Assembly: GCA_963718895.1 (NCBI GenBank)
Contig: CAVRAG010000007.1
Coordinates: 160,001 to 224,000, forward strand
From: an uncultured Nitrososphaerota archaeon
Lineage (GTDB): Archaea; Thermoproteota; Nitrososphaeria; Nitrososphaerales; Gagatemarchaeaceae
Direction of reading: 5' to 3'
Length of the DNA: 64,000 nt
Each line of letters starts with the position of its first letter. The first letter of the stretch is position 1. Positions 1 to 64,000 of the stretch are shown here, piece by piece. The translations under genes were made by a program, and so were the position numbers. The notes beneath the pieces are model-generated. The model was not told the origin of the DNA and did not search any database. It worked only from the letters and a program-made list of their open reading frames with translations.

Positions 1-3000
1 AGAGATAGCCCCAGGCGAAGAGCATGTCGGCATCCCTAGACCACCTACGACCTATGTCGTCCCGGTAGAACATGTTGGGGAGCATGACGTTCTTGACCGA
101 TTGGTAGGCCTGCGCTATCGCCTCCTGCATGGTCATCCCGGATCCGGTGACGACCAGAGAGTAGCCCGACCGGCCTGCCAGCTTCCAGTCGCCCTCTTCC
201 AGCTTCACCTCGCCTATGTGGATCCCATTGAGGCTAGGCTTCCTGAAGAGGATGGTCGCGTCCTCCGAGTATTTGCGGAAGGCCTTCTCGTCCTCGAACG
301 GGAAGGGAGGGACCGCTATGACCACACCCACCTGGTAGCCCTTCTTGCACTTCAGCTGCGTCGGCTTGCCGTGGGCGATATCGCTGAGGAAGGTCCCCCA
401 TTCGCTCAGCACCCCCTCCATGTGGATCGAGACGGTCGGGTACCCAAATCTACAATTCCCAGAGAAGAACGGTTTCCCATGCCTACGCACCAGCATCGTA
501 TGCCAGTCTTCTACCTCGACATCCCAGACCAGGCCGGAGTAGCGTTCCTTTTGAATGACTCTCTTGTCTACGGAGTAGTCCATCTTCTTTTCTCTCACTG
601 AGACTACGTTCATGTCAGAATTCCTGAGGTATCCGCCAATCCCCTGTGTGCCCTTCACCCGGTCGACCCTGATGTTGGCCATTTTTCCACACTTGATCAG
701 CAGCTCTTGGACATCTCCTGCAAGTCGAGGCGAGGTAGTCCCAAAGCTCAACTGACCAGTTCTCCCGTGCCAGTTTCCGTCTCCGAGGGCGTAGCCGTGG
801 AGGAAGTCCATCAAAAGGTCTGGAGAAAATTCCTTGAACCTCGCCGGCACGAACTTGGTCGCAGCATCCATTTGATTGAATCCCAGAGTGTCCATGAAGG
901 CACAGAGCTGCCGGGAACTGAATTGATACGCGCCGTTCTTCTGCTGAGTGAACTTCATCCCAGTCGCTCCCAGAATCATTTCAATCTCATCCCCCCTCGT
1001 TCCATTCGGGCTCTGGGAAATCGAGACAACATGGTCTCCGAGGGACCCTTCGGCGAGATACAGGCCTAGAAACATCATGAACGCGTGGGCTTCGACGGAG
1101 ATGGCCCTGTGGACTATCTCCATCGTCGTTCTATGCTTCCCGAGGTGGTGCGTTTCGATGTACTCAGGGATCTCGATGCTGGCCACGGACGTGCCTTTGA
1201 AAGTTCCTGTCCTGACCACCTTCGTCGCGTGCTTAGGGATCGAGTCTGCTCGGACCAAGCTTAGGCGTCCGGCCCGATCTACGATGACCTGATGCTCCGG
1301 GGTGACGAGCATATCCAGTGCCGTATGAGCTTTGTTCTTCGCGCCTATCCCGATCATCTCGCCGGAGTAGTTTCTCACCATCTTGTTGGTGATTCTCTTC
1401 CAGCAAAGCTCTCGGTCCGCGAGGTTGATTGCGAGAGTTTCATCCCCAATTCGAACCTCGTGGCAGGTCTTCCATCCTTCTCGAGTCAGTACCTCGGTCT
1501 CTTCATCGAAGCAGGTCCACTCCAATGGCCAGACGCCCCTGCCGTTTGCGATGCAGTTGATGTCTATGTAGCCCACGTACTTCGATGCCCTCAGCTGCTG
1601 CCTCATCTTGCCAAGAGTCGCCTCGAAGATGAAGTTCGGCTTTGTCCATAATGTGGATGTGTTGCCGCACCAATAGGGTTTGCCGTTCCTTCGCACGTAC
1701 ATCACGTGATTCTTCACGGTCGCGCAGTAGACGACCCCTGAGTAGTCGACTTCTCTGATGTCTCTTCTATCTAACCAAGAGGTGAGCTTCTTGACTCTTT
1801 CGTGAAGTTCATACTGTGGTCGAGAGGCATCGGCATCGTGATTCCCGATTCTCACCGTCCCCCTGCCCAGACGCGTCTTCACGATTCCGAGTCGACCTAC
1901 CTTCAGGAGAAGTTCTTGAACGTCGTCGACGAGCCTCTTGGAAGATGAGTAGAAGATTCGGTACCCGTTCTTCATCGCAGTTCCATCTCCGAGCGCGTAC
2001 CACTCTAAGAAGATCTGAATCTGACGGGCGCTGAGACCCTTTATGAACGCGGGGATGTACTTCTCGGGTGCCTGGCCGAATTGCCTTAGGAAGGATGCTA
2101 GCTGCTTGTTCGAGCAATTGAAACTGCCACCTGCCTTGGAGAAATTGAACGGGAGATTTTTCAGGAGTGCTTCTATCTTCTCAACCTTTCCAGCTTTCTT
2201 CTGCGCAACCCCAACATGGTAGCTGTCTCCGCGGCTATCGACAAATCCATCGGAGAGCCAGATTCCCATGAACGCGAGCCAAGTGTCCATTGGTATGTCG
2301 ACGGCCGCCGTCTCATGTAGCACGACTTGTCTGCCCTCGTAGTGGGCTAATGCGACCGATGGGAGAACGAAGCTACCTCGCTCATGGCCGATCCATGTGC
2401 CGGTGCGCTTGATTCTCGATTGGGATTGCAAGTCCCTCGCTTTCACGAACTTGAAGTGATCGCGGTGACTCTTCGCGTCTTGTTGAGATTCGACAAACAT
2501 ATTGTGGTCTGGAGTAACCATGATGTCAAGCGTCCTGTTTTGTATCGAGATGAGGCGCTTGTGATGAACAAATGAAACAATCTCGTAAGGTCTTTCGAAT
2601 TCTATCATGCTGCTTATCGGATTCAGCGTGCAGATTTCATGGTCCCGAGTTAGATTCTTGAACAGCGTCCAACCCTTGTCGGTAAGGACCTCCGTCTTGT
2701 CATCGTAGCATCCCATTTCTCCGGTGCTAGGCCCGATGTCGTTCGGGAACAGTCGCTTGTGCTCGAAGTTAATGTTGATGGGCTCCACGAAGTCAGAGCC
2801 GTTGAAGAACGCCCCGACGGCAATCTCGACTCCCTGCGCATACTTCTGTAGGAGGAAGACCTTGATCTTGCTCGACCACTTCTTCTTGTAGTGCTCGAGC
2901 ACCTGTTCTACATCTCTACCGTCCTCCTCCTGGCCCACGAAGAGGAGCTCCTTCTCATTCTGGGCTTTCCCGCTGGGCTTGATCACGTAGCGGTCGGGAT

Positions 3001-3379
3001 TCTGCTTGATGAATGCGACTGCCTCGTCGAAGGAGGTGAAATTCCAACTCGGCAGTATTGGCACCCCAGACTTCCTCAGCTCTTCCTGGCCGAACTCCCT
3101 GTCGTCCTCAAGCTTGTCAGTGTACGCGCTACCTCCCACGACGAACTTCCCCTCAGCCCTAAGCCGCTCTGCGGTCGCGGCGAACCCGATGTCGTCGAAG
3201 ATTATCACGTCCGCCCAGTCCTTCTGTGGTTCCCACTGATCCACCTTCGGCACAAAGCCGTCTCCAACGTCCTTCTCGCTGGCGTCCTGGACGAAGAAGT
3301 TCACCTCGTGGCCCTCCTTCTTCAGCTGCCACGCGAGGTCGACCGAGAGCGCCTCACGCGTTACGAAGAGGAACTTCAA
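1..3379 (-). CDS. PurD-like (phosphoribosylamine--glycine ligase-like) ATP-grasp protein with two inteins; stop codon lies beyond the window edge
   Basis: Hand translation: TTG start at 3379 with GGAGGT upstream, open frame to position 2 (1126 codons). Exteins read MKFLFVTREALSVDLAWQLKKEGHEV...YVIKPSG...FEHKRLFPNDIGPSTGEMG|TSTLW...YIDINCI...PLEWT|CRFGYPT...MFYRDDIG...AWGYL. Spliced length is about 423 aa. Confidence 0.93.
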   Translation of the reverse strand, partial: MKFLFVTREALSVDLAWQLKKEGHEVNFFVQDASEKDVGDGFVPKVDQWEPQKDWADVIIFDDIGFAATAERLRAEGKFVVGGSAYTDKLEDDREFGQEELRKSGVPILPSWNFTSFDEAVAFIKQNPDRYVIKPSGKAQNEKELLFVGQEEDGRDVEQVLEHYKKKWSSKIKVFLLQKYAQGVEIAVGAFFNGSDFVEPININFEHKRLFPNDIGPSTGEMGCYDDKTEVLTDKGWTLFKNLTRDHEICTLNPISSMIEFERPYEIVSFVHHKRLISIQNRTLDIMVTPDHNMFVESQQDAKSHRDHFKFVKARDLQSQSRIKRTGTWIGHERGSFVLPSVALAHYEGRQVVLHETAAVDIPMDTWLAFMGIWLSDGFVDSRGDSYHVGVAQKKAGKVEKIEALLKNLPFNFSKAGGSFNCSNKQLASFLRQFGQAPEKYIPAFIKGLSARQIQIFLEWYALGDGTAMKNGYRIFYSSSKRLVDDVQELLLKVGRLGIVKTRLGRGTVRIGNHDADASRPQYELHERVKKLTSWLDRRDIREVDYSGVVYCATVKNHVMYVRRNGKPYWCGNTSTLWTKPNFIFEATLGKMRQQLRASKYVGYIDINCIANGRGVWPLEWTCFDEETEVLTREGWKTCHEVRIGDETLAINLADRELCWKRITNKMVRNYSGEMIGIGAKNKAHTALDMLVTPEHQVIVDRAGRLSLVRADSIPKHATKVVRTGTFKGTSVASIEIPEYIETHHLGKHRTTMEIVHRAISVEAHAFMMFLGLYLAEGSLGDHVVSISQSPNGTRGDEIEMILGATGMKFTQQKNGAYQFSSRQLCAFMDTLGFNQMDAATKFVPARFKEFSPDLLMDFLHGYALGDGNWHGRTGQLSFGTTSPRLAGDVQELLIKCGKMANIRVDRVKGTQGIGGYLRNSDMNVVSVREKKMDYSVDKRVIQKERYSGLVWDVEVEDWHTMLVRRHGKPFFSGNCRFGYPTVSIHMEGVLSEWGTFLSDIAHGKPTQLKCKKGYQVGVVIAVPPFPFEDEKAFRKYSEDATILFRKPSLNGIHIGEVKLEEGDWKLAGRSGYSLVVTGSGMTMQEAIAQAYQSVKNVMLPNMFYRDDIGRRWSRDADMLFAWGYL
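455..1513 (-). mobile_element. Intein 2 (353 aa) with LAGLIDADG homing endonuclease
   Basis: Block A CFDEETEVLTREGW; block B VTPEHQVIV; endonuclease motifs FLGLYLAEG, KFVP and FLHGYALGDG; C-terminus YSGLVWDVEVEDWHTMLVRRHGKPFFSGN followed by +1 Cys. Confidence 0.95.
1661..2710 (-). mobile_element. Intein 1 (350 aa) with LAGLIDADG homing endonuclease
   Basis: Block A CYDDKTEVLTDKGW; block B VTPDHNMFV; endonuclease motifs FMGIWLSDG, KYIP and FLEWYALGDG; C-terminus YSGVVYCATVKNHVMYVRRNGKPYWCGN followed by +1 Thr. Confidence 0.95.
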
Positions 3380-3473
3380 CTGGAAGCTGACCTCCGGAGC
3401 TTCATATTAGGTCTATCTGCGATTCGAGGGCTGCGACAACTCTTTATCAGCGCGGAGCACATCGATGTCCTGA

Positions 3474-4127
3474 TTGCCTCGACCGATTGAGAGCCTGTCG
3501 AATCCGAAGGTCTTCAAGCGCGGCTACGATCATGTCAGGAAGCGCGACCCGCTGCTGGCCAAGGTGCTGGAGAAGCACGGCCCGCTCGAGTTCAGGGCCG
3601 AGGGCGACCTGTTCGAGGCCCTTGTGGAGTCGATACTATCGCAACAACTCGCGTCGCCCGCGGCGACCTCGATAATTCGCAAGGTCAGGGCAATCTACCC
3701 CGGGGGGAGGCTAGAGGCCGGGGCAGTCTACCGGACGCCTACTAGGAAGCTCCGCGCGGCCGGAGTCTCGCCCCAGAAGCTCACCTATCTCAAAGACCTC
3801 TCGAGGAGAGTTTCCAGGGGCTCGATCGACCTGGAGTCCCTGAGGGAGATGGAGGACGAGGAGATAATCCGGATTCTGGACGAGGTGAAGGGGATCGGAC
3901 CCTGGACGGTCCAGATGCTGCTGATATTCACCCTCGGGAGGACAGACGTGTTCCCGCTCGACGACCTGGGTGTGAAGAAGGGTGTCCAGAGCGTCTACTC
4001 GCTAGCCGAGAGGCCCAAGAAGGTGGAGATGGAGAGGATTGCCGAGAGCTGGCACCCCTACAGGACCGTGGCCTCGCTCTATCTCTGGCGCCACAAAGAC
4101 ACCGGACGAGGAGATAAGAAGAGATGA
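3474..4127 (+). CDS. alkA: DNA-3-methyladenine glycosylase II (HhH-GPD family)
   Basis: SILSQQL, HhH motif VKGIGPWT, FPLDDLG, WHPYRTVASLYLW. Confidence 0.88.
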   Translation: MPRPIESLSNPKVFKRGYDHVRKRDPLLAKVLEKHGPLEFRAEGDLFEALVESILSQQLASPAATSIIRKVRAIYPGGRLEAGAVYRTPTRKLRAAGVSPQKLTYLKDLSRRVSRGSIDLESLREMEDEEIIRILDEVKGIGPWTVQMLLIFTLGRTDVFPLDDLGVKKGVQSVYSLAERPKKVEMERIAESWHPYRTVASLYLWRHKDTGRGDKKR

Positions 4128-4140
4128 ACGAGACGCAGGG

Positions 4141-4974
4141 ATGACAGAATTGGGAAACACGAATTACAAGGGCTATCCGGACCCCTCTCACATCATCTCG
4201 GTCGAGGAGGCGTCGAAACTCCCGAAGGACAAAGACACAGTCTTCGTCGACACCCGGAACTACTGGAAGTACGCCAAGGGACACGTGCCCGGGGCGGTCA
4301 ACCTCGAGATGTACGCCTTCCACTGGGTCGACACTTCGAGGGAGGGCCTGAAGGCCTTCGCAAGGGAGATGGGAGGTCTACTCGGCGCGTACGGGATCGA
4401 CAACAGGAAACAGGTTGTCTTCTATCAGAACAACAGCGGCTACGATGCAGCCCGCGGGGTCTGGCTGCTTGAGTTCCTCGGGAACAAGCACGGCCGCATG
4501 CTGGACGGCGGACTGAACCTCTGGAAGAGGAGCGGCGGTGAGCTCTCGAAGTCCGACCCCCAAGCCGCCAGGGCGACTTTCAACCCCAAACCCGACTACG
4601 GGACCGTGTGCCGTGTCGAAGAAGTGAGCGAGAGCCTAGGGATGAAGGGCTTCGCCGTGATCGACGCCCGCTCGCCGGGGGAATACAGCGGCTCTTACAG
4701 GAGGGCGCTCAAAGGAGGGCACATACCTGGCGCCGTCAACGTCGAGTGGAAGCAGGCGGTCAGACGGGACGGGACCCTGAAGGACGCCAAGCAGCTCCGG
4801 GCGCTCTACGCCGGGATCTCCCCGCGGGGCAGGGTCGTGACCTACTGCCAGAGCGGTTACCGTGCCGCCCATTCGTGGCTGATCCTCAGGCTTCTGGGAT
4901 TCACGGACGTCTGCAACTACATCGGATCCTGGTACGAGTGGGGGAACCACCCCGACACCCGCGTAGAAAGGTAG
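4141..4974 (+). CDS. Tandem-domain sulfurtransferase (rhodanese, SseA-like)
   Basis: Two GH(V/I)PGA motifs, active-site YCQSGYRA, C-terminal YIGSWYEW; start trimmed to ATG 4141. Confidence 0.9.
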   Translation: MTELGNTNYKGYPDPSHIISVEEASKLPKDKDTVFVDTRNYWKYAKGHVPGAVNLEMYAFHWVDTSREGLKAFAREMGGLLGAYGIDNRKQVVFYQNNSGYDAARGVWLLEFLGNKHGRMLDGGLNLWKRSGGELSKSDPQAARATFNPKPDYGTVCRVEEVSESLGMKGFAVIDARSPGEYSGSYRRALKGGHIPGAVNVEWKQAVRRDGTLKDAKQLRALYAGISPRGRVVTYCQSGYRAAHSWLILRLLGFTDVCNYIGSWYEWGNHPDTRVER

Positions 4975-4986
4975 CACCCGCCCGGC

Positions 4987-5478
4987 ATGAGGCGGGACTC
5001 GACAAAGGCTAAATCTCCTGCTCAGGGGAAGGGAAGCATGGATATCAAACAGGCGGACATCTCGGCGAAGCCAGTTTTGTTCCGGGAAGCCTCGGCCTGG
5101 GGGCGGATCCTGCTGAAGCCGGAGACGGTGAAACGGGTCAGGGAAGGTCGCCTCGAGAAGGGCGACGCTCTCGCGATCTCGAAGACCATGGCCGTCGTGG
5201 CCGCCAAGAAGACGCCGGAGATGCTGGCGCTCTGTCACCCCCTTAGGCTGGAGTCGACGAAGGTCGAGACCAAGCTCAATAGGGACTCGATCGAAGTCAC
5301 AGTCTCAGTGGCGGCCCACGAGAAGACCGGAGTCGAGATGGAGGCGCTCACAGGTGTGAGCATCGCCCTGCTCAACATCTGGGACGTCGTCAAAGCCTAC
5401 GAGAAGGATGAGAAAGGGCAGTATCCGACGACGAGGATAGAGGAGATACGAGTCCTCAGGAAGGCGAAACACGAGTGA
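4987..5478 (+). CDS. moaC: Cyclic pyranopterin monophosphate synthase
   Basis: LCHPL, KTGVEMEAL, IWDVVK motifs; the start may be ATG 5038. Confidence 0.92.
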   Translation: MRRDSTKAKSPAQGKGSMDIKQADISAKPVLFREASAWGRILLKPETVKRVREGRLEKGDALAISKTMAVVAAKKTPEMLALCHPLRLESTKVETKLNRDSIEVTVSVAAHEKTGVEMEALTGVSIALLNIWDVVKAYEKDEKGQYPTTRIEEIRVLRKAKHE

Positions 5479-6005
5479 AGGCTAAGGACTCCCACAGGGA
5501 AGCGGCGCCGAAACAGCTGAACTTCTACATCGTAACGGTCAGCTCGAGCAGGTACGCAAAGAAGGAGCGCAACGCCAGGTTCCGGGACGAGTCGGGCGAT
5601 GTTGCCGAGAAGCTTGTCGAGAAGGCGGGGCATACCGTCCTCGGGAGGGAACTCATCTCCGACGACACGGCGATGCTCGGGGCGTCGCTGGAGAAGGCGA
5701 TCAAGAGCGAAGGAGTGGACGTCGCGATCTTCACCGGGGGGACAGGGGTCTCCCCGCGTGACATCACCGTGGAGGCAATCCGCCCGCACTTTGAGAAGGA
5801 GCTCGAGGGGTTCGGCGAACTGCTCCGCGCAATCAGCTACGCAAAGATAGGGGCGGCCGCGGTGCTGACCCGCGCCACCGCCGGGCTGATACATGGCAAG
5901 CTCATATTCTGTCTGCCGGGTTCTCCCGACGCGGTCGAGACGGCCCTGAACCTGTTCATGAGCGACATTCCGCACGTCGTCTACATCGCGCGCAAGAGTC
6001 CCTAG
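5475..6005 (+). CDS. moaB: Molybdenum cofactor biosynthesis protein MoaB/Mog
   Basis: TVSSSR, DESG, TGGTGVSPRDITVEA, LPGSP. Confidence 0.9.
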   Translation: MKAKDSHREAAPKQLNFYIVTVSSSRYAKKERNARFRDESGDVAEKLVEKAGHTVLGRELISDDTAMLGASLEKAIKSEGVDVAIFTGGTGVSPRDITVEAIRPHFEKELEGFGELLRAISYAKIGAAAVLTRATAGLIHGKLIFCLPGSPDAVETALNLFMSDIPHVVYIARKSP

Positions 6006-6112
6006 CTCTTGACCCTGGCGGCCACCCATGCCTTCCTGTAGGGGCCGCGCCGCTTCTTCCTCGTCTTCTTCCTGGCCTCCTTCTGCTCGAGGAGCGACCC
6101 CTCTTCGACCAA
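6002..6112 (-). CDS. Small basic protein (36 aa, RRGPYRK motif)
   Basis: TTG 2 nt after the mrp stop; MVEEGSLLEQKEARKKTRKKRRGPYRKAWVAARVKS*; host-like codons; fills the gap exactly and its TAG overlaps the moaB TAG (CTAG). Confidence 0.65.
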   Translation of the reverse strand: MVEEGSLLEQKEARKKTRKKRRGPYRKAWVAARVKS

Positions 6113-6114
6113 GG

Positions 6115-7167
6115 CTACTGCCCCTGGTCGTATGCGACCATGCTTATCATCCCCGCCACCCTGAACGCCACATCCTTGAAGGCGAGGCTCTCGGGTGACT
6201 CGGGCGCGGCCACGACCATGGGCACCCCAAGGTCGGACTGCTCCCGGATGCGGGGATGGAGCGGTATGTCGCCGAGGAACTGTACCTCGAGCGCCGCGGC
6301 GGCCTTCCTCCCGCCTCCGGAGGAGAAGATGTATGACCGCTCACCGCAGTGCGGGCAGACGAAGTAGCTCATGTTCTCTATCATCCCGAGAATGGGGACA
6401 TTGAGCTTCCTGAACATCCCTACAGCCTTGGTGGCGACGTTAAGAGCCGCCTCCTGAGGGGTCGTCACAATCACAACTCCTCCGAGCGGCACCGTCTGGG
6501 CGAGGGTCAGACCCGAATCGCCCGTCCCGGGCGGAAGATCAACAATCAGGTAATCGAGGTCGCCCCAGTCGACCTGGGTGAGGAGCTGCTTCACGGCTCC
6601 GGCGACCATGGGTCCCCTCCAGACCAGGGCGGTCTCGTCCTTGTAGAAGAAGCCGAGAGAAGCGACCTTGATCCCATGGGCGACCGGCGGCACGATCATG
6701 TCGCCCCTCATCGCCGGCCGGTCCCTCGCGCCCATCATCAGCGGGATGCTCGGACCATAGACGTCCGCGTCGAGGATGCCAACCTTTGCGCCCGAGCCGG
6801 ACAGGGCGAGGGCGAGGTTCACGGCCACCGTCGACTTGCCGACGCCCCCTTTCCCGCTTGCGACCGCGATTATGTTCTTGACGTTCTTCAGGACCTCCTT
6901 CTCCCCGAATGCGTGCGTCGCGGCGACCTGAGCTGCGACCTTCATCTCTACGGTCTTGACGCCCTTGAGGGCGGCCACGGCATCCCTGGCCTCCTTCTCG
7001 ATCTTCGTCCGCAGCGGGCAAGCTGGGGTGGTGAGGTTCAGCGTAAAGGTAACCCTGTCGCCTTCGACCGCTACGTCGCGGACCATGTTAAGCGTCACGA
7101 GGTCCTTTCGGAGCTCCGGGTCGGTGACCGCTCGGAGCGCGTCCAGGACTTCTTCCTTCGAGACCAT
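6115..7167 (-). CDS. mrp: Mrp/NBP35 family Fe-S cluster carrier ATPase with N-terminal DUF59
   Basis: TTPACPL, SGKGGVGKST, WRGPM, DLPPGTGD, CPHC. Confidence 0.93.
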   Translation of the reverse strand: MVSKEEVLDALRAVTDPELRKDLVTLNMVRDVAVEGDRVTFTLNLTTPACPLRTKIEKEARDAVAALKGVKTVEMKVAAQVAATHAFGEKEVLKNVKNIIAVASGKGGVGKSTVAVNLALALSGSGAKVGILDADVYGPSIPLMMGARDRPAMRGDMIVPPVAHGIKVASLGFFYKDETALVWRGPMVAGAVKQLLTQVDWGDLDYLIVDLPPGTGDSGLTLAQTVPLGGVVIVTTPQEAALNVATKAVGMFRKLNVPILGMIENMSYFVCPHCGERSYIFSSGGGRKAAAALEVQFLGDIPLHPRIREQSDLGVPMVVAAPESPESLAFKDVAFRVAGMISMVAYDQGQ

Positions 7168-7283
7168 CAGAAAAAACCCCTAGGGCTCCGATTAAAGCTT
7201 TGGCCCGGTCACCTGGGCGCGGTGCGCTGAGACCAGGATACCAAGATTTCATAAAGACCCTACTCATGGGCCTGATGCTCAAA

Positions 7284-8036
7284 ATGGAAGGAATCGTGCA
7301 GGTCTTTCCCCTTCGCGGGATCCCAAGGGTGAAGCCAGGCGACGACCTGCTCCAGCTGCTCAAGCGCTCGCTCGAGGAAGGCGGAATAGTTCTCCAGGAC
7401 TCGGATGTGGTCGTCATAACCCAGAAGGTCGTCTCCAAGTCGGAGGGCAGAGTGGTGAAGATAGACGAGGTGCGCCCGGGCAGGAAGGCCAAACTCCTCG
7501 CCGAGGAGATGCAGAAAGACCCCAGGACTGTCCAGGTGATCCTGAGCGAGTCCAAGAGGATCGTGCGGAAGGGCCACGGCGTCCTCATAATGGAGACGAA
7601 GCACGGCTTCGTCTGCGCCAACGCGGGCATCGACCAGTCGAACGTCGAGGAGGGGTACCTGACGCTGCTCCCCGAGGACCCCGACAGGAGCGCCAGAGGG
7701 TTGCGGAAGAGGCTCGAGGCAGAGACGGGGAAGAAGCTGGCGGTGGTGATAACGGACACCTTCGGGAGGCCGTGGCGCGACGGCCAGATCGACATCGCCA
7801 TAGGCTGCTCAGGTCTGTCCCCGCTCGAGGACCTTGTCGGCACGACCGACCCGTACGGCCACACGCTGAGGGTGACCCAGCCCGCGATCGTCGACGAGAT
7901 TGCATCTGCCTCGGAGCTGGTGATGAGGAAGCACTCGCTGACCCCAGCTGCCGTGGTCAGGGGCCTCAGCTACAAGCGCAGCGACGCCGGCGTGCGGAGC
8001 ATCGTCAGGGAAAGAAGACTGGACCTCTTTAGGTGA
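7284..8036 (+). CDS. cofE: Coenzyme F420-0:L-glutamate ligase
   Basis: QKVVSKSEG, ANAGIDQSN, DTFGRPWRDG, terminal DLFR; start estimated at ATG 7284. Confidence 0.93.
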   Translation: MEGIVQVFPLRGIPRVKPGDDLLQLLKRSLEEGGIVLQDSDVVVITQKVVSKSEGRVVKIDEVRPGRKAKLLAEEMQKDPRTVQVILSESKRIVRKGHGVLIMETKHGFVCANAGIDQSNVEEGYLTLLPEDPDRSARGLRKRLEAETGKKLAVVITDTFGRPWRDGQIDIAIGCSGLSPLEDLVGTTDPYGHTLRVTQPAIVDEIASASELVMRKHSLTPAAVVRGLSYKRSDAGVRSIVRERRLDLFR

Positions 8037-8042
8037 GCAGTC

Positions 8043-8957
8043 TTGAGACTGGTAGTCCTCGCTGGCGGGACCGGGTCGGCAAAGCTGCTCAGGGGCCTGA
8101 AGGCGGAGGCCGGCGAGTTCACGGTGGTCTCGAACGTAGGCGATAACTTCTGGCACCACGGGCTGTACATCGCGCCGGACGTCGACATCGCAGTCTACAC
8201 GCTGGCAGGGCTCGAGGACCCCGTCAGGGGGTGGGGGATCAGGGATGACACCTTCAACGCGCTATCGCAGCTCGGAAGGATGGGGGAGGAGACGTGGTTC
8301 AACCTAGGGGACAGGGACCTGGCGACACACATCTTCAGGACCGAGCAGCTGGGACGCGGGATGAGGCTGGGAGACATCACCCTGGCGATCTGTCGGAGGC
8401 TGGGAGTGAGTCAGCGGGTGATTCCCTGCACCGACGACAGACTGGAGACCTACGTCGCGACCCGGACGGGCGCGATGCACCTCCAGGAGTTCTGGGTCAA
8501 GAACAGGGGCGAACCCGAGGTGACTGGCGTGGAGTACAGGGGCGAGGACGGCGCCAGGCCCGATCGGAGGGCGGTCGAGGCCCTCGAAGGGGCGGAACGG
8601 ATAGTCTTCTGTCCGGCGAATCCCGTGACGAGCATCATGCCCATCCTTGCGGTCAACGGGATCAGGCAGGCGATCGCCAAGAGCGCGGCGAGGAAGATCG
8701 CCGTCTCTCCGATGGTCGGCGGTTCCCCGGTCACCGGGCCGGCGGGCAAGTTGATGAAGGCCATAGGCCTCGAGGCGAACTCGCTCGCGGTCTCGAGGCT
8801 CTACAAGGGGCTCATTGATTGCATGATGATCGACCCAACAGACTCGAACCAGGCCGAGGCGATCGAGGGGGAAGGGGTGAGGGCCGCGGTCGGCTCCATC
8901 CTCATGAGGACCCCGGACGACGAGGCGCGGCTTGCCCGCGACGTCCTGGCCCTGTGA
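8043..8957 (+). CDS. cofD: 2-phospho-L-lactate transferase
   Basis: LAGGTGSAKLL, PDVD, WFNLGDRD, ANPVTSI, GPAGKLM. Confidence 0.93.
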   Translation: MRLVVLAGGTGSAKLLRGLKAEAGEFTVVSNVGDNFWHHGLYIAPDVDIAVYTLAGLEDPVRGWGIRDDTFNALSQLGRMGEETWFNLGDRDLATHIFRTEQLGRGMRLGDITLAICRRLGVSQRVIPCTDDRLETYVATRTGAMHLQEFWVKNRGEPEVTGVEYRGEDGARPDRRAVEALEGAERIVFCPANPVTSIMPILAVNGIRQAIAKSAARKIAVSPMVGGSPVTGPAGKLMKAIGLEANSLAVSRLYKGLIDCMMIDPTDSNQAEAIEGEGVRAAVGSILMRTPDDEARLARDVLAL

Positions 8958-9667
8958 GCGGATCCGTGTCTCAGGACTCCCTTTCTGGGTTCTTGGAGGA
9001 TCCTCTCGAGGGCCCTCGGCTCCAGTCTGCGGGCGCGCTTCAGGGACCTCTCCAGGAAGTTCATCGTGCTGTTCCTCCGACCAAACTTGAAGTATCTATG
9101 GACGTCCCCTGCATGGTCGATGTCGAACGCCACGTTCTCGGAGTAGTACACCGCAGCCCTGGTAGCCGTGGCGGTAGCCTCCCTCAAGTGCTTGTTGAAG
9201 CTGTCATCGTCGTAGTGCAGGGCAATCCGGGTCTCCTTGGTCATGAGGAGGAGGTTGGTCCCGCTGTAGTCTTCGGAGGGAGAGACGATTATCGAGGATC
9301 CCATCCTGTGCAGCGTGAACACTGTCTTGATGTCGTTGGGAGAGATGAGCGGGAGGTCCGCGGGCATGATGAGCCAACCGTCGTAGTCCCCGAGCCTGGC
9401 CATCGAGCCCTCCACGGCTTCGTTGACCCCGCTGTCCCTGTCTTCCTCGATCGAACCAACCCCGTAGCGTCCTGCGAACTTCAGGATCTCTCGGTCGGAC
9501 GAGACGACGTAGGTGTGGGAGCTCTTCTTCGCCTTCGCGACAGCGTAGAGGGTGTCCTCCAGCATGGCGACCTGCAGCTGCTTCCGCTCCCTGGCCCCGA
9601 AGAGCGACGAGAGCCGGGCCTTCGGGTTCGAGCCCTTGACGGGGATTATGAGAGCGATCTTGTTCAC
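8801..9667 (-). CDS. cofC: 2-phospho-L-lactate guanylyltransferase (true 3' end probably near 8960-9030)
   Basis: IPVK...KARLS, MLEDTL, PADLPL, GTNLL, FDID; adjacent to cofD and cofE. Confidence 0.88.
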   Translation of the reverse strand: MNKIALIIPVKGSNPKARLSSLFGARERKQLQVAMLEDTLYAVAKAKKSSHTYVVSSDREILKFAGRYGVGSIEEDRDSGVNEAVEGSMARLGDYDGWLIMPADLPLISPNDIKTVFTLHRMGSSIIVSPSEDYSGTNLLLMTKETRIALHYDDDSFNKHLREATATATRAAVYYSENVAFDIDHAGDVHRYFKFGRRNSTMNFLERSLKRARRLEPRALERILQEPRKGVLRHGSAHRARTSRASRASSSGVLMRMEPTAALTPSPSIASAWFESVGSIIMQSMSPL

Positions 9668-10194
9668 TGCTGGCGCGCCCTCTTCAGCGGCTCGAACCTC
9701 CCGCTCTTGTTGTAGTTCAGCAGCCCAGCGTAAATGGCCCAGTGTATCAAAATGGTCGTGAGCAGCGACTGGTTCATCTCGGGCTCATGGTGCCAAGTGA
9801 TCCCTCTCTCGGCGAGGGCCTCCGCGACCTCCTCGGCCGAGACCGAGCCCTGCCTTGCGGCGAGCTCGACCGCCGTCTTGAACGGCTCGAGCTTCGCGAG
9901 CTGATCTGTGAGGAGCTTGACCTTGTTCCTCGAGGTCTTCTGGAACTTGTGCCCGAACTCGGTCAGTGAGATGTCACCCTTCTCGCTCTTTACAAGGCCC
10001 AGCAACTCGGCGGTATCAAGGATGGGAAGAAGGAACGCGATGTCGCCGCCGAGCTCGTCGGCGAGGCGGGAGGCGTCGATTACCGATCCTAGACCTCCGG
10101 TAACCTCGACGAGGCTAATGACCTGACCGGCCCTGACGTTACCGGGCATCATCGGGACCTTCTTGGCCTCTGTCTGGGATCGTCTATCTGCCAT
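9664..10194 (-). CDS. Stand-alone AAA-associated domain protein of a NitT/TauT-type ABC system
   Basis: wHTH-like LLPILDTAELLGLV...GDISLTEFG and WAIYAGLLNY, resembling the C-terminal domain of NitT/TauT ATPases; directly downstream of the ATPase. Confidence 0.75.
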   Translation of the reverse strand: MADRRSQTEAKKVPMMPGNVRAGQVISLVEVTGGLGSVIDASRLADELGGDIAFLLPILDTAELLGLVKSEKGDISLTEFGHKFQKTSRNKVKLLTDQLAKLEPFKTAVELAARQGSVSAEEVAEALAERGITWHHEPEMNQSLLTTILIHWAIYAGLLNYNKSGRFEPLKRARQQ

Positions 10195-10209
10195 CGAGGA
10201 ACACCACGC

Positions 10210-11142
10210 TTAGGCAAGGTACGAATAAAGCTTATCCACCCAAAGCAGGAACTCGTCGGACTTCTTGTTGCGCGGTCTCGGCAGGTCTATCTTGAGGTCG
10301 ACGACGACGTGTCCCGGCCTGGGGGAGAGCACGACGACCCTGTCCGCGAGCTCGACTATCTCCTCGACGTTGTGACTGACCATTATCACCGTCTGAATCG
10401 AGGTCGATGGGTTCATGAGAAGCGAGAATATCTCCCTGCGCAGGCGATCGGCGGTCAGGTTGTCGAGCGCGCTGAACGGCTCGTCCATGAGCAGGACCTG
10501 AGGCTGGATGGCTAGGGCCCGAGCGATGCCGACTCTTTGTTTCATCCCTCCAGATAGCTCGCCGGGGTAGACGTTCTCGAATCCCCCGAGACCTGCGCTA
10601 TCCAGCGCCTCCGTTGCCACCTTCCTCTTAAGCTCGTCAGTGAGATCGTTCCTCGAGGAGAGCCCGAAGACGACGTTCTCCAGCGACGTCTTCCAAGGGA
10701 GGAGGACGAAGTTCTGGAAGATCATGGCCAGCTCGGCACGTGGTTGATTGATGGGCTCACCTCGGAACTTCACGACGCCCGAGCTCGCCTTCGTCAGTCC
10801 CGCGATGATCCGGAGAAGGGTGGACTTGCCGCAGCCGGAAGGGCCGGTCAGCGCCACAAACTCGTTCTTGTACGCCGAGAGCGAGACGTCGACGAGCACC
10901 GGCATCTCCGCTTTCTCCTTCCTGAAGCTCAGGCTCACGCGTTCGACCTCGACTATCGGCCCTCCTTCGTCCGCCGAGGCTTGGGGGGCGCGACCGATCC
11001 GGTCTCGACCTGGCCCGCCGAGGGCTGGACGGCTCTGGTCCGCTCCGACGCGCTTCCGAACCCGGAGGGGAGCCGAACTGTCAAGCTAACCGCCCCCGTG
11101 GGATTGTTCACCGGGATATCCTTTCTGGTCGCCGGAGCTCAC
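10210..11142 (-). CDS. NitT/TauT family ABC transporter ATP-binding protein (N-terminus disturbed by indels)
   Basis: GPSGCGKST, LSGGMKQRV, LLMDEPFSALD; a GTG at 11142 overlaps the permease stop. Confidence 0.88.
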
Positions 11143-12806
11143 CGGTTGTAGACGAACCGCTTGGTCACGAAGTGGTAGACCCTCCTCCAGACGGTGAGGT
11201 TGAAGGCGACTACCACGGCTGTCATCGAGAGGACGGCCAGCGAGAGGACCAGTCCGTCTCCTGCCCCGTTGTTGGCGTTTATCATGCCGCAGAGCTGGCC
11301 GTTGGCAGAGGAGATGGCACTGGACGCGCACCCGTAGGTCGCTATCACGATTATCTTCCCTATGCCGTCCCCCACCTGGGTCAGGGGGGCGCTGCCGGTC
11401 GAACCGAAGTACTCGGCGACGATTAGGGTGTTCCAGGCCGCTCCGATGGCCGTTATCGAACCGGTGACGAAGGCGGTCGCCACCGCTGGGAGGTATATGT
11501 TACGCCAAGCCTGAAGCGGCGACACCCTCAGGCTCCGCTTCAGCTCGCCGAGGTCCCCAGGTAGCGTCCTGATCCCCGCTATGACATTGAACAGGATGTA
11601 CCAGATCATGCCCAGGAATATGATTATCGCGGCGGTGAGCTCACCCGCCAGCATGCCCGCGAGCAGGGTGAAGGGGATGAGCGCCGGCAGCAGCGCGGGG
11701 GCGGGGATCGACGCGATGGTCTCTATCACAGGGACGAGGGCGTTGTAGGCCCTCTCGTGCAGCGCGACCAGGATGCCCACCGGGACGGCGACGAGGACGC
11801 AGATGAAGTAGACATACCATATCCGTACGAATGAGAAGGCGAGCCCGACGATGATGAACGCCTCGTCACCGGGCGCGGCGGCGAAGTCGGCCGTCAGATT
11901 GAACGAGTGCGCCCCGGTCCTCGCCGAGTTCACGAGGGTCCCGAACTCGAAGAGCAGGAACAGGACGACGAGGATGAGCAAGGCGTACTTCACACCCTTC
12001 CTGAACCTGTTGAGCGAAGAAGTCAGCGCGGTGACGCCCCTCCCCGGGCGGATCAGGAATAGCTTCGAGAGGCTCCTCGCGTTGACCCAAGAGTACCTCT
12101 TCATCAGCCAGTCCTTGTGACCGGCGCGCGGGTCGTCGCCGAACCTGTACTTCTCGGCCCAGAGCGAGAACTCGCGCAGGAAGACCACCTGCCATATCAC
12201 GACCGCGGCGATGAGGAGGATCAGGCAGGAGTAGTAGGCTCCGTAGTCGTGGGCGGTCCCGTAGGTGAGGATGTCGACGCCTATTCCTCGCACAGGAAGG
12301 TTCGAGGTCTCGGTGGAGATCACTTCGCTCGAGATTAGGTAGAACAGCCCCACGGCCCAGGATATCTGGGAGTTGTAGGCGATCCTGCTCAGCGAGGCTG
12401 GGATGTAGATCGAGACGACCCTCTGGAGCGAGCCCGCGCTGGACATCGAAGAGAGGTCGATGTAGTCCTGGGGTATCGATTTCACCGCCTCGTAGACCCC
12501 GAAGGATATGTTCCACGACATGCTGGTGAAGATAAGGAAGACCACGGCGAGGTCGATCCCTGCAGGTCCGGGGACCGCCGCGGCTATCCCGAGTATCACC
12601 AGAGGGAAGAAGCCCAGTATCGGTATCGACTGGAGCACGTCGAGCAGAGGGATTATGACCGCCTCCGCCTTTCGGTTGCGCGCGGCGGTTATCCCGACGA
12701 CGAGGCTGAACAGGATGCTGAAGAACAGCGCGAATATCATCCTGCTCCACGAGAACAGAAGATCGAGGGAGGTGGAGAACAGGTTGAAGTCTGCTGTCGT
12801 GACGAT
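11139..12806 (-). CDS. NitT/TauT family ABC transporter permease (two membrane domains)
   Basis: LDVLQSIPILGF, WN, SIPAPALLP, GAAWNTLIVAEY; homology extends upstream of ATG 12740. Confidence 0.9.
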   Translation of the reverse strand: MVTTADFNLFSTSLDLLFSWSRMIFALFFSILFSLVVGITAARNRKAEAVIIPLLDVLQSIPILGFFPLVILGIAAAVPGPAGIDLAVVFLIFTSMSWNISFGVYEAVKSIPQDYIDLSSMSSAGSLQRVVSIYIPASLSRIAYNSQISWAVGLFYLISSEVISTETSNLPVRGIGVDILTYGTAHDYGAYYSCLILLIAAVVIWQVVFLREFSLWAEKYRFGDDPRAGHKDWLMKRYSWVNARSLSKLFLIRPGRGVTALTSSLNRFRKGVKYALLILVVLFLLFEFGTLVNSARTGAHSFNLTADFAAAPGDEAFIIVGLAFSFVRIWYVYFICVLVAVPVGILVALHERAYNALVPVIETIASIPAPALLPALIPFTLLAGMLAGELTAAIIIFLGMIWYILFNVIAGIRTLPGDLGELKRSLRVSPLQAWRNIYLPAVATAFVTGSITAIGAAWNTLIVAEYFGSTGSAPLTQVGDGIGKIIVIATYGCASSAISSANGQLCGMINANNGAGDGLVLSLAVLSMTAVVVAFNLTVWRRVYHFVTKRFVYNR

Positions 12807-12907
12807 TCTTTGGCGGCTGAGTCCGTGATGTATTAGAGGCTATTGGCGCGATTCAGGTCCGATTCTCCCCGCCGTCGCGGACCCCTCCCGGACAGAGTAG
12901 GCGGTCC

Positions 12908-13411
12908 TCAGCGAATGTAGGAAGTGCTAGACGAGTCGAACCTGGTCACGGTCTCGAACTGGCCGTTGTCCCTGAACATCGCGAACTGCGATATCTCGGG
13001 GAAGAACTGGTGCAACGGCTTCGTCGCCATCTCCCCGGCGATGTGACCCTTGCCCAGGAAGTCGTCGGCAATCTTCCTCCCGAGGTCTCTGACCTGGGCG
13101 TCGTCGGTGAAACCGAGGGCGTGAAGGTACTCGTGGAGCAGTATCATGAACGTGAAGGCGTTCCGCTTGCTCCTCGCCCGCGTCGATCGCCACACGACCT
13201 TCACGATGTTCCTGTTCATCACTATCGCGTTGGAGCCAAGCTCGTGGTAGGCCCCCACGTTGTTCGGGATGTCCCCCAGGACGAGCGAGAGCCCGGCCCT
13301 GTGCATGTCGAGGGAGTCCTCCGCGGCCCTCTTGACGAGCTCGAAGACATCGTCGAAGCCCGTCGCGAGCGCTAGCCGCCTGGAATTCACGTTTGAGTTC
13401 GTTCTGTACAC
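12908..13411 (-). CDS. Conserved archaeal hypothetical protein with HExxH motif (putative metallopeptidase)
   Basis: FMILLHEYLHALG; host-like codon usage. Confidence 0.7.
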   Translation of the reverse strand: MYRTNSNVNSRRLALATGFDDVFELVKRAAEDSLDMHRAGLSLVLGDIPNNVGAYHELGSNAIVMNRNIVKVVWRSTRARSKRNAFTFMILLHEYLHALGFTDDAQVRDLGRKIADDFLGKGHIAGEMATKPLHQFFPEISQFAMFRDNGQFETVTRFDSSSTSYIR

Positions 13412-13575
13412 TCTCCTACATGAGACACGCCCCTAGTAATTAAGCTCCCCCATGGCGCTCGCCACACCCCGACCGACCTGTCGGGCAACCACGCGTCTGA
13501 TATCGGTCCGCTCGGACCAGAGGCGCCTCCGAGTGGCCCGCCTCGTCGAGCCAGGGAGGATTCGGACCGTCGGAG

Positions 13576-14553
13576 CTAGTCGTTCGCTCGACCGCAGTTC
13601 GGGCAGAAGACCACACCCGGCGCCAGGTAGTTCTTGCAGTAGACGCAGGTCCTCTGGGAGCTGGCCGCGGCGGGGAGGGGAAGCGAGGGTGTCGGTGGTG
13701 CGGATGTGGACGGGGGAGGGGCGGACGGCCCTGGACGCACCGCCTCGGAGGGGCCCTTCGATTCACCGGCCTTCCTGAGATGGCGGGCCCTGTTCCGGCC
13801 GCCGAGGAAGACCGCCAGCTCCAGGAGCGTGATGATCGGGACGAAGAGGATGACGTCCAGCAGAGGACCGCCGTCCGGGGTGATTATGGCGGTCCCGATG
13901 TAGGTGACGGCCCAGATTATGACCCTGTTCTTCCTGTAGGTCGAGGCCTGGAGGATGCCGAAGTCTATCACCGTGTAGACGTAGACCGGGATCGTGAACG
14001 CGAACCCGCTCATGGCTATCGTCAGGAAGACCGTGAAGTAGAAGCTCCCCGCGTCGACCAGAGGGGCGATGTTCACCGTGATAAAGAAGGGGGCGAGCGC
14101 AACGAGAAGGAACTTCGCGAGGAAGAAGTAGCCGAAAACGACCCCGAATGCGAAGAGGCCCGTGACGGCCCCGACGAAGGGGTAGATCAGCCCCTTCTCG
14201 CGCTCGTTGAGGGCGGGGCTGATGAAGCGGACGGTCTCGAAGGCGAAGATCGGGGCGTTGAAGATCAGAGCGAAGAGGACCGACGCCACGAGGTAGATCT
14301 CGAGGGGCTGGCTCAGGCCTCCAGAGGCTATCAGCGTCCATCCGTGTGGCAGGAGTTGTTGGTCCACGCTGTTGATGAAGAACCCGATCATCGGCCTGAA
14401 GCTGTTGTAACCCCCCGTGATGAGGGCGGCCGGGTCCTCCGGGACTACCAAGAAGACGGCAAGGATGACGACGAAGCTCGTGAAGGCGACTTTGAACCTG
14501 TGCTTCAGTTCCGATATATGCTCACGGAGCGACATCACGGTTTCGACGGACAA
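13576..14553 (-). CDS. tatC: Twin-arginine translocase TatC with C-terminal Pro-rich linker and zinc ribbon
   Basis: HISELKHR, FISPAL, IITPDG; tail CVYC-x10-CPNC. Confidence 0.9.
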   Translation of the reverse strand: MSVETVMSLREHISELKHRFKVAFTSFVVILAVFLVVPEDPAALITGGYNSFRPMIGFFINSVDQQLLPHGWTLIASGGLSQPLEIYLVASVLFALIFNAPIFAFETVRFISPALNEREKGLIYPFVGAVTGLFAFGVVFGYFFLAKFLLVALAPFFITVNIAPLVDAGSFYFTVFLTIAMSGFAFTIPVYVYTVIDFGILQASTYRKNRVIIWAVTYIGTAIITPDGGPLLDVILFVPIITLLELAVFLGGRNRARHLRKAGESKGPSEAVRPGPSAPPPSTSAPPTPSLPLPAAASSQRTCVYCKNYLAPGVVFCPNCGRAND

Positions 14554-14679
14554 TGTTCCACTCTGGTCTCGAGCGTCTCACACGAGCGCGCTCTTGCCTG
14601 ATGAGCTGCTCGGCAATTGACTGAGACTGGGCGAATTGTTAAGGTTTTAAGCTTTCGAGAACCTAGGGGGTACCCTCGC

Positions 14680-15771
14680 ATGACAGGTGTCACGCTCGAA
14701 AATCTAGTCAAGAAATATGGTTCGGTCCAAGCGGTGAAGGGGGTTTCTCTGGAGATAGAGGACGGGTCATTCGTCGTCCTGCTCGGTCCCTCTGGTTGCG
14801 GCAAGACGACCACTCTGAGGTGCATAGCCGGCCTGGAAGTCCCAGACTCGGGCGATATCCGGATCGGCGACGTCAGGGTGAACGACATGCAGCCCAAGGA
14901 CAGGGACATCGCGATGGTCTTCCAGAACTACGCACTCTATCCCCACATGACCGTCTTCAACAACATAGCGTTCCCCCTCAAGATGAGGAAGGTTCCGAGC
15001 AACGACATCAAGATGCGCGTCCAGAAGGTCGCCGAGCTGCTGAACATCTCCGAGCTGCTCCCCAGGAAGCCGGGACAGCTCAGCGGAGGGCAGCAGCAGA
15101 GGGTGGCCCTCGCCAGGGCCATCGTCAGGCAGCCGAAGGTCTTCCTCATGGACGAGCCCCTCAGCAACCTCGACGCGAGGCTGAGACTGTACACGCGGGC
15201 CGAGCTCAAGAGGCTCAAGCAGGAGCTTAAGATCACGACGATCTTCGTCACCCACGACCAGGCAGAGGCCATGTCGATGGCCGACAAGATAGCGGTCATG
15301 AACGCGGGCGAGCTGGTCCAGTACGCCGAGCCCTACACCATATACAGCAAGCCCGCCTCTACCTTCGTCGCGAGCTTCATCGGGAGCCCCCCGATGAACC
15401 TGATGAAGGCCGTAGTGTCCCCTGCGGGTGGCGGACTCTCTCTCGACACAGGGTCCTTCAAGTACAATGTGCCCAGCGAGGACGTGAAGGCGATCAAGGA
15501 TGCAGGCGTCTCAGAGGTCACCCTCGGCATCAGACCCGAGGACCTAGCCCTCTCCACAAAGCAGACGAACGACGCGATATTCGACGCGGAAGTCTACGTC
15601 GTGGAGCCCCTCGGGGCGAACACGGTGGTCGACCTGAAGATGAAGGACGGGCTCTACAAGGCAGTGGCTTCAGGGACCTTCAGGGCCGACGTCGGCCAGA
15701 AGGTCTGGGTCACGTTCGCTCCTGAGCACACCCACGTCTTCAACACGGCCAGCGGCCAGGCAATCACCTAG
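14680..15771 (+). CDS. Sugar ABC transporter ATP-binding protein (MalK/UgpC-like)
   Basis: GPSGCGKTT, FQNYALYPHMTV, LSGGQQQR, C-terminal TOBE region. Confidence 0.93.
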   Translation: MTGVTLENLVKKYGSVQAVKGVSLEIEDGSFVVLLGPSGCGKTTTLRCIAGLEVPDSGDIRIGDVRVNDMQPKDRDIAMVFQNYALYPHMTVFNNIAFPLKMRKVPSNDIKMRVQKVAELLNISELLPRKPGQLSGGQQQRVALARAIVRQPKVFLMDEPLSNLDARLRLYTRAELKRLKQELKITTIFVTHDQAEAMSMADKIAVMNAGELVQYAEPYTIYSKPASTFVASFIGSPPMNLMKAVVSPAGGGLSLDTGSFKYNVPSEDVKAIKDAGVSEVTLGIRPEDLALSTKQTNDAIFDAEVYVVEPLGANTVVDLKMKDGLYKAVASGTFRADVGQKVWVTFAPEHTHVFNTASGQAIT

Positions 15772-15797
15772 GGCCGTCTTCGGGTCCGGCGCGCACC

Positions 15798-17906
15798 CTA
15801 GGCAGGCCCGACGAAGTAGAGCGGGTGCATCACCCTCAGTCTCGTCCCGTCGGTTATCTGCATGGCACAGACGCTGCTCTCGCTCGCGACCAACCTGGTC
15901 TTGCTCTCTTCGAAGAGTTTGAAGAGGCGGTCGCCGACCGCCATCGACAGGTCGTAGCCCAGAGGACCGTTCTTCATCCCGAAGGTCCCGGCCATCCCGC
16001 AGCAGGTTCCGGTCTCCACCACCTGCACCGTGTATCCGGCCCGCTCAAGGAACGCCATCGCCGGTACCCCGCCGCTCATGGCCCTCTCATGGCAGGCGAT
16101 GTGGAATCCGATCGGCTCGTCGGTGGGGAACGCCGCCTTGAGCTTGACCGCCCCCAGGTCGCTCTGAATCTTCGCAAAGAAGCTGGTGCTGACGGCCGCG
16201 ACCCTCTTCGAGGCATCCCCCGGGACTAGGTTCGGATACATCTCCCTGAGCATGTAGGTGGCCGTCGGCTCGGTCGCCACGACCCCGTAGCCGGACGCGA
16301 CGTAGGGCTCGAGGATCCCTAGGTTGAGCTTCGCGACCTCGGTCGCCTTCTCCACGTCCCCGTAGGAGATGTAGGGCATCCCGCTCCACTTCAGATCAGG
16401 AACCTCGACGGCGTAGCCCATGGAGCGGAGGAGGGCTATCGCCCGGTATCCGAGTTCGGGGTCGTTGTAGTCGGCATAGATGTCGGGGAAGAAGACCAGC
16501 TTGCCCTTCTCCCCGGTACCCTTGCTCGTGCCCTCGAGCCTGTCCCTCAGCCTCGTCCGGCTGAAATGAGGCAGGGTTCTCCTTCGGTCGACGCCCACGG
16601 CCTTCTCCATCAGGAAGCGGGTGAGCGACCTCCTGATCATCCAGTTCGAGACCGGGGCGGTGGCGGATGCCAGGCCAGCCAGCCGGTCCGACGCCATGAA
16701 GAACCCGTTCACTCTCAGCTGCCCGTTCTTCGCCACCTCTTCGGACTTCACCTTGGCTATCATCAGGGGCATGTCGATGTCCACCGGACAGATCTCCTTG
16801 CAGAGGCCGCAGGAGATGCAGAGGTGCGCGAAGGTCGCGTTCTCCAGGCCGTGGACCTCGGCCGTCCATGGGATGCCTATGGGGCCGGGATAGAGGTAGC
16901 CGAAGACGTGCCCGCCAACGATGCCGTATGTGGGACAGATGTTCATGCACGCCCCGCACCTTATGCAGTTTAGCGCGTCGTTGAACGAAGGGTCGTCGTG
17001 CATCTTGGTGCGCCCGTTGTCGAGTATGACGACGTGGAACTCCCGCCCGTCCGATGAACCGGCGAGCGGGACGTGCTGGGTGAAGATCGAGATGTAGACG
17101 GTCTGGCTCTGACCGGTCGCGCTGACCGCGTGGGCCTCGAGCAGTTGGGCGACGTCGTCCCACGACTGGATGATCTTCTCCATCCCCATCACCACGATGT
17201 GAACCTTGGGAAGGCTAGCCACCAACCTCGCGTTCCCTTCGTTGGTCTCGACGATTATCGTGCCAGTCTCGGCCACGCCTATGTTCGCCCCTGTCACGCC
17301 TATTTGGGCCGAGAGGAACAGCGGGCGCAGGTACGGCCTGACCTCCTTCAGGATGGCCTCGGGATCGGCAGGGATCTTCTTGTTCAGCTCGCGAGAGAAG
17401 ATCTCCGCGACGTCTGCGGTTGAGAGGTGCGCGGCTGGGGCGACGAGGTGGACCGGCTTCTCGTTGTTCAGCTGGACTATGAGCTCGCCGAGGTCCGTCT
17501 CCACGCACCTCACACCCGATTCTGCCAGGTGATGATTGAACTCTATCTCTTCGGTCGTGAGAGATTTCGATTTCACGATGAGCTCGGCGCCGGTCCTCTT
17601 CGCCAGCTCGGCAACATAGCGCACCGCATCCTCCCCCGTCTTGGCCATGAAGACGTGGCCCCCGTTCCGCCTCACCGATTCGGCGAACCGCTCGATGAGC
17701 TCGGGGTCTCCCGCCTTCCCGGCCTTCACGCGCCTGTCCGCTGCCTTCATCTCCTCGACCTCGATGCCGAACTCCGCGAGCCCGACCTTCCGGTTCGTCC
17801 GGCTTCTCGCCATCGACCCCCACATCTTGTCCGAGGCCGGGCGGTTCGCTATTGCGCGCTCTACGTCCTCCTTGAGCTTCTCTCTTGCGGTTGTCACGAC
17901 TCTCAC
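15798..17906 (-). CDS. LUD-domain Fe-S protein (LutB-like) fused to CCG/GlpC-like domains
   Basis: KSKS, ETDLGE, NEGN, CIRCGAC, YPGPIG, CISCGLCKEICP, C-terminal HIACH and CCGMAG. Confidence 0.88.
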   Translation of the reverse strand: MRVVTTAREKLKEDVERAIANRPASDKMWGSMARSRTNRKVGLAEFGIEVEEMKAADRRVKAGKAGDPELIERFAESVRRNGGHVFMAKTGEDAVRYVAELAKRTGAELIVKSKSLTTEEIEFNHHLAESGVRCVETDLGELIVQLNNEKPVHLVAPAAHLSTADVAEIFSRELNKKIPADPEAILKEVRPYLRPLFLSAQIGVTGANIGVAETGTIIVETNEGNARLVASLPKVHIVVMGMEKIIQSWDDVAQLLEAHAVSATGQSQTVYISIFTQHVPLAGSSDGREFHVVILDNGRTKMHDDPSFNDALNCIRCGACMNICPTYGIVGGHVFGYLYPGPIGIPWTAEVHGLENATFAHLCISCGLCKEICPVDIDMPLMIAKVKSEEVAKNGQLRVNGFFMASDRLAGLASATAPVSNWMIRRSLTRFLMEKAVGVDRRRTLPHFSRTRLRDRLEGTSKGTGEKGKLVFFPDIYADYNDPELGYRAIALLRSMGYAVEVPDLKWSGMPYISYGDVEKATEVAKLNLGILEPYVASGYGVVATEPTATYMLREMYPNLVPGDASKRVAAVSTSFFAKIQSDLGAVKLKAAFPTDEPIGFHIACHERAMSGGVPAMAFLERAGYTVQVVETGTCCGMAGTFGMKNGPLGYDLSMAVGDRLFKLFEESKTRLVASESSVCAMQITDGTRLRVMHPLYFVGPA

Positions 17907-18499
17907 TAGATCCAGTCGAGGAGCAGCACGTGGAGCTCGTGGGGGCCGTGGACCCCGTAGAGAAGCCGCAGCTCGATATCGGCGGTCTTGCTCGGGCCAG
18001 AGATGAACGAGACGACCGGCTTTACCTCGCCCGATGATCGAATCCTCTCGGCGACCAGCTTGACCGCAGAGGATAGGTCCGGACAGAGGTTCTTCGACGA
18101 GAGCAGGAAGACGCTGACCCGTGGCAGGGAGGAGACGAGCTTGACCGCGTCGTCGTAGGCCATCTCCACCAGAGCGCCCTGTCGAGCGGCGCCGTAGCGG
18201 GCCCAGCTTACCCCCACGTCGGCCTTGGAGATAACCCCGACCGCCTCGGATGGCTTAAGGTCCTCGACGAAGCTGTGCTTCGTCCCCTTGAGCGCAGCCT
18301 CGACGAGCATCTTTGCGGGAGCCGGCAGCCCCCCAGCAACCACCGACTTGGCGTTCGCCTCCCCGACCACGGACTTTATGACGTCGACCGTCGTCTTGGC
18401 GTCTCCGACGGCGTAGGGGATGGTGTGCAGGTTGCGGAGCGCCGCAAAGAAGGCCTCCGGGCTGCCCAGGACAGGGAGCTGGTCGGTGTATTCCTGCAT
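17906..18499 (-). CDS. LUD-domain protein (LutC-like)
   Basis: ISGPSKTADIE...GVHGP. Confidence 0.88.
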   Translation of the reverse strand: MQEYTDQLPVLGSPEAFFAALRNLHTIPYAVGDAKTTVDVIKSVVGEANAKSVVAGGLPAPAKMLVEAALKGTKHSFVEDLKPSEAVGVISKADVGVSWARYGAARQGALVEMAYDDAVKLVSSLPRVSVFLLSSKNLCPDLSSAVKLVAERIRSSGEVKPVVSFISGPSKTADIELRLLYGVHGPHELHVLLLDWI

Positions 18500-18623
18500 G
18501 GCGAGGCCTCGTCGAACCTTTTCTCTATTTTAAGATGATGTGCGCTGTGAACTTCCTGAGAGGCGACGACTCCCGAATCTCGCGGGGCCGGACATTCCGA
18601 GAGACCGGGCCGGAGCTAAGAGC

Positions 18624-18884
18624 TCACTCGGACTCGGCGAGCTCGACGTCCGGTACGACGCCTTCGACCGACCGCACTACCACAAACTCCTGCGGTTCAG
18701 AGAGCGTGACCCCGTTGCTCGCGCCGGGCTCCATGACCTTCAGTTCCGACGTGATGCCCTTCTCGCTGGCGTACTCGCGTAGGGCTCTCTCGGAAAGGAA
18801 TACAGCGACGACGCCGAACCAAGTCCACTCCTCCGACGCTCCCATCTGGTAGAGGACGAAGAGCTCGGTCTTGCGTTCGCTCAT
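18624..18884 (-). CDS. Hypothetical protein (86 aa)
   Basis: ATG 18884, MSERKTELFVLYQMG...; host-like codon usage. Confidence 0.55.
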   Translation of the reverse strand: MSERKTELFVLYQMGASEEWTWFGVVAVFLSERALREYASEKGITSELKVMEPGASNGVTLSEPQEFVVVRSVEGVVPDVELAESE

Positions 18885-19006
18885 GGAGCGACGCCCTCGT
18901 ACGGACCCTAATAACGATAGGCCGCCCGGCGGGCGAACGACCGACGGGGGGTCGCCATGCTTTATAGCGGCCCAGGAGGCTACCACGTAGAAGAGGACCA
19001 GCAGAC

Positions 19007-19897
19007 TTGAAACTAGCAAACTACGAGAAAGGCGGTCTGATCAGGGCGGGCATCGTCAAAGGCGACAGGATCTACGATATCGCCCAAGAGGCTGAGAGCG
19101 CCGGGGAAGCTCGCCTCAAGTCGGTGAGTAGCGTCGACCAGCTGCTCGACGACAGCCTCATTGAGGCTCTGAGGGAGGCAGAGCCCAAACTAACCTCCGG
19201 AAGGGGGGCGCCTCTGAAGTCGGCCAAGCTCAAGAGCCCGGTCCTCTTCCCGGAGAAGATATTCATGGTCGCGGTGAACTACGGCTCTCACGGCAAGGAG
19301 ACGCGCACGCCTCCGCCGCCGTATCCGTACCTCTTTACCAAGTTCAGGAACTCGCTTATCGGGCCCGGCGATGCCATAATCGCGCCCAAGAGCTCTAAGA
19401 AGGTGGATTGGGAGGTCGAGCTGGCCGTCGTCATCGGGAAGGAAGGGAAGAACATCAAGAGGGAGAAGGCCTACGAGTACGTAGCCGGTTACACCGTCTC
19501 GAACGACATCAGCTTCCGCGACTTCCAAGGCCAGAAGAACGAGTCCCTGGGACTCAACTGGGTCAAGGGGAAGGGGTTGGACGCCTCGTTCCCGCTTGGC
19601 CCCTGGCTCGTGACCAGGGACGAGATAGGCGACCCTCACTCGCTGGGGATATCCCTCACCGTAAACGGGAAACAGAAACAGGGCTCGAACACGAAGGAGA
19701 TGATGATCAAGGTAGACGAGCTGGTCGCATATGCCTCGATCGGGACGACGCTCAGGCCGGGAGACATAATCTCGACCGGCACCCCGGAGGGCATCGCCGC
19801 GGCGACGGGAGAGCCCTTCCTCAAGGAAGGTGACGTCGTCGAGGCCAAGGTGGAGAAGATCGGGACCCTTCGCAATCCTGTGAGAGCAGAGGCCTGA
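19007..19897 (+). CDS. Fumarylacetoacetate hydrolase family protein
   Basis: VNYGSH, DWEVELAVVIG, NDIS, KGKGLD, GDIISTGTPEG. Confidence 0.93.
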   Translation: MKLANYEKGGLIRAGIVKGDRIYDIAQEAESAGEARLKSVSSVDQLLDDSLIEALREAEPKLTSGRGAPLKSAKLKSPVLFPEKIFMVAVNYGSHGKETRTPPPPYPYLFTKFRNSLIGPGDAIIAPKSSKKVDWEVELAVVIGKEGKNIKREKAYEYVAGYTVSNDISFRDFQGQKNESLGLNWVKGKGLDASFPLGPWLVTRDEIGDPHSLGISLTVNGKQKQGSNTKEMMIKVDELVAYASIGTTLRPGDIISTGTPEGIAAATGEPFLKEGDVVEAKVEKIGTLRNPVRAEA

Positions 19898-19902
19898 CCG
19901 GG

Positions 19903-20974
19903 TCAGCCCCTCAGCGTCGGGATCGATCTCCTTCGCGAAGCGTTCCAGTGTGCCGGCGCCGCCCAGGACGTTCGAGAGAAGTATGTGGGTCGCGCCTGCC
20001 TTTACGAATCGCGCCACCGACTCCGTGCACTCGGCGGGGGTCCCGACGGCCATCATCTCCGCAATCCCTCGCTCGAGCACATCCTCGGAGACCGGGAGCG
20101 ACCGGTAGGTCTTCTCGAGTATCCTCGCGTAGGCTGGCGTCGGTGCGATTGTCTGGTACTGGAGGGTCTTGGAGACCATCTCGTAGGCCTCCTCCTCGCC
20201 CAGCAGCCTCAGCATGTAGCGGTTTATCACCAGGGCCCGCCTGTAGTACTTCTTCAGGGCATCCATCGTCTTCCTGTCACTGGCGAAGACAACAGGGACG
20301 TTGGCGATCAGGTCGATCTCGCCCCGCTTCCTCCGCGCGGCGCGCGCCGCTTCCAGGACCACGCCCGCCTTCTCGCTGAACGCACCCGGCGAGAAGAACG
20401 AGCCAGGATACCAGCCTTCGGCCAGCTCGCCCGCGATCTCGAGCATGGGCCTCGAGGCGAACGCGCCCACGTACACCGGCGGCCCTGGTTTCTGGATCGG
20501 AGGGAGGCTGAGATGGGCTTCCTTGAAGCTGTAGAGCGTCCCGTCGAAGCCGACCTGACTCTCGAACGAGGAAGACCAGAGCCTCTTGACGACCTTGATG
20601 TACTCCCTGACGCGCCGGACCCGGACCTCGGTCGACTCCCACTCCATGCCGAAGGGCCTCGTGTTCATCACCTCTCCAGCCCCGATTCCGAGCACAGCGC
20701 GCCCCCCGGTCAGGTTGTCGAGCGTCGCGACGGTGTTGGCAGTCTTCGCCGGGTGCATCCTCTGCGTGTCCGTCACCCCGGAGCCCAGCATGACCCTGTT
20801 GGTCTTCGCGCCGATGTAGGCGAGCATCGTCCAGGCGTCGTAGATCGCGGTGGCTGGAGGGATGTCAGTGAGGTGGTCGGGAACCCAGACGAGGTCGTAA
20901 CCGAGCTTCTCCGCCTGGAAGGCTTCCTTGAGCGTCGAGTCCAGAGGCCCGCCCACCCCAATGGAGAACATCAA
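19903..20974 (-). CDS. LLM-class (luciferase-like, probably F420-dependent) oxidoreductase
   Basis: VWVPDH, LDNLTGGRAVLGIGAGE, PPVYVGA; removing one extra base near 19925 gives the terminus FAKEIIPTLRG* at 19903. Confidence 0.88.
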
Positions 20975-21037
20975 TCTCCTGCGGCTCTCGGCGGCCCTGA
21001 CTGGTCGTGGCAACGATCTCGCTCCCGCTGTCAGAGT

Positions 21038-21448
21038 CTACTTCTTCTTTCCGTCCGTCTTAGGCGCGACTATCTCCCACTCCGGCCAGACGGGGAAAGG
21101 AGGAGATGTCGTGACCATGACCTTCATCATGGTCTTCCCGGTGTTCTCGAGCCCGTGTTCGGCGTTGGCGGGGAGGTGGAAGAACATCCCGGGTTCGATG
21201 TCGATGGGCTTGCCGAGCCCGAAGTGGCCCCTTCCGGTCCCCTCCAGCAGGATGTAGACCTCCTCGTTCTCGTGGGAATGAGGGTCGACCCTGCCTCCCG
21301 GCGCTATGTACAGGAGCTGGACGCTGAGGTTTTTCGACGGCGCCTTCGGGTTCTGGGGGTGGACGATCCTGATCCCGAAGCCCCTCTTGAACTCCTTGTA
21401 GAGCATAGGGATGCCGTCTTCCTCGCGTACGATGTTGGCCTTGACCAT
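21038..21448 (-). CDS. Cupin domain protein
   Basis: PHSHENEEVYILLEG...PANAEHGLEN. Confidence 0.88.
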   Translation of the reverse strand: MVKANIVREEDGIPMLYKEFKRGFGIRIVHPQNPKAPSKNLSVQLLYIAPGGRVDPHSHENEEVYILLEGTGRGHFGLGKPIDIEPGMFFHLPANAEHGLENTGKTMMKVMVTTSPPFPVWPEWEIVAPKTDGKKK

Positions 21449-21572
21449 GATTTGGACACGGGCCGGAGGCTCGAACGCTCTATAACCTTTGTTCCGTGCC
21501 TCCCCGACCTTCCGCTCGAGACGCCCGCGAACAGATAAAGCCGGGTGGAGGACGAGAGAGACCGCTGCAAAC

Positions 21573-22406
21573 TTGGCGCGCCAGAACCCTTTGATCCGGG
21601 CCGGAGGAATCAGCTTCAAGGATTATCCGGTTGAGGAGGCCATCGAACGGATGAAGCGGGCGGGATACGACGGGTGGGAGGTCTTCACCCCCCAGATCGC
21701 GAGGGTAAAGACGCCCGAGCTGCTCGAACAGTTCGTCGAGTACACGAAGCGCGCCGGCCTCGAGGTGTGCGCGCTCAACGACAACGACAACGACCAGTTC
21801 CGGCCCTTCGACTCGGAGAGTGGGTTCGAGAGGACCGTACAGCTCATGAAGGAGGGGGTGAGGCTGGCGAACGCCCTCCACGTGAAAGACGTGATGTACT
21901 GGGAAGGCGTCAGGCCGAGGGGGGACAATCGGAGCGACGACGAGCTCCTCAAGGTCGCGACCAGGCTCTACAAGGAGGCGATCTCCTACTCTTCGAGGTT
22001 TGGGGTCAGGTTCCTCGTGGAGCCGCACCCGTTCTCCCTCGGGATGAACCTCGACTACCTGGCCAAGCTCTGTGACGGACTGGACTCGAGGTACTTCGGC
22101 GTTCTCTACGACACTTGCCACTTCGGGGTAGGCAAGCCCAAGGGCTACATCGAGGCGATTCGCTACCTGGGCAAGAGGATAAGGTACATCCACTTCTCCG
22201 ACAGCGACATGAGGACATCCGAGCTCCACTACCCTCTCGGAAGGGGGAAGCTCGACATCGACGGCATCGTTGATGCTTTCGCGGAGATCGGGTACGACGG
22301 CCAGATATCCCTGGACACCTGGGGATACCCGCTCCCGGAGGAGACGTCGAGGATTGGCATCCCGGCACTGAAGAAAGCGTTACGCAAGCTCGGTCTTGAC
22401 AGGTGA
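21573..22406 (+). CDS. Sugar phosphate isomerase/epimerase family TIM barrel
   Basis: GYDGWE, VEPH, YDTCH, IHFSDS, GRGKLD; start estimated. Confidence 0.85.
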   Translation: MARQNPLIRAGGISFKDYPVEEAIERMKRAGYDGWEVFTPQIARVKTPELLEQFVEYTKRAGLEVCALNDNDNDQFRPFDSESGFERTVQLMKEGVRLANALHVKDVMYWEGVRPRGDNRSDDELLKVATRLYKEAISYSSRFGVRFLVEPHPFSLGMNLDYLAKLCDGLDSRYFGVLYDTCHFGVGKPKGYIEAIRYLGKRIRYIHFSDSDMRTSELHYPLGRGKLDIDGIVDAFAEIGYDGQISLDTWGYPLPEETSRIGIPALKKALRKLGLDR

Positions 22407-23769
22407 GTCGCGGATAGAAAACGTATCCGGGAGGCTCGCGGACTTTGCCTCACGCCTGGACCTAGACGAGGTGCCTGAGAAGGTCGTGAGGGTCTCGAAG
22501 CTGAGCATCCTCGACGCCATCGGGACCGCCCTGCTCTCCTCTGGGCTGGAGAAGTCCAAGAAGACGGTCAAGGCGGTCAAGAGCGTCTCCCCTGCCGGAA
22601 GGAGCACCGTCTGGGGGTTCGGGGTCAAGGCCTGGCCCCTCGAAGCCGCACTCCTCAACGGGATGCTCGTCGAGGGCCTCGACTACAGTGACATCCACGT
22701 GGGCGCCGGACTCCACCCGACCTCCGTGATCCTTCCGGCGATCGCGGCGCTGGGGCAGCTCAAGCACGTCAGCGGCAGAGACCTTCTACTCTCTCACGTG
22801 ATAGGTTGTGAGACCATGATACGCCTCGGGCTGAGCGCGCCCGGCCGCTTCCATGCGCGGGGATTCCAGCCGACCTCCATAACAGGGGTGGTGGGGGCGG
22901 CGCTCGCCGTCTCCAGAATCATGGCACTGTCCAAGGACAAGACGGAGGAGGCGATGAGCCTAGCGAGTACGCTGGCCTTCGGCTCTTCGCTCTCGGTCCG
23001 CGTCGGCGCATACTTCGGCGGCGTCGACGCCGGGAGGGCGTCTGAGGGCGGGATCCTCGCGGCGACCCTGGCGGGCGAAGGGATATCGGGCATCGCCACC
23101 GACTCGATCGAGGGCAGGTTCGGCTTCCTCGAGGCTCACGCCGGGCCCGGAAGCTACGACCTGGGACCAGTCACAAGGGGACTCGGCAAAGGCTGGGAGA
23201 TGGAGGACATCTTCCTGAAGCGGTACCCCACGAGCTATGCGTGCACCTCCCTGCTCGACGCCGCTATCAGGATCAAGAGGAAGACGAAGCTTGAGGTCGC
23301 GGAGATAGACGAGGTCAGGTTCGGAGATACGGCTCCGAACATAGGTCTGTTCTCGGAGCCCGAACAGGTGAAGCGCAGGCCCGCCACGATTTACGACGCG
23401 AAGACGAGCCACTATTTCCTTCTCGCCCTTGCCCTAGGCTATGGCGAGGTGAAAGCTCCCATGCTGGGTGCGAGGCTGAAGGACGGGAAGGTCCTTGAGC
23501 TTTCGGACAGGGTCAGATACTCCTTGGACGAGAATAGCCACTGGGTGGAGGTCAGGACAAGGGATGGAAGGGTGTACAGGGAGACCCAGGACAGCCTTCT
23601 CCCGACACCGGAGCGCCTCGTGAGGAGGAAGTACATGGAGAACGCGTCCCAAGCCTTGGGTGTTGAGAGATCGGAGAGGATCGAGTCGGTGGTGGACTCC
23701 CTAGAACGACTGGCCGACGTCGGCGAACTTATCGGTTTGCTCGGAAGGGTCGCGCCCGGTCAGAGGTAG
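22396..23769 (+). CDS. MmgE/PrpD family protein
   Basis: LDAIG, AALLNG, LDYSD, HPTS, GFQPT, KRYPT. Confidence 0.85.
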   Translation: MTGESRIENVSGRLADFASRLDLDEVPEKVVRVSKLSILDAIGTALLSSGLEKSKKTVKAVKSVSPAGRSTVWGFGVKAWPLEAALLNGMLVEGLDYSDIHVGAGLHPTSVILPAIAALGQLKHVSGRDLLLSHVIGCETMIRLGLSAPGRFHARGFQPTSITGVVGAALAVSRIMALSKDKTEEAMSLASTLAFGSSLSVRVGAYFGGVDAGRASEGGILAATLAGEGISGIATDSIEGRFGFLEAHAGPGSYDLGPVTRGLGKGWEMEDIFLKRYPTSYACTSLLDAAIRIKRKTKLEVAEIDEVRFGDTAPNIGLFSEPEQVKRRPATIYDAKTSHYFLLALALGYGEVKAPMLGARLKDGKVLELSDRVRYSLDENSHWVEVRTRDGRVYRETQDSLLPTPERLVRRKYMENASQALGVERSERIESVVDSLERLADVGELIGLLGRVAPGQR

Positions 23770-24569
23770 GGCGAAATTACCCTCCGGATGGCTTCGAGGG
23801 CGGCCTCGTCCGATCCAGATGGTGTGTACTCAAAGCCGAGCCCGCCCTTGTACCCTGCGGAGGCGAGCGCCTCGAGGATGTAGGGGAGGTTCAGCTCGCC
23901 GGTCCCTGGTTCGTGCCTACCGGGGACGTCCGCGAACTGCACGTACCCGATCGCGTCAAGGTTCTCGAGGAGGGTCCTGGTGACGTTCCCCTCGGAGATC
24001 TGCATGTGGTAGATGTCATACAGCATCCTCAGGCTCCTCTGGCCGACCTTCCGCACGATCTCCAGCGTCAGCCGCGAATTGTTCAGGAAGTACATGGGGT
24101 GGTCCCCGTTGTTCAGCGCCTCGAGGAGGAGCACCACGCCCGAGCCCTCGGCTAGGTCGCAGGCGTCCGTCAGCGCGTCGACGATGTTGGTCGCCTTCTC
24201 GTCCGCGGGGATGTCGTTGGCCGCGCCCGGCATCTCGGGCGGTCCAGAACCACCCTCACGCGGCACTAGGCGCTCGCTGAAGACTGTGATGTTCCGGCAA
24301 TCGAGCCGTCGGGCGAAGTCGATGCTCTCCCTGAGCTCTGCTAGGAAGCTTCCCTTCTCCCGGGCGACGGACGTCGAGGAACGAGTCTGTCCGACGAAGG
24401 AATTCAAAGATACCCCGCGCGAAAGCATCCCGCCCGCCAGGGCCCGAGGGTCCTTGGTCCTCCAGTCCCAGATGTCTATTCTGTCGAATCCGTGCGCCGC
24501 GACGCGGGCGGTCCGGTCCTCGACCCTCAGCTCGGGGTAGATCATCTCCGTGCAGACGGAGAAGAACAA
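23760..24569 (-). CDS. Hydroxypyruvate isomerase-like TIM barrel
   Basis: LLEALN, LYDIYHMQISEGN, QFADVPGRHEPGTGELN, GFEY. Confidence 0.88.
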   Translation of the reverse strand: MFFSVCTEMIYPELRVEDRTARVAAHGFDRIDIWDWRTKDPRALAGGMLSRGVSLNSFVGQTRSSTSVAREKGSFLAELRESIDFARRLDCRNITVFSERLVPREGGSGPPEMPGAANDIPADEKATNIVDALTDACDLAEGSGVVLLLEALNNGDHPMYFLNNSRLTLEIVRKVGQRSLRMLYDIYHMQISEGNVTRTLLENLDAIGYVQFADVPGRHEPGTGELNLPYILEALASAGYKGGLGFEYTPSGSDEAALEAIRRVISPYL

Positions 24570-24593
24570 GACGGTCCAAACGCTCCCCCTCGG

Positions 24594-24602
24594 CTTATAA
24601 AT
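24594..24602. promoter_or_regulatory. Palindromic TATA-like box (CTTATAAAT) in a short divergent intergenic region
   Basis: TTATAA at 24595-24600 lies roughly 25-35 nt from both the minus-strand TTG 24569 and the plus-strand TTG 24633. Confidence 0.55.
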
Positions 24603-24632
24603 CATCCAGTCCGGACGGGGACGGGAAGGTCA

Positions 24633-25391
24633 TTGCAGAACACCCTGAAGAGAAAGCTCGAGAGGAACGAGGCGGCCGTCGGGACGTGGATTTCGTCAGG
24701 GAGCCCGACGGTGGTCGACCTGCTGCGGAAACTCCCCTTCGATTGGTTCGTCTTTGACATGGAGCACTCACCGATATCGATCGAGACAGTGGGACGCATG
24801 ATACAGGTCCTCAACGGGAGCACGGCGACACCCCTCGTAAGGGTCGGGCAGATTGACCAGGCGCTCTTCAAGATAGTGCTGGATACCGGCGCCCACGGGA
24901 TGGTAGTCCCGCTCGTGAACTCCCCGGAGGAGGCCGAGCGCGCGGTCCGATTCTGCAAGTACCCTCCGACGGGCGTGAGGGGGGTCGCGGCGACCAAGGC
25001 CTCGGACTACGGGCTGAGCCTTGGGAGTTACATAAGGACTGCGAACGACGAGACAACGGTCATCGCGCAGATTGAGACACCGCAGGCGGTCGAGAGCATA
25101 AGGGAGATAGTCGCGGTGAAGGGCGTCGACATCGCCTTCGTCGGCCCGTCCGACCTCACGATGACCATGGGGCTCCTCGACGACAGGTCGAACCCGAAGG
25201 TCGCCGAGGCGATGCTGAAGGTGGTGAAGGCCTGCGACGAAGCGGGCAAGGCCGCGGGCGTGATGGCCTCGACCCTCGACGAGGCGAGGCTTGCCGTCCA
25301 GAGGGGCTTCAAGTTCATCTCTCTGGCGTCGGACATGCGGCACGTCACGATGGGGGCTAGGTCGTTCCTAGAGTCGGTCGGAAGGACCTAG
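24633..25391 (+). CDS. HpcH/HpaI aldolase family protein
   Basis: DMEH, PLVRV, YPPTGVRG, QIET, FVGPSDL. Confidence 0.92.
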   Translation: MQNTLKRKLERNEAAVGTWISSGSPTVVDLLRKLPFDWFVFDMEHSPISIETVGRMIQVLNGSTATPLVRVGQIDQALFKIVLDTGAHGMVVPLVNSPEEAERAVRFCKYPPTGVRGVAATKASDYGLSLGSYIRTANDETTVIAQIETPQAVESIREIVAVKGVDIAFVGPSDLTMTMGLLDDRSNPKVAEAMLKVVKACDEAGKAAGVMASTLDEARLAVQRGFKFISLASDMRHVTMGARSFLESVGRT

Positions 25392-25393
25392 GC

Positions 25394-26398
25394 TCAGCGG
25401 CGCCTGCGCGACAGCACTTCGGGGTTCAGGACGTCCTGGGGGACCCTGCCCTCGATCGCGTCGATCATCTGGTTCGCGGCGTGGTAGATCATGGCCCGCC
25501 CCGTCCTTGAGCCGTAGCCGAGGTGGGGCGTCATCACCAGGGTGGGCAGTCGCTTCTCGAGCTTGTAGAGAGGGTGCGGGGGCGCGAGAGGTTCGACCGA
25601 GAACGCGTCGACGCACGCGCCCGCGATCCTGCCAGACTCGAGCGCCCTCACGAGGGCGTCCTCGTCGACGACGGCCCCCCTCGCGGTGTTGACGAGGATG
25701 GCCGAGGGCTTCATCCTGGCGAACGCGCCGTCGTTGATTATCCCCCTCGTCGCGGCCGAGAGAGGGGTGTGAAGCGAGAGGACGTCCGAGTCCGCGAGCA
25801 GCCTCTCGAACGAGACGTACTCCATCCCAAGCGACTGCTCGAGGTCGGCCCGCCGGATTACATCGTGATAGATCAGCTTCATGTCGAAGGACTTCGCCCG
25901 CTTGGCGACCTCGCTCCCGATCCTTCCGACGCCCAGCAGCCCGAAGGTCAGGCCATAGAGGTCCGTCACCTGCTTCCCCCAGTGGGTGGTCCTCCACTCG
26001 CCCTCCCTCAGGCTCTCGTTCATCTGCGGGACCCTCTTTGTGAGGCTGAGGAGCAGGGCGAAGGTGTGCTCGGCCATCGCCTGCGCGAGCTCGTGAACCG
26101 GAGCGGTCGTGACAATCACGCCCCTCTCTGTGGCGGCCTTGACGTCGACGGCGTCAAATCCCACCCCGACCCGGGAGACCACTTTCAGCGTCGGGAGGGC
26201 GTCGAAGACCTTTGCAGTGTAGGGTTCGTTCGCCGCGAGCGTTCCCTCTACCCCCTGGATCAACTCGACAAGCTGGTCCTCGCTCATCGCCCCCGTGTAC
26301 GGGTTGCTGATTACCTCGACCCCGTGTGAAGACAGGAAGTCCTTGATGTCCTCGGGGAATCTCGGGTCACGGCCGTTTGCCGCCACATAGCACTTCAA
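25394..26398 (-). CDS. D-2-hydroxyacid dehydrogenase (phosphoglycerate dehydrogenase-like)
   Basis: GVGFDAVD, GVGRIG, VNTARG, DAFSVEP, TPHLG. Confidence 0.92.
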   Translation of the reverse strand: MKCYVAANGRDPRFPEDIKDFLSSHGVEVISNPYTGAMSEDQLVELIQGVEGTLAANEPYTAKVFDALPTLKVVSRVGVGFDAVDVKAATERGVIVTTAPVHELAQAMAEHTFALLLSLTKRVPQMNESLREGEWRTTHWGKQVTDLYGLTFGLLGVGRIGSEVAKRAKSFDMKLIYHDVIRRADLEQSLGMEYVSFERLLADSDVLSLHTPLSAATRGIINDGAFARMKPSAILVNTARGAVVDEDALVRALESGRIAGACVDAFSVEPLAPPHPLYKLEKRLPTLVMTPHLGYGSRTGRAMIYHAANQMIDAIEGRVPQDVLNPEVLSRRRR

Positions 26399-26408
26399 GC
26401 CATCACGC

Positions 26409-27227
26409 TCAGCTGTTGCGAATCCCGATGAGCTTCCGCGCCTCGTCGGGCTTGGCGACCTCTCTCCCCACCTCCCCGGCTATCCTGACCATCCTGGCGA
26501 CGAACTCGCCGCTGTCCTTCGCGAGACGGTCTGGGTAGTAGTACGGGTTGTCCTCGGTCCCGACCCTCAGGTGGTGGCCGAGGAGCAGGGACATCGCCGC
26601 TATCGTCGTCTGGGAGTGGCTCATGATGCTGACACTGCATATCGAGTCTTCCCTCTGCTGCTTCAGCCGGTGGAGCAGCTCGTCCGCAGTAGCGGGTGAC
26701 CAGATTCCACCAGGCCAGTCGAAGAAGAGCGTGACGAAGTGCGGGGGCTTTGCGAGTCCCTTGTCCACAAGGTAGTTCAGGTTCCAGACCGAGCCGGCGT
26801 GCCAGACCTCCCACTCCGGCCTGATGCCGAACTTGGTGCAGAGCCTGCAGTACTCCTCGAGCTCGTCCCTGTTGTGGAGCAGGCTCATCGTCATCCGGGG
26901 GAACGCCTCGTCGTGGTGGTTCAGGATGATTGAGAGCATGTCGGGCTTCATCTTGATGACGGGTAGCCGATCGGGAATCTTCAGGGCGGAGAGGCCGACC
27001 TGGACTATGGCGTCCGTCTGGTCACGAAGGGTCTTGATGACCCGCCTCCACTCGTCCTCGGTGAAGTTCATCCTCCCGTGGATGTGGATCACGGCCGCGC
27101 CTGCTTTCGACGCCGAGATCGCCTCCTCTATGGCGTCGTCTGCGGTCTTGGCGTTGTTCCTTGCGTCCGGATAGATCCAGGACGGGGCCACGGTTGACGT
27201 TATGATTAGGGGTGACTTCTTGTCCAT
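26409..27227 (-). CDS. Beta-keto acid cleavage enzyme (BKACE/DUF849 family)
   Basis: GAAVIHIH, RPEWE, LRVGTEDN. Confidence 0.88.
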   Translation of the reverse strand: MDKKSPLIITSTVAPSWIYPDARNNAKTADDAIEEAISASKAGAAVIHIHGRMNFTEDEWRRVIKTLRDQTDAIVQVGLSALKIPDRLPVIKMKPDMLSIILNHHDEAFPRMTMSLLHNRDELEEYCRLCTKFGIRPEWEVWHAGSVWNLNYLVDKGLAKPPHFVTLFFDWPGGIWSPATADELLHRLKQQREDSICSVSIMSHSQTTIAAMSLLLGHHLRVGTEDNPYYYPDRLAKDSGEFVARMVRIAGEVGREVAKPDEARKLIGIRNS

Positions 27228-27273
27228 GCAGAGCCGTGGAGTGCAACCTACGTTATTTAATCGCGACGGGGCG

Positions 27274-28299
27274 TCAGCCCAACTTCAGGACGACCCTTCC
27301 GGAGGCGCCCCGGGCGACCCTGCCCAAGGCCCTGTTTGCGTCCTCGAGCGCGAAGACCTCCGAGATGACCGGCCGCACGACCCCCCTTCCGAGGAGCTCG
27401 AGCGCAGCCTGCATGTTCATGCGGGAGCCGTTGCGAGAGCCCACGACCTCCAGTTCGCGCTGAGCGATCGCAGTGGTATCAGCGGGGAGACGGGCTTCCT
27501 CTTCACCGACAATCACAATTCTTCCGCACCGCCTCACCATGGCGAGGGCGTCCTTCATCGACTCGTCAGAGCCGACGCAGTCGAAGACCACGTCTATCCC
27601 GTCGGGCGAGACGCCACGCGAGAGACCCCCGATGCTTGGGTCTCCGGCCCGCCACGCGGCGTCGGCGCCGATGCTTCTCGCGACGGCGAGCTTCGACTCA
27701 CTCCTGCTGACCGCGATCACACGCTTGTTGAGGTGCTTCAGGAGCTGGATGACCACCTGGCCCACCCCTCCCGCCCCCACCACCGCCGCCGAGGACGCAG
27801 TTCCGAGACCTCCCCTGTCGTAGACGGCGTGCACCGAGGTGATTACAGCGTCCGCCGCAAGCGCGCCGAGGTCGAACGGGACGCTCTCGGGAAGAACGAA
27901 GAGGTTTCGGGCCGGGGCCTTGAACATCTGGGCGAACGCGCCGTTGGTCGTCACTCCGATTATGCCCCCGAGGTCGGCGCACATGCTGTCCCTTCCGCTG
28001 CGGCAGTACCAGCATCGGCCACAGGTGATGAACAGGTAAGGGACTACCCTGTCCCCGGGCTTGAGTCCCGTCACCCCGGCGCCAACCTTCGCCACCACCC
28101 CTGACGGTTCGTGGCCCAGGATGTGGGGGAGCTTGGGCACGTATCCCTTCCCCTCCACTATGTGCAGGTCGGTCCCGCAAATCCCGCAGAACTTTGTCTC
28201 GACGAGCACTTCGTCGCCCGAAATCCCCGGGACCGGGACGTCCTCGATTGAGAGTGGCTTCCCAAGCTCCGAGAGGACTGCGGCTCTCATCTGACTCAC
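27274..28299 (-). CDS. Zn-dependent alcohol dehydrogenase
   Basis: CGTDLH, GHEPSG, CGRCWYC...C, GAGGVG. Confidence 0.92.
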   Translation of the reverse strand: MSQMRAAVLSELGKPLSIEDVPVPGISGDEVLVETKFCGICGTDLHIVEGKGYVPKLPHILGHEPSGVVAKVGAGVTGLKPGDRVVPYLFITCGRCWYCRSGRDSMCADLGGIIGVTTNGAFAQMFKAPARNLFVLPESVPFDLGALAADAVITSVHAVYDRGGLGTASSAAVVGAGGVGQVVIQLLKHLNKRVIAVSRSESKLAVARSIGADAAWRAGDPSIGGLSRGVSPDGIDVVFDCVGSDESMKDALAMVRRCGRIVIVGEEEARLPADTTAIAQRELEVVGSRNGSRMNMQAALELLGRGVVRPVISEVFALEDANRALGRVARGASGRVVLKLG

Positions 28300-28381
28300 G
28301 TGGTTCGGTGACGAGCGACCCCTCCGAGATTATAGACCTTGCGCGGGGAGGGCCTCTGGCGGAGCGGGCGGGGACCAGCGG

Positions 28382-29467
28382 CTAGTCTGCGCGAAGAGGA
28401 GCGATACCAAGTCGCTTCGAGAGCGTTCCGAAGTAGGTCCATGTCTCCTCGTCGACGGGTATCCCCTCTCGGGATCGCATGGCCTTGGTGAGGAGTTCCG
28501 GTTCGCCGGGAAGGTAGACCTTCTTGAAACCCTCGGCCAGTCTTGAGCCGTGTATCCTGCGTGTCAATCTCTTGATGTCTCGGAGGTACTCGGGGTACTC
28601 CCGGAAGGCACCGATGTCTGTCGCCTGTATGTAGAACCCTCCCTGGAAGTACCGGCCCTTCCCTACGGACGAGAGGACGCCCCCGCCTAGGATGGCGGAG
28701 TAGACCTCGGAGGTGAACATGAGACCGTATCCCTTGTGCCCCCCGAAGGGCAGGAGGACCCCCTCCATCGCCCGCGATGGGTCTGTCGTCGGCTTCCCCT
28801 CGCGGTCGAGGGCCCAGCCGACGGGTATCGTCTTGCCGTCCCTGATGGCCAGGACGACCTTCTGGCCCGCGCCCGTCGTCGTCGCGACATCGAAGACAAT
28901 CCCGTCGCCCTCGTTGGGGAAAGCAAAGCAGAGAGGGTTGGTCCCGAAGACGGGGCTGGAACCGCCCCACGGTGCCGCGAGACGGCTCGAGTTGGTGAAG
29001 GCCATGGCGGCCATCTTCTGCCTCGCGACCATCAGGCCGTAATACGAGAGAGCACCGCAGTGGGTTAGGTTCACGAGCGAGACCGCGCCGACGCCGGTCT
29101 TCTTCGCCTTGCTGACGGCGAGCCTCGTGGCTCCGGAGGCGACGAAGGCACCTAACCCTCGGTCTCCGTCGATGACAGCGACGGACTGGGAGCTTCTCAG
29201 GACCTTCGGTCTGGGCCGCTTGTTGATGTCCCCGCTCCTGATTCCTTCGATATAGCGCTCGGCGAGGACGATCCCGTGGGTGTCGACGCCGCGGAGGCTC
29301 GTCGTGATGAGGAGGTCGACGACGGAGTCGGTCTGCGGCTTGGTCAGCCCCACCTTCGAGAAGGCCCGACGCAGGAAGAGCTCGAGCCTCTCGCGAGAGA
29401 CCCTCGTCTGCGAGTCCACGGCCCCGTTCGACCGGGCCGGGCGATTAATCCTTTTGGCCTCCTTCAT
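28382..29467 (-). CDS. Ldh_2 family (malate/L-sulfolactate/ureidoglycolate-type) oxidoreductase
   Basis: RGVDTHG, HCGAL, GTNP, DVAT, LPFGGHKGYGL, LPGEPE. Confidence 0.9.
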   Translation of the reverse strand: MKEAKRINRPARSNGAVDSQTRVSRERLELFLRRAFSKVGLTKPQTDSVVDLLITTSLRGVDTHGIVLAERYIEGIRSGDINKRPRPKVLRSSQSVAVIDGDRGLGAFVASGATRLAVSKAKKTGVGAVSLVNLTHCGALSYYGLMVARQKMAAMAFTNSSRLAAPWGGSSPVFGTNPLCFAFPNEGDGIVFDVATTTGAGQKVVLAIRDGKTIPVGWALDREGKPTTDPSRAMEGVLLPFGGHKGYGLMFTSEVYSAILGGGVLSSVGKGRYFQGGFYIQATDIGAFREYPEYLRDIKRLTRRIHGSRLAEGFKKVYLPGEPELLTKAMRSREGIPVDEETWTYFGTLSKRLGIAPLRAD

Positions 29468-30491
29468 TGGGTCAGCGTGATCTTCATGCTCTGACCCCGC
29501 TGCACTGCGAACCTGAAGGCCTCATCGGCCTCCCAGACCGAGAACCTGTGCGTTATGAGGGCGGAGGGATCTATGACGTTCCTTGAAATCAGGTTGATGA
29601 CGTGAGGGAACGTGTCATGGCCAGAGTGTCCGAGGCTGCCCACGAGCGATGTCCCGTGTCTCACGAGGCTGATCCTTCTATCGTCGAGGGTCGTTCGAGC
29701 ATCCCGATGAGTACACCGCGGCCCTTGAAGCGAAGGCAACCGATGAGCATGGGCAGGACCTTCTCGTTGGCCGAGCACTCTATCGCCATCTCCGCGCCGT
29801 AACCGCCGGTGAGGCCCTTCACCGCGCTCGCGGGATCAACCTCGGCCGGGTCCCGCACGTGGTCCGCCCCGGCACGCTTCGCCATCTCTCGCCGCCAAGC
29901 GTTGACCTCGAAGACGCAGACTTCCGCTCCTGCCGACTTTGCGAGCATCGTCGACAGCAGGCCGATCGGGCCCGCCCCGAAGACCGCGACGAAGTCTCCG
30001 GGCGAGATGCCGCCGCCCTGCACGAAGATCCCGTTGTAGGCCACGGAGGCTGGCTCGACGAGGGAACCGGCCTCGTAGGAGACGGAGCCCGGGAGCGCGT
30101 GGACGTATCTCTGGTTGACCTTCACTAGCTCTGCCAAGGCCCCGGGGGCGGTGAATCCGAGCTCTCCGAGGTTCTCGCAGAAGTTGGGGTAGCCGGCCTT
30201 GCAGGGTCGACAGAACCCGCACCACTGAACCTCTTCGGCCGTCACCGTGTCCCCGACCTTGAGCTTGGTTACCCGAGGGCCAAGTTCGACGATGTCGCCC
30301 GAGAACTCGTGCCCCATCACCACGGGCAGTCTCGAGAGCCTGGTGTAGACCCCGCGACACATGTCGATGTCCGACCCGCAGATGCCGACGGCCCTCGGAC
30401 GGATCAGGACGTCGTCCTGACCGAGTTCCGGACGGGGGAGGCCTTCTATCGAGAGCTCGGCCAGACCCTTGAGAAGGACGGCTCTTGACAA
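29464..30491 (-). CDS. Zn-dependent dehydrogenase resembling scyllo-inosose 3-dehydrogenase (IolM); frameshift near 29675
   Basis: TAEEVQWCGFCRPC, ELGFT, SLVEPASVAYNG...GGGISPG; C-terminal frame GSLGHSGHDTFPHVINLI. Confidence 0.8.
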
Positions 30492-30552
30492 CGCGGCGCA
30501 TCACTCCTCGGTGGTCTAAAACGATTGTGTCGGAGACGGACGAGAGAGCGCC

Positions 30553-31290
30553 TCACTTCGGCGAATAGGCCTTCGAGAGGGTTAGCTGGGACTTGTCGTG
30601 GGAGAAGATCCAGTCGGCGTTCCTGATCTCGAGGAGCTTCTTCATCGAGTCGATCGCCATCCCCCTGTCGCACCCCGTCATCGCGACACGCCCCGTCAGG
30701 TTCTTCTTCAGCGGCGCCACGTCCCCTGAGTAGACCAGGTTCCTCCTGCCCATCGAGACGACGACCGACTGGTGGCCCGTCGTGTGGCCGGGCGTCGGGA
30801 TGACGAGCACCTCTTCGGAGAGGCGATACTCTCCCTTGGTCTCGTTCACGCTCTTCAGCTTGTCGTAGTTCTCGGGGATGTAGGCGGTCTGGTTGGGGTC
30901 GTCGCCGATCGACCTGTCTATGAAGCCGAACTCGCTCTTCGAGATGTAGAACTGTGCGTTCGTGAACAGGTTGTTGCCTCCGCTGTGGGCGTTGTGGAGG
31001 TGTGTGTTCACTACGGCGGTGATCTCCTCCGGCCTTATCCCCAATCTCGCGAGCCCGACCTTCATACCCTGCGCCTTCGTCCGCGTTATCGTCTGGACGC
31101 GCCTGATCGCGTCGAACTTCGGGTCCTCGGGGACGGACCCTATGCCGGTGTCCACAAGGATCTTGTCCTTCCCCGTCTCGATCAATAGGCTCTTTGCAAC
31201 CGCCGAGTACATCGACGGCGCGCCCTCGGGAAGGAAGATGCGCCTGTCTGCCACGAAGCCTCCGTCGACTATGAGGTGGAGTCTTGCCAT
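30553..31290 (-). CDS. Metallo-beta-lactamase fold hydrolase (N-acyl-homoserine lactonase family)
   Basis: ILVDTG, THLHNAHSGG, TPGHTTGH, SGD, SHD. Confidence 0.85.
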   Translation of the reverse strand: MARLHLIVDGGFVADRRIFLPEGAPSMYSAVAKSLLIETGKDKILVDTGIGSVPEDPKFDAIRRVQTITRTKAQGMKVGLARLGIRPEEITAVVNTHLHNAHSGGNNLFTNAQFYISKSEFGFIDRSIGDDPNQTAYIPENYDKLKSVNETKGEYRLSEEVLVIPTPGHTTGHQSVVVSMGRRNLVYSGDVAPLKKNLTGRVAMTGCDRGMAIDSMKKLLEIRNADWIFSHDKSQLTLSKAYSPK

Positions 31291-31308
31291 CTGGTCGCTA
31301 CACCCCGC

Positions 31309-32544
31309 TCACGGGACGGCGTACGGACCGGTCTCCCTCTTCGGGGTGAGTTCGCTCAGCCCCTTCTTGGTTATCTGGAAGGTCCTCTCCACCTGGTAGG
31401 CACCCACTCCCCGGACGTCCATGGGCGTCTCTATGTTGATGACCATGCCCTCCTCGAACGGGATGTCGATGCCTACGTCCACTATCTCGTCTGATATCGT
31501 CTTGTGGTCGCTGTAGTTGATGACCGGATGCTCACGCGTCTGGAGGCCTATGGCGTGGCCTTGGTATCCGACGCCCTTCATCCTGTGCTTCTCGTAGGAC
31601 TTGCCGAAGGCCTTGAGGACCGCGGACGGTCTCTTGCCCGGCGCGAGCAGGTCGAGGTGGGACTCGAAGATCTCCCAGAGGGTCCGGTGGGTCTTCTCCG
31701 CCTCCGGATTGCTCCCGAAGACGACCGTCATCCCGGTGTCCGAGTAGTACTGTTTGTAGATCACACCGCAGTCGATCATGGTGAAGTCTCCCGCACGGAA
31801 CTTGAAACGCGGGGAGCTCGATATCCCGAACCCCCGGGGGTTGTAGATGTAGTGGTCCGGTATCGCGCCATGGCGCGCGACCTCCGAGAGGTACGCCTGG
31901 CTCATCTCCCCCGCCGTGGCCTCTTCTCCGGCGGCCTTGACGCTCCGTTTCAGTCCCTTCTCTGTAATCTCAGCTGCGGTCCTCATCCTCGAGACCTCCT
32001 CGGAGGTCTTGACCATCCTGACCAGCCTGATGAACTCGGTCGCGTCGAGCCATTCCACCCTGTCCATCTTCTTGCGCACGTGCTTTCGCGAGGCCTTTGT
32101 CATGTTCGAGAACTCTATCCCTACCTTTCCCTTCTTGACTCCGCAGTCCTGCAGGGCCGCCAGGAGCGCCTCCTGGGGCGTCGTCTTTGCGGACCTAACC
32201 GCATCGCGGAGCAGGGAGAGGTTCTTCAGCTCGCCGGGTTTCTTGGCGGGAAGCCTCGCCCCCACGCCTCCATAGGTGCGCCGCCCTATGCCCGAGAGCT
32301 CGTCAGTGAACTGGACGCTCCCGGTGCTCGTCACGAGCACGGGGTCGTGGTCGGGAGCATAGACCGCATAGGACTGGAGGAGCGTGTTTGAGGCGCCCGG
32401 GGTGGCCATGTTCTCACGGAAGTCCCGGTATTGCCAGCAGTCGAAGTCCGTGAAGTAGGCCACGCTGAACGGTGTCGTCCCGACGACGGCAGCGAGATCG
32501 TACTCCTTGAGGTACTCTGTAGCACGCTTCCGGTTGTAGAGCAT
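31309..32544 (-). CDS. M24 family (Xaa-Pro peptidase/creatinase-like) hydrolase
   Basis: RMVKTSEE, IDCG...YYSD, GHAIG, EHP, NIETP, VERT. Confidence 0.88.
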   Translation of the reverse strand: MLYNRKRATEYLKEYDLAAVVGTTPFSVAYFTDFDCWQYRDFRENMATPGASNTLLQSYAVYAPDHDPVLVTSTGSVQFTDELSGIGRRTYGGVGARLPAKKPGELKNLSLLRDAVRSAKTTPQEALLAALQDCGVKKGKVGIEFSNMTKASRKHVRKKMDRVEWLDATEFIRLVRMVKTSEEVSRMRTAAEITEKGLKRSVKAAGEEATAGEMSQAYLSEVARHGAIPDHYIYNPRGFGISSSPRFKFRAGDFTMIDCGVIYKQYYSDTGMTVVFGSNPEAEKTHRTLWEIFESHLDLLAPGKRPSAVLKAFGKSYEKHRMKGVGYQGHAIGLQTREHPVINYSDHKTISDEIVDVGIDIPFEEGMVINIETPMDVRGVGAYQVERTFQITKKGLSELTPKRETGPYAVP

Positions 32545-32603
32545 CTAGGGGTCTCTCTTTCGTTCCACCGGATATAAGTCTACAAGAGCGCGATGGGTGC
32601 CTC

Positions 32604-34078
32604 TCACCACTTCGAGATCGTGATCTTCTTGTCGGTGAAGAACTCGACCGTGTCTATCTGGGCGTGCAGGACCCCGTAGAAGGAGTCTCTGCGCCCGCCG
32701 AACGGATAGTAGGCGGACGGCGCCGCGACGCCGATGTTGACTCCGATGTTGCCCGCGTCGACCCTCCTCCTGAACTCCCGGGCGCTCTTCCCGCTCGAGG
32801 TGTATATGCAGCCCATGTTTCCGAAGTTGGTCGACCGATTCATGATCTCGATCGCCTGGTCTAGCGTCCCGCGCTCATCACGCTCGCGATAGGACCGAAG
32901 ACCTCTTCGCGCGCGATGCGCATCTCGGGCGTCACATCGTCGAAGACCGTCGCTCCCAGGTAGAACCCGTCCGGGTGCTCGAGGATCTTGAGTCCCCTCC
33001 CGTCGGCTACCGTTCTCGCTCCTTCACCCACTCCCGTCTCGACGTAGTCGGAGACCCGCTTGCGTGCCTTCTCGGTCACGAGCGGCCCCATCTGGACCCC
33101 GCTCTCGAGCCCGTACCCGACCTTCAGGGCCAGTGCCGTCTTGGTGAACTTGCTGAGCAGCGGGTCGTGGACGTCTCCCACAGCAATCAAGTTCGCCCCC
33201 GCCAGACATCGCTGTCCCGTGTTCCCAAAGAAGGACGAGACCAGGTTGGACATCGAGCCGTCGAGGTCGGCGTCCGGCATCACGAGGACGCTGTTCTTCG
33301 CGCCGCCGTTGGCGATGGCCCTCTTGCCGTGCTCGCCCGCCATGCGGTAGATCTGCCTTGCGACGGGCGTGGATCCCACGAACGTCACCCCCTTGACGTC
33401 CCGGTTCGCGATGAGCCTCTCGACCACCTGCCTCCCTCCGTGGACCATGTTGACCACTCCAGGAGGTAGCCCGACCTCGTCCTGGATCAGCTCGGCGACA
33501 CGCTGCATCGGGACAGGGGTCAGCTCGCTGGGCTTGACCACGATTGTGTCGCCGAGGACGAGTGCGTAGGGGATGAACCAGAACGGGACCATCAGGGGAA
33601 AGTTGAAGGGACAGACGATGGTGAAGACCCCGAGGGGCTCCTTCGACATGCTCACGTCAATGCCCTGGGCAATCTGGTCCAGCGTGTCGCCCTTCGCCAG
33701 GGTGTATGCGGCCGCGATGGCCACGTCGACGTTCTCGATGCACCTCTTGAGTTCGCCCCGGCTCTCCTCCAGGGTCTTCCCGTGATTCTGGGTGTTTACC
33801 GTCGCGAGCTCTTCCGTCCTTCGCTCGAGGACGTCCTTGAGCTTGTACAGGTACTTGACCCGTTCCAGTATCGAGACGTCCCTCCACTTCTCGAACGCGG
33901 CCTGGGCCGCCGTGACGGCCCTGTCAGCCTCCTCTGCCAGTGCGAAAGGGACCAGCGCCAGAGGGGCGCCCTTGCCTGGGTCGAAGGCCTGGCCGAGCTC
34001 CGACGACTCGGATTCCACCCACTCCCCACCTACCAGGAGCTTGAGCTTGCCGTAGTCTGCCCGCGGTTCTCTCAACAT
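32604..34078 (-). CDS. mmsA: CoA-acylating (methyl)malonate-semialdehyde dehydrogenase; frameshift near 32865
   Basis: PFNFPLMVPFW, KPSE, FVGST, GGAKN, GQRCLA, EEVFGP, GNIGVNIGVAAP. Confidence 0.88.
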
Positions 34079-34136
34079 CGTAATGCACCACGTGGGGCGT
34101 CGGTCCTCTAAAAGAATTTGCCCCCGCCCTGGCGGG

Positions 34137-35407
34137 TCACCTGAGGTAGCACGCGCGAAGCCCTCGATGTCCAGCTCTATCGCCGGGGGACGTCCCCAGG
34201 CGGCAATCGTCGCGTCGGGCTGGTTGGACCCTGAGCCGGTCGCGAACAGGACCACCGACTCGTCCGCGCCCACTGTGCCGTCGGCGACGAGCCTCCCGAG
34301 AGCGGCGAGAGGAGCAGCCGAGGAGGGTTCGAGATAGAGCCCCTCCAGGCGGGAGAGCGACTTCATCGACTCCAGGAGCTCCTCGTCGCTCACGCCGATG
34401 GCGAGACCCCCAGAGTCGCGGATGGCGGTCAGAGCCTGGTCCCCGTCTGGGGCCCAGCTGTCCAGGATGCTGTGCGCGATGGTCCTCGGGTTCTCGACAA
34501 CGGGGATCTGGTCGGCGGGCAGCCCGCGCTGGAAGGCCTCGACGACCGGCGCGCAGTCCCTGCCCTGGACCCCGACGAGCCGGGGGAACTTCTCTATGAG
34601 GCCCAAGAGCTTGAGCTCCCTGAGCCCCTTGTAGATTCCCGCGAGGTTCCCACCCCCTCCTATCGGGACGAACATCCAGTCGGGGAGGGACCCGCCCAGC
34701 TGCTCGTAGACCTCGAAGACCGAGGTCTTCGCCCCCTCTTTCACGTAGGGGTTGTACCGTGAGGCGGCGGTCAGGTTGACCATGCCGTAGCGCTTGGCGA
34801 GTCCGTCGACGAATGTAATCAGCTCCTTCGTCGGGGCGGTCGTCCTGAAGACCTTCGCGCCATAGGAGAGCAGCTTCGCCAGCTTCGAGTCCGACATCCC
34901 CTCGATGGTGAAGATGTAGGCTGGTATACCGGCCCTGCTCGCATACGCCGCGACGGATGAGCCTGCGTTGCCCGCCGTCATGTTGACGACTCCGGTGGCT
35001 CCGAACTCCGCGGCCTTGGTCACCGCGACGCTGGACTTCCTATCCTTGAACGACAGGGTCGGGTTCCGGCTGTCGTCCTTCACGAAGACCCTCTCGAGGT
35101 CCATCGCCTCTGAGATCCTCGACGCCCTCACGAGAGGCGTGGCCCCCTCGCCGAGGGTGATGATCCTGGAGCCTGCGTTCAGGGGAAGCAGGGGCGAGTA
35201 CCGCCAGACACCGGCTCTCGTCGCCTCCACCGGCAGCCCCCGGTGCGCGCTCCTCAGCGACTCGTACTCATAGACGGCCTCAAGGGGACCCCCGCAGTTC
35301 TCGCAGACCAGGTTGTGGGAGTCTGATGGGAACTCGCAGGCGTGGGGCATGCACCTCAGGATGAAAGACGAAGCCACGGTCTCGATACTCCTGGAGCGAC
35401 CATCCAC
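34137..35407 (-). CDS. Threonine synthase-like PLP enzyme
   Basis: N-terminal Zn finger, TLGEGATPL, NPTLSFKDR, TAGNAG, EGAKT, PIGGGGN, EPSSA; probable stop TGA 34137 after an indel. Confidence 0.85.
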
Positions 35408-35416
35408 GCCCTGGGG

Positions 35417-36517
35417 TCAGCGCACCTGCTTCAGGACGCTGCCGAGCGCCGAGAGCGTCAGCTCGATGTTCTCGTGCCTGGCGGAGCGGCCCATGTGGCC
35501 CACACGGAGGATCTTGCCCCTCAATGGTCCGAGGCCACCCGCGATCATGATGTTGTAGTCCCTGACGAGCCGGCTGCGAAGCTCCCCGTCCCACTTCGGG
35601 TCGACCCTCGCGACGCTGACAGTGTTCGAGTAGTACTTGGGGTCGGTGAAGATCTCCATCCCAAGCTCCTGAAGGCCCGTCCTGAGCTCCTTCGCAGCGT
35701 CGGCGTGCCTCTTGTACCTCTTGTCGAGACCCTCCTCGAGCGCCATCGAGACGGCCTTTCTCAGCGCCATGATCAGGGAGGTCGGCATCGAGGTGGGATG
35801 AGGATGGCCCCAAGAGGAGTCGACGTCGATGGCCTCCCGCCAGGAGTTCAGGTCGAGGAACGTGCTGTGGATCTTGCCCTTCCTCCTCGCCGCGGCCTCC
35901 CAGACGTCCTTGGAGATGGCCACGGGATCTGCCCCGTTAACACCTCCCAGGGCCTTGCTGGAGTACCCGATCGAGTAGTCCACGCTCCAATCGTCGGTCC
36001 GGAGCTCCATCCCCCCGATCGCGGAGATAGCGTCGAGGACCGTGAACATACCCTTCCTCTTGCAGTACCGGAAAATCTCACCCGGGTTGACGGCCGCGCC
36101 GGTGGATGTCTCGTTCTGCACGAGGAAGATGCTCTTCCCGGCGAGGTCCTTCACCCCGTCGAGTGCGGACTTCACCTGTTCGAGCGTCGGTCCGGTCCCT
36201 AGGTCTGATTTGATCGCTATCGCCTTGCCGCCGACGGCGGTGATGGCCTCGACTATGGCGCTCGAGAAGACGCCGTTGACGCACACGAAAGCCTCGTCGC
36301 CCTTCGACACGAGGTTGACGGCCGCCATCTCGACCGCCAGCTGACCTGGGATGGGGACTATGATCACCTCGTTCTTGGTCCCGAAGACCTTCTGCAGCAT
36401 CGAGAGCGTCTCTTCGTAGGCCGACATCCACTTCTCGCCGTAGTGGGGCAGTATGGGGAGCGAGAGCTCGGCAAGAACCTCTGGCTCCGGTTCCGAAGGT
36501 CCGGGAATCATTAACAA
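35417..36517 (-). CDS. Class V aminotransferase (alanine/serine--glyoxylate type)
   Basis: LMIPGP, NETSTG, DAISAIGG, SSKAL, RVGHMG. Confidence 0.9.
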   Translation of the reverse strand: MLMIPGPSEPEPEVLAELSLPILPHYGEKWMSAYEETLSMLQKVFGTKNEVIIVPIPGQLAVEMAAVNLVSKGDEAFVCVNGVFSSAIVEAITAVGGKAIAIKSDLGTGPTLEQVKSALDGVKDLAGKSIFLVQNETSTGAAVNPGEIFRYCKRKGMFTVLDAISAIGGMELRTDDWSVDYSIGYSSKALGGVNGADPVAISKDVWEAAARRKGKIHSTFLDLNSWREAIDVDSSWGHPHPTSMPTSLIMALRKAVSMALEEGLDKRYKRHADAAKELRTGLQELGMEIFTDPKYYSNTVSVARVDPKWDGELRSRLVRDYNIMIAGGLGPLRGKILRVGHMGRSARHENIELTLSALGSVLKQVR

Positions 36518-36709
36518 GTTGGGTTACCTCGCCCGACCGGCCCCCGACGTTATTTAAGTTTGGGAGGTCCGTCCGGGACTGGTGACTTGTGCGGAGCGGG
36601 AAGGTGACCCCTTCCGTCTCCAGCGAGTTACCAGCGGGACTAACGGCGCTTGGAAACCGCGAGTTGGAGCGGAACAAGACAAGCGGCTGACGATAATCCA
36701 GAACACAAG

Positions 36710-36871
36710 TCATTCCGAAAAGAATTCGACAGAGGAGGGATTCTGTTTGAACCGTCTCATCACTGACAAAGGGGTAATTGCAATGCCAATGGCAATCAGC
36801 AAGACTCCGAGAAGGAGAAGCGGTTCGTACGCGGGCGGAGCCGCGCTAAAACACTCCAGCCAGGTTACCAG
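36710..36871 (-). CDS. Possible small membrane protein (53 aa)
   Basis: CTG start after GGAGG; hydrophobic PLLLLGVLLIAIGIAITPL; TATA-like ATTTTAG about 25 nt upstream; AT-richer codons than the host. Confidence 0.3.
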   Translation of the reverse strand: MVTWLECFSAAPPAYEPLLLLGVLLIAIGIAITPLSVMRRFKQNPSSVEFFSE

Positions 36872-36925
36872 AACCTCCGTCCGGCTCTCAACTCTAAAAT
36901 AGCGGGAAGATGCGAAGGAACATTG

Positions 36926-37087
36926 TTGTCAGATGAGGATGAAGAGGAGAAGAGACCTTCGGTTAGGTTGAACTTGAGGGACTACATCGCTCTATTCTTC
37001 GCCGCGCTCGAGACGGTCGGGCTGCCCCTCCTGGTCTTCATCTTCGTCGTCGCCCTCGTGATCGTGCTCTCCAAGGTCCTCAAGTAG
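36926..37087 (+). CDS. Small membrane protein (53 aa) convergent on the Opp operon
   Basis: MSDEDEEEKRPSVRLNLRDYIALFFAALETVGLPLLVFIFVVALVIVLSKVLK*; below the ORF-track size cutoff; host-like codons. Confidence 0.65.
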   Translation: MSDEDEEEKRPSVRLNLRDYIALFFAALETVGLPLLVFIFVVALVIVLSKVLK

Positions 37088-38096
37088 CCCGCACCTCGGT
37101 CTTGGACCCCGTCTTGAAGTCGATGTCATAGAGGCATTCGGCCCCGTGGTCCGGACCGAACCCGTGGAGCGGGGGGGAGATCGTCGCGCACTTCTCTGTT
37201 GAGTACGCACACCTCGCACGGAACCTGCACCCCGGCGGTATGTTCACCGGGCTCGGCACATCGCCTTCGAGCGCGGCGAGGTCCGTCCTCTTCGAGGGGT
37301 CCGGGAGGGGGACCGAGGCCAGCAGCGCCTTGGTGTACGGGTGTCTCGGATTGTCGAAGAGCGCCTCGGTGGGAGCGACCTCGACGACCCTGCCGAGGTA
37401 CATGACGGCGGTCCTGTGGCAGATCTGCCTCACCACGGCGAGGTTGTGCGAGACGAACATGTAGGTCAGGTCCAGCTCGGTCTGGAGCTTCTGGAGGAGC
37501 GAGAGTATCTGGGCCTGGACGGAGACGTCAAGCGCTGAGGTGGGTTCGTCGAGCGCGATGAACTCGGGGTTGACCGCTAGGGCCCGGGCAATCGCAATCC
37601 TCTGCCTCTGCCCGCCCGAGAACTCGTGGGGGAATCGTGCGAGGTGGTCCGGGTTGAGCCCGACTATCTCCACCAGCTTCTCGACCGCCCGATTCCTGTC
37701 ATCGCCCGAATTTTGGATATGGTGTATCCCCATCGGCTCCATCAGTGCGGACCTCACGCTCTGCCTCGGGTCCAGCGAGGCGTAGGGGTCCTGGAACACC
37801 ATCTGCATCCTCCGCCTGAACGGTTTCAGCCCCCTCCCCTTGAGTTTCGATATGTCGGTGCCGTCGAAGGTCACGCGGCCGGACGACGGGCTGACGAGGC
37901 GCATCACCGTCCGGCTGAGCGTCGTCTTCCCGCAACCGGACTCGCCGACGATCCCGAGCGTCTCACCCTTCTTGATGGCAATCGAGACCCCGTCCACGGC
38001 GCGGACGTGCCCCAAAGTCCTGCCGAGGAGCCCTCCCCTTATTGGGAACCACTTGAAGAGGTCGTCGGTCTTCAGCAGGTACTCGTCGTCGCTCAT
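37080..38096 (-). CDS. oppF: Oligopeptide/dipeptide ABC ATP-binding protein (OppF-like)
   Basis: GESGCGKTT, FQDPYASL, FSGGQRQR, HPYT, GCRF. Confidence 0.92.
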   Translation of the reverse strand: MSDDEYLLKTDDLFKWFPIRGGLLGRTLGHVRAVDGVSIAIKKGETLGIVGESGCGKTTLSRTVMRLVSPSSGRVTFDGTDISKLKGRGLKPFRRRMQMVFQDPYASLDPRQSVRSALMEPMGIHHIQNSGDDRNRAVEKLVEIVGLNPDHLARFPHEFSGGQRQRIAIARALAVNPEFIALDEPTSALDVSVQAQILSLLQKLQTELDLTYMFVSHNLAVVRQICHRTAVMYLGRVVEVAPTEALFDNPRHPYTKALLASVPLPDPSKRTDLAALEGDVPSPVNIPPGCRFRARCAYSTEKCATISPPLHGFGPDHGAECLYDIDFKTGSKTEVRAT

Positions 38097-39232
38097 GCGT
38101 TCTGCGCCTCGTAGAGGAAGCAGGCGACGAAGTGGCCCTTCGAGACCTCGACGAGCTGGGGTTTCTCCATCGGGCAACGTTCGAACGCAAAGTCGCACCT
38201 AGGGTGGAAGCGGCAGCCGCTCGGAGGGAAGATCAGGTTCGGGACAGAGCCCCTGATGGACTTCATCTCCTGCTCCTTTAGGTCCGGCCTCGGGATGGAG
38301 GCCAGGAGCCCCTTGGTGTAGGGATGAAGCGGGTTCCTGAAGAGCTCGCTCACCTCAGCGACCTCGACTATGTTCCCGGCGTACATCACGGCCACCCTGT
38401 CGCAGACCTCCGCCACGATCGCGAGGTCGTGGGTGATCAGAATGACCGAGGTGTCGATCTGTTCTCGCAGCTCAATCAGGAGCTTCAGAATCTGAGCCTG
38501 GACTGTCACGTCGAGGGCGGTCGTTATCTCATCTGCGAGGAAGAGCTTCGGCCGCCTCACGAGTGCCATGGCGATCATGGCGCGTTGCTTCATCCCGCCT
38601 GAGAGCTGGAACGGATAGTCCTTGAAGATCCTCTCCGGCTCCGGGAGCCGCACCTGGCGCAGTATGTTGATGGCGTAGAGCCGCGAGAGCCTGTTGAACT
38701 CGCGCCTGCTGATCTTGGCCCGTGGGGCTAGAGACTCTAGCTTCGCGCGCTCCCTCTCCATGTCCTGCGTCATCCTCCCCTCCTCCTTCAAACGAAGGAG
38801 ATCCCTGAGCCGGTCCGCGACGACCTCCTTCGTGAACACGTCCGCCTCGCTCGCGATTATCTCAGTGATTTGAGAACCTACGGTGAGGACGGGGTTGAGG
38901 TAGGTTGTTGGGTCCTGGAAGACCATTGCCATGTCGGTGACCCTGGAGCGCCTCAGCTCACGCCCACTCTCCTTTAGCAAGTCTTTGCCCGCGAGGATGA
39001 TCTCGCCACCCAGTACCTCGCCGTTCTGGGGTAAGAGGCCCTCGATCGTCAGGGCGGTCACGGACTTGCCGCTCCCCGACTCACCCACCAGGCCCAGGAC
39101 CTCACGCCTCCTGACCGTGATGTCCACGCCGTCTAGGGCCTTCACCTCGCCGGCGTAGGTGTGGAATACGACCCTGAGGTCCTTCACCTCAAGCACGTTC
39201 TGGTCCGAGGTCTGGGTCAAGCCGACACTCAT
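38093..39232 (-). CDS. oppD: Oligopeptide/dipeptide ABC ATP-binding protein (OppD-like)
   Basis: GESGSGKS, LSGGMKQR, HPYTKGLL, GCRFHPRC. Confidence 0.92.
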   Translation of the reverse strand: MSVGLTQTSDQNVLEVKDLRVVFHTYAGEVKALDGVDITVRRREVLGLVGESGSGKSVTALTIEGLLPQNGEVLGGEIILAGKDLLKESGRELRRSRVTDMAMVFQDPTTYLNPVLTVGSQITEIIASEADVFTKEVVADRLRDLLRLKEEGRMTQDMERERAKLESLAPRAKISRREFNRLSRLYAINILRQVRLPEPERIFKDYPFQLSGGMKQRAMIAMALVRRPKLFLADEITTALDVTVQAQILKLLIELREQIDTSVILITHDLAIVAEVCDRVAVMYAGNIVEVAEVSELFRNPLHPYTKGLLASIPRPDLKEQEMKSIRGSVPNLIFPPSGCRFHPRCDFAFERCPMEKPQLVEVSKGHFVACFLYEAQNA

Positions 39233-40164
39233 CTCCTAAGGCGGGGGTCGAAGACGTCCCTGATTCCATCCCCCAGGAGGTTGAAGCCCAGGGAGATCAC
39301 AAGGATAGTGACGCCGGAGAATATTATGAGCCATGGCGCGGTGAAGATGTATGTCGAGCCGGCGTTCGCGAGGTTCCCCAGTTCCGGAATCAGCGGGCTC
39401 GGGCTGAACCCGAGGAAGGTGAGCGCCGATACCGTTAGTATCACGCTCCCGATGTCGAGGGTCGCCTGCACGAAGACTGGGTATATCGAGTTCGGCACGA
39501 TGTGCCTGAACAGTATCCGGACCCTGCCCGCCCCCATGGCCCTCAGCCCCTCGACGTAGGGCTTCTCCTTCTCTCCCAAGACCTGGGAGCGTATCAGTCG
39601 AACATACGTCGGCCACCAAGTCACAACGATCGCGAATGTCAGAATCGAGAAGGTCCGTCCGAGGATTACGAGGAGCACTATCGCCAGCAGGATGGCGGGG
39701 ACAGCCAAGAAGATGTCCGTGATTCTCAGGATGACCTCGTCCACCACCCCGCCGGCGTAGGCCGCGACCGCGCCGAAGAATACGCCTATGATGACGGCGG
39801 ATAAGACCACCTCTAGGGCGATCTGGAGGTCCAGCGGTATCGCGAGGATTATCATGGAGAGGACGCTCCTCCCGTACGTATCGGTACCCAGAGGGTACAC
39901 CGACCCTCCGCAGTTGAATACGTTCGTGATGTGCCAGTTGAGCGCGGGGTTGTTCCAGCACAGCCTTAGAGTGAGGTGCGTCTGCTTCCCTAGCTGGGGA
40001 TTCACGAGGACGTTCGCGAAGACCGCTATGAGGATGGAACCGATTGAGATTACCGAGCCCGCGATTATGAGAGGGTTCTGTCTGAACCGATGGAGAGCGT
40101 AGCGGATGTCGGCCGACCGCGTGGGCGGCCCCTGCTCTGTTCTCGCTGGCTCAGTCTCGCTCAT
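39229..40164 (-). CDS. oppC: Oligopeptide/dipeptide ABC permease (OppC-like)
   Basis: LGTDTYGRS, EAA-like loop YVEGLRAMGA, FNLLGDGIRDVFDPR. Confidence 0.92.
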   Translation of the reverse strand: MSETEPARTEQGPPTRSADIRYALHRFRQNPLIIAGSVISIGSILIAVFANVLVNPQLGKQTHLTLRLCWNNPALNWHITNVFNCGGSVYPLGTDTYGRSVLSMIILAIPLDLQIALEVVLSAVIIGVFFGAVAAYAGGVVDEVILRITDIFLAVPAILLAIVLLVILGRTFSILTFAIVVTWWPTYVRLIRSQVLGEKEKPYVEGLRAMGAGRVRILFRHIVPNSIYPVFVQATLDIGSVILTVSALTFLGFSPSPLIPELGNLANAGSTYIFTAPWLIIFSGVTILVISLGFNLLGDGIRDVFDPRLRR

Positions 40165-40173
40165 GGAAGCACC

Positions 40174-41292
40174 TCAATAGCGGATCCTCGGGTCTAGCTT
40201 AGCGTAGAGGATGTCAACGACAAGGTTCGTCATCACTATGATTAGAGCAGTCACCAGCACGTAGAGCTCAAGGAAGTTGATGTCGAGGGCGTTTGCGGCC
40301 GCGAGCGACGCGTTTCCTACTCCCGGCCAGGTGAAGACGATCTCGATGACGATGGCCCCTCCGAGCAGGAAGGCGGCCAGCAGGCCGGCTATGGTGACCG
40401 CCGGGAGGAGCGCGTTCCGCAGCGCGTGCCGGTAGACCACGACCCTCTCCCTCAGACCCTTCGACCTGGCCAGCAAGATGTAGTCTTGCTTGAGCGCGTC
40501 TACCATGCTAGACCGCACTATTCTCGTGAGTGCACCTATAGACGTTATTGCAAGCGTAACCGCGGGGAGGGTGAGCGCCATCAAAGCATCCCAGGCGTAC
40601 GCCGGGTTTCCCGATAGAATCCCATCGAAGAGTGGCGCCCCGGTGTACGCAGTCACCGTCCCAGGGTTGCTTATGCACAGGGCGCAGCTCGTCGCGAACG
40701 CGCCGTTCGCAGGGAAGAGCCCGAGACCGCCGACCCTTAGGTAGAGTACGAACAGGATTTGGACCATGGCCCCGAACCAGAACTGGGGGATCGAATATCC
40801 GCCGAGCGAGACTATGCGCGAGAGATGGTCCGGGAGCTTGTTGTTGTGCGTGGCGGAGACTATCCCGAGGGGTATCCCGATGACAATCGTGAGGCCCGCT
40901 CCGGCTATCGCGAGTTCGGCGGTGAGCGGGAACCTCTGGAAGAATACGCTGAGGGTCGTCTGGGTCCCGGATATCCCCGGGAGTAGGGTGTAGCCCCAGT
41001 TCCCGGTGAGGACGTTGTGGAGCCACCCGATGTACTGGCCCCAAATCGGGACGACACAGCCCGCCTGGTTATCTGAAAAGGCCGTGAAGTTAGGACAGGA
41101 CTGGGTGGCGACCCCGAGTGACTGGGCGAGCTCGAGCTTGGCGATGCTGTTCATCTTCATCGTGATGTACTGCGAGATGGCCGTCGAGGGAGGGAGGAGG
41201 CCGCGGGTCAAGTAGAAGATAAGGAGGCTGAGGAGAAAGAGGACTAATACCATCAGGATGAGACGTCTGATAGCGTACTCGTACAGCTTCAA
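40174..41292 (-). CDS. oppB: Oligopeptide/dipeptide ABC permease (OppB-like)
   Basis: RFPLTAEL, ARSKGL, HALRNA, DILYAKLDPRI. Confidence 0.92.
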   Translation of the reverse strand: MKLYEYAIRRLILMVLVLFLLSLLIFYLTRGLLPPSTAISQYITMKMNSIAKLELAQSLGVATQSCPNFTAFSDNQAGCVVPIWGQYIGWLHNVLTGNWGYTLLPGISGTQTTLSVFFQRFPLTAELAIAGAGLTIVIGIPLGIVSATHNNKLPDHLSRIVSLGGYSIPQFWFGAMVQILFVLYLRVGGLGLFPANGAFATSCALCISNPGTVTAYTGAPLFDGILSGNPAYAWDALMALTLPAVTLAITSIGALTRIVRSSMVDALKQDYILLARSKGLRERVVVYRHALRNALLPAVTIAGLLAAFLLGGAIVIEIVFTWPGVGNASLAAANALDINFLELYVLVTALIIVMTNLVVDILYAKLDPRIRY

Positions 41293-41368
41293 CGAACCGC
41301 CGCCATGATTGTCGCCATGACCGAGAACGCGTGCCTCGGTGAAAAAACGCGGGAGCCCTCTACCTAGT

Positions 41369-43558
41369 CTAGTAGAGGGTTGCGAAGTATTCAGGTCCGA
41401 CTCCAGCAGCCGCTGCAGTACTCAGGGATGGGTTGAAGTAGAACCCTTGGACGTTTGTGGTCATCGTCACGAAGTTGACGTTGTACAAGGTCCAGAGGTA
41501 CATTACCTCTTTGTTGCCCAGGGTGTTCATCGCGTTGCTCGCAGTCACGATTCCGGCGATGTTGCCGGCGGCGCTAGCTGCGTTGGCTTGGGAGTTGAGC
41601 GTGGCCATCTGTGGGAGGTTCCATCCGTCAGCACCGGTGTAGGCCCCGTTCGGAGCGAACATCGGAGTGAGGAAGTCGAGAACCCACGGGTAGTCGTCAA
41701 TCCAGCCGAGGGCGTACATGTAGTAGTGTGTTGGGACCGCGAAGGCGTTGGCGAGGAGCTGTCCCGTTGGGACAGGCACGACAGTCACCGTGAGGCCCAT
41801 GTTGTATGTTGCGCTTACGTTGTTGACCACTGAGGCGATCTGGGTGAAGACCGCCGTGTCGAAGGTATCGCCCGAGGGGACGACGAGAGGTATGGTCTGT
41901 GCCACTGGGTTACTGCACTGGTTGTTGGACCCGAGGGTCGCACAGCCAAATGCGTTGTTGAAGAACCCTGCAGGCGCTGCCGTCCCGTTCACGAACTTGA
42001 ACGAGGTGAGCGGCGACTTCATGGCAGAGAGCAGGAGTGCCTGAACCTGGTCTGGGTTGAAGCTGTAGGCTGGGGTAATGGCAGAGTTGTACGAGCCTGT
42101 CGGTGGGAGCCCTGGCGGGACCACGTTGATGGCGACAGTACCCACCTTGTTGTTCACTGCGACGTTGACCTCGGTCATGTTGACGGCGTCCGAGAACGCA
42201 GTCCTCCATCTCAGGTCAGCGAACGGCTGGAACTTGTAGTATTGGCCCGTGAGTGAGCTGGTCACGTTGGTGTCGTAGGGGTCGAAGGTGAGACCATAGA
42301 ACGGGAATGTCCCGTAGAGTGAGACACCCGACGTGTCAGACTTCAACGTGTTGGAGTTGAGCCACGCGTTCCTGTCTGCGATGTCGTAGAGGTTGGTACC
42401 CGGCAGATCGATTGCCATCGCCTGTCCGGACTTGGCTGCGTTCTGGAGGTCGATCTCCCTGGTCGTCACGTCTGGGACGAACTTGAAGACGACTGTTGGG
42501 ATCTGCGCGTTAATCTTGGAGGAGTATGGTCCACCCCAGTAGCCCTGTCGGGCTGTGAGGGTGATCGTGTTTGACGCTACTGCGTTGCTCTGGAGCACAT
42601 AGGGCCCTGTCCCTGCTTGGGATCCCTGCTGCGAGGTGTTCAGGTAGGTGTTACCACAACCTCCCTGAGTGGAGCCTGCGTTACAGGTCGACGACAGGTC
42701 CTGGAAGTACTGGAGCATCTTGTTCTGGGTCGTTCCGGTCAGTTTGGCGTTGGGGAGTGTGTACCCTGCTGCGGATGTGTTCCACATCGCAAGGTCGTGT
42801 TGCATGACGTAGTTGGGCGCGAGGATGGTTGCCCACTGGCCCGCCAGAAGCTCCGGCACGGCCGACGATGGGTTCATCACGTTGATGTTGAAGGTGAGGG
42901 GTCCGGTTATCTGGACGAAGTTCTCCGCGAGGACTGCCTTCACGTAGTTCGACCCGTAGTTCTGAGCGGCCCCGCTGAGCGTCGTGCTCAGGCTGGTGTT
43001 CAGAAGCTGCGCGATGAGCCATGTGGCCTGCGTTGCGTGTCCGACCGGCGTGCTTCCGTCAAAGAGCAGGAGCCGGTTGAGGGAGAAGTAGACCGAAGAG
43101 GAGTTGAGTTGCTCACCGTCTGCGAAGGTGATGCCAGACCTCAGCGTGAAGCTGTAGGTCATCTGGTTGGAGGATACGGTGTAGCTCTGCGCTAGCCAGT
43201 CGATGATGCACGTGGAGCAGCTCGCGTTGTACCAGAGGAGCGGCTCGTAGACGTTCTGCATGATGTTGTAGTCGTAGGAGAAGTATGAGATTCCTGGATC
43301 CAGGTACTCTGGTGTCTCGGCCGTCTCATACGTGAACGTCGTTGGTACCGCCGTCTGTGAGGTGCTCGAGGTGGTGGTCGTTAAGGTTCCCGAAGAGGAA
43401 GTTGTCGTCGTGTTGGAGCTGGTCGTAGAACTGGAGGTGGTATTTGAGGAGCTACCCGATGTGACGAAGTAGACTCCGGCTGCAACTGCGATGATTAGGA
43501 TGACTATGATTATTGCTGCTGCGGTGGTAGAGATTCCGTTTCTACCGCGTCTTTGCAT
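41369..43558 (-). CDS. ABC family 5 substrate-binding protein with class III-like signal peptide and Ser/Thr linker
   Basis: MQRRGRNG-ISTT plus hydrophobic helix, Ser/Thr-rich linker, LDP, NVYEPL, FTLRSGITFADG, GTGPY, GWIDDYP. Confidence 0.9.
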   Translation of the reverse strand: MQRRGRNGISTTAAAIIIVILIIAVAAGVYFVTSGSSSNTTSSSTTSSNTTTTSSSGTLTTTTSSTSQTAVPTTFTYETAETPEYLDPGISYFSYDYNIMQNVYEPLLWYNASCSTCIIDWLAQSYTVSSNQMTYSFTLRSGITFADGEQLNSSSVYFSLNRLLLFDGSTPVGHATQATWLIAQLLNTSLSTTLSGAAQNYGSNYVKAVLAENFVQITGPLTFNINVMNPSSAVPELLAGQWATILAPNYVMQHDLAMWNTSAAGYTLPNAKLTGTTQNKMLQYFQDLSSTCNAGSTQGGCGNTYLNTSQQGSQAGTGPYVLQSNAVASNTITLTARQGYWGGPYSSKINAQIPTVVFKFVPDVTTREIDLQNAAKSGQAMAIDLPGTNLYDIADRNAWLNSNTLKSDTSGVSLYGTFPFYGLTFDPYDTNVTSSLTGQYYKFQPFADLRWRTAFSDAVNMTEVNVAVNNKVGTVAINVVPPGLPPTGSYNSAITPAYSFNPDQVQALLLSAMKSPLTSFKFVNGTAAPAGFFNNAFGCATLGSNNQCSNPVAQTIPLVVPSGDTFDTAVFTQIASVVNNVSATYNMGLTVTVVPVPTGQLLANAFAVPTHYYMYALGWIDDYPWVLDFLTPMFAPNGAYTGADGWNLPQMATLNSQANAASAAGNIAGIVTASNAMNTLGNKEVMYLWTLYNVNFVTMTTNVQGFYFNPSLSTAAAAGVGPEYFATLY

Positions 43559-43632
43559 TTTCAGAGTTACCGGCAAGCGAGATTATTTAAGTGTGATAGA
43601 GGGTCCCTACAACATATGTTGTAGCACGAGCC

Positions 43633-45659
43633 TCACCTTACGTCCATGCCCTCGTAGGCGCGCCTGGCCTCATCGACAGAGGTCTCGTCCTCGAGCGTGG
43701 CGACGTCTCCAAGGGGTTTCCCCTCGGCCACCGCCTTCAGGAGCCGCCTCATTATCTTCCCGCTGCGGGTCTTGGGCAGCTTGTTGACGAAGAAGACCTG
43801 CGACGGCTCAGCTATCGGGCTGAACCCATCCCTCACCCACCTCCTGACCTCCACGCGAAGCTCCTCCGACGGGTTGAATCCCTGCTTGAGGACGACGAAC
43901 GCGATTGGGACCTCGCCCTTGATGGCGTCCGGGATGGCCACGACCGCCGCCTCGGAGGCCGCCTGGTGCGAGACTATCGACGACTCGATCTCGTACGTTC
44001 CTAGCCTGTGCCCGGCGACCTTCAGAACCTCGTCCGCCCTTCCTGCGACCCAGATGTATCCGTCCTTGTCCTTCACGGCGTAGTCGCCGCAGAAGAAGAA
44101 GCCTGTCCCGGGAACCGCTCGAATAGTACTGCTTCTCGTACCTCTCGGGGTCGCCCCACATCCCCGTGGGGGCCCGGGCATCCCCGGCCAGGGGTTCTTG
44201 AGGACGAGGAGTCCCTTCTCGCCGGGCGTCACCGAGTCGCCCTTCTCGTCGACCACGTCCGCGTCGACGCCCGGTATCGGGAGCCCGTTTGTGCCGGGCT
44301 TCATCGGTATCAGCAAAGGCCCGGGAGGATGGCTTATCATTATCCCTCCGGTCTCGGTCATCCACCACGTCGAGCCGACCGGGCAGCGCCCGCGCCCGAC
44401 CAGGTCGAAGAGCCACCTCCAGGCGGAGGGGTTGATCGCCTCGCCGACGCTCTGTATGAGACGAAGGGACACAGGTCGTGCTTCTTGACAAGTTCGCGTC
44501 GCCGAACTTCATCTGGGATCCTCGTCGCCGTCGGCGTCGTGTAGAAGACCGAGACCCCGTAGCGTTCGATCTATCTGACCACCACCTGTCGGGCTGGGGC
44601 GTGTCGAGGGCCCCTTCGTAGAGGACGACGGTCGCGCCCTCGATCAGCGGGCCGAATGCGACGTAGCTGTGCCCGGTCACCCAGCCGATGTCCGCGGGGC
44701 ACCAGTAGACGTCGCTGTCCTTGTATGTCGAAGGCCCACTTCATCGTCGCGTGGAGGAGGACCGCGTACCCCCCGTTGTCGTGGATCATCCCCTTCGGCT
44801 TTCCCGTGGTGCCGGAGGTGTAGAGGACGTAGAGCGGGTGGTCGCTCTCCACCGGCCTCAGGCTCGACCGACGAGCCGGTCGCGGAACTCCGCGCATCAG
44901 GCCGTCATCTCGAAGTCCCTCCCCGGCCGTCATCGGGCACTGCACCGTCGAGCCTCTTCACCACTACGACGTTCTCTATCGACGGCGTCTGCTCGAGGGC
45001 CGCGTCGGCTATCTCCTTGAGCAGGACCTGCCTGACCCCTCCTGTTAGAAGCCGTCGGCGGTCACAGGAGCTTCGCGCCCAGGTCGTTGATCCTCGAGGA
45101 GAGGGAGTCTGCGCTGAACCCGCTGAAGACGACCGTGAACGTCAGACCGAGCCTCGCTGCCGCGAGGAGCGTCACTATCGCCTCCGGGATCAGCGGGCAG
45201 GTAGACGGCCATCTTGTCGCCCTTCTTCATGCCGAACTTGTTCTTCAGCAGCGAAGGCGAACCTGTCGACCTCCCTCAGCAGCTCGCCGTAGGTGAGCTT
45301 CCTCACCTCCTTCGGGGCTCCGTTCTCGTCCGATCGGCTCGCCCTCCCAGATGAGCGCAACCTTGTTCCTCCTCCAGGTCTTCGACGTGCCGGTCGAGCG
45401 CGAGGTGGGAGAGGTTCAGCCTTCCGCCGCGAAACCACTCGTAGACGTGAGGGTGGTCACCCGCGCTGAGAGGACCGTGTCCCAGGCTTCTGGACCACTC
45501 GAGCTCCCTTGCCAGCGCCTCCCACTGAGCACCTGACTCTGAGAGGCTCTTGGCGTGGAGGGCCTTGTAGGCGTCGACGTCGCTGCGGGCGCCGTGCCAC
45601 TCGGGCACCTCGACGGTCTCGTCGAGCGGGAGAGACTCTCCGAGGATCTCGGGATTCAC
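43633..45659 (-). CDS. acs: Acetyl-CoA synthetase (many small frameshifts)
   Basis: [56 protein letters not shown] spread over several frames. Confidence 0.88.
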
Positions 45660-45777
45660 ACTTCTCCCTCGGGCGTGGCTAAGGATTGCGTACTTAGCCT
45701 TTGTTGGTTTAACGTCGATTGGCGAACACCAAGCCGCACCGTTAAATCACGGCAGACGGGGTGCGCCACGTCTGGAA

Positions 45778-46550
45778 ATGGAGGAACTCGCTCTCAAGGC
45801 CAGCTCGCTCTCGAAGTCGTTCGGCCCGATCAGGGCGGTGAACGACATAGACTTCGCCATCAAGACGGGAGAGATCCTCGGGCTACTGGGCCCGAACGGG
45901 TCCGGCAAGTCGACGACCATGAAGATGATCCTCGGCATCCTCAAGCCGGACGCCGGGACCATAACCGTGGAGGGAATCGACGTCGCCCGCGACCCGATCG
46001 GGGTGAAGCGGATCGTCGGCTACGTCCCCGAGACGCCGGCAGATCTACGAGTTCCTGACCGGGATCGAGTACCTCGACTTCATCTCCGACATGTACAGCA
46101 TCCCCACGGCCGAGAGGAAGGAGAGGATAGGGCAGTTCCTCGACGGGCTGCAGCTCAAGGGGTCACGAGAACGAACTGATCAGCGGGTACTCCCAGGGGA
46201 TGAAGCAGAAGATAGCCATAATCTCCGCGCTTCTCCACAGGCCGAAGGTGCTCGTGCTGGACGAGGCCCTCAACGGGCTCGACCCCCGATCGGCCAAGCT
46301 TGTGAAGGACCTGCTAAGGAACCTGGCAGACGAGGGGATCTCGGTCCTCTTCAGCACACACGTCCTCGAGATAGCCGAGGCGCTCTGCGACGACGTCGCC
46401 ATAATGTATCAGGGCTCGATACTCGCGAACGGCACGGTCGCTGACCTGAGGCAGAAGGCCGGCCTCCCGGGGTCTACACTCGAGGAGGTCTTCCTCAAGA
46501 TTACGGGCACGGGCGACCTCGGAGACGTGGTGAGGGAGCTCAGCCGTTGA
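45778..46550 (+). CDS. ABC-2 type exporter ATP-binding protein (frameshifted)
   Basis: GPNGSGKST, YSQGMKQK, LDEALNGLDP, STHVL. Confidence 0.85.
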
Positions 46551-48222
46551 ACCCACGGAAGATACTCGCCATAACCATAGCGCTCTCGAAGTCACAACTC
46601 CGCGCCAGCCGCAGCGGAAGGGCGGGGCTGAGCTTCTTGAGGAAGCCGTCCATCCTGCTCATACTCGACGTCGCAGCGTTCGCCATCTGCACCGGCCTGG
46701 GCTATGTCGGCGTGACGCTGCTCCAGGGATTCTCGGGTCCGTCTGCGTCCGCGTCCGGTCTGCAGATCTATAGCGAGGTCGCGAAGGCCCTGAAGGAGGC
46801 GCTGGTATTCATCCCGGTCTTCGTCCCCGGGATGGTGCTCATAGCAGGGCTCCTCTTCGAGCTGAACGTCTCGTCCAAGTTCTCGGCGAGCGACACCGTG
46901 AACTGGCTCCCCATAACCCAGGCCGAGTACGTCATCGCCTCCGCGCTCTCAGTCGCCTACAACTATTCGATATCGGTCGCGATAGCCCTGGGCATAACGC
47001 TCGCCCCGTCGGTCTACCTGGGGTACGGGTGGGCGTGGGCCGGCGTCGCCCTGGTGAGCGTGCTGACGCTCTTCACGGGAGGCGCGCTGGTGGAGATCCT
47101 CAGGGCGGCGACGAACCGCGTCAGCTCGGTCGTGATGAAACGCGCCCGCAGAGGCGCACTCGTCTTCAGGCTCGCGCTGATGGTCGTGATAATCCTGGTC
47201 TTCGAGACCGTCTTCAACCCGACCATCCTGATCACGGTCGTCAACACGCTGTCCAGCTCGCTCTCGGTCTTCGTCTTCATACCGTTGTTCTGGGGCGCCC
47301 TCGCCATCGAGGGGGTCCTCAGCGGCGACCCCCTGCGGGTCCTGGTCTTCTCGGCCGGGACCGTGGGATTCACGGGAGCTCTGGTCTGGATCGCCACGAG
47401 GGTCCGGTCGAGGTACTGGTCGCCGGCGGCTTTCTCTGTGATCGATCACGAGTTCGGAGTACGCGCCCCGCTCCAGCTCGCTACTCAGGATGGGGCTCTC
47501 GGAAGGCGGGGCGGCGATTGTCCGGAAAGACCTCAAGGGGATCACCAGGAGGCGCGAGCTCCTCTCATTCATGGCCATCCCGATCGTCTTCGTCGCGCTC
47601 TTCCTCGTCGAGGGAGTCACCAACACTTCGGGCGGGGTAGCAGCAGAGGGCGGATTCTTCGCGGACTTCCCGACCCTCTTTGCGGCTAGCTTCTTCGCGC
47701 TCCTGATATCTTCTATCAGCTTCGGCCAGGAGAGCAAGTCGGTGATGGTCCTGTACTCTCTCCCCATAATGCCGGCGGAGATACTGAAGGCGAAGGCTTT
47801 CCTGGCGCTCGCGTTCTCGCTCGGCGCGACTCTCAGTCACACTCACGATATTCTCGGTGGTTGGGGGGTCGTCCCCCGGCGTCATTCTGGAGGACCTCGC
47901 GATCGCGGTCTCGATCACCGTGGAGGAGGTCTGCGTGGGTCTGGCCTTCGGGGCGAGGTTCCCTGACTTCCAGGAGAGGCCCCGACCCAGGTTCGTCGAC
48001 CCAATCTGGCTCCTGGTGATGACCGTGGTCGGCCTAGGTGTAGCGCTCGTGACCGCGCTCCCGATAATATTCAGGGACATCCTAACCGCCGTCCCCGGGG
48101 CGTTCTCCGTGCCATGGTATCTCTTCCCAGCCGGCGTCGTCTTCGCGGGGATCGTTAGCGTCTTCGCCTACCGGTTCGCTAGGTCGAGCTCGGAGAAGCT
48201 GATGGCCGAGTACAGGATATAG
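46547..48222 (+). CDS. ABC exporter permease (frameshifted)
   Basis: Multi-helix membrane protein split over three frames; AIVRKDLKGITRRRE; coupled to the ATPase. Confidence 0.75.
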
Positions 48223-48271
48223 TCGGCCTGACCGCGAAGGTTTATTCCGGAGCCGACCTAGTCCCGGTTGA

Positions 48272-49729
48272 TTGAAGGACGAGTCCTTCGGCTACGACAC
48301 CTTCCTCTCGCCGTTCACATGGAGGTACGGGAGCAAGGAGATGAGGGAACTCTTCTCCGAGCGCACGAGGAGGTCGACGTGGAGGAGGGTCTGGCTCGAG
48401 CTCACGAGGGCCCAGGCGGGGTTCGGCCTGCTCTCAGCGGAGGAGCTAAGGAAGATAGCTGCAAAATCGGGAGAGACCGACGTCGACATCGCGAGGGCCC
48501 ACGAGCTGGAGAAGAAGATCAGGCACGACCTCATGGCCGAGCTGCGGACGTTCGCGGAGCAGGTCGGGAAGGCCGGCGGGAAGCTCCACCTCGGCGCGAC
48601 CTCGATGGACATCGAGGACAACGGGGACATCCTGATATTCAGGCGGGCGCTCGACCTCCTGCTGACCAGGCTCGTCAACTGCCTCGACGCAGCTAAGGTG
48701 AGAATCCTGGAGCACCGGGGGACCGTCTGCATGGCCTGGACGCACCTCCAGCCCGCCGAGCCGACCACCCTCGGCTACCGGTTCGCAAACTATGCCCAGG
48801 ACGTGCTGATGGACATACAGCTCCTGGAGTTCATCAAGGACCGCTTCGTCAAGGGCAAGGGGATGAAGGGCGCCGTCGGGACCTCGGCGGGCTTCGAGAA
48901 GCTGCTCGGGGACAGCAAGGATGTGAAGGAGCTCGAGAGGAGAGTGATGTCAGCCCTCGGGCTGGACTCGTTCGAGGTCTCCACGCAGACCTACCCGAGG
49001 AAGCTGGACTACGTCATGCTCTCGTGCCTGGCGTCAATCGCCGCCTCGTGTCATAAGTTCGGCCTCGACCTCAGGGTGATGCAGTCCCCGAACTTCGGAG
49101 AGCTCTCGGAGCCCATAGGCGAGTTTCAGGTCGGGTCGAGCGCCATGCCGTTCAAGAGGAACCCGGTGAGCGCCGAGCGTATGTGCTCACTCGCGAGGCT
49201 CGTCTCGGGGTACCCGGCCCTGGCTTTCGGCAACGCCGCGAACAACATCCTCGAGAGAACCCTCGACGACTCTGCGAGCCGCAGGGTGGCGATACCGGAG
49301 GCGTTCCTTGCAATCGACGAGTGCCTCATGATCTACGAGAAGCTCATGCGCGGGCTGAAGGTCTATCCCGCGATGATAGAGAAGAACCTCGACAAGTTCG
49401 GGCCTTTCGCTGGGACAGAAGCGGTGATGATGAAGATGGTCGAGAAGGGAGCCGACCGTCAGAAGGTCCACGAGCTGCTCAGGGTGAAGTCCTTCAAGGC
49501 CTGGGAAGATGTGATGAACGACCACCCGAACCCTCTCGCGGCGATGCTCTCAGCAGAGAAGGAGATCTCGTCGAAGATAGGGAAGACAGAGGTGCGCAGG
49601 CTGCTCGACCCTCGGCACCACACGGGGGACGCCGAGCGCAGATGCAGCCTACTGGTGAGGGACTCGATCAACCCCGTCCTCAGGACCTACAAGGACAAGG
49701 TCGGGATATCGGGCGCGGTCGAGTACTAG
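48272..49729 (+). CDS. purB: Adenylosuccinate lyase
   Basis: RHDLMA, HLGATSMD, WTHLQPA, GSSAMPFKRNP, ERTLDDS. Confidence 0.95.
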   Translation: MKDESFGYDTFLSPFTWRYGSKEMRELFSERTRRSTWRRVWLELTRAQAGFGLLSAEELRKIAAKSGETDVDIARAHELEKKIRHDLMAELRTFAEQVGKAGGKLHLGATSMDIEDNGDILIFRRALDLLLTRLVNCLDAAKVRILEHRGTVCMAWTHLQPAEPTTLGYRFANYAQDVLMDIQLLEFIKDRFVKGKGMKGAVGTSAGFEKLLGDSKDVKELERRVMSALGLDSFEVSTQTYPRKLDYVMLSCLASIAASCHKFGLDLRVMQSPNFGELSEPIGEFQVGSSAMPFKRNPVSAERMCSLARLVSGYPALAFGNAANNILERTLDDSASRRVAIPEAFLAIDECLMIYEKLMRGLKVYPAMIEKNLDKFGPFAGTEAVMMKMVEKGADRQKVHELLRVKSFKAWEDVMNDHPNPLAAMLSAEKEISSKIGKTEVRRLLDPRHHTGDAERRCSLLVRDSINPVLRTYKDKVGISGAVEY

Positions 49730-50762
49730 CCGGAAAGGCGCAGAGAGCCAACGCGCACTCCGGCGCCCCGGACCACGGACCCTATCTTGTCTGCGGGAAA
49801 CCCGCGCTTCCTGAAGACCCTCGCGACCGGCCCGGCTTCTTCGGGTGGGACGACTACGCACAGCCCCACGCCCATGTTGAAGGTTCTCAGCATGTCCGAG
49901 TCCGAGAGAGCGCCCTCGGTCTGGATCATCCGGAAGATGGGTGGCGGCTGAGGGAGTTCCAGCGAGAACCCCAGGTTGCGGCCTCCGACGAGCCTGCTGA
50001 GCTTCCGGAACGAGCCGCCCGTTATGTGGCCCATGGCGTGGACCTCGTGCGTCGCCAGGGCCTCCAGGGCGGGTCTGACGTAGATCCTCGTGGGCGTGAG
50101 CATCGCGTCGCCCAGCGTCGACCCGAGCTCTTCGACGTGTTCCCCCAGGGCGTGTCCGGCTTGAAGGACACTGCGTGCCAGCGTGTACCCGTTCGAGTGC
50201 AATCCCGAGCTTGCCACGCCGACTACGCAGATCGCCCTCGGCGACGGCGGACCCGTCCAGGATCCTGGCTCTCTCAACCACTCCAACCCCCATCGAGACG
50301 AGGTCAAACCCCTTCACGGAGTTCCCCATTATGGCCGTCTCGCCCCCGACGATTGCGGTCGACGCCTCGCGGGCGCCTGCCACCAGCCCCTCCATGAGCC
50401 TGGAGACGAGCACCTCGTCCTCCTTCTCGAGCGCGATGTAGTCGAGCAGTGCCACCGGCTCGGCCCCGATGCAGATTAGGTCGTTGACCGTCATCGCGAC
50501 GCAGTCTATCCCGACGGTCTCGTATCTGTCCATCTGGATGGCGAGCTGGACCTTGGTCCCGACGCCGTCGGTGTGCATCGCGAGCGCCCGGCCGCCCCCG
50601 ATGTCTATCAGCCCCGCATAGTGGCCTATTCCCATCAGGGGCATCCCGAACCTGCCCTTGCGGGTGGAGAAGGTGCGGGCCAGGGACGCGGCCACGGAGC
50701 CCTGTATCTTTCTCACTCGGGCCACGTCCACGCCCGCCCTGGCATAGGCGTCTCTTCTTCAT
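49726..50762 (-). CDS. purM: AIR synthetase (frameshifted)
   Basis: TDGVGTK, AMTVND, GGETA, SSGLHSNG, HITGG, TFNMGVG. Confidence 0.92.
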
Positions 50763-50780
50763 GTGGTCGCCCGACCCCGC

Positions 50781-51619
50781 TCAGAGCGTCCTGCCGCTCA
50801 ACACCTCGTAGATGTGCACGTATCGGTCGCTCACGAGCGAGATCGAGTTCCGGGGGGAGCGTGGGTGGGACTGGAGTCGGTCCCCCGCTCTTCCGCGCCC
50901 GGTCGAGACTCTCCTTGTAACCCGCGGCGATCAGCCAGTCACGGACAGGCTGCTTGTCGTAGCTGTCCTGGGACTTGCCGGGAGCGTACCTCTCGGAGGG
51001 CCACATCCTGAACTCGTCCGGCCCTATCGAGTCTCCCAGCAGCACCCTGCCGTCCCTCCTCCCGAATTCCAGCTTCAGGTCGGCGAGTATGAAGCCCGAG
51101 TCCAGGGCCTTCTGGCTCATCTTGCCGTAGATCGAGACGGTCGAGGCCTTCACCTCGCTCCATCTCGGAGGCGCTCATCCTTCCCTCACGGACTATCTCC
51201 GCCTCGGTGATAGGCTCGTCCTTCACCTCGGACTTGGTCGTCGGGTCGAAGTACGGGGCGGGGAGCTTGGCTGCGAGAACCTTGTCTACGGGGAGGGAGA
51301 CCTCTCCCTTGAGGAGCCGGTCGTAGAGGCTCCCGTAGAGGTACCCCCTGACCACGCACTCCACGGGGATCATCGTCATCTTCTGGACGACCATCATGTT
51401 GGGGCCTTCGGTGGAGACCATGTGGTTCGGAACCCCCAGGGACTCGAACCAGAACGCGGAGAGCTTGCAGAGGACCTCGCCCTTTCTCGGGATGGTCGAC
51501 GGGAGCACGACGTCGAACGCCGAGACCCTGTCGGTGAAATAGAAGAGCAGGTGGTCCGCGTCCAGCTCGTAGATGTCCTTGACCTTCCCGGAGCGGAGGA
51601 AGGTCCCCCGGGGGGTCAT
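50781..51619 (-). CDS. purC: SAICAR synthetase (frameshifted)
   Basis: [38 protein letters not shown]. Confidence 0.92.
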
Positions 51620-52059
51620 CTCCAAGCCGCTCTCATCCTCGCCAGCCGCTCTGCGACCCCGCTGTCGTTTAGGGCCAGTATCTCGGCGGCGAGAATCCCG
51701 GCGTTCCGGGCGTTGTCCACGCCGACGCAGGCAACCGGGACACCCGGGGGCATCTGGACGATGGAGAGCAGGGAGTCCAGTCCGTTGAGCTTGACGCTAA
51801 CGGGGACGCCTATCACGGGCCTCAACGTCATCGAGGCCACAACACCTGGCAGGTGGGCGGCCAGTCCCGCCACAGCGATGAAGACCTTGGCGTCAGAGCT
51901 CGTGACGTATTCCCGCAGCCCCTCGGGATTCCGATGCGCCGAGATGAACCTCACCTCGTGAGGCACCTCCAGCTCCGTCAGTATCTTCGAGGCCTCGTCC
52001 GTGACCGCCTGGTCACTCTTGCTTCCAGCTATTATGGCGACGTTCAGTTTCTGTGACAT
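51616..52059 (-). CDS. purE: N5-CAIR mutase / AIR carboxylase
   Basis: [27 protein letters not shown]. Confidence 0.95.
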
Positions 52060-52060
52060 A

Positions 52061-52642
52061 TCATTCACCAACCGGTCTCCTCGCGAACCTCAGGACCCTG
52101 CTCTCGGTGACGACGAGGTCCAGGGGGACGTCCGAGGGTACATCGGGGATCGCAGGAACTCGCTGAGACTCAAGGGCGAGCCCGACCGCGACCGAAGGTC
52201 CGCGCTCCGCCAGCGCGCGGTCGAAGTAGCCCCTGCCGTAGCCTATGCGGTGCCCGCGGTCGTCCCATGCCACGAGCGGGACGAGGACCAGGTTGCTCTC
52301 CTCGAGGGCTACGGCCACCGAATCTCGACTCGGTTCGAGAATCCCGAACCGTCCCGGAGAGAGCTCCTCGAGTCCGCCTATCTCGAAGAAGATCAGGGAC
52401 CTTGAAGAATCGTCGACCAGAGGGACTGCGACGCGCTTGCCATCGGCGAGCATCCGCCGTATCAGCTCAGGGGTCTGGACCTCGTAGTCCCTTGAGACGT
52501 AGCAGACGACGAGACGGGCGTCGCGGTATTCGCCCAGGGCGGCCAAGTTCTCCCGCACCAGCAGGCTCTCGCGGGTCAGCTGGGAGAGGGAGATCTTCCT
52601 CCTGGAGTGAAGGGCTTCTGCCCGAAGCTCATCCTTGCTCAT
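52061..52642 (-). CDS. 5-formyltetrahydrofolate cyclo-ligase
   Basis: [23 protein letters not shown]. Confidence 0.92.
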
Positions 52643-53522
52643 ACCTTCAGCACCGATGCCTCCTTCAGTCCGTGCTGCTTCGCGGCCGCGACGAGGGTGT
52701 TCTCCATCAGCATCACCACGGTCATGGGTCCGACGCCTCCGGGAACCGGGGTGATGTACGAGGCCTTCGGAGAGACGTCCTCGAAGTCCACGTCCCCGAC
52801 GAGCTTCCCTCCGACCCGGTTCATGGCGACGTCCACGACGACCGCCCCGTCCCTGACCATGTCACGCGTGATGGAGAACTGGGGCCTGCGGCCCACGGCG
52901 GAGATGAGGATGTCCGCCTGGCGCGTTATCCCCAGGAGGTCGCGGGACTTGGAATGGCAGACCGTGACGGTCGCGTCCTCGGCGAGGAGGAGGTGGAAGA
53001 GCGGCTTGCCCACCAGAGCGCTCCTGTTGATGATGACGGCTCGGCGCCCGGCGATTGGGATCTTGTAGTGGTGGAGCAGCCCCATCACCCCCCTGGGCGT
53101 GCAGGGTATCAGGCTCGCCTGGCCGTAGAACGAGCCGGCCCATGTTCTCGGAGGTGAGGCCGTCGACGTCCTTCTCGGACGAGATCCGTCTCGATCATTC
53201 TCCGGCCGTCGAGGTGCTGTGGGAGGGGGAGCTGGAGCAGTATCCCGTTACCGAACGGTCGGCGTTCAGAGAGTCGATGAGGTCGGCCAGCTCCTCCTCG
53301 CTTGGCGATCCCGGAGAGAGTGTGGTTCTCCGACCTTATCCCTATCTCCTCGGCGGCCTTGTGCTTGCTGGCGAGGTAGACCTTCGAGGGGGCGTCGTCC
53401 CCTACGAGGATGGTGGCTATCTTCGGCTCGACCCCCACCTTCTTCATGTACTCGGCCTCCTCCTTGAGGGTCTGCTTCGTCACAGCCGCCACGGACTTCC
53501 CGTCCATCAGGATCGCGGTCAC
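52639..53522 (-). CDS. folD: Methylene-THF dehydrogenase/cyclohydrolase (frameshifted)
   Basis: [40 protein letters not shown]. Confidence 0.92.
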
Positions 53523-54143
53523 TGTCTTGCGCTCACCTTCCTTCCCTTCAATGCTAAGTTTCCCCTCGACAAAAAGCTTCACGGCGTAGGGGTAGATGCA
53601 CGTGTTCCTGCTTGAGAATCCTCGCGGAGAGGCTCTCAAGGGTGTCGCCCTCCACCACCTCGACGGCCCTCTGGAGGATGATCGGCCCGGCGTCCACCTC
53701 GGGGACGACGAAGTGGACCGTGCACCCCGTGACCTTCACTCCGTACTCGAGCGCCTGCTCCTGCGCTTTCAGGCCGGGGAACGACGGCAGGAGCGACGGG
53801 TGGATGTTGAGAATCCGCCCGCTGAATCTCGAGACGAACTCCGGTGTCAGGAGGCGCATGAAACCTGCGAGCAGGACCAGCCCCGAGGACGGCTCGACCC
53901 CGTGTCTCATGAGAGCGTCCTCGAGCCTCCGGTCGTAGGCGGCGCGCTCCAGCCCCTCCGCCCTCGATCACCTCCACGGCAGCGCCGTACTTCTTCGCGA
54001 TGTCGAGCGCGCGCGACTCCCGGCTTGTTGCTGATAACCACCTCGATGGTCGCGTCCTTGATGAACCCGCTCCGTGTAGCCTTGAGAAGGGCCTCGAGGT
54101 TCGAGCCCCTGCCCGAGACGAGGACGCCGATCTTGCAGGTCAA
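53519..54143 (-). CDS. purN: GAR transformylase (frameshifted)
   Basis: VSGRGSNL, LAGFMR, NIHPSLLP, GCTVHFV, DAGPII. Confidence 0.93.
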
Positions 54144-55585
54144 CGCTTCATCTCCTTCTTGGTCTTGAGGTTCGGAGTGATCCCGAGCTTCGAGTAGTCC
54201 CCGTTGATGCATGCGAAGCAGAGGCTCGACTGCGGGAGCCCTATCGCCTCGGCTGAGCCCCTCGATGTCGTTGTAGTGGAACTCCTCCACTCCTATGGCC
54301 CTCGCCCACCTTGTTGCCCATCGTCGCGATGCTGCGGTCGCCGTTCGCGACCTGGTGTGCGAGGAGCTCCTCCCTGCTCGGGAAGTCGACGCCCATGTAG
54401 CACGGGTAGGCATATCGGCGGGAAGGTTACGACCATCTTGACGCGTCTTCGCGCCGGCCTTCTTGAGCGAGTCGACGATTATCTTCGGAGCTCGTCCCCC
54501 TCACGACGCTGTCGTCGACCACTATCACGTCCTTCCCCTCGATCGCCTCGCTTGATCGGGATGATCCTCTTGACGACCTCCTCCCGCCCGCTCTGCCTGG
54601 GCTCGATGAAGCTCCTCATGCTGCCCTTCCTGCGGTACCGGTCCTTCATCAGCCCCTCGTCCATCGGGATCCCGCTCTCGACCGAGTAGCCGAGCGCGGC
54701 GGGGCTCGCCGAGTCTGGGACGGGTATGACGACGTTCCCCTTCATCTTGTACTTCCTGGCGAGGATCTTGCCGACCTTCTTCCTCGCCTCGTAGACGCTG
54801 ACGCCGTTCACCCTGGACGAGGGATGGGCGAAGTAGGTGTACTCGAAGGAGCAGTAGGCGCTCTCTGACCTTGGGCGCGAACCGGAACGACTCGAGCCCT
54901 CTCTTGGGCCCGCCCAGCCTGACCATCTCTCCCGGCTCGATGTCCCGGACGAACTCGGCGTCGACGGCGGTGAGGGCGCAGCTCTCCGAGGCGGCGACGT
55001 AGGTGCGGGACTTCTGGTGGTAGCCCGAGGCAGAGCGGCCTGTAGCCCCGCGGGTCCCTCACCGCGAAGACCTCGCCCCGCTTGTTGAGTATGGCGAACG
55101 AGTAGGCCCCTATCAGCTCCTTGGCGAGCCGCTCGAAGGCCCAGAACCAGTCGTTCTCCTCCTTCAGGATCTGGAGGAGCCTGTACCCGGCCGCCTTGGT
55201 GTCGGTGCCGCACTTGCCCTTGTAGGTCGACGAGACGGCCTGCTGCGAGCTGCTCGGCGTTGACGATGGTCCCGTTGTGGGCGATGCAGAACTCCGTCCC
55301 GATCTGGACCGGCTGGGCGTTGTCGAGGTTCGACCGGCCCTTCGTGGAGTAGCGGACGTGCCCTATCCCGGCGGCGCCCTTGTATCCGGAGAGCTCCTGG
55401 GCGTAGTTGACCAGTTGAACGCGAGGCCCATCCTCTTGAAGACGGGCTTGCCGGGCACCGCTATGCCCCAGGACTCCTGCCCCCTGTGCTGCAGCGCCTC
55501 CAGGCCCTTCAGGAGCTTCGGGACGACGTCGACGCCCTTGGTGGAGTAGGCGCCCACGACGCCGCACAGCCTCCCTGGCGCCCAT
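54140..55585 (-). CDS. purF: Amidophosphoribosyltransferase (frameshifted)
   Basis: CGVVG, LQHRGQE, GHVRYST, HNG, CSFEYTYF, VPDS, VDDS. Confidence 0.92.
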
Positions 55586-57785
55586 CAGTCCATCAACCTC
55601 CGGATGGTGCCTTCGTAGCTCCTGCGGAGGGCGGCGATCTCCAGGTCGGCGACCGGCTTCGCGCCCCAGTCGAGCCTCAAGGCGTCGCCTCCGACTCGTC
55701 CCACCAGGCCGTGCGGAAGCCTGCGCCTCGGTCAGCCGCCGCGACACGGCCCCGGGATCCTCGGCCGTCAGGACGAACGGCCGTGCGACTCTGAGAAGAG
55801 ACGGTCGGACGGTCTGGTCGATGAGGATGGCACGCTCTTCAGGTCGATCTTGGCTCCCCGGCCCCCTGCGATGGACATCTCGGCCAGGGCGACTGCGAGG
55901 CCCCCCTTCGAGCAGTCGTGCACCGCCCCTGCGGCGCCGGAACGGATCAGCCCGATGATTGTGCGGTTGAGAACTTTGTCAGAGGAGGGCGACGCTTTCG
56001 GCACAGCGCCGACGTCTAGCCTGCCCAGCAGACGATGGTACTCGGAGCCCCCGAGCTCCGCTCTCGTGCGCCCCACCACAATCACGGAGTCTCCCTCTCC
56101 CCTGAACGCCATGGAGACGAGGTGCCTCTTATCCCTGACCAGACCGACGACCAGGGCTATCGGAGACGGCTTGATCGCCACCCTGGACGTCGAGTCCTCG
56201 TTGTAGAAGCTAACCTTCCCGCCCACGACCGGGAGCCCGACGGCCGTGCAGTAGTCTGCCATCCCCCGAATCGACTCGCGGAACGACCAGTAGACCTCGG
56301 GGTCGGAGGGGTCTCCGAACTGGAGGTGGTCGACCAGCGCGATCGGCTCCGCCCCCACAGCCACCACGTTCCTGCAGGCCTCCGCGACGCACCCCGCGGC
56401 CCCGTTGTACGGGTCGAGGGACGAGTGCGCGCTGTTCCCGTCGCCCTTGACCGCGAGCAGGCTCCCGTTGGGGAGCCTCATCAGGGCGGCGTCCGCCTGA
56501 CCCGGCTTGAGCACCGTCCTGACCCCGACCTCGTGGTCATACTGCTGGTAGACCCACCTCTTGCTCGCGATGTTCGGCGAGGCGAGCAGCGAGACGATGG
56601 AGCGGCCGATCTCAGGCGTGGGAAGGGTCACCCTCGTCCGGCGAGCCTTGTTGGAGGGCTTCCTGCTGGGCCAGGGGATGAGCGGCGCCTTGACCACGAA
56701 CTGGGCCGGGAGGTCTGCGACCACCTTCCCCTTCCACCTCAGCGTGAGGTTGCCGTCGTCGGTGACTCGTCCTATGACTGAGAACGGGACCTCGTACTTG
56801 CGGAGGATCTCGAGTACTCGGCTCCGAGGATCCGGGCGAGAGGACCAGGAGCATCCTCTCCTGTGACTCTGATATCATTATCTCCGTGGGCGACATGTCG
56901 TCCTCGCGGCAGTTCACCTTGCTGAGCTCGACGTCCACGCCCGTCCCACCGCTGGACGCGACCTCGGAGAGCGCCGTCGAGAGGCCCCCGCCCCCCAGGT
57001 CCTTCATCCCTCTGATCGTCCTCGTGCTCGACGGCCTCGAGCAGGGAGTCGAGCAGGAGCTTCTTCATGAACGGGTCGGGGACCTGCACGGAGGACCGGT
57101 CCTCCTCTGCGTCGTCCGAGAGGTTCTTCGAGGCGAACGTCGCGCCCTTGATCCCGTCCCTCCCCGTGCTCCCTCCGATCAGGACGAGGACGTCTCCCGG
57201 GGTCTTCGCCTCCCCGAGGATCAGGTCATCCTTCCTGCCCACGCCCGACGCACGCCACGTCGACGAGGCAGTTCCTCTCGAAGCTCTCGTCGAACTCGAT
57301 ATCGCCCGCCACGGTCGGGACCCCGGTGCAGTTGCCGTAGTCGGCGATGCCTCGGACGACGTTCCTGAAGAGCCATCGCGAGTGGCGCGCTCTTGTCTAT
57401 CCTTCCGAACCGGAGCATGTCCACCAGGGCGATGGGCCTGCGTCCCCATCGAGAGGATGTCCCGGAGCACACCGCCGATCCCTGTCGAGGCTCCTCCGTA
57501 GGGGTCAACGGCCGAGGGGTGGTTGTGGCTCTCGATGTGCAGGGTCACGACGTAGCCGTCGCCGACGTCGACCACGCCCGCGTCGTACCCCGGCCCGAGC
57601 ACGACCCTCTTCCCCTTGGTGGGGAAGAGCCTCAGGAGTGCCTTCGAGGACTTGTAGCTGCTGTGCTCAGACCATTCGGCGTCGATAATCGACCACTCGA
57701 TCTCGTTTGGTTCCCTGCCGAGGCCCCGTCGCACGGTCGCTATCTCGCTGGGGGTCAGGCCTAGCTGGAGTGCCTCGAGGCTCAT
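55585..57785 (-). CDS. purL: FGAM synthase subunit PurL (frameshifted)
   Basis: [51 protein letters not shown]. Confidence 0.93.
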
Positions 57786-57786
57786 C

Positions 57787-58487
57787 TCACGTGGCCCTCT
57801 CGAGGAGCGATGCGAAGATCAGGCGTCCGTCGGCCGAGCCCGAGGGACTGAGAAGCGGGTCGGATGCCGCGTCTCGGGGTGGGGCATGAGGCCGACCACG
57901 TTCCCCTGTTCGTTTGAGACTCCGGCGATGTTCCGCGAGGTGCCCGTCGGGTTCGCGCCCTCGAGGACCGCCCCCTTTTCGTCTGTGTATCTGAAGACAA
58001 TCCTCTTGTTCCTCTCGAGCTCCTTCATCACGTGCTCCGGCGCGTAGTATCTCCCCTCCCCGTGCGCTATCGGCATCCGAAGTACCTGGCCTTCGCGGGC
58101 CAGGAGGGTGAACGGGGTCCTTCGGGAGCTCGACCCTTACGTTCACCCAGTCGCAGACGAACTTCAGCGAGGAGTTGCGGAGGAGCGCGCCGGGCAGGAG
58201 GCCGGCCTCCACGAGTATCTGGAAGCCGTTGCAGATGCCGAGGATGGGCGTGCCGCGCTCGGCCATCTTCTTGACCTCTGACATCGCCGGGCTGCGGGCC
58301 GCGATAGCGCCCGCCCTGAGGTAGTCTCCGAACGAGAAGCCGCCAGGGAGCACGACGGCGTCGTAGCCGCCCAGCCGGTCGCTTTCGTGCCAGACCAGTT
58401 CCGGGGAAAGCCCCGGATCTCCCTCATCGAGGCGACGGCATCGAGGTCGCAGTTGGACCCCGGGAACCGTACGACGGCGACCCTCAT
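57787..58487 (-). CDS. purQ: FGAM synthase glutaminase subunit PurQ (frameshifted)
   Basis: [37 protein letters not shown]. Confidence 0.93.
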
Positions 58488-58762
58488 GCAGATTGTCGCC
58501 CCGCTTCCACGAGGAGGGAGTGAGCGGCAGGGTTGTATATCCTGAGATCGTCGCACATCTTCCTAACCAGCGCCTCAGCAGTCTTCCTGTCCAGGGCCTC
58601 GACATCGATCCTGAGGGACTTGCCGGCGCGGATGCTCTTCACGTCTCCAAAGCCCGACCTGTGGACAAGGTCTCGGAGTATGGTCTCGCCTTCGGGGTCA
58701 CGCGCCCCTTCCTTGTTGGAGATAACCACGCTCACGTGAAAGATGCGCTTCTTGGTCGTGAT
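58484..58762 (-). CDS. purS: FGAM synthase subunit PurS
   Basis: DPEGETI, IRAGK, IYNP; start uncertain (GTG 58735 or ATC 58762). Confidence 0.9.
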
Positions 58763-58780
58763 TGGTGATAAAATTCCTCT

Positions 58781-58853
58781 CTATTTAAGTGACTTTTATC
58801 TCGGGAGTGTTAAACGCGCCAGGCGCACGTCAAAACTGACAATAACAAGTCAC
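58781..58853. promoter_or_regulatory. Divergent purS/purH promoter region with inverted AAGTCAC motifs
   Basis: TATTTAA at 58782-58788, AAGTGACTT at 58787-58795, AATAAC followed by AAGTCAC at 58841-58853. Confidence 0.4.
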
Positions 58854-58870
58854 GCCGCCCGCATCCCGTC

Positions 58871-60479
58871 ATGGACGATAATCTTGTAGAGGTGAAGACG
58901 GCCCTGATCAGCGTCGCGGACAAGACGGGGTTGGTCGATTTCGCGCGTGAGCTGACGGCCTTCAAGGTCACTCTGCTCGCCACCGGCGGGACCCACTCGG
59001 CGTTGAAGGAAGCAGGGCTGCCCGTACGGAGCCTCCAGGAGGACATGAACCTGCCCCAGGCTCTCTCCGGCAGGGTGAAGACCCTGCACTCGCCGCTCTT
59101 CGGCGCCATCCTCGCCAAGAGGACCCCCGAGCACCTCGCCGAACTCCGGGCGATGAAGGTCGACCCCATCGACTTGGTCGTCGTCAACTTCTATCCCTTC
59201 GAGAGGGTCGTCAGGGACAGGAGCGCGGACGAGGAGAAGGTCATAGAGAACATCGACATCGGAGGTCCTTCGATGGTCAGGGCCTCCTCGAAGAACTTCA
59301 GGTACGTGACGGTCGTGCCTTCTCCCGCGCTCTACGGATACGTGGTCGAGGAGCTGCGGGCGAACTCGGGGCGGACGACCCTCGCGGCGAGGAGGCGCCT
59401 CGCCCTCGAGGCGTTCTCCATAACCGCGTCCTATGACGCGGCGATTTACAACGGACTCTGGAGGAGGCTGCAGGCCGATGCAGGGCTCCCCGGGAGATAC
59501 CTCCTCTCCGCCTCCAAGTTTCAGGATGCGAGGTACGGGGAGAACCCCGACCAGCGGGCGACGATCTACTCCATCGACGGTGCCCGCGGCATGACGGGAT
59601 GGAAGCAGCTCGCCGGCGAGACGCTCTCTTTCAACAACTACCTCGACATCGGGTCCGCCTACGACATCCTGACGGGGTTCGAGGGGGTCCCGGCAGCGGC
59701 CACGGTCAAGCACGGCAACATCAGCGGCTTCGCTTTCGCCCCGACCGTCTCGGAGGCCTACTCGCTCGCCCACTCGTGCGACCCGGAGGCCGACTTCGGG
59801 GGGACGGTGGTCCTGAACAGGGAGGTCGACCTCGAATGCCGCGACGCTGATCGGGAAGAACGAGGGGTTCAAGGACACGTCCGTGTACACCGAGATTCTG
59901 ATCGCGCCTAAGTTCGGAGAGGAGGCTCTCGAGCGCCTAAGGTCGAAACAGAAGAAGAAGATCAGGATAATCCAGAGCACGACGGGCACGGACTATCCCT
60001 ACGACCTGAAGCTGCTGGAGGGGGCCGTGCTCCTGCAGGAGTCCGTAGACTATCGGGACAAGCTCGATGAGAGCAAGCTCACATTCCCGACGAAGGCTCA
60101 GCCCGAGGAGGCGGTGAGAGCGAAACTCCTCGCGGCCTGGGAGGTCGTAAGGAGGGTCCCCTCCAACGGCATCGTCATCGCCGATGGGAGGTACGACAAC
60201 GGCCTCACGCACTTCTGGACGCTCGGGGTCGCGAGCTTCCGGAAGAGGAACGGGGCCGTGCGGATAGCCCTGGAGAACGCCGGTGAAAGGGCGAGAGGGG
60301 CGGTCTGCGCCTCGGACGGGTTCTTCCCGTTCAGGGACAACATAGACCTGCTGGGGAAGGCGGGGGTCAGGTCCGTGGTGCAGCCAGGCGGTTCAGTCAG
60401 CGACCCTGAGGTCATAGCGGCCGCCGACGAATTCGGGATTAGCATGGGGCTCACCCACGTCCGGGCGTTCAAACACTGA
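58871..60479 (+). CDS. purH: Bifunctional AICAR transformylase/IMP cyclohydrolase (frameshift near 59840)
   Basis: ALISVADK, ATGGT, GRVKTLH, IENIDIGG, RYGENP, SFNNYLD, SDGFFPF, QPGGS, RAFKH. Confidence 0.92.
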
Positions 60480-60513
60480 CGCGGCCGTCGCGCCCGGGAA
60501 CACGGCCGCGTCA
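60477..60513. terminator. Perfect 12-bp inverted repeat spanning the convergent purH/purD junction
   Basis: TGACGCGGCCGT-N13-ACGGCCGCGTCA; the outer ends of the arms are the two stop codons. Confidence 0.45.
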
Positions 60514-61914
60514 CCCGCGTTCGGCATGCCTGAGCTCGTCCATGTGCTCGGCACTCTTCTTGAGGTCGCGGGGGCTCGCTATGTCTCGTCGGCAGCGGAT
60601 CGGCCCTCTGAGGGCGTCGACCCCCGCGACCGAGATTACCCTGGCCTCTTCCACAGATGCCCGAGTCCCCACGACTGCGACGGACCGCGAGCCCCCAAGG
60701 TAGGTGGACGTCCCCTCGACCCTGACGTCCATCGGGTATATCCGCAACCCATCGGTCCCACGCTGGAGGGCGTAGGAGCCGGTCAGGTCAATCCGCTCCT
60801 TCTCCAGAGGGACCGTCTCCGGAATCCCGTAGCCCCTCGGGACAGCGCACGTCACGACCGAGGCCCTCTTCGAGAACCTTATGCCCTTGAGCGAACCCTC
60901 GAGCATCTTGAAGCAGACTTCAACGAAATCGTCCTCGATCGTCGTCAGGACGCTGATCTGCTCGGTGTTGCCTCCCCTGCTGTTCCTCTCCAGCACCTTG
61001 AATCCGTCGCCGGTATGCATGAGCGCGTCGTACAGCACGATGCCACGGAGGCCTGGCTCCGACCCCCTCCCTCTCCACCGCGCGAACGCTCGCGCCTCAG
61101 AAGAGACGACGTGGTCCCACTCCGATGCCCTGAGGAATGGCAGATGGGCTTCGGTACCTCTGTAGCTTCCCATTCCTCCGGTGAGCCGCCCGTGGTCGCC
61201 CTCGAGAGCACGTTTGTAGTCCCTCGTCTGCGGTGCCACGATGAAGTGTCTGCCGTCGCTGAACGCCTGGAAGCTCGACTCCTCGCCCTCGACCTTCTCC
61301 TCCACGACCACCCTGCCTTTCGCAAGCACGTTGCGGAAGAATGCGACCATCCCCTTCTCTGTGGTGAAGTCCTTACCCCAGACCCCTACCCCGGCTCCGC
61401 GGGCGGGAGCGTCAGGCTTGACGACCGGCTCGGCGATCTCTGATGCGAACTTCTTGAACCGGGCAACAGCCGCGCCCTCGCTCCGAAAGGCCTTCAAGTC
61501 AAAGACCGCGTAGCGCGGGTTCGCGTCCTCGAAGGTGTCGTCGAAGAGCAGCCGCTGGTCGGCCTTGCTGCGCTCCACCGCATGTCTCCGGTCGACGCAG
61601 AGCATCGGGACGCCGCTGTCGTGCTCCACGATGTCTCGACCTCCGGCCGTGATGAAGTCCTCCGTATCCGTCAGACCGAAGCTGATCCTGCTCCTGTGCC
61701 TCCGGGCGAAGGCAGCGACCTCGAGTACATCGAGGTCCGGAATCGTCTGATGGACCTTCGCTCTCTCCAGGTCGTACGGGTTGGCCTGGCGTTCGGCCAC
61801 GAAGAACTCGGGACGGTAGTTCGAGCTCCGCGCCAGGGCATCGATCATCGCCGCGGCGCTCAGGCACTTTGAGACGATCAGTATGCCAACCCGGTCCATC
61901 GATGACGCCACCAA
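60511..61914 (-). CDS. purD: Divergent phosphoribosylamine--glycine ligase
   Basis: ERSKA, VVKPD, GAGV, EEKVEGEESS, RDYKRA, TGGMGSY, GYG, GSRS, RRDIA; lies in the pur cluster. Confidence 0.75.
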   Translation of the reverse strand: MVASSMDRVGILIVSKCLSAAAMIDALARSSNYRPEFFVAERQANPYDLERAKVHQTIPDLDVLEVAAFARRHRSRISFGLTDTEDFITAGGRDIVEHDSGVPMLCVDRRHAVERSKADQRLLFDDTFEDANPRYAVFDLKAFRSEGAAVARFKKFASEIAEPVVKPDAPARGAGVGVWGKDFTTEKGMVAFFRNVLAKGRVVVEEKVEGEESSFQAFSDGRHFIVAPQTRDYKRALEGDHGRLTGGMGSYRGTEAHLPFLRASEWDHVVSSEARAFARWRGRGSEPGLRGIVLYDALMHTGDGFKVLERNSRGGNTEQISVLTTIEDDFVEVCFKMLEGSLKGIRFSKRASVVTCAVPRGYGIPETVPLEKERIDLTGSYALQRGTDGLRIYPMDVRVEGTSTYLGGSRSVAVVGTRASVEEARVISVAGVDALRGPIRCRRDIASPRDLKKSAEHMDELRHAERG

Positions 61915-62044
61915 TCCCGGGGTGGAGACCTAAAAACGATTGGAGTGTGCGGTCTGGTGGAACTTCCCAGCGGCCTTCCGATGGAAAAGACCGGTACGAG
62001 CCGGGCCGCTAGCTCGCAGCCTCGACGGGCCGGTCGCCCGTGGG

Positions 62045-63674
62045 TCACGCAACCGAGGGCTCGGCGCCCCCTTCAAGACTCAGTAGTTTCTGGTAGGCCG
62101 GGATGGTCAGGAACTCCGGAAACTCCTGGGCCTCCACCAGAGACTCGAGGAGATCTGCGGCGAGCGTGACCATGCTGGAAGGGTCCTCGTCCCCGTTCTT
62201 CGTTGAGAGTCGCGAGACCTCCTCGGCTATCACGGCCTTCACCATCTCAAGGGTAACCCTCCTTCCGTCTGCGAGGTAGGCGCCGTGCCTTATCCACTGC
62301 CAGAGCTGGGATCTGGAGATCTCGGCCGTTGCCGCGTCCTCCATCAGGTTGTTGATCGGGACGCATCCTCTTCCAGAGAGCCATGATCCGAGATACTGGA
62401 GCGCCACGCTGACGTCGGCTCTGACGCCTGACTCCGTTATCTCGCCCTGGGGGACGCGGAGCAGGTCGGCCGCCGTGACGCGCACCTCCTGGCGAAGGAC
62501 CTCGAGCTGGTTCGGACCCGTCGTCCCCGAATCGAAGACCTCCTTGGCGAGCTGCACGAGCCCGGGATGCGCCACCCAGGTGCCGTCGTGCCCGAGCCTC
62601 ACCTCGCGTTCCTTGTCAGCCCTCACCTTCTGGAACGCCGTATCGTTCGCCTGCTCGTCGCCGCGCACGGGGATGTAGGCCGACATTCCCCCGATGGCGT
62701 AGGCGCCCCGGCTGTGGCAGGTCTTGATCAGCAGGTCGACGTAGGCGGCGAGGAAGGCCTTGTCCATGGTCACCTGCGACCTGTCAGGGAGGATGAACTG
62801 GGGATGGTTCCTCAGTTTCTTGATGTAGCTGAAGATGAAGTCCCACCTTCCGCAGTTGAGGCCGACGATGTGGTCGCGGAGGGAGTAGAGTATCTCCTCC
62901 ATCTCGAACGCGGCAGGGAGCGTCTCGATGAGAGCCGTCGCCCTGATCGACCCGGGCGGGTATCACGAGGTACTCCTCAGCCCGGACGAAGAGACGGTTC
63001 CAGAAGCGCGCCTCCAGGCCGCTCTCTATCTTCGGGATGTAGATGTAGGGGTTGGAGTATTTCTGCCTCAGAGCGCGGGCGTTGTGGTGCACGAAGAGGC
63101 CGAAATCGAAGAGAGACGCCGAGACAGGCTCTCCATCGACCCGGACGTGTTCTTCGAGGAGGTGCAGGCCGCGGGGTCGGACAATCAGGGTCGCGACCTT
63201 CTCGTTCAGTCGATAGGCCTTCCCTTCCTGGGACTCGAAGGTGATTGACCCGTTCACTGCGTCCCTGAGGTTGATCTGACCCTGAATGACCTCTTTCCAG
63301 GTCGGCGAGAGGGAGTCCTCGAAGTCTGCCATGTAGACGTCTGCCCCCGAGTTGAGCGCGTTGACCACCATCTTCCTGTCGCCGGCCGGCCCGGTAATCT
63401 CCACCTTCCTCCGAACGAGGTCGGGTGGGGGTCCGGCGACCGACCACCGGACCGCCGAGAGCGATTCACGTCCCGGGGGGAAGCTCGGGAGGATCCCCGA
63501 GTCGAACTGTTTCTGCCTCTCCGCGCGCCTCTGCAAGAGCATCTTCCGAGTGTCCGAGAGCTCCTTTTGTAGAACCTTGACGAACCTGAGGGCCTCTGGA
63601 GTCAGGATCTCCGAGGACCTGTCACTCCCGGGGGCGAGTATCTCAATCCCGTCAGGTAGCTTCTGCGACTCCAT
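62045..63674 (-). CDS. aceB: Malate synthase A (frameshift near 62950)
   Basis: RKVEITGP, ADFEDS, VRPRGLH, GLNCGRWD, GGMSA, DGTWVAHP, LMEDAATAEISR. Confidence 0.93.
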
Positions 63675-63741
63675 CTGCGACGGTCCGGTTTCGGCTCCGG
63701 ATATAAAAATCGTTGAGGTGGCCTGCCGAATCCAAGGGCGC

Positions 63742-64000
63742 CTAGTATCCGCTCTTCATCAGCCCGGCGTAGTCGAAGACCATCACTCCGTCGCCGTTCT
63801 GAAGTGCGTACTGGTACTGCTGCTCGTAGTCCGACCGGTTCGTGGTCGCGAACACGCCGACGCTCCCCAAGACTCCGGGATGGATGTAGGTCTGGTCTTG
63901 GACACCGTATGTCTCGAGCACGAGCATGTCCGGCTTGAGGGGCAGGGTGAAGTCGGTAGTCGTAATCGCGATCTTCCCCGTCTGGAAGCCCTGGCCGACC
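63742..64000 (-). CDS. Hypothetical protein, 3' fragment
   Basis: Open frame from the window edge ending ...LVLETYG...GVMVFDYAGLMKSGY*. Confidence 0.55.
   Translation of the reverse strand, partial: VGQGFQTGKIAITTTDFTLPLKPDMLVLETYGVQDQTYIHPGVLGSVGVFATTNRSDYEQQYQYALQNGDGVMVFDYAGLMKSGY

Follow-up and report, generated by a model that had tools for sequence, protein, structure and literature searches.

Introduction

Among the closest described systems are two groups of inteins. PI-PkoII, from the DNA polymerase of Thermococcus kodakarensis, and the inteins of V-ATPases have a HINT domain into which a LAGLIDADG endonuclease with two motifs is set, together with Cys1, block B TxxH, a terminal Asn and a +1 nucleophile, and their insertion sites lie in conserved nucleotide-binding motifs; the elements described below resemble them in all these respects. 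In the haloarchaeal MCM gene, two independently homing inteins, MCM-a and MCM-d, lie close together, and single-intein alleles are common where doubles occur, as described in passages of PMC10643990; the present locus appears to follow the same pattern.

The window analysed here is a stretch of 64,000 nucleotides from the genome of a soil archaeon. Its first gene very likely encodes, judging by comparative sequence data, the precursor of a 423-aa PurD-fold ligase carrying two independent selfish class-1 inteins, where the host protein is an accessory, horizontally mobile paralogue and not a GAR synthetase.

Results

Organisation of the precursor gene

The gene starts with TTG at 3379-3377, and its stop codon occupies window positions -1..1, straddling the first base (1456-1458 of locus L003, G000:C7:158544-161999, which extends left of the window); therefore, the protein is complete and its C-extein comprises exactly 151 aa. 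The precursor was missing from the ORF track because its frame runs off the first base of the window, and it is listed only when open-ended frames are allowed. The parts of the gene are as follows:

2..3379, minus strand: precursor gene, 1126 codons, complete, from the open-ended ORF listing
2711..3379, minus strand: N-extein, 223 aa, PurD-like N and B domains and part of the A domain, with the C-terminal end ...GPSTGEMG
1661..2710, minus strand: intein 1 (site a), 350 aa, with LAGLIDADG_3 and Intein_splicing matches
1514..1660, minus strand: middle extein, 49 aa, TSTLWTKPN...GVWPLEWT
455..1513, minus strand: intein 2 (site b), 353 aa, with Hint_2 and LAGLIDADG_3 matches
2..454, minus strand: C-extein, 151 aa, from CRFGYP... 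to ...AWGYL, including GARS_C

An earlier, sequence-only reading of this DNA had proposed that a PurD-like ATP-grasp protein harbours two homing inteins separated by 49 residues, and the exact lengths of the parts (223 + 350 + 49 + 353 + 151 aa) bear this out; the intein boundaries that it gave, 2710-1661 and 1513-455, coincide exactly with those found here, and of its estimate of '151 aa or more' for the C-extein, the number stands and the 'or more' is removed by the stop codon. It had also suggested comparing the product of about 423 aa, with the inteins taken out, with intein-free homologues. Removal of both inteins in silico yielded 423 aa, colinear with the intein-free 423-aa homologue P0003 at 92.4% identity and with no relative gaps; taken separately, the N-extein is 93-94% identical to the N-terminal part of P0002 and P0003, and the middle extein is 81% identical to residues 223-275 of P0003. 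A 1126-codon frame with two insertions that are precisely missing in 423-aa homologues is far beyond chance. Pfam searches with the precursor found GARS_A (residues 94-235), GARS_C (1050-1112) and two matches to LAGLIDADG_3.

Anatomy of the two inteins

Judging by their motifs, both insertions belong to class 1 and are of full length, each including a LAGLIDADG homing endonuclease. Intein 1, with the junctions (marked by slashes) GPSTGEMG/CYDDKTEV...PYWCGN/TSTLW, contains Cys1, block B VTPDH (2518-2504), LAGLIDADG motifs at 2278-2246 and 2008-1982, ending with ...SDG and ...GDG, and block F/G (...HVMYVRRNGKPYWCGN, 1708-1661), followed by Thr at +1. The corresponding parts of intein 2, with the junctions PLEWT/CFDEETEV...PFFSGN/CRFGYP, are Cys1, block B VTPEH (1306-1292), LAGLIDADG motifs at 1075-1046 and 802-776, ending with ...AEG and ...GDG, and block F/G (...HTMLVRRHGKPFFSGN, 502-455), with Cys at +1. 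Intein 1 and intein 2 are related to one another along their whole length (29% identity, E 9e-44). The model of the LAGLIDADG homing endonuclease, PF14528, matched two stretches with 59.1 bits against a cut-off of 22.5; the splicing models scored below their curated cut-offs (Intein_splicing 24.2 vs 35.8, Hint_2 27.4 vs 28.4 and TIGR01445 18.5 vs 24.5). Single-sequence PDB searches found the V-ATPase inteins 7qsu and 7qss for intein 2 (E 4e-8) and matched no solved intein for intein 1; an intein profile found PI-PkoII (2cw7, E 2.4e-7) and V-ATPase inteins (E 1.2e-6).

The family set comprised 59 inteins, 47 at site a and 12 at site b. None of the 59 lacks Cys1, the Thr or His of block B, the His of block F or the terminal Asn. 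The residue at +1 is invariably Thr for site a (47/47) and Cys for site b (12/12); the acidic residues of the LAGLIDADG motifs are present in 55/59 (motif 1) and 58/59 (motif 2). Family inteins are 337-356 aa long, and mini-inteins are absent (0/59). The usual penultimate His is missing, its place being taken by Gly in 58/59 and by Glu in 1/59, and two distant relatives (P0164 and P0198) have a terminal Gln instead of Asn. Loss of the penultimate His lowers splicing efficiency in some inteins; natural inteins without it are known to splice, this residue being usual and not obligatory.

The host protein and its relation to PurD

The host has the four-domain fold in common with PurD/GAR synthetase (TIGR00877; 2yrw, 2ys6, 1gso), being colinear with it over residues 68-412 and sharing the motifs GPxTGxMG and xRFGxP. 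Alignment to PurD of Geobacillus kaustophilus (PDB 2yrw, E 3e-24) sets site a at GPNTGGMG/A and site b at IEFN/ARFGDPE, in agreement with the motif equivalences proposed earlier, and the AF2 model (pLDDT 95.4) predicts the same type of structure, as GAR synthetases account for each of its 15 best PDB matches (TM 0.73-0.80). In PurD, E-x-N is the ATP-grasp metal motif, and RFGDPE follows it. A comparison of LEWT/(S/C)RFGYP with IEFN-ARFGDPE indicates that the Glu is kept, whereas Asn is changed to Thr (E-x-T for E-x-N) and Asp to Tyr (RFGYP for RFGDPE); Thr272 is invariant in alignment A2.

The earlier description of the host as GAR-synthetase-like thus applies to its fold but not to a purine-pathway identity, since the TIGR00877 scores of the precursor (103.3 bits) and of intein-free P0003 (107.3 bits) are far from the cut-off of 288, which was passed in 14/14 control genomes, and purM is lacking in near-complete relatives that keep the gene. 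It is unlikely that the host is a real GAR synthetase, in which case purine synthesis would need two splicing events, although the fold and motifs are PurD-like, annotation pipelines call the relatives 'phosphoribosylamine--glycine ligase', and no PurD above the TIGR00877 cut-off was found in the 31 genomes of the taxonomic family. A second PurD-like gene of the window (60511-61914; TIGR00877 161 bits, full-length match) adjoins purH, and its orthologue in genome G412 is clustered with purM and purF; the pur cluster of the lineage holds this other PurD-like type and not the intein host, and no pur genes were found beside the host gene in 13 loci. All four near-complete relatives with the intein-host type only (G323, G341, G299 and G262, 95-100% complete) keep the host gene and lack purM, and their purF matches are confined to the amidotransferase domain. 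The substitutions in E-x-N and RFGDPE also speak against a real PurD, as does the patchy distribution of the gene, which was found in 31/401 genomes of the class as well as in DPANN archaea, CPR bacteria and phage contigs. Since the host family persists in genomes without the purine pathway, its PurD annotations are probably wrong.

Occurrence and polymorphism of the insertion sites

Sites a and b are common, polymorphic alleles of the gene in archaea, bacteria and viruses. The 120 nearest sequences of a first homologue search included 43 with an intein at site a only, 7 at site b only, 3 at both sites and 65 at neither; among the 120 listed in a second search, site b alone was occupied in 75, site a alone in 25 and both sites in 6, and these six further doubles are 90%-identity clusters from different sources. 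Some relatives bear the JGI label 'phosphoribosylamine-glycine ligase/intein/homing endonuclease'. The 31 gene-bearing species genomes of the class comprise 25 that are intein-free, three with site a, two with site b and one with both, which is the genome of the window; within the same genus, the gene of G417 and G421 has no intein, that of G423 carries one, and G412 (95% complete, one contig) is without the gene. In reference numbering, the insertion positions of this 423-aa family are 59, 217-219, 223, 258, 272 and 274, and the states met in nature are empty, a only, b only, a with b, 59 with a and 59 with b. Empty b sites (83 scorable) have Ala at +1 in 15 cases and Gly in 5.

The suggestion that these might be uncatalogued insertion sites has largely lost its novelty, both being common in public sequences; no description of these inteins was found in the literature on inteins in PurD, GAR synthetase and ATP-grasp ligases, in Thaumarchaeota and Nitrososphaera, and on the clustering of inteins, including passages of PMC4760082. 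They are selfish inteins of the ordinary type; the host family, with its several insertion sites, is new.

Both inteins interrupt active-site motifs, and therefore the unspliced precursor should be inactive, which may suggest a regulatory switch where conditional splicing gates the enzyme. Intein 2 has Cys at both 1 and +1, and in other inteins a Cys1/Cys+1 pair is able to act as a redox trap, so redox control would be conceivable for it. Conditional splicing has also been documented for other archaeal inteins (PMC11409957). A switch is nevertheless quite improbable, as the inteins are dispensable (none in 65/120 nearest homologues and in 25/31 species genomes), the host gene is itself accessory, conservation of the endonuclease motifs is what selfish spread would predict, and occupancy of sites a and b looks independent (4 doubles seen, 4.3 expected, Fisher p = 1, with the reservation that the sequences are related and their counts are not independent).

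The double allele could also be an assembly chimera of strains with site a only and site b only: just 147 bp of common sequence separates the two insertions, the assembly is of the metagenome type (80.5% complete, 5.41% contamination), single-intein alleles are much commoner than doubles, and the first base of a Logan contig of run X2 falls at window 1508, a distance of 6 nt from junction b. On the other hand, a 406-nt Logan contig of run X1 matches window 1415-1820 with 0 differences, passing from intein 2 (99 nt) through the 49-aa extein into intein 1 (160 nt); it crosses both junctions and therefore argues against a chimera, yet X1 may be the sample of the window's assembly. With the same a+b arrangement occurring in the six other clusters of different sources, a chimera is very improbable.

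Signals of mobility and the link to viruses

The presence/absence polymorphism is as expected of selfish homing elements. Relatives with exteins 92, 91 and 88% identical to the gene of the window carry site-a inteins that are only 65, 71 and 66% identical, no closer than where the exteins share 76% identity (r = 0.33, n = 46), a weak correlation that could partly reflect saturation of fast-evolving inteins and not transfer. The GC3 of the inteins (0.64 and 0.68) is lower than that of the exteins (0.82); relative to 42 long frames of the window, which may include some non-genes, the deviation is modest (z -1.2 and -0.8).

Viral contigs contain 408 relatives of the inteins, hosted by genes for terminase, tail, glycosyltransferase and epimerase proteins, with the proviso that IMG/VR may include proviruses and wrong calls. 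The viral PurD-like genes of loci L196 and L199 have inteins at exactly sites a and b. In a quick tree, the cellular site-a and site-b clades have SH-aLRT of 99 and 100, and the viral inteins of these two loci branch as their sisters, in both cases with an SH-aLRT of 93, which falls short of the 95 star level. Host family identity across domains is 57-72%, and the copies in phage contigs adjoin lysis and virion genes. It is possible, though doubtful, that an orphan non-purine PurD-fold ligase, moving among viruses, DPANN, CPR and Nitrososphaerales, serves as a virus-cell bridge for a virus-borne intein lineage during infection, with at least six sites and a separate lineage for each.

Proposed splicing and homing

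According to the preferred reading, that of a PurD-fold ligase with two independent selfish inteins, both insertions fall within the nucleotide/metal-binding core, at the GPxTGEMG loop (site a) and the LE(W/F)T/xRFGYP motif (site b). After translation, each intein would undergo an N-S acyl shift at Cys1 and transesterification to the +1 residue, Thr at site a and Cys at site b, and cyclisation of the terminal Asn, followed by an acyl shift, would form the peptide bond, restoring the ligase and releasing two free endonucleases. The latter would cut intein-free alleles at the matching site, and repair would then copy the intein into them (homing). A separate intein lineage seems to exist for each insertion site, both lineages belonging to a large, virus-rich intein family and presumably common to cellular and viral copies of the ligase; the double-intein allele would then be a chance co-occurrence of two independently spreading elements and not a regulatory device. 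A decaying pseudogene whose inteins no longer splice, as the missing penultimate His and the accessory nature of the gene might hint, is highly unlikely given the intact 1126-codon frame, the catalytic splicing residues, all present and invariant across 59 inteins, and the extein GC3 of 0.82 with 92% identity to intein-free homologues, which indicate no relaxation.

Comparison with known systems

Mechanistically, these would be ordinary LAGLIDADG inteins, and therefore no new principle is involved. Their host, a metabolic-type ATP-grasp ligase and not a replication or ATPase protein as for PI-PkoII and the V-ATPase inteins, is a documented case outside the replication, repair and nucleotide-reduction set, and their penultimate residue is Gly (58/59), unlike the His of those inteins. 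Routine annotation gives the host family the name PurD, yet its members persist in genomes without the purine pathway. The filling of the same two sites in viral copies provides a concrete, testable case of virus-cell intein exchange. Auxiliary 'purD' genes of CPR viruses, treated in PMC12647753, are likewise PurD-annotated genes in viruses of small-genome hosts; that paper reads them as purine synthesis genes and never uses the word 'intein'.

The occurrence of all occupancy states in nature makes the family a natural system for studying the interaction of neighbouring inteins, and the host gene, which the cell can probably do without, should for that reason be easy to manipulate. Compared with the MCM helicase of PMC10643990, the present host differs in being non-essential and patchy, and its homing is putative; moreover, its two inteins show homology along their whole length (29%), unlike MCM-a and MCM-d, and the family has further sites at positions 59, 217-219, 258 and 274. 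Alleles with a +1 residue that would prevent splicing have a parallel as well, with Pro at MCM-d and Ala or Gly at some of the empty b sites here.

Structure of the precursor gene and the double allele

The PurD-like ATP-grasp ligase is encoded at window 2..3379 on the reverse strand (the window being G000:C7:160001-224000 of its own genome, G000) by a single 1126-codon frame with a TTG start, found in the ORF listing when open-ended frames were allowed. The stop codon of this frame lies in the flanking locus L003 at 1456-1458, which is window -1..1, so nothing of the protein is missing and its C-extein measures exactly 151 aa. Junction strings divide the precursor into 223 + 350 + 49 + 353 + 151 aa, and the two inteins that the sequence-only reading had recognised are borne out with the same boundaries:

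Window 2710-1661, reverse strand: intein 1
Window 1513-455, reverse strand: intein 2

Pfam searches of the precursor revealed GARS_A, GARS_C and LAGLIDADG_3 (59.1 bits, two stretches), with Hint_2 and Intein_splicing below the Pfam cut-offs; NCBIfam searches gave purD at no more than 103 bits (cut-off 288) and partial matches to models of intein-bearing RNA polymerase A'', helicase, PolD, Tes, V-ATPase and GyrA. Removal of both inteins in silico leaves 423 aa that are 92.4% identical to the intein-free 423-aa homologue P0003, with no relative gaps. The proposed motif equivalences also hold: in Geobacillus kaustophilus PurD (PDB code 2yrw), site a, which follows P0003 residue 223 and is occupied by intein 1, corresponds to GPNTGGMG↓A, and site b, which follows residue 272 and is occupied by intein 2, to IEFN↓ARFGDPE (arrows mark insertion points).

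Because merely 147 bp separate the insertions, it is conceivable that the double allele is an assembly chimera of a strain with site a occupied and a strain with site b occupied. Parts of the stretch were found in seven metagenome runs (soil or other), with no RNA run listed among them; a Logan contig of one run, X1 (406 nt, window 1415-1820), runs from intein 2 across the middle extein into intein 1 with zero differences. Stretches of the gene that no Logan contig covers carry no weight either way. X1 is possibly the source sample, so the contig counts as a second assembly and not as an independent sample; with this reservation, a chimera appears very improbable.

Identity of the host enzyme

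Residues 68-412 of P0003 are colinear with the G. kaustophilus PurD (E 3e-24), and the 15 best PDB matches of its AlphaFold 2 model (pLDDT 95.4, pTM 0.92) are all GAR synthetases (TM 0.73-0.80, E 1e-32 to 2e-26), followed by biotin carboxylases (5e-21). The GAR-synthetase-like host of the sequence-only reading is upheld as a PurD fold and not as a purine-pathway enzyme. The NCBIfam purD model TIGR00877 scores P0003 at 107 bits against the cut-off of 288, which was passed in 14/14 control genomes; four genomes of 95-100% completeness (G323, G341, G299, G262) possess the intein-host type only, contain no purM (best match 29 bits) and match purF in the amidotransferase domain only. Compared with 2yrw, the Asn of E-x-N is replaced by Thr and RFGDPE by RFGYP; these residues belong to the metal/ATP motif of PurD, and the changes count against a purine-pathway identity.

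The distribution of the gene is patchy: among 401 species-level genomes of the class it is present in 31, two further matches (25-27% identity) being a different PurD type. Among the best 80 of 589 relatives, proteins 57-72% identical occur in bins labelled Micrarchaeota, Woesearchaeota, Aenigmatarchaeota, Nanoarchaeota, Methanosarcinales and Thermoplasmatota, and likewise in bins labelled Saccharibacteria, Parcubacteria, Planctomycetota, Gemmatimonadota, Elusimicrobia, Bdellovibrionales and others; a Halorussus protein is 51% identical to the host ligase. Conservation of this degree across domains, in a gene so unevenly distributed, implies either mis-binning or horizontal transfer in the recent past. 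Some of the cross-domain relatives (L036-L115) are located on contigs of 200-890 kb.

The neighbours of the gene in the window encode GatB, an HhH-GPD glycosylase, a rhodanese, MoaC, Mrp/NUBPL, CofE, CofD and an ABC ATPase; with such chromosomal housekeeping genes around it, a provirus context for the gene is rejected. No neighbour is conserved beyond the genus in 12 Nitrososphaeria loci and the own locus, and 80 cellular loci from many phyla showed scattered housekeeping neighbours only (SET domain, hydrolase, cysteine desulfurase-like, MiaB-like, tRNA-binding). The neighbourhood was rejected as a clue to the substrate, since cellular neighbours are not conserved and viral ones (SLT, GH108, holin, primase-polymerase) mark the contigs as phage-like and point to no substrate.

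Given the low purD score, the second PurD-like gene beside purH (described below), the state of purM and purF, the patchiness, the cross-domain conservation, the motif changes and the lack of a conserved neighbour, the host is called here an orphan PurD-fold carboxylate-amine ligase; judged by sequence and model, it is PurD-like in fold only and distinct from the PurD of the purine pathway. The modelled fold suggests ATP-dependent formation of an acyl phosphate, followed by amine attack.

The window contains another gene of this kind:

Window 60511-61914, reverse strand: second PurD-like gene, 467 aa, directly beside purH

Its product matches TIGR00877 over the full model length with 161 bits (cut-off 288) and reads ERNSRGGNTE where PurD has EFNxRFGDPE. 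This type was found at E <= 1e-40 in 3/401 class genomes and in 14 of the 31 genomes sampled from the own taxonomic family, none of which has a PurD above the TIGR00877 cut-off; in G412, a genome of the own genus, the orthologue (C1:757-758 kb) is clustered with purM and purF (746-752 kb). It is probably the divergent real PurD of this lineage. The purH-like coding sequence is distributed over two overlapping forward-strand frames, window 58871-59911 and 59883-60479 (346 and 198 aa); the split may be genuine or the product of a frameshift or assembly error.

Insertion sites and their occupancy

The N-extein search among longer proteins revealed 5271 matches at E <= 1e-5. The best 120 originate in Nitrososphaerales/Thaumarchaeota metagenomes, and their lengths cluster at 423-424 aa, at about 773-784 aa and at 1124-1130 aa. 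Alignment of these 120 and the query to P0003 gave the occupancies listed below.

Large insertions in 121 sequences aligned to P0003
No large insertion: 65
Site a only (...TGEMG↓C...CGN↓T...): 43
Site b only (...LE(W/F)T↓C...GN↓CRFG...): 7
Sites a and b (query, P0094, P0109, P0117): 4
Fragments: 2

The expected number of doubles is 4.3, a rough check given that the sequences are related, and by this check the occupancies of the two sites look independent. A second search, with residues 560-990 (the 49-aa extein and intein 2), found 328 proteins at E <= 1e-20; the 120 listed comprised 75 with site b only, 25 with site a only and six doubles (P0109, P0284, P0094, P0123, P0117, P0286), and some of the proteins listed carry Paceibacterota and Diapherotrites bin names. 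Two more doubles among these 120 use a further site, after reference residue 59 (...WAD(I/V)V↓C...GN↓CFDD), which is paired with site b in P0337 and with site a in P0359. More distant members (35-48% identity) use other sites, at 217-219 in P0256 (GPA↓C...GN↓TGEMG), at 258 in P0191 (IDLN↓C...GN↓CIA) and at 274 in P0341 (TPR↓C...GN↓CGYP); two inteins (P0164, P0198) have Gln instead of the terminal Asn. With these further sites and the repeated doubles, the host family is multi-site and the combination of a and b is recurrent. The suggestion that the two sites are rare or uncatalogued is undercut by their abundance in sequence data and by existing automatic labels.

All 12 site-b inteins in the intein alignment are followed by Cys at position +1. 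Empty b sites have Ser (51), Ala (15), Thr (7), Cys (5) or Gly (5) at this position, with 26 of 109 sequences unmatched by the pattern; alleles with Ala or Gly could not support splicing.

The inteins and their viral relatives

Inteins 1 and 2 are homologous over their full length, including the endonuclease domain (29% identity, E 9e-44), and are mutual best matches in their own genome (123 bits; other matches <= 29.8 bits). In an alignment of inteins from proteins of the N-extein search (47 at site a, 12 at site b), 59/59 have Cys1, Thr and His in block B, a His in block F and Asn at the end, and 58/59 have Gly as penultimate residue in place of the usual His. The acidic residue of LAGLIDADG is kept in motif 1 of 55 and in motif 2 of 58. 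Lengths range from 337 to 356 aa, with no mini-intein lacking the endonuclease among the 59. A profile of five inteins matches PI-PkoII (2cw7, E 2.4e-7), V-ATPase inteins (7qsu/7qss) and the KlbA mini-intein.

A search of IMG/VR with the intein alignment revealed 408 viral relatives, the best 80 of which match residues 1-350 with 28-43% identity. The 28 examined reside in many hosts, and Pfam, run on 10, indicated a minor tail protein, a glycosyltransferase, a terminase and an epimerase/dehydratase. Two viral PurD-like genes carry inteins at the same positions: L196 at site a (...GPNTGEMG↓C...WCGN↓T..., exteins 31% and 29% identical to P0003) and L199 at site b (...LEFT↓C...GN↓CRFG..., N-extein 35%). 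In a quick IQ-TREE phylogeny of 48 inteins (14/47 site-a, 12/12 site-b and 22 viral from the 28), cellular site-a and site-b inteins form clades with support of 99 and 100, the L196 intein is sister to the former and that of L199 to the latter (SH-aLRT 93 each), and viral inteins from other hosts fall inside the same larger group (support 98). These clades and their viral sisters indicate one intein lineage per site, which the viral and the cellular host genes share.

A recent intragenic duplication of intein 1 as the source of intein 2 is unsupported: they are only 29% identical, viral inteins are up to 43% identical to intein 1, and viral inteins of other hosts branch among them in the quick tree. 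The site-a and site-b lineages appear instead to be cousins within a virus-rich family, with no recent duplication of one into the other.

Three viral inteins near the site-b lineage (L197:2959-4506, L198:2125-4488, L206:2110-4500) have exteins without a Pfam domain and the junctions ...IDIC↓C..GN↓SRAPHP, ...IDYC↓C..GN↓SRWFYPG and ...STVR↓C..GN↓CGLPVP, respectively; their hosts may be very divergent ATP-grasp proteins with the intein at the equivalent site.

The host-family alignment found 186 relatives in IMG/VR, the best 80 being full length and 29-49% identical. Neighbours in these 80 loci include an SLT-domain protein of ~1000 aa directly upstream (18 loci), GH108 lysozyme (16), holin (13) and primase-polymerase (10), and show that these are real phage contigs. 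PHROGs contains no family for the extein, and INPHARED yielded 27 matching records, with one full-length relative (MW202796.1, 32% identity) and 26 PurD-type matches (22-27%).

In these phage contigs (L116-L195) the start of the PurD-like gene (e.g., L168:2993-6004, L146:4346-6004, L190:3635-6004) frequently overlaps by 4 bp with the end of a large gene upstream, which encodes the SLT transglycosylase or one of two unknown proteins of ~550 and ~790 aa. The ligase gene sits in a virion/lysis module, with GH108 lysozyme and holin genes nearby.

Evidence for mobility, as opposed to function, of the inteins

Among the 31 gene-bearing genomes of the class, 25 are intein-free (including the unpublished G283 and G327), site a is occupied in three (G299, G184, G212), site b in two (G262, G323) and both in G000 only. 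In the sample of 31 family genomes, the gene is uninterrupted in eight, ten have open frames of 778-834 aa, equivalent to one intein, and the open frame of G000 measures 1135 aa. Within the genus, G417 and G421 are intein-free, G423 has one intein, and the gene was not found in G412 (95% complete, single contig). The three most similar exteins (92, 91 and 88%) carry site-a inteins 65, 71 and 66% identical to intein 1, which is the range seen at 76% extein identity (r = 0.33, 46 pairs). At 0.64 and 0.68, GC3 is lower in the inteins than in the three parts of the extein (0.80-0.84; mean 0.77, sd 0.11 for 42 long window frames), which hints at mobility without being decisive. The idea of a post-translational switch is without support.

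Inteins abound in G000, where LAGLIDADG_3 has 21 matches. The seven long frames scanned are as follows:

C8:19252-22746 (L010), intein-bearing frame
C3:9117-12563 (L012), intein-bearing frame
C4:1-2698 (L013), intein-bearing frame
C7:380474-383884 (L014), intein-bearing frame
C7:599180-602824 (L015), intein-bearing frame
C8:141419-144655 (L017), intein-bearing frame
C8:660710-663922 (L023), intein-bearing frame

Their hosts are a T2SSE-type ATPase, an NAD-dependent epimerase/dehydratase, UDP-glucose dehydrogenase, NAD synthase, MCM, PolB and a NuoB-like protein (Oxidored_q6). Several are metabolic enzymes, unusual in that role, so a metabolic intein host is unexceptional for this organism.

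Comparison with described systems

Literature searches on inteins in PurD, GAR-synthetase and ATP-grasp proteins and in Nitrososphaera/Thaumarchaeota found no account of the inteins described here. None of the words 'phosphoribosyl', 'PurD' and 'Thaumarchaeota' occurs in the main text of PMC4760082, a census of inteins; PMC12647753 reports two 'purD' genes in viruses of CPR bacteria and does not use the word intein, and the discussion of jumbo-phage ATP-grasp proteins in PMC7824862 does not cover the host family. The interest of this family lies in its being multi-site, shared with viruses and cross-domain. A parallel to its empty b sites is offered by MCM-d, for which PMC10643990 describes a Pro allele as 'resistant'; the b-site alleles with Ala or Gly at +1 resemble that allele.
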